NCBI GenBank assembly: GCA_030167145.1
Contig: CP126532.1
Coordinates: 690,001-722,000, forward strand
Length of the DNA stretch: 32,000 nucleotides
Direction of reading: 5' to 3'
DNA from: Ktedonobacterales bacterium
Lineage (GTDB): Bacteria > Chloroflexota > Ktedonobacteria > Ktedonobacterales > JADMIN01
A program made the translations under genes and the position numbers. This document shows, one piece after another, positions 1 to 32,000 of this stretch. Numbering within the stretch: the stretch's first letter is position 1; each line of letters starts with the position of its first letter. The notes below the pieces were generated by a model. It made no database searches, was not told the DNA's origin, and worked only from the letters and a program-made list of their open reading frames with translations.

Positions 1-843
1 ATCTTCGATCTGGTCCGCGAGCGCTTCTACGTGGGAACAACCTTGGGACGCCGCGCGCTGGGATTACGCGAGACAGTGGAGCAACTGACCCCAGACGATC
101 TTCGCGCTTTCTGGCAGACCTACTACCGTCCAAGCGGAGCGCTGATTTCCATCGCTGGAAACTTCAATTGGGAACATGTGGTCAGTCGGGTAGGTGAGCT
201 TTTTGGCGATTGGGACGGCACGCCGCCCGCCCGCACAGAGCAGATGCCAAACCCAGTCCCGGCAGTCAATATCGAGATCCAGGAGGGGCAGCAAGAACAC
301 ATCGGCATGGCCTTTCCGTTCCCCAAGTATGGCGACTCCGATTACTATGCGGCTACGGTTGTCAGCGAGATTTTTGGCGGCGGCATGACCTCGCGCCTGT
401 TCCGCGAGGTACGCGAGAAGCGCGGTCTGGTCTATTCGGTCGCCTCCATCTTTGCGCCGAATGGCACTTCCGGGGCGGAGTTCCTCTACGCTGGCACGAC
501 ACCAGAAAAATCGCATGAGACGGTGCAGGTGATGATCGAAGAACTGCGCCTTCTGGGCGGCGAGGGAGTCACCGAGGATGAGTTGGGCCGGGCAAAGGTG
601 CAGCTCAAGAGCGAATTAGTGATGCGTGGCGAGAGCGCGGCGGCGCGAATGTCGGCGCTGGCGCGGTCGTGGTGGTTTGAGCAACGGCTGATTCCCATCC
701 ACGAACTCAAAGAGGCGATTGACACTGTCACTCGTGAGCAGATCCTCGGATTGCTCAAGCGCTTCCCGACGACACAGCCGCTAGTGATCGCGGCCATCGG
801 GCCGCGCACGCAAGATGAGTTGCTGGCGGGCGTACAGGTATAA
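1..843 (+). CDS. M16 (pitrilysin/insulinase) family peptidase, C-terminal portion; 5' end lies outside the window
   Basis: Frame 1 is open from base 1 (the track lists 31..843) and stops at TAA 841-843. The sequence resembles the non-catalytic C-terminal half of M16 peptidases (RAFWQTYYRPSGALISIAGNF, GGGMTSRLFREVREKRGLVYSV). Family call is from recalled similarity only. Confidence 0.75.
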   Translation: MFDLVRERFYVGTTLGRRALGLRETVEQLTPDDLRAFWQTYYRPSGALISIAGNFNWEHVVSRVGELFGDWDGTPPARTEQMPNPVPAVNIEIQEGQQEHIGMAFPFPKYGDSDYYAATVVSEIFGGGMTSRLFREVREKRGLVYSVASIFAPNGTSGAEFLYAGTTPEKSHETVQVMIEELRLLGGEGVTEDELGRAKVQLKSELVMRGESAAARMSALARSWWFEQRLIPIHELKEAIDTVTREQILGLLKRFPTTQPLVIAAIGPRTQDELLAGVQV

Positions 844-880
844 AGCCGTAGGGTTGAAGTTCTGGTCGGCGATCTAACGT

Positions 881-1270
881 TTACGCCGAGTCGCTGACCA
901 GTTCGACCTGCCACCATTCGTTGACCCAGAGGCCAATGACGCGAACGGACAGCCCCCACGAGACAATCTTGCGCGCGGCCTCACGAATATCGGTCAGATG
1001 CTCCTCACGCGAGACGGGATTCGCGGCGCAGCCGTGATGCCCGGCGATAGCGATGACATGAGAGTTATGTGCCGTTAGCGAAACTTTGACATATTCGAGA
1101 ATATGCGCGAGACGGTCTTCCGGGCCGCGAACGAGGAAGCGATCAGGCCCGGGCACCGTAACGGTGTCTACGAATGTCACGTTGCAGTGAATCTTGATCC
1201 AGTCCGCTACTGGGGCTTGCGCCCGCCCATCAATACAGTTGATCGCGGTAGCAAAAGCGCCTATCGCCAT
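881..1270 (-). CDS. Small (129 aa) beta-carbonic-anhydrase-like zinc-binding protein
   Basis: The ORF carries a CxDxR motif (CIDGR, residues 12-16) and an HxxC motif (GHHGC, about residue 78), spaced as in beta-class carbonic anhydrase zinc ligands. A strong SD (GGGAGGA) lies 7 nt upstream of ATG 1270. The protein is much shorter than canonical beta-CAs, so function is uncertain. Confidence 0.45.
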   Translation of the reverse strand: MAIGAFATAINCIDGRAQAPVADWIKIHCNVTFVDTVTVPGPDRFLVRGPEDRLAHILEYVKVSLTAHNSHVIAIAGHHGCAANPVSREEHLTDIREAARKIVSWGLSVRVIGLWVNEWWQVELVSDSA

Positions 1271-1644
1271 AGATTAATCCTCCCTAATGTAGTGGGGACT
1301 GGCAGCGACACCACCCCACTCTTCTATGTTATCGAAAATTGCGGCGTGAAGACCCCTATCCTTGAGGCATGGGAATGAAACGCCGCGCGCCGCTAGGAGC
1401 ACTCTTGGCTGCTTCCTCTCAGTAGTGCTACACTGGTTGCATATTGTCGGGCCAACGGAAATCTACGCTTGTGGAGGTGGCTTTGGGCTACGACATGACA
1501 GTGTAAGACGTGCAACAAGCGTTCGCTCTCCGCTGGGCGCAGTCGTCAGCCCAAGAATCCCCTGGCTTCGGGCATGGGAGTGGTCAACTGCTCTGCTTGG
1601 CACTGGCATCAATGACGTAGCTACAGGAGTGCTAAGCAAATTGC

Positions 1645-2328
1645 TCAGCCGAGATACCGGCGCAGGTCGTCCCGGGAGAGATGGCGTAGGTCGCCGATGG
1701 CGTCAAGCGAGAGATCGGGCGCGGGGGTGTAGGCATGCGGGTCCAGGCCGTAGTGCCCCTGGCGGATATGGACAGTGACGAAGCGCTGGGGCATACGGGC
1801 TTTGGTGGCCGAGAGGATGCGCGCTTTGTCGTCCACCATGACGTAAATTGGCGCGGACCAACGGGCCACTATTTCATCTAGATGCGCCTCTTTGTGGATA
1901 TAGATTGCCACTTGTTCGTCAACTGCCGCCGCGAGACCGCTGCGCGCAATCTTTAGCGGTTGATAGACGATGTCGCCATCCGAGACGATGACTGGTGAGC
2001 CAATCGTTTGCAGGTGGCGCAGTGTAGCCAGCGTGTCGGGATAGAGCCGTGAAGCGAAGGGGTAGTCAAAGATGATGGCGTGGACACACTCTAGCAGGGG
2101 ATCATCGCCGAGTATGGGACGGAACCGTTCAAGTGTGAGCGGAAAGTCCACGGTTCCGGTTGCCAGGCGGACTTCTTCGTATACGCGCCAGAACTGTTCG
2201 GCGCGTGCGTCGCCCAATAGTGCGTGAATTTGAGCATCGAGGTCTGCTTTGAGGGCATCGTTATCCAACAAGGTGTTATCACAGTCGAGGATGAAAACCA
2301 CTGGCTCAGCATCCGCCGCATCTCTCAT
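1645..2328 (-). CDS. HAD-superfamily hydrolase
   Basis: HAD motif I is present (FILDCDNTLLDND, DxDxT). I prefer the internal ATG at 2328 over the track start at 2385 because GGAGGA lies 7 nt upstream of it. Confidence 0.75.
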   Translation of the reverse strand: MRDAADAEPVVFILDCDNTLLDNDALKADLDAQIHALLGDARAEQFWRVYEEVRLATGTVDFPLTLERFRPILGDDPLLECVHAIIFDYPFASRLYPDTLATLRHLQTIGSPVIVSDGDIVYQPLKIARSGLAAAVDEQVAIYIHKEAHLDEIVARWSAPIYVMVDDKARILSATKARMPQRFVTVHIRQGHYGLDPHAYTPAPDLSLDAIGDLRHLSRDDLRRYLG

Positions 2329-2397
2329 CACCGTATCCTCCGCATAGGCGCTTTCGTTGCTGCCGCCACCTATTGTAGCATGCACAAGCGCGCCGAA

Positions 2398-3756
2398 TCA
2401 GGGCAGTGAGCCGGGTTTGGGCTTGTCACGCCCGAAGAACAGGCGTAGCAGCGTGGCCGACGTGACAAGAAAAAGCGCGCCGACGGGGAACGATGCGGAA
2501 AGCCCGACATGCTGTTGCAGCCAGCCTTCCACCACTGCGCCAATGCTATAGCCGATACTCCACGTCATGCTGTAGAAGCCACTGAGGCGGCCCCGGTAGC
2601 GTGTGGACACACGGCTCATTGCGAAGGAAGCGTAGACCGGCTCGAAGATTCCACGTAGCATCTGGCGCGCGAATTCCGCGAGCGCGGCCAAGGCAAAGAA
2701 CGGCGAAAAGCCGATCACCAGCATCACCGGCGCACTGAGATACTGCATGGAGGTAGCCAGCCGCAGCCTGCCGAAGCGCCGTACAAAGCCGGGCGAGGCG
2801 AGCGCCGTCGCGCCGCCAACCAGTCCCGCCAGTGTGATCATCACGCCAAGGACGCCAATGTTGATGCCAAATTGCAGCGTGAAATAGAGTTGTAGCAACG
2901 CAACGACCGCGCCCTCGCCAATGGTAAACAGGACATCCGGAGTCAGCAATTTGGTGAAGAGGATGACGACGCCCCAGCGTGTGCGCGGGTCTTCTGGCGT
3001 GTCGTCGCCTACGGCTGGCGCGCTGGTCGAGGGCATCGCGGCAGCGGCTTCCGGTACATCCACAGTGGCAGACGGGGCAACCTCTGGCGTGGTGGCATGA
3101 ATCGCTTTGCTGCGCGGTATTTCGCGGAGCCACGGGAGCGGCAGCGCAGTCAACAGCACGATGAACGCTGCCACAAGCACACCAGTTCGCAGGGGTATCG
3201 TCGAGTTGGCGGGCAGGTCAATTATGCCGCTCACAAACTCTGGCACGAGGCCGCCGATGAGCGCGCCGAATGAGCCAACGCCAAGCAGCAAGAAGCTGTT
3301 CATCGCCAGCGCGCCTACCTGCTGATCTTGCGTGGTGTTCTCGGTCAGGAGTGGCAGATTGACCACCCAATACGGTGATGCGGAAATGCCATTGAGAAGG
3401 CTTGCCAGAATGAGTAGCGTAGGATTCGTAGTGAACGCGATGGCGACGAGCGACAGTGGCGTGAGCGCACCACTGACCATGAGCAAGGGCTTACGTCCAA
3501 TGCGGTCGGCGAGAAAGCCAATGGGCACGCTAGCTACCAGTGCGCCAATCGCGGACATGGCGGCGAAGATTCCGACATATTGCTCATCGTAGCCAAGGCT
3601 GTAGACATAGAGATTGATCGTGACCTGGCCGATGGTAAGCTGAAGACCTTTGCCCAGTGTGAAGAGCAGCAGGATATAAACCGTTCGGTTGAAGCTGAAA
3701 TAAACGCCCAAACGCTGGTGTGTCGCCAAGCGTCTTCTGAGCGAGGCCTGGGCCAT
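2398..3756 (-). CDS. MFS transporter
   Basis: About 12 hydrophobic segments with a central Pro/Ala-rich loop. MFS-type loop motif present (GFLADRIGRKPLL). I prefer ATG 3756 (MAQASLRRR...), which has GGGAGA 6 nt upstream, over the track start at 3822. Confidence 0.8.
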   Translation of the reverse strand: MAQASLRRRLATHQRLGVYFSFNRTVYILLLFTLGKGLQLTIGQVTINLYVYSLGYDEQYVGIFAAMSAIGALVASVPIGFLADRIGRKPLLMVSGALTPLSLVAIAFTTNPTLLILASLLNGISASPYWVVNLPLLTENTTQDQQVGALAMNSFLLLGVGSFGALIGGLVPEFVSGIIDLPANSTIPLRTGVLVAAFIVLLTALPLPWLREIPRSKAIHATTPEVAPSATVDVPEAAAAMPSTSAPAVGDDTPEDPRTRWGVVILFTKLLTPDVLFTIGEGAVVALLQLYFTLQFGINIGVLGVMITLAGLVGGATALASPGFVRRFGRLRLATSMQYLSAPVMLVIGFSPFFALAALAEFARQMLRGIFEPVYASFAMSRVSTRYRGRLSGFYSMTWSIGYSIGAVVEGWLQQHVGLSASFPVGALFLVTSATLLRLFFGRDKPKPGSLP

Positions 3757-3925
3757 GACGTAGTCTCCCGCGAAGTAAACAAATCGAAGCCACCGTGATA
3801 GATAGTGTATGACGCACGTCAAACGATACCGCGCGCGACATGGGCGTTGCTACGGCCATAAGTACAGGCGTGCGGCAGATGAAGAGGTGGTGCGGTGTGG
3901 TGGCCAGGCGGGGACATACTCTGGA

Positions 3926-4354
3926 TCAGGGCATAACCTGCCGGAAGCGACTGACGAGCCGTATATGAGTGCTGAGGTTGTCGGCGTCAACCGGCTTGAC
4001 GAGATAATCGTCAGCGCCCGCCTGAAACGCGGCGATTTTGTCCACGAATGAGGTGCGGCGGGTCAGCACGATAGTCAGCACGCGGCGTGTGCTGGGCGTG
4101 GCGAGCAGCCTGGACACGAACTCCAGGCCGTTGCCGTCGGGCAGGTCTATTTCTGTGACGACAAGATCGGGAACACGGATATTCATCGCGGAGAGCGCGG
4201 CTTGGAGGGTGGGGACGACCGCTACTGCGCTGAGGTTGGGCAACGCTCTGGCGAGCCGTTCAGCGCTATCCAGGTCGGGATCAATGAACAGCACTGCCAG
4301 AGTCTGCTGCTGGGCAGTGGGCGACCATCGTGGCCCCGCGCTGTCTCTACTCAT
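3926..4354 (-). CDS. Stand-alone response-regulator receiver (CheY-like) protein, no output domain
   Basis: Receiver signatures are present: an acidic pocket (LFIDPDLD), a phospho-acceptor context (DLVVTEIDLPDGNG) and the conserved Lys (DDYLVKP). No histidine kinase gene is found in the window. Confidence 0.8.
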   Translation of the reverse strand: MSRDSAGPRWSPTAQQQTLAVLFIDPDLDSAERLARALPNLSAVAVVPTLQAALSAMNIRVPDLVVTEIDLPDGNGLEFVSRLLATPSTRRVLTIVLTRRTSFVDKIAAFQAGADDYLVKPVDADNLSTHIRLVSRFRQVMP

Positions 4355-4532
4355 GATCCACCAGCCCTCTTCGCTTCACGGAATCCACTGGATTTGCTCC
4401 TTCCATCCGCGCCCGTACCGATGAGCAAGACAAATCGTTGTGCGTGGATAGGGTGTCCGCTTCCCTACTCTATCATAGCAAGGAAGATAAGGAAAGAAAA
4501 GGGCATATACCCAACAGCGCCAGCTCAGGAAG

Positions 4533-4541
4533 TGATATACT
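4533..4541 (+). promoter_or_regulatory. Candidate extended -10 promoter (TGaTATACT) for typA
   Basis: TGATATACT at 4533-4541 lies in an AT-richer divergent intergenic region. There is no good -35. A 9-bp hairpin follows (TGCCCGGCG 4553-4561 / CGCCGGGCA 4577-4585). Confidence 0.35.
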
Positions 4542-4680
4542 ACCATATAGTGTGCCCGGCGCCGGTTCGTGGGTGACGCCGGGCATGTCTTTGGCGTTCA
4601 CGAGCATATGAGCGGCGCGTCTCGCATATGGAGATTTCTGAAAGACAAGACGCTACAGCGTGAGGGAAAATTACATCGTC

Positions 4681-6552
4681 ATGCAGACATTGGAACGGAC
4701 TGAAGAGCGGCAGGGGAAGCGGGTGCGTACTGATATTCGCAACATTGCCATCATCGCGCATGTGGACCACGGCAAAACGACATTGGTAGATGGGCTGCTC
4801 AAGCAAGGGAAGGTCTTCCGCGAGAACCAGCAGGTCGGCGAGCTTATCATGGACTCCAACGACCTGGAGCGCGAGCGCGGTATCACCATTCTCGCCAAGA
4901 ACACAGCGGTCTCGTATCGCGGCGTCAAAATCAACATCATTGATACACCGGGACACGCGGACTTCGGTGGCGAGGTGGAGCGCGTGCTGAACATGGCGGA
5001 CGGATGTCTGCTGTTGGTAGATGCGGTCGAGGGGCCGATGCCGCAGACGCGCTTCGTGCTGAAGAAGGCATTCGAGTTGGGGCTGAAGCCGATACTGGTC
5101 ATCAACAAGATTGACCGGCGCGACGCACGAGCCGATCAGGTGCTCTCGTGGACACAGGATCTCTTCCTGGAACTGGCTACACGTGACGAGCAGCTAGAGT
5201 TCCCCGTGCTGTACGCCATCGCCCGCGAGGGTATCGCCCGCTTCCATCCTGATGACACGAATATGGACCTTCAGCCGCTGTTCGAGACGATTCTGGAGCA
5301 TGTGCCCGCTCCGGTGGTGGATGAAGATGGCCCGTTCCAATTGCTGGTGACGGCGCTGGACTACGACGATTACAAGGGCAAATATGCCATAGGCCGCATC
5401 ACCCGTGGGCGTGTACGTCCGGGTCTCTCGGTGGCGCGCATCACACGCGACGGCGAGACCGCACGCGGGCGGATTGGTCTCGTCTTCACATACCAGGGGC
5501 TGGGGCGGCTCGAAGTCGCGGAGGCGGCGGCGGGCGACATCGTGGCGCTGACGGGCATCGCCGACGCGAATATCAGCGACACGCTGGCCGATGTCGAGAC
5601 GCCGGAGGCGCTGCCGAGCATCGCGATTGATGCGCCGACGCTCAAGATGAGCTTTGGCGTGAACACAAGCCCCTTCGCTGGGCGCGAGGGCAAGTGGAGC
5701 ACGTCGCGGCAACTGCGCGCGCGGCTGTATCGCGAGCTAGAAACGAACGTAAGCCTGCGCGTGGAGGATGGCAAGACGCCGGATGAGTTCGTGATTTCGG
5801 GGCGCGGCGAACTGCATCTCGCGGTGTTGATCGAGACGATGCGCCGTGAGGGGTATGAGTTACAAGTCTCGCGGCCAGAGGTCATCACGCGCGATGCGGA
5901 CGATGGCAAGGTGATGGAGCCGATTGAGCGGCTGGTCATTGATACGCGCGAACAATATATCGGCGCGATCAGCGAGACGCTCGCGCTGCGTAAAGCACGT
6001 ATGGTTGACATGACCAACGATGGCAGCGGCAATGTGCGTCTGGAATATGAAATCCCAACCCGCGGGCTGATTGGCTTCCGCAATGCGTTCCTGACATTGA
6101 CGCAAGGCAACGGCGCGATGGCGAGCCTGCTGGTGGGTTACGAGCCGTGGCTTGGTCCCATCGGCACGTCACGTAACGGCGCGCTGATCGCCTCTGAGGC
6201 AGGCATGGCGGTTACATACGGGTTGAACAACGCGCAGCAGCGTGGCGCGACATTCATCGAGCCAGGGACGCCGGTCTACGAGGGGATGATCGTAGGGCTG
6301 AATGTGCGCCCAGATGATCTGGCGGTCAACGTCTGCAAAGAGAAGAAGATGACCAACGTTCGCTCATCCACTTCGGATATCGCGGTACGGCTGACGCCCG
6401 CCGTCAAGCTGAGCCTGGAGCAGTCGCTGGACTTCATCAACAATGATGAACTCGTGGAGGTGACGCCGCAGAATGTTCGCCTGCGCAAGCGCCTGCTGAC
6501 ACACCACGAGCGTTCGCGCGCACGTGATCTGGACCAAACCGGCGGACGTTAA
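4681..6552 (+). CDS. typA: Translational GTPase TypA/BipA
   Basis: G1 motif context [19 protein letters not shown], plus DTPGHADF and NKID motifs, with EF-G-like domain order over about 620 aa. The start is either ATG 4681 or the upstream GTG 4660; the choice is uncertain. Confidence 0.93.
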
Positions 6553-6586
6553 GCCAGTTCCACGAACGGCTACAATCAGCAGGAAG

Positions 6587-6622
6587 TGGGCGCAACCGTG
6601 GTGGTTACGCCCATTTCTCTTC
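6587..6622 (+). terminator. Intrinsic terminator after typA (possibly bidirectional, shared with convergent pyrG)
   Basis: Stem TGGGCGCAACC (6587-6597) pairs with GGTTACGCCCA (6603-6613): 11 bp with one mismatch and loop GTGGT. It is followed by TTTCTCTTC. It sits in the 81-bp gap between the convergent stops at 6552 and 6634. Confidence 0.6.
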
Positions 6623-6633
6623 AGCGCGTGCGT

Positions 6634-8352
6634 TTAGTGGGCGCGCCCACTGCGGTCGGCGGTCGCGCTTTCGATGTGGCCATTGTGGGCCGTGGCGCGG
6701 GAATCGTCCGCTGCGTCATCCTGGCTCGCGCGTGGCGCATGAATCCCCGCGCGCCGTGTGGCGGCTGCGACGAACTCGCGGAAGAGCGGATGCGCGCGGT
6801 TGGGGCGGCTCTTGAACTCTGGGTGGAACTGCGTGGCGACGAACCAGGGATGGTCGCGCAGTTCGATAATCTCGACAAGCTGACCATCGCCGGATTTGCC
6901 GCTGAGCGCCATGCCCTTTGCCTCCATCGCCTTGCGGTAGTCATTGTTGAACTCGTAGCGGTGGCGATGGCGCTCGAAGACGATGGGCTTGTCGTAGGCG
7001 GCTTCGGCTTTGCTGCCGGGGGTGAGGCAACAGACCCACTGGCCCAGGCGCATTGTGCCGCCCTTGTCGGCGATGTTGCGCTGCTTGAGCATCAGATCAA
7101 TCACCTTGTCGGGCGCTTCAGGGTCGAACTCGGAACTGTTGGCATGCTCCAGATTGAGGACGTGCCGCGCGAATTCGACGACCGCGACTTGTAGGCCGAG
7201 GCAGAGGCCCAGGTAGGGGATCTGTTTGGTGCGGGCAAGCTGCGCGGCTTTGACCTTGCCCTCGATACCGCGATGACCAAACCCGCCAGGCACGATGATG
7301 CCGTCTACTGAGGCCAGCAGCGGCTCGTACTCTTCCCAGTGGGTTTCGAGGGATTCGGAATTGATCCACTCGATCTCTACGTCCACATCGTTAGCCCAGC
7401 CAGCAGAGCGCAACGCCTCGGCGACGGAGAGATAGGCGTCGTGCAGGGCGACGTATTTGCCAACCAGGCCAATGCGTACCACCGGCTTTTCCGCCCCGAT
7501 GCGCTCCACAAGCTCGCGCCACTCGCTGAGGTCGGGCGCTTGCGCCTTTTCCAGTCGCAATGTCTCCACGAGGTAGTCGCCCATACCGGCGGATTCGAGC
7601 ATCAGCGGCACTTCATAGATTGTGCTGGCGGTGACGAGAGGAATTACCGCGCGCTGCTGGATGTTGCAGAACAGGGCAATCTTCGAGCGAATCTCGTCGC
7701 TGACGGGGAAGTCTGAGCGGCAGAGGATGATGTCGGGTTGGATGCCCGCGCGCAGCAACTCTTTGACGCTGTGCTGTGTGGGTTTGGTCTTGAGTTCTTT
7801 GGTGGCGCCGATGTAGGGCAGGAGGGTGACATGGATGTAGAGCACGTCGTCGCGCCCAACCTCGGTGCGCATCTGGCGGATGGCTTCGAGAAATGGCTCC
7901 CCTTCGATGTCGCCCACGGTCCCGCCGACCTCACAGATGACCACATCTGCGCTGGAAGAGCGGGCGAGCGCGTGAATGCGCGACTTAATCTCGTTGGTGA
8001 TATGCGGGATGACCTGGATTGTGCCGCCGAGATATTCGCCGCGCCGCTCTTTGCCGATGACAGCAGCGTAGACCTGGCCCGTGGTCACGTTGCTAGCCTG
8101 GGTGGCGGATTCGTCCGTGAAGCGCTCGTAGTGGCCCAGATCGAGGTCAGTTTCCGCGCCGTCGTCGGTGACGAAGACTTCTCCATGCTGATAGGGGGAC
8201 ATCGTTCCCGGATCCACATTAATATAGGGGTCAAGCTTCATGATAGCGACCGCGAGGCCGCGGCTCTTCAATAGTCGCCCGATGGAGGCTACGGCAATGC
8301 CCTTGCCGACCGACGACGCAACACCACCCGTCACGAATACTAGTTTGGCCAT
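6634..8352 (-). CDS. pyrG: CTP synthase
   Basis: The N-terminus [19 protein letters not shown] is typical of PyrG, and the C-terminal glutamine amidotransferase motif GLCLGLQ is present. I prefer the start at 8352, which has GGGAGA 6 nt upstream, over 8373. There is a low-complexity C-terminal tail of about 35-40 aa. Confidence 0.95.
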
Positions 8353-8513
8353 GCTACTTTCTCCCGCTGCCAATGCCTCTGGTACATTGTTTGGAAATCC
8401 ATACGCCTACGAACTGCTGCCTCGTCATTACGGGCACCCGCTGGATGCCGCTACACCCACATCACACCCCCTACGAAACACAATACAATTGCTGGCGACT
8501 GCGCTCGCCGCCC

Positions 8514-8558
8514 AAAAGGGGGAGGGGCTAGAATCCTTGGTGTGGATCTAGCCCCTCC
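8514..8558 (-). terminator. Candidate intrinsic terminator after the MBL-fold hydrolase gene
   Basis: A 12-bp stem, GGAGGGGCTAGA (8521-8532) with TCTAGCCCCTCC (8547-8558), lies 12 nt past the stop. On the minus strand it is followed by CCCTTTTGGG, so the U-tract is short and interrupted. Confidence 0.4.
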
Positions 8559-8569
8559 TGTCTTTGTTG

Positions 8570-9217
8570 TCAGCCGCGATAGGCGAGTACGATCACCTGC
8601 GGCTCCGCTGGGAGCGTTGCCTTGGTGATGACGGCTTTCGGTAGCGGTTCGGCCACCTCTATGCCCATCTCCCGGCAGAACTTTTCTACCGGGTCTAACG
8701 CGGCTTCAGTTGGTTTATAGGCTGGCGTCGCGTAGTGCATCGGCACGATGATGCGCGGCTCAATCTGCGCGATCACTTCGACGGCTTTGCCTGCATCCAG
8801 CGCGTTGCCGCCGCCGACCGGAATCAACAACACATCGGCGCCGTTGAGCGTTTCTTGCGCGTGGTCGTCCAGAAGATCGCCAAGGTCGCCAAGGTGGCAG
8901 ATACGCACGTCATCCATCGTGATGAGGTACGACGTGTTGCGGCCATGTTGCTTGCCGTGCTCGTTATCGTGATAATTCCATACGCCCGTGATCAGCACCT
9001 GCTCGATTTCATATTCACCGGGGCCGTCTACCACTTTGGGGTCACCGCCCACGCCTTTGGCATAGTCATGCCCGGGATGGTGGTGACTGATGGTGACGAT
9101 GTCGGCGGAGATGCGACCGAGTGAGTACCCGGTGGATGGCGCGGGAGGGTCGGTAATCAGCGTGGCTTCTTTACCACGCAGGCGGAAGCACGAATGCCCC
9201 AGCCAGCTCAGTTCCAT
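8570..9217 (-). CDS. Metallo-beta-lactamase-fold metal-dependent hydrolase (UPF0173-like)
   Basis: N-terminus MELSWLGHSCFRL, an HHHPGHD metal-binding motif and a later ICHLGDLG motif, as in small MBL-fold hydrolases. Confidence 0.8.
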   Translation of the reverse strand: MELSWLGHSCFRLRGKEATLITDPPAPSTGYSLGRISADIVTISHHHPGHDYAKGVGGDPKVVDGPGEYEIEQVLITGVWNYHDNEHGKQHGRNTSYLITMDDVRICHLGDLGDLLDDHAQETLNGADVLLIPVGGGNALDAGKAVEVIAQIEPRIIVPMHYATPAYKPTEAALDPVEKFCREMGIEVAEPLPKAVITKATLPAEPQVIVLAYRG

Positions 9218-9510
9218 GCGTTGTGGTCCCCTGTTGGCTGTAATGGGTTAGGCGGGGTATCGCCAGCACTCCACGCGCTCGTACCCCGCCCTAGCGGATA
9301 GTGTACCACACGCTGTGGGCTGCTCACAAGGAGGATGGCAAAGAGCAAGAGGCTCAGGGTACTTCGTAGGGAGGAGCGGGCGCTCATCCGTAGCGAAGGG
9401 GGTCATCTTCTACGAAGGAGATCATCTGCTGGCGATGATCCTCTTAATCTCCTTGATCCTCTTGGACTGTCTTTCCAGGTCTTCTCACACGACATGGAAC
9501 AACCAGGGGA

Positions 9511-10644
9511 TCAATATCCGCTGCCAATCAGTTCTTCGGGTAGCGACGGCATCGCTTCTGGCAGCGGGGCGCTCGACGTACCACACTCTCTCTTTTCCCC
9601 ATCCCTACCAGGGAGGGGGTCGGGGGGTAGGTCAGTGATGGCGGCGCGCAGGCGACGGGTGAGTTGAGCAATCGCGCGCAAGGTCGACGGGTCTATCGTC
9701 TGGTCAGCGTCGGAGAGCGCGGCGTCCGGGTGCGGACTCATCTCGATCAGCAGGCCATCCGCCCCGGCGGCAATCGCGGCGGCGCTCATCGGCAGAATCA
9801 GCTCGCGGCGGCCCGTGCCGTGGCTGGGGTCCACCAGCACCGGCAGATGCGTCAGCGTGCGCAGCAGTGGCACGGCGGCCAGGTCCAGCAGGTTGCGCGT
9901 TTGTGGATCGAAGCCACGAATGCCGCGTTCGCAGAGGATGATATGCGGATTGCCCTCGGCGAGCAGATATTCGGCGGCGAGCAGCCACTCATCAATCGTC
10001 GCGGCGAACCCGCGCTTGAGCAGCACAGGACGGCCAGAGCGTCCGGCGGCGCGCAGCAGCGGGAAATTCTGCATATTGCGGCTACCGATCTGCAACACAT
10101 CGGCGAATTCGGCCACATCGGCGACAAGGGAAGGCTCCATCACCTCGGTGACGACCGGCAGCCCAGCGGCTGCGCCCGCCTGTGCCAGCAGCTCCAGCCC
10201 GCGCAACCCCAATCCCTGGAAGGCATATGGCGACGTGCGCGGCTTGAACGCGCCACCGCGCAGCAGGTGCGCGCCCGCGTCGCGTGCGGCCAGCGCGGCT
10301 TCGCGCATCTGGTCTTCGCCCTCCACAGAGCAGGGACCAGCGATGATCACCGGCTCGCCACCTCCGATGACCACGCTCCCCACCCGTACACGCGTAGCAT
10401 CGGGATGTACGGCGCGACTAGCCAGCGCGTAAGGCGTGGTAATGGGGATGAGCCGTGCCACCTGGGGCAGCGCGGTGATGCGGGCGATGATCGCGTCGGT
10501 ATAGGTCAGGCCGGGGAGATAGAGCAGCCACGCGCCGCTCTCTTGCGGCAGGCTGATGGGATCATGCGCTCCCAATTCAGCGAGCAGATGCGCCACCTCG
10601 GCGCGTTGCTCAGGCGCGGCGTCTTCGCGAAGCAAAACGACCAT
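9511..10644 (-). CDS. aroF: 3-deoxy-7-phosphoheptulonate (DAHP) synthase, class I-beta, with N-terminal ferredoxin-like regulatory domain
   Basis: Core motifs are present: GPCSVE, LRGGAFKPRTSPYAFQGLG, KRGF and LVDPSH. The N-terminus MVVLLRED parallels my recollection of the Thermotoga-type enzyme (MIVVLKPG). The start at 10644 has GAGAGGG about 6 nt upstream, so I prefer it over the track start at 10701. The C-terminus carries a Pro-rich extension of about 40 aa. Confidence 0.9.
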   Translation of the reverse strand: MVVLLREDAAPEQRAEVAHLLAELGAHDPISLPQESGAWLLYLPGLTYTDAIIARITALPQVARLIPITTPYALASRAVHPDATRVRVGSVVIGGGEPVIIAGPCSVEGEDQMREAALAARDAGAHLLRGGAFKPRTSPYAFQGLGLRGLELLAQAGAAAGLPVVTEVMEPSLVADVAEFADVLQIGSRNMQNFPLLRAAGRSGRPVLLKRGFAATIDEWLLAAEYLLAEGNPHIILCERGIRGFDPQTRNLLDLAAVPLLRTLTHLPVLVDPSHGTGRRELILPMSAAAIAAGADGLLIEMSPHPDAALSDADQTIDPSTLRAIAQLTRRLRAAITDLPPDPLPGRDGEKRECGTSSAPLPEAMPSLPEELIGSGY

Positions 10645-10844
10645 ACCGACCCTCTCATTTCCAATCGCGGCGCGCATCACGGTGTACGCGCCCGCCAGCA
10701 ACCACTACCCATCGCGGCTCGTGCCCCGGACATTGATGGCCGGGAGAACAGAAGCTCCGCGTTGCGGTACGGCGTCGTGGGAGGGAGCTGAACCCACGAC
10801 CGCTGGCGAATTGGGCGGGACCACATGAGATGGCCGTGGGCAAC

Positions 10845-10873
10845 AAAAAAGCAGAGGAATACATTTCCTCTGC
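10845..10873 (-). terminator. Intrinsic terminator inside the aroF leader (candidate attenuator terminator)
   Basis: Read on the minus strand: GCAGAGGAA (10873-10865), loop ATGTA, TTCCTCTGC (10859-10851), then TTTTTT (10850-10845). The stem is 9 perfect bp and is preceded by AA that can extend it onto the U-tract. Confidence 0.75.
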
Positions 10874-10927
10874 TTGCCCCCCGACCTGCCGTGGCTCCGC
10901 ACTTCTGCCAGAACAAACGGCCCACCG

Positions 10928-11011
10928 TCATGCCGGGGGGCAACGATACCACCAATACTCTGGCTGGCTGGTCTGTATGCGGTTGTCTAACAGACTGTTG
11001 AGTTTGTTCAT
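10928..11011 (-). CDS. Candidate 27-aa leader peptide MNKLNSLLDNRIQTSQPEYWWYRCPPA with a Tyr-Trp-Trp-Tyr run
   Basis: ATG at 11011 begins 9 nt after the -10 hexamer, so the mRNA would be nearly leaderless. Codons 19-22 are TAT TGG TGG TAT (10957-10946) and the stop TGA is at 10930-10928. The ORF is too short for the ORF track; I translated it by hand from the reverse complement. Confidence 0.5.
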   Translation of the reverse strand: MNKLNSLLDNRIQTSQPEYWWYRCPPA

Positions 11012-11020
11012 GGCACTTAG

Positions 11021-11049
11021 AGTATAGGGCGCGCACGTCGCTCTGTCAA
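11021..11049 (-). promoter_or_regulatory. Near-consensus sigma70-type promoter (TTGACA-17-TATACT)
   Basis: On the minus strand: TTGACA at 11049-11044, an exactly 17-nt spacer, and TATACT at 11026-11021. It starts 19 nt after the stop of the 1587-aa gene. Confidence 0.7.
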
Positions 11050-11067
11050 GGCTGGCGGAATGCACGT

Positions 11068-14000
11068 TCAGCCGGTGACTTCGTAGATCGTGACGCCCTG
11101 GTTGTTATACACCGTCCGCAGGATGCCCTGCTGTTCGAGCGTCTGGAACTTGGCGATGGCGTCGGGCGACATCGGCACACAGGTATCGCCCTCCTTTACG
11201 TAGCAGGTGCGTTCCAAATCGCCGAGATACACGTACTTTACGCCGTACTGCGCCAGGAAGCTCCGCGCTGCCTCTGGGTCCGGCGTGCTCCAGAACGACT
11301 CCACATCGGCCTGGCGCACATAGACCTCGTTTTGGTAGCGCTGCTCTAGCTCGTGCCCTTCGCTCAGCACGGCGGGCAGCCCAGTATAAACCGAGACGCG
11401 CCCCTGCCAGTTATAGACGCCGCTACTGGCCTCCACGATCACCGGCGCGCCCGCGATGTGGTCGTTCATCCAGGTGATGGCCGCGTAGTCGCCGGGATAC
11501 CAGCCGCGCATGTAGGCCATGCCATCCAGCGAGAGGCCCTGCGGCTGGAGTCCGCCGGGAGGTGGCTGCACCTCCGCCCAGATGAGCGGATCCTGAAGTC
11601 GAGCCTGTGTCCCTTCGACGAGAAAGACCGATGAGCCGAAGATCAGCAGCAGCAAAGCCCCCAGCCACGCCGCCCGCGCCAGCCTGACCGCCCCGCCAAC
11701 GGGCCGCCACCCCACATATGCCTCGTCGGGTGAGGTATGCGCCGTCGCTCGCATGTACGCCCGCGCCGCCAGCAGCCGCCGCACGATGTAGGCGAAGGCC
11801 AGCGCGCCCCCCAGCGCGAAGAGAGTCCACACCTGATAGTAGAACTTGAAGACCGTATTCATGCGCTCCCAGTCGGAGTTATCCAGCCAGTCGCGAACGT
11901 AGATGACCTCGACGCCAAACGCGATGCCCAGGCCCAGCAGCAGTAGCATATACGTGAAGAGCCGCGCGGGCGCGTGGCGCGGATTGAGCGCCAGGTACAG
12001 CCCCAGCGCGATCAACACCAGCAGCAGCGCCTTGACGCTCGCCAGATAGGCGATGAACACCACCGCGCCGTAGATCAGCAGCAGCGTCCACGAGCGCGCA
12101 TCCCAGACGTTCGCCTCCATGCCGTCCTCGCCGTTCGGGTCGCGGCTGACGCCAAGGCGGTCGCGCAGTTCCAGGAAGAAGAAGCTGACGATCAGGAAGA
12201 GCCAGAGGCCGAAGACGGTGAAGAAGAGAATGGGCGCGGTGGGCGTGGTGACGGGTCCAGTGCCGGAGACGAAGTTCTGGAAATTGCTGTGGAACGGCAG
12301 ATACAGCGCGTAGGTCGCCGCCAGCGTCAGCCCCAGCGCCATGCCATAGTTGCGCAGCGTGGGCCAGTTGAAGATGCGCGCCCCAATCGCGCGCCACGTG
12401 CCCTTCGCGCCGACGGGCAGCAGCCAGATCGCCAGCGCCACGGCGAAGAGCAGCGCATAGGTGGGCACATCCCACGTGTTCGTACACCACGCCGCGCCTA
12501 GCGCCAGCGCCACCGCCGCCAGTGTCGGGGTGATGCCACGCCAGTCCACCGCCCCTACCGCCTGTGTTCCCTCCCTTGAAGGCCGAGAGCGTGGAGACTG
12601 AGAGCCGCCCGCCACCAGCGAGGCGCAGCACGCGATCAGCAGCACCACAATGGGCAAATCAATCAGATGCGCGTGCAGGTCGGCGTAGAGGAAGCTCCAG
12701 TACGGGAACTCGTTGATGGTGAAGGGAATCACGCGGCTGCTCTGCCAGTAGTCGAAGGGCGGCGCGGGAAAATGCGCCAGCACCGCGCGCCACTGGCCGA
12801 TGAGCTGCCCCAGGCCGTCGAGGTTGCCCACCACCATCAAGCCGAGGCCACCCGCCAGCCCGGCCCACCAGCGTTTCGTAAGCCCCGCGACGACAGAGAA
12901 CGCGCCAGTGAAGGTGACGGCGAAGAGCAGCGGGATAGCGAGATTGAAGGCCGTGGTGGGCACGATGCCAGTGAGCTTGATGAGCACGGCGATGAGATAC
13001 TGACCGTAGTAGTAGTAATTGATGTAGCCGCCTGCGAACCACGGGTCCAGCGGCGGCATATAGCGGCTGCGCAGAATCGCGTTCAGATAGGCCAACTCCA
13101 TCGGCTTCTCGCCGCCGCGCCAAATATGCCAGAGGTCCGGGTCGAGCGCGCGAATCCAGGCGAAGAACAGGAAGGCTACCAGGAACGCGCCCTCGCAGAT
13201 CACCAGCAGCCGCCAGCGTTCGCGTACAAAGGCCCATATCTGCTCGCGCCGCCACCAGGAGAGCGCGCCCCCCGCCACCGCCAGCAGCGCGAACACGCCA
13301 ATCACCGCCCAGCGGTCGAACGGCAGGATGTGCAGACTGGACGGCAGCCAGACGAGCCAGGCCAGCAGTAGCAGCCCCAGCAGCTTTGCCAATCCCCAGC
13401 CACGGTCGCGCAGGCCGGGGAAGACGAAATAGGCGAATGGAAAGCTGATGAGGCCAAGCAGTTCGACGACCAGCAGCCACCAGATAAGTGGTAGCTGATT
13501 GGCGATGCTGTTGGCGGGGAACTGCACGCCCAGCGGTTGCGATTGCGCGTCGGCGGCGATGTCTTGCGGCGAGAGCAGGAGCGACTTCTCCGCGCCGGAG
13601 CGGCTGTACGCCGGGGGAAGATTCAGGCCGCTGGTGAGCAACGTCAGCAGTTGCTCCTGGCTCAGCCCCGCGCCCGTTTTGGTAAAGATCCACACCGGCG
13701 GATGATCGTAGACCGAATAGCTCTCGTCCGCGCCGCTATCATTGAGCGTGAAGCCGAGGAAGTGCGGCGACGTCTGGAACTGCGCCGCCAGCGTGAAGCC
13801 GAGCTTGCCCGCGAAAAGCAACTGATAGTAGCGCGTCGTCATCGGGTAGCGGTCGGGCAGCTTCGGTATCGAGCGCAGTAACCGCTGGCTGCTGATAATT
13901 ACTACATCGGCGCTGGCAAGCTGGCTGGCAAGCTGCTGCGCCTTGGCGGGGGTATCGTCGTCATAGAGATTCAGGCCAATATTGCCGTATTCGCCAGGGT

Positions 14001-15831
14001 TAATCATCTGCCCGGACGCGGTATAGCCGATACCTAGCTTATCAGTGCGTGCGGGTGGCACATAGATCGGCAACGGATCGTCCCAGACTTCGCTGGTCAG
14101 CGTCGCACCAGGGCGGATGTGGTCGTAGATCCATTCGGATGCCTGGACGCGGGTATTTGGTGCGCTATACACATTCACCAGCGCCAGCGTGAGGACCAGC
14201 GATGACGCCAGCACCAGCGCCACCAGCGCGACGCTGAGTGTGCGCCACCAGCCCGCGCCCCACTGTCGCGAGAGCCGCGCCACCAGCGGGATGGCGAAAG
14301 GGTCGCATAGCCACGCACGGACGGCGGCGGTACGGCTGGCTGGCACATCTGTTGCGTCCGCGGTTGTGCGCTCGCGAATACGGCGCGTGCCCCACGCGGC
14401 GAAGGCCACCAGCGCGGCGGCCCCGCAGATGGCGAGCGGCGCGAAGACCGGCAGCATATAGCGCGTGAACTTCATGTAGGCGCTGCCGATGACGGCGAAG
14501 TAGCCCACCAGCCAGACGACAACTATCGTCCAGTCGTTATTCAGCGTGCGCCAGAGCCGCGACGCCGCCCACGTGAAGCCCGCCAGGCCAAGCAGGCCCA
14601 GCGGCAGGCCCATGTCATAGAGCAGCATCTGCTGAATCTGATAGACGAAGGGCGTCTCATTGGTGAACTGGCGCACGTAGGGATAGTCGAGTTGCCCGCG
14701 CGAGAGCATCGTTTGCTCGTTCACCTGCGCGCGGAAGGTCTGCCAGTCTATCAGCACATACGGGCTGGTGATGAGGAAGGCCAGAATCGCGGCGGAGACG
14801 ATGCCCAGCAGCGCCAGCAGCGCCTCGTCGAAGCCACGCCGTCGCAGGCGCAGCGCCAGCGCCACCAGCACCGGCGCGAGCAGCGGCAGCGCGCTCACCT
14901 TCACCGCCAGCGCCAGCCCTGCGCCCACGCCGATGAAGAGGCCCGCGCGCCATGCCTGCCAGATCTCGCGGCGCGGCTGCTCGTTCTCGTCGCCGTCCTC
15001 CGAAGCAGTCGTATGGCGTGGACGCGGCCCCTGCGCCAGCCGTACACAGCCGAGCAGCGTCAGCAGCACGAAAAAGAGCAGCAGCGTATCCACGGCGTAG
15101 AAGTGCGACACCTGGACCTCGAACGCGGTGGTCGCGACGAACGCCGCCGCCAGCAGCCCGGCCCAGCGTCCGGCGAGCCGCCGCGCGATCAGCCCACTGA
15201 GCAGCACCGAGCCAGCGTCGAAGAGCGCGGAGAGAAACCGCCCGACCAGCGTGAAATGGTTGAAGTCGTCCCACGTGCCGCCATCTGATGGCGCGAAGTG
15301 GCCGCCGGTGGCATGGGTCAGCCAGGCCAGCCCATGGGCCACGGCGGCGAGCAGGTATTGCGGCAGCGTGCCGTAGGCGAAGAAATGCGGGTTCAGCGGC
15401 GAGGCCGGCGAGAAGAACCACCCTGGCCCAGTATAAGCCGGATCGCAGCCGGCAGCGCGCGGTGTGCCGGGGAAGGAGAGGCAGATGGACTTGAAGACGA
15501 TTTCCCGCTCGTCGGGGTGGAGATGATTGTTGGCGTCCCAGTTGATACCATACAGCCGTGGCAGCAGCGCCAGCAGCGTAATTCCCAGCAGCGCCCACAG
15601 CGTCCAGTCTTGCCGTGCGGCCCAGCGTCGCAGTGCGCCAAGCGCCACACCTAGCAGCACGCCAGGCTGCCAGCGGATGGCAGCGGCGCGAGATGACATT
15701 TGCTCAGGCACGTCGGTCTGTGTGGTGGGGAGTGACACTGGTGGCGTGAGCGCGGCAGCGGCGCTGGACGTGCGTCCGCCAGACGCCCCTACGCGGACGC
15801 GGCGCCCGCGTCGCATTCGCTTGTCTCGCAC
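11068..15831 (-). CDS. Giant (1587 aa) polytopic membrane protein with two tandem GT-C-like / DUF2298 (Chlor_Arch_YYY-type) modules
   Basis: GTG start at 15831 has GGAGGA 6 nt upstream. There are dozens of hydrophobic segments. A YYYYG motif (INYYYYGQYLIAVL; 13003-13017) lies in the second half and a degenerate copy (HFFAYGTLPQYLLAAV; 15370-15384) in the first. The N-terminal HPDERE loop resembles GT39/ArnT-type first-loop acidic motifs. The C-terminal soluble domain (GLSLDGMAYM...VYTGLPAVLSEGHELEQRY...YVYLGDLER) matches my recollection of DUF2298 proteins. Confidence 0.85.
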   Translation of the reverse strand: MRDKRMRRGRRVRVGASGGRTSSAAAALTPPVSLPTTQTDVPEQMSSRAAAIRWQPGVLLGVALGALRRWAARQDWTLWALLGITLLALLPRLYGINWDANNHLHPDEREIVFKSICLSFPGTPRAAGCDPAYTGPGWFFSPASPLNPHFFAYGTLPQYLLAAVAHGLAWLTHATGGHFAPSDGGTWDDFNHFTLVGRFLSALFDAGSVLLSGLIARRLAGRWAGLLAAAFVATTAFEVQVSHFYAVDTLLLFFVLLTLLGCVRLAQGPRPRHTTASEDGDENEQPRREIWQAWRAGLFIGVGAGLALAVKVSALPLLAPVLVALALRLRRRGFDEALLALLGIVSAAILAFLITSPYVLIDWQTFRAQVNEQTMLSRGQLDYPYVRQFTNETPFVYQIQQMLLYDMGLPLGLLGLAGFTWAASRLWRTLNNDWTIVVVWLVGYFAVIGSAYMKFTRYMLPVFAPLAICGAAALVAFAAWGTRRIRERTTADATDVPASRTAAVRAWLCDPFAIPLVARLSRQWGAGWWRTLSVALVALVLASSLVLTLALVNVYSAPNTRVQASEWIYDHIRPGATLTSEVWDDPLPIYVPPARTDKLGIGYTASGQMINPGEYGNIGLNLYDDDTPAKAQQLASQLASADVVIISSQRLLRSIPKLPDRYPMTTRYYQLLFAGKLGFTLAAQFQTSPHFLGFTLNDSGADESYSVYDHPPVWIFTKTGAGLSQEQLLTLLTSGLNLPPAYSRSGAEKSLLLSPQDIAADAQSQPLGVQFPANSIANQLPLIWWLLVVELLGLISFPFAYFVFPGLRDRGWGLAKLLGLLLLAWLVWLPSSLHILPFDRWAVIGVFALLAVAGGALSWWRREQIWAFVRERWRLLVICEGAFLVAFLFFAWIRALDPDLWHIWRGGEKPMELAYLNAILRSRYMPPLDPWFAGGYINYYYYGQYLIAVLIKLTGIVPTTAFNLAIPLLFAVTFTGAFSVVAGLTKRWWAGLAGGLGLMVVGNLDGLGQLIGQWRAVLAHFPAPPFDYWQSSRVIPFTINEFPYWSFLYADLHAHLIDLPIVVLLIACCASLVAGGSQSPRSRPSREGTQAVGAVDWRGITPTLAAVALALGAAWCTNTWDVPTYALLFAVALAIWLLPVGAKGTWRAIGARIFNWPTLRNYGMALGLTLAATYALYLPFHSNFQNFVSGTGPVTTPTAPILFFTVFGLWLFLIVSFFFLELRDRLGVSRDPNGEDGMEANVWDARSWTLLLIYGAVVFIAYLASVKALLLVLIALGLYLALNPRHAPARLFTYMLLLLGLGIAFGVEVIYVRDWLDNSDWERMNTVFKFYYQVWTLFALGGALAFAYIVRRLLAARAYMRATAHTSPDEAYVGWRPVGGAVRLARAAWLGALLLLIFGSSVFLVEGTQARLQDPLIWAEVQPPPGGLQPQGLSLDGMAYMRGWYPGDYAAITWMNDHIAGAPVIVEASSGVYNWQGRVSVYTGLPAVLSEGHELEQRYQNEVYVRQADVESFWSTPDPEAARSFLAQYGVKYVYLGDLERTCYVKEGDTCVPMSPDAIAKFQTLEQQGILRTVYNNQGVTIYEVTG

Positions 15832-15970
15832 CTGTTTCCTCCGGCGCGGTGGGCAACGACTCTCTCACATCGGACGCACATTGTTGCGCTGATGCGCCCA
15901 ACACGAGTGTAACACCGCCGTATCGCAGCCGCAACGCGCCTGGGACGCACGGCGCAGCTCGCTCATCCGG

Positions 15971-18382
15971 CTAATGCACATTGAAGTAGGCCGCGAGCAG
16001 CGTTCTGCCGATGGGCGCGGCGTTGGTGGCACCGAAGCCCGCATACTGCGTCTCGATGCATACGGCGATGGTGGGCGTTACCGGTGGACCGGAGAGCGGC
16101 GAGGCGGGCGCGTAGGCAGTGAACCAGGCGTGCGGCAGGTTGCCGTTGCCGGATTCCGCTGAGCCGGTTTTGCCGCCGACGAGAATCGGAAAGTTCTTGA
16201 AGACATAGTACGACGTGCCTGCGGGGTCGTTGATCGCGGCGACCATCGCACCCTGGATGGCGCTGAGGGTATCCGCTGACATAGGCAGCGTGCTCACCTG
16301 CTTGGCGGGGAACGTAATCAGCGGCGAGCCGTTGGCGTTGACCACTGTGTTGACCAGGCGTGGCTGCATGCGGATGCCGTTGTTGCCGAGCGCGGCGGTC
16401 ATCACCGCCACCTGCGCCGGAGTCGCCAGGAAGTAGCCCTGCCCCACGCCCAGGTCTGCGGCATAGGAGGCGTTCCACTGCTTGCCCTGGCTCTGCACCC
16501 ACTGCGGATCGGGCACGAATCCGGGGTCTTCCGCGCCAGTGGGCAGGCCGATCATGCCCGTCGCGCTGCCGAAGCCCATCGCCTTCGCCATCGCCGGGAT
16601 GGCGTTAGGATTCTTGCTATTCACCAGAATCGCCACCTGCCAGAAGATCACGTCGCAGGAGGGCGGCAATGCACCCTCCACCGTGAGCGTGCCGTGGCCG
16701 TTGGGGTTGTCGTCGTTGCGGATGATGCTCTCGCCCGGCACCTGATATTTACCATTGCAGGTGAAAAGCTGCGAGGTGGTGACGCCGTTTTCCAGGCCCG
16801 TCGCCATCGTCACTAGCTTGAAGACCGAGCCAATCGGCTCAGGCGCGGCAATGGCGCGATTCAGATAGGGATGGTCCATCGCGTTGAGCCGCGCCAACTC
16901 GTTCTGCGTGAAGCCGAGCGAGAAATCATTTGGGTCGTAGATGGGGTAGCTCGCCAGCACCTGCACTTCGCCGGTCGCCGGATTCACCGCCACCGCGCCG
17001 CTGCCCTTGCCCTTGCCGGAATCCACCTGCGTCTTCATCGCCGCCATCGTCGCATGCTGATTGCTCAGTGAGATGGTGGTATGCACATCCGCGCCGTTCA
17101 CCGCCGCGCGCTCAGCAATCGAATAGACCGGAGAATAGCTGAAGCCGTCGGCGTTCAGCGCGGCAATCGCCAGCTTGCCGCCCTTGAGTGGCCGCAGGTA
17201 TTGCTCGCCCCACTGCTCCACGCCCGCGCAGCCGACGATGTCGCCATCCTCGTAATAGTCGGTCGAGTTGTCCGCCTGGCAGCTTGACGAGATCTGCGAG
17301 ATGTAGCCCGTGACCGCCGCCGTGACTGAGCCATAGGGATAGACACGCCCGGTAGCCTGCTGCGCGCTGACGCCCGCAACCGCATTGAGCGCCTGCCCCA
17401 CCTGCTGGTACAGCATCGGCGTGATGGTGCGAATCAGCACGCTGTCGGTCGGCTTGGCCCCCTGATACTTCGCCTGAATCTCGGCGGTCGTCATGTCCAG
17501 ATTCTTGCTCAGCACGTTCAGCAGCGTCTTCTCGTCTGTGATCTGCCCCGGCACGACATCTATCTGATACACCGTCTCGTCTTTGGCGAGCACGTTGCCG
17601 TCGCGGTCGTAGATCGTGCCGCGTAGTGCGTTCTGTGGGAACATGCGGACGACGCGCGCATAGGTTGGGTCATAGGTTGGGTCATCCAACTGCGCGAAGA
17701 TCAGGCCGGGTGACCAGTTGACGCGCCACTGCCCCTTTTCCTGCACCAGCGTGATGGTGATGTCCTGGGTGAAGCTGCCGACACGCGCGCTATTCATCAC
17801 GACGCGCACCGGCATAGACGCCGTCGTGCCGCTACTTTGCGTCACGCTGCCGGGGGTGGCGCTCATGCTATCAATGCGCGCCTCCGCCAGAATGGATTGC
17901 GTGCGGTTGACGATATAGTCGTGCGCGTCTTTGTATGCGCCGCGCAGAATCGCCGGATCGCTGAACCGCTGGTGGCTGGCGTTCGAGGTGAGCGCGTACA
18001 TCGCCTCGTACTTGCCGCCGGTATAGGCGAGCAGATAATCATCGGCGACCTGGCAGGGCGTGCCGGTTTCGCAGCCGGGGCGTGTAGAGGTGCTGGGCGT
18101 GGAGGGACGCGACCGCAGCGCGAAGGTCAGCCCGCCAGCAATCACCGCCGCGACGAGCAACAGGCTCAGCGCCACCACGGCGGGATTCCGCTTGCGCCCG
18201 GCGGGACTGGGCAGCGGCGCGGGCGGTGGCAGCGCGGAGGGGCGCAGTTCCGGTGGCAACTCTTGCGTGGGCGGCTCGTCACTGGCGACGTACTCGCCTG
18301 ACCCCGACTCGCCCATGTCCGCATGTTTCCGCTGCTCATCCGATGGCGATAGTTGATCCGCCCCTTGGTTGTCTGCACTCAT
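15971..18382 (-). CDS. Class B penicillin-binding protein (peptidoglycan transpeptidase) with N-terminal TM anchor and NTF2-like (MecA_N-type) domain
   Basis: SxxK motif (GSVFKLVT), KTG motif (GGKTGSAE), and an S-x-D/N candidate (PPSCD). One TM segment (VVALSLLLVAAVIAGGLTFAL) follows an acidic/Pro-rich cytoplasmic tail. ATG 18382 has AGAGGAG 7 nt upstream. Confidence 0.88.
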   Translation of the reverse strand: MSADNQGADQLSPSDEQRKHADMGESGSGEYVASDEPPTQELPPELRPSALPPPAPLPSPAGRKRNPAVVALSLLLVAAVIAGGLTFALRSRPSTPSTSTRPGCETGTPCQVADDYLLAYTGGKYEAMYALTSNASHQRFSDPAILRGAYKDAHDYIVNRTQSILAEARIDSMSATPGSVTQSSGTTASMPVRVVMNSARVGSFTQDITITLVQEKGQWRVNWSPGLIFAQLDDPTYDPTYARVVRMFPQNALRGTIYDRDGNVLAKDETVYQIDVVPGQITDEKTLLNVLSKNLDMTTAEIQAKYQGAKPTDSVLIRTITPMLYQQVGQALNAVAGVSAQQATGRVYPYGSVTAAVTGYISQISSSCQADNSTDYYEDGDIVGCAGVEQWGEQYLRPLKGGKLAIAALNADGFSYSPVYSIAERAAVNGADVHTTISLSNQHATMAAMKTQVDSGKGKGSGAVAVNPATGEVQVLASYPIYDPNDFSLGFTQNELARLNAMDHPYLNRAIAAPEPIGSVFKLVTMATGLENGVTTSQLFTCNGKYQVPGESIIRNDDNPNGHGTLTVEGALPPSCDVIFWQVAILVNSKNPNAIPAMAKAMGFGSATGMIGLPTGAEDPGFVPDPQWVQSQGKQWNASYAADLGVGQGYFLATPAQVAVMTAALGNNGIRMQPRLVNTVVNANGSPLITFPAKQVSTLPMSADTLSAIQGAMVAAINDPAGTSYYVFKNFPILVGGKTGSAESGNGNLPHAWFTAYAPASPLSGPPVTPTIAVCIETQYAGFGATNAAPIGRTLLAAYFNVH

Positions 18383-18494
18383 CGTGCCACTCCTCTGCTA
18401 CATCCAGCCCAGCGCTATTGTACACCGCGCCGCCAAGAAGCGCAGTGGCGCGCGTCACACCGCCGTCCATTTCTCTCATTCCGCACATTGTCTC

Positions 18495-18524
18495 TTGGCG
18501 CGATAGGCAGAGGTATGCTACACT
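18495..18524 (+). promoter_or_regulatory. Candidate promoter TTGGCG-18-TACACT (with TGn extended -10) for the 18577 gene
   Basis: TTGGCG at 18495-18500, an 18-nt spacer ending in TGC, and TACACT at 18519-18524. It lies about 50 nt upstream of ATG 18577. Confidence 0.4.
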
Positions 18525-18576
18525 CACGCAGTTAGGCGGGTGTGCGTGGTGATTGGTTGAGAGGGACGTGAGAGCT

Positions 18577-19941
18577 ATGGGCAAGCGGCAGACACGGCAG
18601 ATTCGCTGGATGGCGCGCGGGCTGACGGGCGCGGGCGCGGCGCTGCTGGTGATCGGGGCGCTGCTGGGGTGGGTCGCGCCACTCGTGCGCGCGGCGCAGG
18701 CGCCGTGGCTGCCGGTAGCGCTGCTGGCCGACTTGCGCGCACCCCTCGCCAGCGCCAATGTGGATGTCAGTGGCTTTCTGGGCGCGGATATCACCGCGCT
18801 GGCGGTGATCATCGCCGTAGTTATCGGCTTCAACGCCACCACGCTGCAAATTGCCGGGCAGACGCATTCGCTCTCGCTGGTGCGCGCGCTGCTCTGGTCG
18901 CTGACGCCCTTCTTCCTCTGCTGGAGCCTTACCACCGCCGTCGCGCTGGTCTATTTCCTGCAGCCGCCGACCTATGTGGCGCAGTTCTGGCAGGTGCTGG
19001 TCTGGTTCGGCGCGGTGGTGCTGCTGATGATCGGCTACGTCTGGGAACTGCCCTGGCGCGTGTCGGGCGAGTACGCTGGCTCATGGTCCATTCGCAGCCT
19101 GCGCGGGCAGCCCATCGCCCGCTGGGAGAACCTGGACGGCTACTGGACACTGCAAACGGCGGTCGCCGCCGCCAGCGCGCGTGGCGACCTGGGCACCGTC
19201 GCCACCATCTCGCGGCTGCTCGGCCGTTTCCTCGCGGCGGTGCGCGATAGCAAAGCCGAACTGGAGAATACGTACAACCGTGGCCGCTACCGCGCACTGA
19301 AGAATCTGCTCAGTGGCTGCGCGCAGAACGCCGCATCCGCGCCAAATGCGGTCGCCTATCACCTGGGTATGGTGCAGGCGGGCATCCTGTTGCAGGCAGT
19401 GGCGCTGGGCATCCCGCTGGATGACCCGGAGCATGATTTCTACTCCGGCCTTTTCCGCGCGGTGCGCCCCGTTCCTGACCGCTTCAATCCGCTCTTCACT
19501 GGGCTACGCCATGCCATCTGCCGTGGCACGGACGGCATGCCGTATCTCGTCGAGTTCTGGCTGGCGCGCCCGAAATGGACCGTAGACGATCCGCGCCGTG
19601 CAGCGAAGATCGGCGATGCGCTGGCTCGCGCGCAGGCGGCATGCTGGCGCGAATTGCGCGCGTCGGTCTCGCCGGGCGAGGCCGACGCCGAGGCGACGGA
19701 GATGCTCGTAGACCTCTATCGCGACATCGCCACCCATCTCGCGCCGGTCGTAGCACGCGAGCGGCGACGGCTGAATGGCGCACGCCCCGGAACGCTCGTG
19801 CTGGGCATCCTGGATACCGCCCACACGGCGGCGCTGCGTCTGTGGCCCGCGAATGTCGCCGAGGAGCGGCGTGTCGCGGTGGTCAACGCCTACGAAGTCC
19901 GCCACAAGGAACTGCTGCTGCTCTTCAAGGAACTGCGCTAG
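18577..19941 (+). CDS. Hypothetical membrane protein (about 4 N-terminal TM helices plus a helical soluble domain; DUF2254-like topology)
   Basis: I prefer ATG 18577 (GAGAGGGA upstream) over the TTG at 18553. The TM pattern and the segment AVIIAVVIGFNATTLQIAGQTHSLSLVRALL loosely resemble DUF2254 proteins. The family call is weak. Confidence 0.6.
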   Translation: MGKRQTRQIRWMARGLTGAGAALLVIGALLGWVAPLVRAAQAPWLPVALLADLRAPLASANVDVSGFLGADITALAVIIAVVIGFNATTLQIAGQTHSLSLVRALLWSLTPFFLCWSLTTAVALVYFLQPPTYVAQFWQVLVWFGAVVLLMIGYVWELPWRVSGEYAGSWSIRSLRGQPIARWENLDGYWTLQTAVAAASARGDLGTVATISRLLGRFLAAVRDSKAELENTYNRGRYRALKNLLSGCAQNAASAPNAVAYHLGMVQAGILLQAVALGIPLDDPEHDFYSGLFRAVRPVPDRFNPLFTGLRHAICRGTDGMPYLVEFWLARPKWTVDDPRRAAKIGDALARAQAACWRELRASVSPGEADAEATEMLVDLYRDIATHLAPVVARERRRLNGARPGTLVLGILDTAHTAALRLWPANVAEERRVAVVNAYEVRHKELLLLFKELR

Positions 19942-20027
19942 CGGGCGCGCTCCTCATTGACAATGCGAAACACAGGCGTTATGCTGGCGCGGGCAGTGGG
20001 CGAGCGTGTGGTGAAGGAGCGCGCGAC

Positions 20028-21830
20028 GTGACGAACTGGCAGGCGACCGTCACCGCCATGGAAACGCCCGTGGCGCAACTCGATAAGCCACTGAAAACCG
20101 TCTCGCGACCTTCTAAGGCACTCTTTGGAGTCCTCACCTTACTCTACCTCGGCTTCCTTATCATCGCATACAACTCGTTCTTGGATGCCTGGCAAACAAA
20201 TGACTGGGATTCCTTTAACGGCCTTGTATCTTTTGTGGTCCGAATGTTGGCATTGCTGCCACTTATCCTTGGCGTCCCGCTCAAACAATTGTTGGAGGGA
20301 AGCGACACGGTGCTGAAGGTCCGCCGGGCGGCGATTGCGGGCGATGATGCTCTCGCGCCACCGGCAGCGCAGCCTGACCCTGCCGTATCACAGGATGTTT
20401 TCGTTAGCCAGGATGATCTGCTCTATTTCCGCGGTCCTAGTGGTGGCAGACAGGCGGCTAGGCGTTTGGGTGCGGTCCTTTTCCTGATCATTGGGAGCCT
20501 TTTAGCGCTTTTTACCATGCTCATCGCGCTTGTCGCATGGCGAGATCCAATTGGATTGCTGAGCATTGCCATCTTTGGTGGACTAGCCATGTTCGCCCTT
20601 GTGCCGGGTTTCGTATTCCTGGCACACGGGCGCCAATCGCGCACTATGCATGTGCGCGCGGATGATGTAGGTCTGTGCTGGCGTCAGAGGCGACGGTGTG
20701 TGAGTATCACGTGGCAAGAACTTCAGGCATTCTCGACCGTTCACTATCGGCGGAACAAGGATGGCTTACACTACGACATTTACGCACTTGACGCCCCCGG
20801 TGCCGTGCTGGCGTGGCAACTGACTAAGACTTCGAGCGACGATGAACGCGCGGCGCACCGCTATCTCAGCACTATGATCGTGGCGCGCACATCGCTGCGC
20901 CTGCGCGACCTTACGGAGAGCATCGAGAAACTGGAACAGGAAGCCGTAGCGGCGCGCAAGGGTTCACGAAGCACGCGCCCAGAGCCACTACAATTCCCGC
21001 TGCCCACCGTACCAGCCACGGTGCCGCCGCTCCCTGAACCGCCGATCCCACATGCGCCCGTCGCTCGGAATCGTCCCAAGATCTCGCTCGGTTGCGCTGG
21101 CTCAGTGCTGCTGATGCTGCCCGCGCTGCTGCTCTTCCCGCTGGGCTGGGGCGCGCAGCAGTACGAGCCACACTACTACGCGGCACTCGTCCAGCGCGTG
21201 CATGCGGAGCAGCCGAAGTATCAGGATACTCTGACACGAGACAGTGGCGCCTGGTGGGTAACACAACCGCGAACCGACGATCCACGCAAGCTGATCTTCA
21301 GTGGCACAGGGTATCAACTCGGCGGTGGCCCATCATCTAAGTTCGTGGATTCTTCGCTCAGTGTGATCTACGGCGATGTTGCTACACAGGTCACCGTTCA
21401 AGAGATGGGTAGCGATCCCCAAAATGATGGCGCTGGCCTGGAGTTACGAGTCAGAGAACCACCAGTTACAGGCGCCTATCCTGATAAAATGGTCGCCTAT
21501 TATGTGACTACCGGAGGGATGTGGTTCCTTTGGAATTATCGCTACGTTGACGATAACGCCAATGATAATTGGGACCTCGTAGATTCGGGACACAGTTCCG
21601 CCATTCACACCGGTTCCAACACAACCAACCAGTTGCTGGTAATCGCACATGGTAGCCAGTTCATCCTCTACGCAAATGACACATTTCTGGCCACTGAAAC
21701 GGTGGATGGCGCGTCGGACAGCGGCTACATCGGCGTCTACTCGAACGACGCCGCGCTCACCGCGCGCTTCACGAATTTCGCGATCTATCCGCTGCCCTCG
21801 CTCGCGCCACCACTGCCGTGGGCATCGTGA
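20028..21830 (+). CDS. Hypothetical membrane protein: N-terminal TM pairs, membrane-flanked bPH-like segment, Pro-rich linker, TM, C-terminal concanavalin/LamG-like (DUF1080-like) domain
   Basis: GTG 20028 has AAGGAG (20014-20019) 8 nt upstream. The track ORF start at 19575 would overlap the previous gene by 367 nt, so I reject it. The C-terminal beta-rich pattern (GAGLELRV...YYVTTGGMWFLWNY...NQLLVIAHGSQFILYANDTF...GYIGVYSNDAALTARFTNFAIY) is lectin/glucanase-fold-like. Confidence 0.6.
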   Translation: MTNWQATVTAMETPVAQLDKPLKTVSRPSKALFGVLTLLYLGFLIIAYNSFLDAWQTNDWDSFNGLVSFVVRMLALLPLILGVPLKQLLEGSDTVLKVRRAAIAGDDALAPPAAQPDPAVSQDVFVSQDDLLYFRGPSGGRQAARRLGAVLFLIIGSLLALFTMLIALVAWRDPIGLLSIAIFGGLAMFALVPGFVFLAHGRQSRTMHVRADDVGLCWRQRRRCVSITWQELQAFSTVHYRRNKDGLHYDIYALDAPGAVLAWQLTKTSSDDERAAHRYLSTMIVARTSLRLRDLTESIEKLEQEAVAARKGSRSTRPEPLQFPLPTVPATVPPLPEPPIPHAPVARNRPKISLGCAGSVLLMLPALLLFPLGWGAQQYEPHYYAALVQRVHAEQPKYQDTLTRDSGAWWVTQPRTDDPRKLIFSGTGYQLGGGPSSKFVDSSLSVIYGDVATQVTVQEMGSDPQNDGAGLELRVREPPVTGAYPDKMVAYYVTTGGMWFLWNYRYVDDNANDNWDLVDSGHSSAIHTGSNTTNQLLVIAHGSQFILYANDTFLATETVDGASDSGYIGVYSNDAALTARFTNFAIYPLPSLAPPLPWAS

Positions 21831-21846
21831 CCGCAACCGGCGAGGC

Positions 21847-23019
21847 TCAGCGCGCGAGCGTAGCCAGATAGCCGTCATAGTTGCGGCGCATCTCGTCCAG
21901 GCTGTCGCCGCCGAACTTTTCCAGCCACGCGGCAGCCAGCACGATGGCAAGCATCGCTTCGCCGACGACGCCCGCCGCTGGCACGACGCAGACATCGCTG
22001 CGCTCGTAGCGGGTGGCTTCGATATTCTCGCCGGTGACGACATCCGCTGAGGGCAGCGGATGGGCCAGCGTGGGGATGGGCTTCACCGCGACGCGCACGG
22101 TGATCGCTTCGCCGTTGCTGATGCCCCCCTCGACGCCGCCCGCGTTATTGCTCAGATGATGCCAGCCGCGCTCCGCATCGTAGCGGACAACGTCGTGTAC
22201 CCGCGAGCCGGGCAGCGCCGCCAGCGCGAAGCCGCCGCCGATCTCCACACCCTTGGCCGATGGGATGCTGAGCATCGCCTGGCCGAGCCGCGCACTGAGT
22301 CGCTGGTCCCACTGGACGTAGCCGCCGAGGCCGATGGGCACACCCGTGGCGACGACCTCGAAGACGCCGCCGCAGGTGTCGCCGTCGCGCTTGCCCGCGA
22401 GGATGCGCTCGATCATGCGCGCGGTCAACTCTGCGTCGGCGCAGCGCATCTCCGAGGCTTCGACCCTCTCCCAAAACGCGGCATCGGCGGTGTTGACATC
22501 GGGCAGCGCGTTAGCGGGGTAGCCCACGTCGGCGACGGAGACGACATGGCTGTGGATGGCGACGCCGAACGCTCCCAGCAGTTGGCGGCAGAGCGCGCCC
22601 ACGGCGACCCGCGCGGCGGTCTCGCGCGAGCTGGCGCGCTCAATCACCTCGCGTACATCGCTCTGTCCGTATTTCAGCGCGCCAGGGAGATCGGCGTGGC
22701 CGGGGCGAACCCGCGTCACCGGCTCTGGCGGAGCGTCCACGGGATCGGGGGTCATGCGCTCCTGCCAGTTGGGCCAGTCGCGGTTTTCGATGCGCAGCGT
22801 GATCGGCGAGCCAAGCGTATGACCGTGGCGCACTCCGGAAAGCACCTGCGCTTCGTCGCGTTCGATCTTCATGCGCCCGCCGCGCCCATAGCCGCCCTGC
22901 CGCCGCCGCAACTGCTCGTCAATTATCTCTTTGCTGAACGGCAGTCCGGCAGGCAGACCCTCGACGATGGCGGTCAGGCTGGGGCCGTGCGATTCACCGG
23001 CGGTGAGAAAACGGAACAT
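21847..23019 (-). CDS. aroC: Chorismate synthase
   Basis: The N-terminus MFRFLTAGESHGPSLTAIVEGLPAGL is typical of AroC, and the RRQGGYGRGGRMKIE motif is present. I prefer the start at 23019 over the track start at 23058. Confidence 0.93.
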   Translation of the reverse strand: MFRFLTAGESHGPSLTAIVEGLPAGLPFSKEIIDEQLRRRQGGYGRGGRMKIERDEAQVLSGVRHGHTLGSPITLRIENRDWPNWQERMTPDPVDAPPEPVTRVRPGHADLPGALKYGQSDVREVIERASSRETAARVAVGALCRQLLGAFGVAIHSHVVSVADVGYPANALPDVNTADAAFWERVEASEMRCADAELTARMIERILAGKRDGDTCGGVFEVVATGVPIGLGGYVQWDQRLSARLGQAMLSIPSAKGVEIGGGFALAALPGSRVHDVVRYDAERGWHHLSNNAGGVEGGISNGEAITVRVAVKPIPTLAHPLPSADVVTGENIEATRYERSDVCVVPAAGVVGEAMLAIVLAAAWLEKFGGDSLDEMRRNYDGYLATLAR

Positions 23020-23127
23020 ACGTGAAGATACCTCGACGTGTTGAACGACGGCGCGCAATATGCAGTCAGCCCTCGTCTAAGGAGTGTAGCCGCGAAGCGA
23101 AAGGCCCCGCAAGTGCGGCTACGATGT

Positions 23128-23157
23128 TTGACCACTGCTACAGGTCTCTGGTATCAT
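23128..23157 (+). promoter_or_regulatory. Candidate promoter TTGACC-18-TATCAT
   Basis: TTGACC at 23128-23133, an 18-nt spacer, and TATCAT at 23152-23157. It lies about 85 nt upstream of ATG 23241. Confidence 0.45.
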
Positions 23158-23240
23158 GAGACGAAACGCCGCCGCGCATGGCATCGCGCGGGGAGGGCAA
23201 CGCACGAGCACGCAGCGCAACCGGGAGGGCAACGCGAGCA

Positions 23241-23723
23241 ATGGGGCATAATTTCAATCTCATCCAGTGGCTCTTCACCAGCCCAGCGGATGCGACAGGC
23301 GATCCCGTTCATCCTGAAAAGTTTCACTTCTATATTCAATGGCTGGTCTTCAATACCGCTTTGATTGCCGCCTGGTTCTACTATCAGGTGGAAGGGCGCA
23401 GGCGCTTTTTCTCCACCCACTACGTTCACCGGCGCATCCTCGATAAGATGCTGAATCAGCTTGCGATCTTCGCGGCGGTCGGCTATATCGTGCTCGCGTT
23501 CCGCTACGCCGCCACCAGTTCGCTGCTCGGCGACCGTTTCTGGCGCTACGGCTGGCTGGTGTGGGGGCTGGTGCTGGTGATCTACTGGGCGGTCTACTTC
23601 GTCCGCTCGTATCGTGACGATGTGGCGGGCTACCGCGAATATCTGACGCGCCAGCAATATGTCTCGCCGCCGAAGGCGAAGCAGGCGAAGCGCGCACGCG
23701 GCAAAGCGGCCAGCGTACGCTAA
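23241..23723 (+). CDS. Hypothetical small membrane protein (about 3 TM, Trp/Tyr-rich, basic C-terminal tail)
   Basis: I prefer ATG 23241 (GGGAGGG upstream) over 23178. Hydrophobic segments include FYIQWLVFNTALIAAWFYY, LAIFAAVGYIVLAF and WLVWGLVLVIYWAVYF. I recognise no family. Confidence 0.55.
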   Translation: MGHNFNLIQWLFTSPADATGDPVHPEKFHFYIQWLVFNTALIAAWFYYQVEGRRRFFSTHYVHRRILDKMLNQLAIFAAVGYIVLAFRYAATSSLLGDRFWRYGWLVWGLVLVIYWAVYFVRSYRDDVAGYREYLTRQQYVSPPKAKQAKRARGKAASVR

Positions 23724-23744
23724 CGCGGTTGCGTTTCATCTTGG

Positions 23745-23786
23745 TCGGACCGGCGCGAATTGATCACGCCGGTCCGATTTCTTTTT
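23745..23786 (+). terminator. Intrinsic terminator
   Basis: Perfect 11-bp stem, TCGGACCGGCG (23745-23755) with CGCCGGTCCGA (23767-23777), followed directly by TTTCTTTTT (23778-23786). It lies 22 nt after the stop at 23723. Confidence 0.8.
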
Positions 23787-23835
23787 GCTCCTCTGCCTGT
23801 GTACCTCATCGCGGATAACCTCGCGCTGTGTCGCG

Positions 23836-23864
23836 TTGACGCTTGCCGATGCTCAACCTATACT
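23836..23864 (+). promoter_or_regulatory. Promoter TTGACG-17-TATACT
   Basis: TTGACG at 23836-23841, an exactly 17-nt spacer, and TATACT at 23859-23864. It lies about 55 nt upstream of ATG 23920, which has AGAGGAG 9 nt upstream. Confidence 0.65.
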
Positions 23865-23919
23865 TGGAGGGCACACCCGCGACAGTGTGTTGCTTAGCGA
23901 TATAGAGGAGCGTTTCGGC

Positions 23920-24813
23920 ATGAGCGGCAAAGAAAAGAGACGGTGCGGACGCTGTGGCAAGGCATTCAAGCCAGCGAACGCAAAACAAGTCCTGTGCGCA
24001 GACTGTGAGGCCAAGGAGCGGCAGGCGCGCGCCGCAGCCAAAGTCGCGGTCGCAAAACCCACAAGCGCTGCTGCTCCCGCGCAGCAGCCGAAGATCGTGG
24101 GGCCAGGCGCGGGCATCCTCGTGCCGGGGATGGCGCCGCAGCCGACGGAACTGGGCAGCCATGCTCCCGCATCATCGCACGGCGCGACACACCCGCAGAG
24201 CGGCCACCAGCGCGAGCATGATGACCACCACGCCAGCCATCATACTAACCAGCCTACGGGGCATACGAGCCATAGTGGGCATGCTGCCACCGCCCACGAG
24301 AAGCCGGGCGCGGGAGCCAAGCCAGTACACGCCGTGAAGACGCCCACCGAGCCGAAGGCGCCGCGTGCGCCAAAGCCCCCGCCCACTCCTGTGATCCAAC
24401 TGACCGATGAACTGCGCGCGAAGATCGAGCAGCGCTACCTGGAACTGGCGCAGCCGGTGGAGTTCGATGGCATTCGCACGCAGATTGCGACAGAATTGAG
24501 CATCCCGAAGGCGCTGGTCAAAAAAGCCGTGCTGGAGCTACGCCAGCGCATGCAGATGCCGAGCTGGTGGGAGTTGCAAAGCTACGACGGCGGTGAGAGC
24601 GACCTCGAACGCATCCGCGCCGCATACCTTCCCCTCCTTCCGGTGCCTGATGTAGGCGCGCATAAGCAGATCGCCGAGACGCTGAGCCTCGATCCGCGCG
24701 TCGTTTATCAGGGTATCCGCAGACTGCGCGCGGAGATGCGCCTGCCGCAGTACAATCCGCCCGACGCGCACACCAGCGCCGACGGCAGTACGACCGAAGC
24801 AGGCGCAAGCTAG
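23920..24813 (+). CDS. Hypothetical protein: N-terminal 4-Cys zinc ribbon, His-rich low-complexity region, two tandem HTH-like repeats
   Basis: CxxC...CxxC (RCGRCGK...LCADC, 23944-24006). 13 His in about 46 residues (24160-24297). Two homologous segments of about 50 aa lie at 24400-24561 and 24598-24747. I reject the track start at 23785 in favour of the SD-preceded ATG 23920. Confidence 0.6.
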   Translation: MSGKEKRRCGRCGKAFKPANAKQVLCADCEAKERQARAAAKVAVAKPTSAAAPAQQPKIVGPGAGILVPGMAPQPTELGSHAPASSHGATHPQSGHQREHDDHHASHHTNQPTGHTSHSGHAATAHEKPGAGAKPVHAVKTPTEPKAPRAPKPPPTPVIQLTDELRAKIEQRYLELAQPVEFDGIRTQIATELSIPKALVKKAVLELRQRMQMPSWWELQSYDGGESDLERIRAAYLPLLPVPDVGAHKQIAETLSLDPRVVYQGIRRLRAEMRLPQYNPPDAHTSADGSTTEAGAS

Positions 24814-25182
24814 CTTTTAGTACTTTTGGCGCGCGAATTCTCGCGTTGTAACGGTGGGACGAACCTCCTAGAAGACATCTCGTTTCACCTCTGCAACCTG
24901 CCGCTAGGGCTATACATAACATCGCGCCACAAGGGAGATTGGGAGAAGCGAGAGGCGAAGCTATTCAACAGTCACCTTTCACTTCTCCTTCGCTTTATCT
25001 TGCGCGGGGTAGTCATATCGGTCCCGCGATATGTCATCCGCGACTTATAATTGAAGTGCTTCCAGCAGGATGCGGCGTAGCGCCAGAGATGAGGAAGTCT
25101 CTGGCGTATCAATATGCGCAGGCCGTCCGTGCTGAAAATCCTGCCCCTTTGGCTGTTACCGAGAGAGAGGAACCTACCGTCT

Positions 25183-27099
25183 ATGGAACCAGGGCACCGT
25201 CCTGCGGCGCCGCAGAGCTCGCCGAAGAAGTCGCCGAAACTGCCACCGATGCGCAATCCCCGCGCGATCATATTGGTAGCCGTCGGCTCAGCGATTCTCG
25301 TCGCCGCCATCGTCCTCGCCAGCATCAATCTCGCCGGGCGCTCGCAGAGCGCGGCTGTGCGCCAGACCAATATAAGCCAAGTGCTCAGCCTGGTGGATCA
25401 GCACAAAGTGCGCTCCGCTGTGCTCGACGGCAACCAGATTACCGTCACTGCGAACGACGGCACGCAATATAGCGCCACCAAGGAAGATGGCCAGCAACTT
25501 ACCCAATATCTGCGCGACCATGGCGTAGCCAATATCAAAGTCCCCCCGCAGAGTGCGGGGACGCCGGGATGGGCGCAACTGACGATGGAACTGGCGCTCT
25601 TCGGGGTGCTGGGAGTGCTGATCTTCTTGCTGATGCGCCGCAACTCCAGCGGCGGCGCGGGCCAGGCGGTACCCTTCGGGCGCAGCAAGGCCGTGCGTTT
25701 CAACGAGACACACCCGACGGTGATGTTCAAAGATGTCGCGGGTGTCGAAGAGGCGAAGGACGAACTGCAAGAGATCGTGCATTTCCTCAAGTACCCGGAG
25801 AAGTTCCGCAAGATGGGCGCGCGCATTCCCAAGGGCGTCCTGCTGGTGGGGCCGCCGGGAACGGGTAAGACGCTGATCTCGCGGGCGGTGGCCGGTGAAG
25901 CGGGTGTCGCGTTCTATAGTGTCAGCGGTTCAGAGTTCGTCGAGATGTTCGTCGGCGTCGGCGCGAGCCGGGTGCGCGATCTCTTCAAGATGGCCAAGGA
26001 GAATGCTCCCTGCATCATCTTCATTGACGAGATTGACGCCGTTGGCCGCCAGCGCGGCGGTATGCCGACCACCGGCAACGACGAACGCGAGCAGACCTTG
26101 AACCAATTGCTCGTCGAGATGGATGGCTTCGATAAGCACGATAACGTTGTAGTCATCGGCGCCACCAACCGGCCCGACGTGCTGGATCAGGCGTTGCTGC
26201 GGCCGGGCCGCTTCGACCGGCAGGTGATGCTGGAGAAGCCCGACCTCAACGGGCGCATCCAGATTCTGGATGTGCATGCCGAAGGCAAGCCGCTCGCGCC
26301 CACGGTCAGCATGGACCGGCTCGCACGGCAGACCACCGGCATGTCGGGCGCGGACCTCGCCAACGTGCTCAACGAAGCGGCGCTGCTCGCCGCGCGGCGC
26401 GACCGCGAGCTAATCGAGCAGCATGACCTCGAAGAATCCATCTTGCGAGTGATGGCCGGCCCAGAGCGCAAGAGTCACGTGCTCACCGAAGCTGAAAAGG
26501 CGATTGTCGCCTATCATGAGATGGGCCACGCGATTGTGATGCGTCGCATGCCCGGCTGCGATCAGGTGCAGAAGGTTTCCACGGTCTCGCGCGGCATGGC
26601 GCTGGGCATCACCGTGCAGGCGCCTACCGAGGACCGCTCGCTGCTGCGCAAGTCGGAACTGCTGGCGAAGCTGGCCGGGCTAATGGGTGGCCGTGCCGCG
26701 GAAGAGATCATCTTTGGCGACATCACCACCGGCGCTGCGCAAGACATCAAGCAGGCGACAAGCATCGCGCGGCGTATGGTGCGCGAGTTCGGTATGAGTC
26801 CCCTGGGCAACGTGCTGATGGAAGACGATAGCATCGGCCCGCAGCTTGCCGCCAAGGTGGATACTGAGGTGCAGTATCTGGTGGATCAGGCGTATGCGAC
26901 GGCCAAGGATATTCTGGAGCGCGACCGCGACAAGCTGGTGGAGATTTCAGAGCATCTGATGCAGGTCGAGACGATTGATGGCGGCGAGCTAGACCGCCTG
27001 CTCTTCAGGGAGACGACGCTAAGGGTGCTCCACACTGCCGAGGAAGAAGACACCGAAGACGAGCGCGTCACGCTCGAAGAGGTGGGCAGCCTCGCGTAA
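25183..27099 (+). CDS. ftsH: ATP-dependent zinc metalloprotease FtsH
   Basis: Walker A (GPPGTGKT), Walker B (IIFIDEIDA), second region of homology ([19 protein letters not shown]) and HEMGHA zinc site, with two N-terminal TM segments. The start is uncertain: ATG 25183 has GAGAGAGAGG upstream, and the alternatives are 25114 and 25249. Confidence 0.93.
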
Positions 27100-27123
27100 G
27101 CGCGCATCGTTTCTCTCTCTCTA

Positions 27124-27178
27124 ACACAACACATCCCCGGTGTTCCGTTCATAACGGAGCGCCGGGGATGTGTTGTGT
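27124..27178 (+). terminator. Large perfect hairpin downstream of ftsH (candidate U-tract-less terminator or other structured element)
   Basis: ACACAACACATCCCCGG (27124-27140) pairs perfectly (17 bp) with CCGGGGATGTGTTGTGT (27162-27178). A nested 6-bp stem, TCCGTT/AACGGA, sits in the loop. No T-tract follows. Confidence 0.4.
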
Positions 27179-27332
27179 GGGCGCGGCCACCACAGCGCCT
27201 ACACACGGGCCACGCCAGAATCCGCCAGCAGTTCATCGCTCAGCAGGCGCAGGCGCCAGCAGATGGCAGCAGATGGCTGGCGGCTCAACGTACTCCGGCG
27301 CCCAGGTAGGGAACGCACATCTTCCTGCCCTC

Positions 27333-27361
27333 TTGACAGATTCGACACTCGTCAGTAGACT
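27333..27361 (+). promoter_or_regulatory. Promoter TTGACA-17-TAGACT of the GntR-ABC operon
   Basis: TTGACA at 27333-27338, a 17-nt spacer, and TAGACT at 27356-27361. It overlaps the inverted-repeat operator candidate. Confidence 0.55.
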
Positions 27362-27390
27362 AGTGCTATAGTACTAACTTAATAGCACTA
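27361..27390. promoter_or_regulatory. Candidate YtrA/GntR operator: 9-bp perfect inverted repeat plus a 16-bp near-palindrome
   Basis: TAGTGCTAT (27361-27369) and ATAGCACTA (27382-27390) are exact reverse complements 12 bp apart. TAGTGCTATAGTACTA (27361-27376) is itself a 16-bp palindrome with one mismatched pair. The site lies at or just downstream of the -10, about 35 nt upstream of the regulator gene. Confidence 0.55.
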
Positions 27391-27424
27391 TGATGCGCGG
27401 AGGATCACCGACGAAGAGAGTAGG

Positions 27425-27832
27425 GTGCGTGTGATCAAGTTCTATTTGGATACCGGCTCCGGAACACCGCCGTATCTGCAGATCGTCCAGCAGGTGAAGC
27501 AAGCGTTACGCCTGGGCATGCTCGAAAAGGGAGACCAAGTGCCCACAGTACGCGAAGTTGTCGCGCAGTTGGTTATCAATCCGAACACGGTGCTCAAGGC
27601 CTACCGTGAGCTGGAGCGCGAGGGGTTACTGGTCAGCCGACCAGGGTTGGGTACCTTCGTCCTCAAGACGCTGGAGACCTCATCGCCTGCCAGCCACGCG
27701 GCACTGCGACGGTCGCTGGGGCGCTGGCTGCAGAGCGCACGCGAGGCTGGGCTGGATGAAGAGAGCATCCTGGCGCTCTTCACTACCACCTTTCATGGTA
27801 CACAGCCGCGAGAGAGCGAGGGAACAGCATGA
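27425..27832 (+). CDS. GntR-family transcriptional regulator, YtrA subfamily (short effector domain)
   Basis: N-terminal winged-HTH pattern (PPYLQIVQQVKQALRLGMLEKGDQVPTVREVVAQLVINPNTVLKAYRELEREGLLVSRPGLGTFV) and a short C-terminal part typical of YtrA-type regulators. The start is GTG 27425 or GTG 27431. Confidence 0.85.
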   Translation: MRVIKFYLDTGSGTPPYLQIVQQVKQALRLGMLEKGDQVPTVREVVAQLVINPNTVLKAYRELEREGLLVSRPGLGTFVLKTLETSSPASHAALRRSLGRWLQSAREAGLDEESILALFTTTFHGTQPRESEGTA

Positions 27833-28791
27833 GCAATGCGCTAGAAACCGCGCAGCTTGGCCGGCGCTACGGCCGCGTGTGGGCGCTGCAAGATTGCACG
27901 CTGGCGCTGCCCGCCGGGCGCATCGTGGCGCTGGTCGGGCCCAATGGCGCGGGCAAGACGACTTTCTTGCACCTGGCGGTCGGGCTGCTGCGGCCAACGG
28001 CTGGCTCGGTCAGCGTGTTCGGCCATTCGCCGCAGCGCGAGCCGCTGACCGTACTGCCGCGCGTCGGCTTCGTCGCCCAGGACCACCCGCTCTACAAAGA
28101 GTTCACCGTCAACGACCACCTCACGCTCGGCCGCAAGCTGAACCGAAGGTGGGATGAAGCGTACGCGGTGAGTCGCCTCAATCAGTTCGGAATTCCGCTC
28201 ACCCGCGCGGCGGGCAAGCTCTCCGGCGGGCAGCAGGCGCAGGTGGCGCTGGCGCTGGGGATGGCCAAGCGCCCTGAGCTGGCGCTGCTGGATGAGCCGC
28301 TGGCCAGCCTCGACCCACTGGCACGACGCGACTTCTTGCGCGCGCTGATGGATGTGGCCGTCGCCGATGGGCTGACCGTCGTGCTTTCTTCGCATCTGAT
28401 CACCGACCTGGAGCGCGTCTGTGACTACCTCGTTGTCCTCTCCCATTCGCGCGTCGCGCTGATCGGCGATATCGAGGAGATCGTGCGCACGCACAAGCGA
28501 CTGGTCGGCCCGCGCACTGACCACACTGCTGTCGCCGCCGTCCACAACGTCATCGAGGAGAGCCATACCGCGCGCCAGACGACGCTGCTGGTCCGTGTCA
28601 ACGGACATATCTTCGACCCGGCCTGGGAGATCGCCGACGTGACGCTGGAAGACATCGTGCTGGCGTACATGGGCCAGGCGCGGGCCAGTGTGTCGGAGGC
28701 CAGCGGCGGCGGGATGGGCGGGCCATGGCGCTCCCCGCTTGATGACGAGAAACATGATGAGGAGCGTGATGAGAGCGAGGTGACGCGATGA
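27829..28791 (+). CDS. ABC transporter ATP-binding protein
   Basis: Walker A (GPNGAGKTT), signature (LSGGQQ) and Walker B (LALLDEP). The start overlaps the regulator stop as ATGA (27829-27832). It has an acidic C-terminal tail. Confidence 0.9.
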   Translation: MSNALETAQLGRRYGRVWALQDCTLALPAGRIVALVGPNGAGKTTFLHLAVGLLRPTAGSVSVFGHSPQREPLTVLPRVGFVAQDHPLYKEFTVNDHLTLGRKLNRRWDEAYAVSRLNQFGIPLTRAAGKLSGGQQAQVALALGMAKRPELALLDEPLASLDPLARRDFLRALMDVAVADGLTVVLSSHLITDLERVCDYLVVLSHSRVALIGDIEEIVRTHKRLVGPRTDHTAVAAVHNVIEESHTARQTTLLVRVNGHIFDPAWEIADVTLEDIVLAYMGQARASVSEASGGGMGGPWRSPLDDEKHDEERDESEVTR

Positions 28792-29828
28792 TCTGGCTCG
28801 TCTGGCGACGACATCGGCTGGGCATACTGGCGCTCACACTCCTGGCCCTGGCGTTGGCGGTCTACCTCGTCATCGGCAGTTGGCCTGCGCGCGCCGCATA
28901 TTACCAGGTGACCAACGGTCAAAGCCCCGCCTCATGCTATGCCAGCCAGAGCACGAGCACGCTCTGCACGCAACTGACAGCCCAGTGGCGCGACACATAT
29001 GATGACCCGGGCGACGTGCTTGGGTGGCTGGGGATATTGATTGCGCCTGCGGTGTTGGGCATGTTCCTTGGCGCGCCGTTAGTGGCGGACGAGCTTGAGA
29101 GCGGGACGCAGCGCCTGGCCTGGACACAAGGTGTCACCCGTCGGCGCTGGCTGCTGACGCTAATCGCCTCCGAGGCAATCGTCGCGCTCCTGCTGGCGGG
29201 TGTAGTCCAGGTAGCCGTCTGGTACTGGCTCGGCTCCTACCCACCGGACGGCAACGGCTTTGGCGCATTCGACATGATGGGCATGGCGCCGCTGGCCTAC
29301 GTCGCCTTCGCGCTGATGCTGGGGCTGGCGATGGGCGCGCTCGTGCGGCGGGTTGTCCCGGCGATGCTGCTCACACTGGTGGGCTATCTCGCGGTCCGCA
29401 TCCCTATCGTTCTCTACGCCCGCCCGCACTATCTGCCGCCGCTCACCCTCACCTGGGATCCGTATGTCACGCCGAACCCGCGGATACAGCCGGGCAGCCA
29501 GGATTGGGTAGTCTCCGGTGGGTGGCTGGACTCGACGGGGAAACCGATTGGCCGAGGCGACTTCTTCGCCAGAGTATTCGGGGCGGGTGGCCCCAGACCG
29601 GGACCGAACTACTGCACGCCAATGGGGCAGCCGGACGCGAATATCGGCACCGATTTTAACGGCTGGAACACGCTCTGCACGCACAATTACGGCTGGCACT
29701 ATCAGACTGTCTGGCAGCCTGCGGATCGCTTCTGGCTTTTCCAGGGGATCGAGTGTGCACTGTTCCTCGCGCTGGCGGTGGCGCTGGTGGCGCTGACGCT
29801 CTGGCTGGTGCGGAGGGTACTGGCATGA
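28788..29828 (+). CDS. ABC-2-type transporter permease (paralog 1)
   Basis: About 6 TM segments with the motif LESGTQRLAWTQGVTRRRW after TM2. ATGA overlap with the ATPase stop (28788-28791). Clearly paralogous to the next gene. Confidence 0.7.
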   Translation: MIWLVWRRHRLGILALTLLALALAVYLVIGSWPARAAYYQVTNGQSPASCYASQSTSTLCTQLTAQWRDTYDDPGDVLGWLGILIAPAVLGMFLGAPLVADELESGTQRLAWTQGVTRRRWLLTLIASEAIVALLLAGVVQVAVWYWLGSYPPDGNGFGAFDMMGMAPLAYVAFALMLGLAMGALVRRVVPAMLLTLVGYLAVRIPIVLYARPHYLPPLTLTWDPYVTPNPRIQPGSQDWVVSGGWLDSTGKPIGRGDFFARVFGAGGPRPGPNYCTPMGQPDANIGTDFNGWNTLCTHNYGWHYQTVWQPADRFWLFQGIECALFLALAVALVALTLWLVRRVLA

Positions 29829-30856
29829 CCTGGGTCACATTCCGGCGCTTCCGCTTCGAGCTGGTCACGCTGACGGTGGCGCTGGCGGCGCTGGCGGCCT
29901 GGCTCATCGGTACCGGGCTGCAGCACTACGCCGCCTTCGATGTCCCCTATGTCGGCCCAATCAGCGCCGCCGCCTGCGCGCGACAGATCCCGCAGCCGCA
30001 GCCAAACAGCGAGTGCTACAACATCCTCACGACCTACCTGAACCAGTTTCAGGGCGACGGGGGAAATCCGTTGTTGAGCATGTTGTTGAGCAATACGCTC
30101 CATTTCCTCATCGCGCTCGTTCCGGCCCTGGTGGGGGCGATGCTCGGCGGGCCGCTGATCGCTCGCGAGTTGGAGCGTGGCACCTTCCGGTTGGTGTGGG
30201 CGCAGGGCATAACGCGCGGCAGGTGGCTGTGGGGTAGCGTCATCGCGGCGACGCTGGCGACCATCGCGCTGGTTGGAGCAATCACGCTGGTCGTCACATG
30301 GTGGAGTGCGCCATTGGACCAGATCGTCGGGCACTTCTCAGGCGGGTTCGAGATGGAAGGGCTTGTGCCGCTGGCGTATGCGCTGTTCGCGCTCGCGCTG
30401 GGAATCGCGCTGGGACTGATCGTGCGCTCAAGCGTGCCAGCGCTCTTCATAACACTGCTGGGCTTCTTCCTCGTCCGCTCTCTTATCACCCAACTGGCTA
30501 CCCAACTGTACGCCTACTTCATGCCACCGCTCACCATCACCTATGACTCGTCAATCGCAGTACCGCCGACTGGCCCGCAGATGCGCGACTGGGTGACCTC
30601 GTCGGGGTTTGTGGACCACTTCGGCGATCCAGTGAGTCAGGACCTGATCAACGGGATCTGTGGAGCGAACGACCCCACCACTGCGGGCAACCCCACGTCA
30701 GCTTGTGTGCATGCTCACGGCTGGTTGTACACCGTGACGTGGCAGCCCGATTCACGGTTTTGGGCATATCAAGGCATCGAGTCGGCAATCTATCTCGCGC
30801 TGGCACTGGCGGTGCTGGCAGTGGCAATCTGGTGGGTGAGGCGGCGGCCCGTGTGA
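29825..30856 (+). CDS. ABC-2-type transporter permease (paralog 2)
   Basis: I prefer ATG 29825 (ATGA overlap with the stop at 29828) over the track start at 29753. It aligns along its length with paralog 1 (LERGTFRLVWAQGITRGRW; WLYTVTWQPDSRFWAYQGIE versus WHYQTVWQPADRFWLFQGIE). Confidence 0.7.
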   Translation: MTWVTFRRFRFELVTLTVALAALAAWLIGTGLQHYAAFDVPYVGPISAAACARQIPQPQPNSECYNILTTYLNQFQGDGGNPLLSMLLSNTLHFLIALVPALVGAMLGGPLIARELERGTFRLVWAQGITRGRWLWGSVIAATLATIALVGAITLVVTWWSAPLDQIVGHFSGGFEMEGLVPLAYALFALALGIALGLIVRSSVPALFITLLGFFLVRSLITQLATQLYAYFMPPLTITYDSSIAVPPTGPQMRDWVTSSGFVDHFGDPVSQDLINGICGANDPTTAGNPTSACVHAHGWLYTVTWQPDSRFWAYQGIESAIYLALALAVLAVAIWWVRRRPV

Positions 30857-31049
30857 TCTGGCTTGCCTGGCGGCAGCGTTGCTTTGGGCTGCGCGCGCTA
30901 CTTCCGGCTCACTAAGGTACGCCTACCGCCAGCTTCTCGCTGGGCTGAATATTTGGTGGCGAGAAGTGGCCTGCCATTTCGCGCGCACGATCGGTATACT
31001 TTCAGCAGAAAGCGGGCGAAAGCGAGGTCTGCCCGGCCGGGTGAGCGCG

Positions 31050-31553
31050 ATGAATGCACAACTGGCGCCGTTGAACCTGTGGAGCCAACTGATGTTTGGC
31101 TATGCGCTGCTAATGGCGATGGAAGCGCCGATCCTGCTCTTCGTCACGCACTACAAGCAACGCCCCTGGTATCAACAACTGCTGACGCTGACGCCAGCTA
31201 TCACGTTCGTATGGACCTGGAACGCCGCGCTCCACGCGCGCGATACCTATTCCTATTGGCTCAGCTATCTTCGCTTTCAAGCGGACCGCTATCCAGCAAC
31301 GTTTGCGCCCGCGTTCGCGCGTGACTCACCGCCTGAGATACACGCATCGGTCACGGACATCACACGCCACGGATGGATTGCCGTCGCGCTCATGGCAGGA
31401 ATGCTGGCCCTCGGCTGGGCAATGCTTTTGCGCTGGCGGCTGCCACAGGCAGGACAACCGACGACAGACGCAAGCACGCCAGCGACAGTACACAGCGAAG
31501 AAGACGAAGCTGGCACGCTCGAAATTACAGTCGAACCAATTGACATGCAATAG
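31050..31553 (+). CDS. Hypothetical small membrane protein
   Basis: Hydrophobic segments include LWSQLMFGYALLMAMEAPILLF, LLTLTPAITFVWTW and WIAVALMAGMLALGWAMLL, followed by an acidic C-terminus. The start is uncertain: ATG 31050 or GTG 31041, while the track start 30879 looks over-extended. No family recognised. Confidence 0.45.
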   Translation: MNAQLAPLNLWSQLMFGYALLMAMEAPILLFVTHYKQRPWYQQLLTLTPAITFVWTWNAALHARDTYSYWLSYLRFQADRYPATFAPAFARDSPPEIHASVTDITRHGWIAVALMAGMLALGWAMLLRWRLPQAGQPTTDASTPATVHSEEDEAGTLEITVEPIDMQ

Positions 31554-31677
31554 CCACCGCTGATGATTTCTTGGCACGCATAATCTTCGATGCAACCGCG
31601 CGGCCTATCTGGCGTAAGTACGTGCGGATACCTACGCCGGAGTGCGGGTATAACCACCTTGTCGAAGAGGGGATCAG

Positions 31678-32000
31678 ATGAGCTACCAACCCAATCCACC
31701 GCAGCTTCTGCCGACCAACATCCTCGATGGGCAGGCGCCGGGCCTGCGGTATCGCATCCAGGGCGAGCTGGTGCCGGTGCTGCACCTCTGGCTGGATGGC
31801 AGCGTGCCAGTGTTCTTCGAGCATCACGTCGTGCTCTGGAAAGACCCCGCACTTGAGATTGGGCTACACACAATGCGCGGCGCGTTCAAGCGGGCGCTCG
31901 CCGGTATGCCGATCTTTCTGACCGAGGCGCGTGGTCCAGGCGAAGTGGCGTTTTCGCGCGATGGCGCGGGACATGTCTTCCCGATTCACCTGACGCCAGG
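31678..32000 (+). CDS. AIM24 / TIGR00266 (DUF124)-like protein, N-terminal part; runs off the 3' end of the window
   Basis: Not in the ORF track because no stop is reached. ATG 31678 has GAAGAGGGG about 6 nt upstream. The translation MSYQPNPPQLLPTNILDGQAPGLRYRIQGELVPVLHLWLDGSVPVFFEHHVVLWKDPALEI... resembles the N-terminal beta-strand pattern of AIM24-family proteins. The call is from recollection. Confidence 0.5.
   Translation, partial: MSYQPNPPQLLPTNILDGQAPGLRYRIQGELVPVLHLWLDGSVPVFFEHHVVLWKDPALEIGLHTMRGAFKRALAGMPIFLTEARGPGEVAFSRDGAGHVFPIHLTP

Follow-up and report, generated by a model that had tools for sequence, protein, structure and literature searches.

Does the gene for the entry step of aromatic amino acid synthesis in a Ktedonobacterales bacterium answer to the ribosome that translates a short peptide in front of it? 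The question is raised by the region upstream of a DAHP synthase gene (aroF) in a stretch of 32,000 nucleotides, referred to below as the window, for which an earlier note had proposed, from the letters alone, attenuation of the trpL/pheL type. The identification of the gene is borne out by domain and structure matches: residues 90-333 of the product match PF00793 (DAHP_synth_1, E = 5.6e-77), and the PDB search returns the class I-beta enzymes 1vs1 (6e-97) and 1rzm (1.5e-89). The product has 89 extra residues N-terminal to the Pfam catalytic match and its alignment with the Thermotoga maritima DAHP synthase begins at residue 54; an N-terminal allosteric domain is plausible. The window as a whole has a single match, a Logan metagenome contig, and the best related locus is 68% identical.

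The minus-strand architecture described in the earlier note, with a near-consensus promoter, a 27-codon ORF containing TAT TGG TGG TAT and an intrinsic terminator, was found again in every part (Table 1). The promoter hexamers, separated by 17 nt, match 11 of 12 consensus positions, and the promoter scan gives 2 promoter-like sites in 3 kb against 0.6 expected. The leader ATG lies 9 nt past the end of the -10 box in the window and 6-13 nt past it in 32 of 43 homologues, thus the leader transcript is either leaderless or close to it. The terminator (T), with the stem GCAGAGGAA/TTCCTCTGC followed by T6, lies 54 nt past the leader stop; its stem is lengthened by the scan to 11 bp (10875-10849), and the median energy of the core hairpin in the family, -12.3 kcal/mol, is that of a good hairpin on its own. 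Its 5' arm, GCAGAGG, is nearly invariant. The proposed absence of a convincing promoter between the terminator and the aroF start agrees with the scan of the window, which detected no promoter-like site in this interval. In many relatives the corresponding gap, only 30-60 nt, is too short to accommodate a promoter. Transcription of aroF probably depends on read-through of the terminator, and we count this in favour of attenuation.

Table 1. Features of the aroF leader region; positions refer to the window.
Feature	Position	Strand	Sequence	Remarks
-35 hexamer	11044-11049	-	TTGACA	TTGAC(A/G/T) with a 17-18 nt spacer kept in 40+ homologous leaders
-10 hexamer	11021-11026	-	TATACT	promoter scan
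Helix A, 5' strand	11002-11014	-	GCCAUGAACAAAC	transcript 5' end and AUG region; pairs with 10918-10907
Leader ORF	10928-11011	-	MNKLNSLLDNRIQTSQPEYWWYRCPPA	27 codons plus stop; ATG 11011, stop TGA 10930-10928; homologous ORFs in 60/60 covariance-model matches
Palindromic box	10989-10999	-	AACAGTCTGTT	inside leader ORF; nucleotide-level conservation in Ktedonobacterales, coding or 5' UTR alike
Regulatory codons (Tyr-Trp-Trp-Tyr)	10946-10957	-	TAT TGG TGG TAT	frame-specific aromatic excess across the family
Helix B, 5' strand	10921-10944	-	core UUGCCCCCCGGC	core 10943-10932 = Cys-Pro-Pro-Ala codons; runs on through stop UGA
Apical region C of B stem-loop	10896-10920	-		includes helix A 3' strand GUUUGUUCUGGC, 10918-10907
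Helix B, 3' strand	10873-10895	-	core GUCGGGGGGCAA	core 10885-10874; adjoins terminator
Intrinsic terminator T	10845-10873	-	GCAGAGGAA, loop AUGUA, UUCCUCUGC, U6	stem 10873-10851, T6 10850-10845; core hairpin -13.3 kcal/mol; some compensatory changes
X1	10833-10841	-	GCCCACGGC	directly 3' of U-tract; potential partner of X2 or, spanning the terminator, of helix B 3' strand
Alternative hairpin in aroF 5' UTR	10774-10800	-		X2, anti-SD-like segment and X3
X2	10800-10792	-	GUCGUGGGU	part of alternative hairpin in aroF 5' UTR
Anti-SD-like segment	10787-10780	-	CUCCCUCC	part of alternative hairpin in aroF 5' UTR
X3	10781-10774	-	CCCACGAC	part of alternative hairpin in aroF 5' UTR
aroF Shine-Dalgarno	10650-10656	-	GAGAGGG	CUGGAARUGAGGG motif kept in relatives
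aroF, class I-beta DAHP synthase	9511-10644	-		377 aa; PF00793 and PDB matches

The element is not confined to this locus. With a covariance model composed of helix B (described below) and the terminator, it was located directly upstream of the DAHP synthase gene in 59 of the 80 Chloroflexota genomes, each locus giving one match (E-values 1e-27 to 4e-3). The same model recognises it in about 55 of 80 metagenome contigs, a set collected by the terminator pattern alone. Among the carriers are the cultivable Nitrolancea hollandica (aroF locus L041), Ktedonospora formicarum (L046) and a Thermogemmatispora genome (L034). Over about 115 loci the element is strictly linked to aroF and has the same orientation, the one departure being a metagenome copy that sits before a prephenate dehydrogenase gene (tyrA) instead. 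No known family explains the region: the Rfam search of the window gave nothing at the gathering score, the Trp_leader, Phe_leader, His_leader and T-box models had no match in the window, and positions 10550-11150 returned at E <= 10 only chance-level sRNA matches with E > 2. A tRNA fragment in the GGGTTCAGCTCCC stretch was considered and excluded by a negative tRNA scan. Our literature search for Chloroflexota attenuators found no paper, and to our knowledge very little has been learnt so far of how genes are regulated in this phylum.

If the leader peptide is a sensor of aromatic supply, related aroF genes should be preceded by similar peptides. Indeed, Chloroflexota aroF upstream regions possess a short ORF with consecutive W/Y/F codons that is followed by a terminator: a short ORF with a run of at least three aromatic codons occurs in 50 of 73 such regions (68%), compared with 3% of other windows and of shuffled sequence. 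The homologous leader ORFs among the 60 covariance-model matches contain 2-8 W/Y/F codons in one frame (at least three in 56 matches, two in the others), and the mean density per 10 codons is 4.25 in the ORF frame versus 0.8 and 1.2 in the other frames. Tyr, Phe and Trp interchange among the aromatic positions, and in-frame stops are found in 4 of the 60 matches, all four among those that the model aligned out of register. Conservation and codon bias are thereby both demonstrated, and it is mainly because of its conservation that the leader goes beyond a chance observation. The remainder of the peptide is variable: the ORF spans from 11 to about 49 codons, the short Chloroflexota forms bear F-Y-F-like runs, and in Ktedonobacterales and the short forms the peptide keeps the ending (S/C/T)-P-P-A or x-P-A before a UGA stop. 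The leader peptides have no match in NCBIfam or Pfam.

The RNA structure around these codons is conserved too. The 12-bp GC-rich helix seen by eye in the earlier note, which joins the last codons of the ORF to the segment abutting the terminator, is present in the minimum-free-energy fold (z = -4.4 versus shuffles) and forms the core of a longer helix B with about 18 expected pairs. The complementarity suggested for the start-codon region is confirmed and proves longer than was then thought: helix A, which contains a single bulge, joins GCCAUGAACAAAC to GUUUGUUCUGGC and crosses helix B, as had been noted. Its partner strands vary among Ktedonobacterales relatives yet remain complementary. The 3' strand of B is G-rich and is separated from the terminator core by a linker of 0-7 nt that is 87% purine across the family. 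For the study of covariation, 60 sequences were aligned by fitting them to the model structure. In this alignment standard pairs make up 96.5% of the cells of helices B and T versus 80.6% after shuffling, and 18 of the 20 pairs of B and T show compensatory changes; slid controls have 35-56% standard pairs. The covariation of B and T is therefore evident.

Folding under ribosome masks identified this GC-rich helix as the element that depends on the position of the ribosome. In the folding model, the median number of expected pairs in helix B is 16.7 without a ribosome and is still 16.7 when the first aromatic codon is occupied; it is 15.6 for a ribosome at the middle one, 8.2 for a ribosome at the last one, and 0 when the ribosome stands at the stop. 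In the Thermomicrobiales forms the nearest-neighbour model allows B to form anew behind the ribosome that stands at the stop codon, and excluding this would rely on a steric argument.

The switch itself proved to be different from the expected one. The equilibrium probability of the terminator was high under all ribosome masks, and we dropped this measure because in the E. coli trp control the real antiterminator was invisible to it. It was replaced by folding of truncated RNA, which does recover the control: the pairing probability of the trp T 5' arm is 0.07 without a ribosome, 0.37-0.73 with a stalled one and 0.07 with the ribosome at the stop. Applied to 44 leaders, the same test detected no pairing of the T 5' arm that is specific to the stalled state, and no conserved upstream segment complementary to this arm was found across the family. 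The earlier caveat that no strong antiterminator competes with the terminator stem thus stands, and the trpL/pheL logic holds for the sensing of aromatic supply but not for the switch.

Several candidate partners of the T 5' arm were tried and rejected. The 5' box could contribute 5-6 bp only and is absent from two groups of leaders (g2 and g3); for the helix A 3' strand the complementarity holds in the window alone; runs of Phe and Tyr codons would be inside the stalled ribosome; and cross-pairing with the helix B 5' strand is limited to 4-5 bp. An internal ribosome-binding site in the G-rich 3' strand of B, which would block T, lacks a start codon at workable spacing, and the T 5' arm would not take part in a G-quadruplex formed by this strand. 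Reinitiation through the terminator was also considered, as an AUGA stop/start overlap is present and the frame is open in the window; the start varies among Ktedonobacterales, with A, G, U or C at the overlap position, and reinitiation would give regulation of the wrong sign.

Taken as a whole, we consider it probable that the element is a ribosome-mediated transcription attenuator, which sets DAHP synthase expression by the supply of charged Tyr-, Trp- and Phe-tRNA. The near-consensus promoter would produce a leaderless RNA, on which the ribosome would begin at the 5' AUG and arrive at the four aromatic codons; the Cys-Pro-Pro-Ala and stop codons just 3' of this run would serve as one strand of the long helix B, and the G-rich partner strand would end right at the foot of T. 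When aromatic amino acids are plentiful, the ribosome would have moved onto the B strand and would stand at the stop codon during the synthesis of T by RNA polymerase: B could not form, 18-49 nt of RNA would be free before T, and transcription would end. When aromatic tRNA is scarce, the ribosome would be held in the aromatic run 5' of B, so that B would form and more read-through into aroF would follow. Both the sign of this regulation and the coupling of B to T are what we infer.

The GC core of T would not be sequestered by B. In the account that we prefer, helix B would loop out about 60 nt and thereby hold the foot of T close to the front edge of the stalled ribosome (median 6 nt), whose proximity would keep the last base pairs of T from closing inside the polymerase; without a stalled ribosome, B and T would coexist and transcription would end. 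Attenuation of this kind, in which a bridging helix takes the place of an antiterminator hairpin and polymerase-bound T is kept open by a ribosome stalled about 6 nt away, is put forward tentatively, as a possibility that we ourselves hold to be rather doubtful, and we know of no direct precedent for such steric coupling. The geometry, computed with a ribosome footprint assumed to reach from -15 to +12 of the A site, is clear: the tether from the stalled ribosome to the T core through the helix has a median of 6 nt and does not exceed 10 nt for 85% of 205 aromatic codons, whereas the distance along the RNA has a median of 70 nt (range 47-101 nt). In E. coli, terminators near a stop codon are repressed, and their activity returns only at distances above about 30 bp (PMC4824070). 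A second contribution could come from B withholding a purine strand that would otherwise extend T into the U-tract. When the B 5' strand is masked, more U-tract bases are paired in 25 of the 44 leaders and fewer in 2; the effect is weak in the window (from 1.2 to 1.8 bases) and absent in leaders of the L006 type, and such competition was therefore rejected as the sole mechanism.

One would argue that the element is after all a classical trp-type attenuator, whose antiterminator over the T 5' arm was missed by nearest-neighbour folding because it is confined to some lineages, weak or part of a pseudoknot. Its regulatory codons, stop, stem-loops and terminator do have a trpL-like layout, helix A crosses helix B while the folding tools used ignore pseudoknots, and the equilibrium test was blind even to the E. 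coli trp leader. However, the truncated-RNA test that is not blind to it was negative in the 44 leaders, and the near invariance of GCAGAGG without a conserved upstream complement also speaks against this reading, which we regard as unlikely. It is extremely improbable, and the least probable of the explanations discussed here, that the leader works through RNA only (as a riboswitch, a T-box-like or a protein-binding element) and that the ORF is incidental. The high nucleotide-level conservation of helix B, of the T stem and of the 5' box, the last of which is kept in coding and non-coding contexts alike, would suit such an element, and the GGUGGGCC segment after the stop presumably has a faint likeness to a T-box motif; yet there were no relevant Rfam matches even at E = 10, the aromatic enrichment with interchanging W/Y/F is confined to a single frame in which stops are rare, and the start codon coincides with the predicted transcription start in most leaders.

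The conserved end of the peptide might instead point to an arrest-peptide sensor of the TnaC type: an aromatic-rich chain ending in Pro-Pro-Ala would stall the ribosome at UGA, perhaps upon free aromatic amino acids, and the stall, not tRNA charging, would control termination. UGA followed by C, as here, is a weak termination context. Yet the Pro-Pro-Ala and stop codons are also the helix B 5' strand and covary with its partner, two variants (L022 and L024) keep helix B and the B/T layout without Pro-Pro-Ala, the ORF of the Thermomicrobiales forms goes on for 9-13 codons past it, and neither sequence nor length of the peptide is conserved outside the aromatic run; such a sensor is quite improbable. 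A very improbable reading is that of an independent small transcript, an sRNA or small-protein gene that always ends at T, with aroF supplied by constitutive leak-through or by a promoter that escaped recognition. A strong promoter, a 170-nt RNA and a strong terminator do resemble a self-contained unit, weak Rfam similarities to sRNAs exist (only at E > 2), and attenuator RNAs can reportedly act in trans in Sinorhizobium (PMC6614838). Against it stand the strict same-orientation linkage to aroF, the frequent T-to-aroF gaps too short for a promoter and a codon bias specific to the end products of the pathway. The alternative left standing in the earlier note, an independent small gene, is likewise unlikely, since conservation is limited to the aromatic run and the helix-forming codons and the ORF length is so variable.

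If the proposed attenuator is true, it would regulate the entry step of aromatic amino acid synthesis across the phylum, and in at least one lineage tyrA as well. One leader peptide would then be able to integrate the supply of Tyr, Trp and Phe, and leaderless mRNAs would be able to act as attenuator leaders. A ribosome-sensitive helix that adjoins the terminator instead of overlapping it is a mechanistic puzzle, the solution of which could reveal helix-relayed steric antitermination; should the bridging account be true, it would be a new route from ribosome position to RNA polymerase, used throughout the phylum. The covariance model is in addition a practical means to annotate such leaders in genomes and metagenomes.

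The closest tested analogue is aroR-aroF of Corynebacterium glutamicum, compared here by description only. Both systems have a leader peptide with consecutive aromatic residues before a DAHP synthase gene; however, C. glutamicum belongs to another phylum, and its aroF encodes a class I-alpha enzyme, whereas the enzyme studied here is of class I-beta. In the summaries given in PMC11802643 and PMC4046766, which cite Neshat et al. (2014), the C. glutamicum aroR leader (Phe-Tyr-Phe) attenuates aroF and Phe limitation leads to more read-through. Our preferred model also resembles the E. coli pyrBI attenuator and stop-proximal terminators (PMC4824070), in that the ribosome would come too near the foot of the terminator hairpin. 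There it is linearly adjacent, whereas here it would lie 47-101 nt off and be brought near by helix B alone. Transcriptional OFF riboswitches likewise have a stable helix immediately 5' of the terminator with one regulated strand, but in them the freed 3' strand pairs with the terminator 5' arm, while here the freed strand is purine-rich like that arm and cannot pair with it; moreover, the sensor here would be a translating ribosome and not a ligand.

With the E. coli trpL, pheL and hisL leaders the Chloroflexota element shares a short ORF with tandem codons for the end products, an intrinsic terminator that precedes the first structural gene and, as judged here from the folding model, a helix whose formation is set by the position of the lead ribosome. 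It has neither sequence nor Rfam similarity to them. Contrastingly, no hairpin competes here for the T 5' arm, helix B adjoins T without overlap, the leader mRNA is mostly leaderless, and all three aromatic amino acids appear, from the codons, to be sensed together. Most likely, the supply of aromatic amino acids is read here via the speed of the ribosome, as in the textbook trp example, through a wiring that differs from it.

All the elements that the earlier note had listed on the minus strand were recovered at their positions when the sequence was re-read (table). The promoter, described there as near-consensus, agrees with the consensus at 11 of 12 positions, and the scan of 3 kb gave only one other promoter-like site; the 27-codon leader ORF with its Tyr-Trp-Trp-Tyr run and the intrinsic terminator with its T6 tract were likewise confirmed, and from the terminator to ATG 10644 of aroF the scan, in agreement with the note, gave no promoter-like site. 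Compared with shuffles, the fold of RNA 11014-10840 has z = -4.4; it contains the GC-rich helix of the earlier note (helix B), which directly abuts the terminator. The segment AACAGTCTGTT (10989-10999, minus strand) forms a perfect palindrome (5+1+5). Ktedonobacterales leaders conserve the homologous box, (A)CTCAGCAGTCTGTT, at the nucleotide level, both where the leader ORF contains it and where it precedes the ORF in the 5' UTR; it may act as an operator (about +15 to +25) or as an RNA element.

Features of the aroF leader region (window positions)
Feature	Position	Strand	Basis or remark
-35 TTGACA	11049-11044	(-)	sequence read and promoter scan
-10 TATACT	11026-11021	(-)	17-nt spacer after -35; sequence read and promoter scan
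Leader ORF MNKLNSLLDNRIQTSQPEYWWYRCPPA	ATG 11011, stop 10930-10928	(-)	translation
Tyr-Trp-Trp-Tyr codons	10957-10946	(-)	sequence read
Helix A, 5' strand	11014-11002	(-)	5' end and AUG region
Helix A, 3' strand	10918-10907	(-)	apical part of the stem-loop
Terminator stem	10873-10851	(-)	terminator scan
Terminator T6	10850-10845	(-)	terminator scan
X1 GCCCACGGC	10841-10833	(-)	just past the U-tract; pairs with X2, with covariation
X2 GUCGUGGGU	10800-10792	(-)	pairs with X1, or with X3 instead
X3 CCCACGAC	10781-10774	(-)	alternative partner of X2

The downstream gene encodes a class I-beta DAHP synthase (PF00793, E = 5.6e-77 in Pfam; PDB 1vs1 and 1rzm, E = 1e-97 to 1e-89). A mechanical ORF listing begins it at TTG 10701 (396 aa); the conserved SD GAGAGGG (10656-10650) and the alignment of relatives lead us to favour ATG 10644 (377 aa). 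The product of the upstream gene (11068-15831, minus strand) is a membrane protein of 1587 aa that has PMT (glycosyltransferase) and DUF2298 domains. The stop of this gene lies 18 nt from the leader -35 box with no terminator between, and transcripts of the gene would enter the leader and stop at the same terminator.

No known family accounts for the leader, as the earlier note had proposed to check: Rfam gave no match at gathering score over the whole window and, at E <= 10, nothing but sRNA similarities at chance level, a tRNA scan found no tRNA, and the leader peptide matched nothing in NCBIfam or Pfam. Its relatives were found through aroF. The protein, queried against 185,579 species genomes, gave 80 Chloroflexota loci, the closest being Ktedonobacterales MAGs at 66-68% identity; about 19 of the loci can be aligned over the leader DNA. 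Upstream short ORFs with runs of at least three aromatic residues, which the earlier note proposed to look for in relatives, occur at 50 of 73 usable loci against a background of 3% (antisense strand, other windows, shuffles), and an aromatic run followed by P-[AVTG] at 43 of 73 against 0.5%. A covariance model of helix B and the terminator only, built from 16 Ktedonobacterales leaders, matched the window once, immediately before aroF, and did likewise at 59 of the 80 loci. Additionally, a metagenome scan by terminator sequence only yielded 80 readable loci, about 55 of them with the same element and DAHP synthase downstream. At one metagenome locus (L146, 5724-5845; contig WNFG01015253.1) a leader of the type ...AFAWYFYFSPPA, with helix B and terminator, precedes prephenate dehydrogenase (PF02153 + PF20463) instead of DAHP synthase; therefore the element serves more than one aromatic-pathway gene.

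All members share a layout that begins with a TTGAC(A)-17/18-TAnnnT promoter. The leader ATG lies 6-13 nt past the -10 box in 32 of 43 leaders, and the leader RNA is therefore leaderless or nearly so. The ORF carries 2-8 W/Y/F codons and 0-2 further codons before CCN-CCG-GCN (Pro-Pro-Ala or x-Pro-Ala), which is followed by a stem-loop, a G-rich strand and the terminator. Three layouts were distinguished by the position of the ORF end: in the Ktedonobacterales, window included, and in short forms of 11-12 codons the ORF stops directly after Ala, and in Thermomicrobiales forms 9-13 codons later, within the stem-loop. Over 60 model matches the leader frame averages 4.25 aromatic codons per 10 and the other frames 0.8 and 1.2; 56 matches have at least three and the other four have two (Y 115, F 79, W 66 in total). 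This frame specificity fits what selection on codons, not an RNA motif, would predict. Together with the conserved matches it supports the attenuator interpretation of the earlier note, and by these sequence comparisons the leader is judged a real, conserved regulatory element.

A start codon overlaps the leader stop (GCAUGAC). In the short forms it opens a mini-ORF of at most five sense codons past the start, often M-T-x-P-G-stop. This mini-ORF ends no further than the loop of the stem-loop in 11 of 11 loci (L054, L069, L050, L051, L044, L032, L037, L070, L080, L067, L039); at locus L052 the two ORFs are fused. The corresponding frame of the window runs on without a stop for 84 codons and across the terminator (10931-10677, minus strand), which may be chance at this GC content.

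In helix B the G-rich strand pairs with the Pro-Pro-Ala codons and with a directly adjoining stop codon, at duplex energies of -21 to -46 kcal/mol in 44 of 44 leaders examined. The helix covaries within the Ktedonobacterales (U-A/C-G/U-G, G-C/A-U, C-G/U-A). In a 60-sequence alignment, which is fitted to the model and favours structure, 96.5% of cells are paired against 80.6% in shuffles, 18 of 20 pairs show compensatory changes, and slid controls give 35-56%. Two variant leaders, GYFYFWRSSLMSAGFA (L022, 1434-1580) and GWWWWRSSLASARLA (L024, 2833-2980), end in ...WRSSLxSA and have no Pro-Pro-Ala, but a helix is retained at this position, as is the terminator layout; the helix of the second has 2 nt (CG) in common with the base of the terminator stem. 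Because B covaries and these variants retain it, Pro-Pro-Ala is read as constrained by the RNA and not as a signal of the peptide.

In the masked equilibrium folding that the earlier note had suggested, the terminator probability is high in every ribosome state, but the E. coli trp leader behaves alike, thus the equilibrium test is uninformative. We also folded the RNA as present before the terminator 3' arm is made. By this kinetic surrogate the 5' arm of the trp terminator is paired at 0.07 without ribosome, 0.37-0.73 when the ribosome is stalled and 0.07 when it is at the stop, so the trp antiterminator is recovered; none of 44 family leaders showed stall-specific sequestration of the terminator 5' arm. 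The 2:3 versus 3:4 feature of classical attenuators was therefore not found, in agreement with the earlier remark that no strong antiterminator competing with the terminator stem could be found by eye. The element that tracks ribosome position in the folding model is helix B: its median expected pairs are 16.7 without ribosome, 16.7, 15.6 and 8.2 with the first, middle and last aromatic codon in the A site, and 0 with the ribosome at the stop codon. For Thermomicrobiales forms the model allows B to re-form around the ribosome, which we consider sterically improbable. Since starvation should raise DAHP synthase, the B-formed state must be the read-through state.

How B would weaken the terminator can be considered in terms of distance. 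The linker from the B 3' strand to the terminator is 0-7 nt long and 87% purine across the family, and a ribosome stalled in the aromatic run has its front edge where B starts. Through the formed B, the first base of the terminator core is reached from that edge over a median of 6 nt (IQR 4-9), and over at most 10 nt for 85% of 205 aromatic codons; measured linearly, the median is 70 nt. When the ribosome is at the stop codon, 18-49 nt of the RNA stay free. A terminator that lies near a stop codon in E. coli is almost fully repressed, and its efficiency is 0.12-0.8 at 17-18 bp and maximal only past about 30 bp (PMC4824070). The short tether and these E. coli data together imply that B would hold the terminator within the repressed range of the ribosome only on stalling, as a steric bridge. 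B would also withhold a purine strand that otherwise extends the terminator into the U-tract: masking the B 5' strand raises the mean of paired U-tract bases from 2.3 to 3.6 (up in 25 of 44 leaders, down in 2), an effect that one subgroup lacks and that is slight in the window. We favour the bridge, to which the purine-strand effect would contribute, at a fairly low probability for the bridge as the main mechanism. The coupling step is worth testing. Without translation, the bridge predicts termination, and B acting alone predicts read-through.

The Ktedonobacterales, window included, have further layers. Helix A crosses B, as the earlier note had pointed out, and its partner sequences vary among relatives with complementarity kept; it probably blocks re-initiation. 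An alternative partner of X1 is the B 3' strand on the other side of the terminator, and this pairing covaries too; an anti-SD-like CUCCCUCC adjoins X3. The three X segments, which are missing from relatives with short 5' UTRs, may, together with the anti-SD-like segment, form a relay by which the state of B reaches the 5' UTR and the translation of aroF.

No account of a Chloroflexota attenuator turned up in the literature that could be searched, whose coverage is incomplete. The trpL/pheL-type logic proposed earlier holds for sensing, which resembles that of trpL, pheL and hisL, but not for the overlapping antiterminator of classical attenuators; as this was tested and not found in the 44 leaders, we do not file the element as a classical member. 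The closest system in sensing logic is aroR-aroF of C. glutamicum, where the aroR leader has Phe-Tyr-Phe and Phe limitation raises aroF transcription (PMC11802643, PMC4046766). A short-form leader, MATSFWYRSPA, occurs in an Actinobacteria-labelled MAG (loci L080, recorded as Actinobacteria bacterium AC_69, and L091). This points either to a wrong assignment of the MAG or to an element that reaches beyond Chloroflexota, which bears on a possible kinship with the C. glutamicum aroR.
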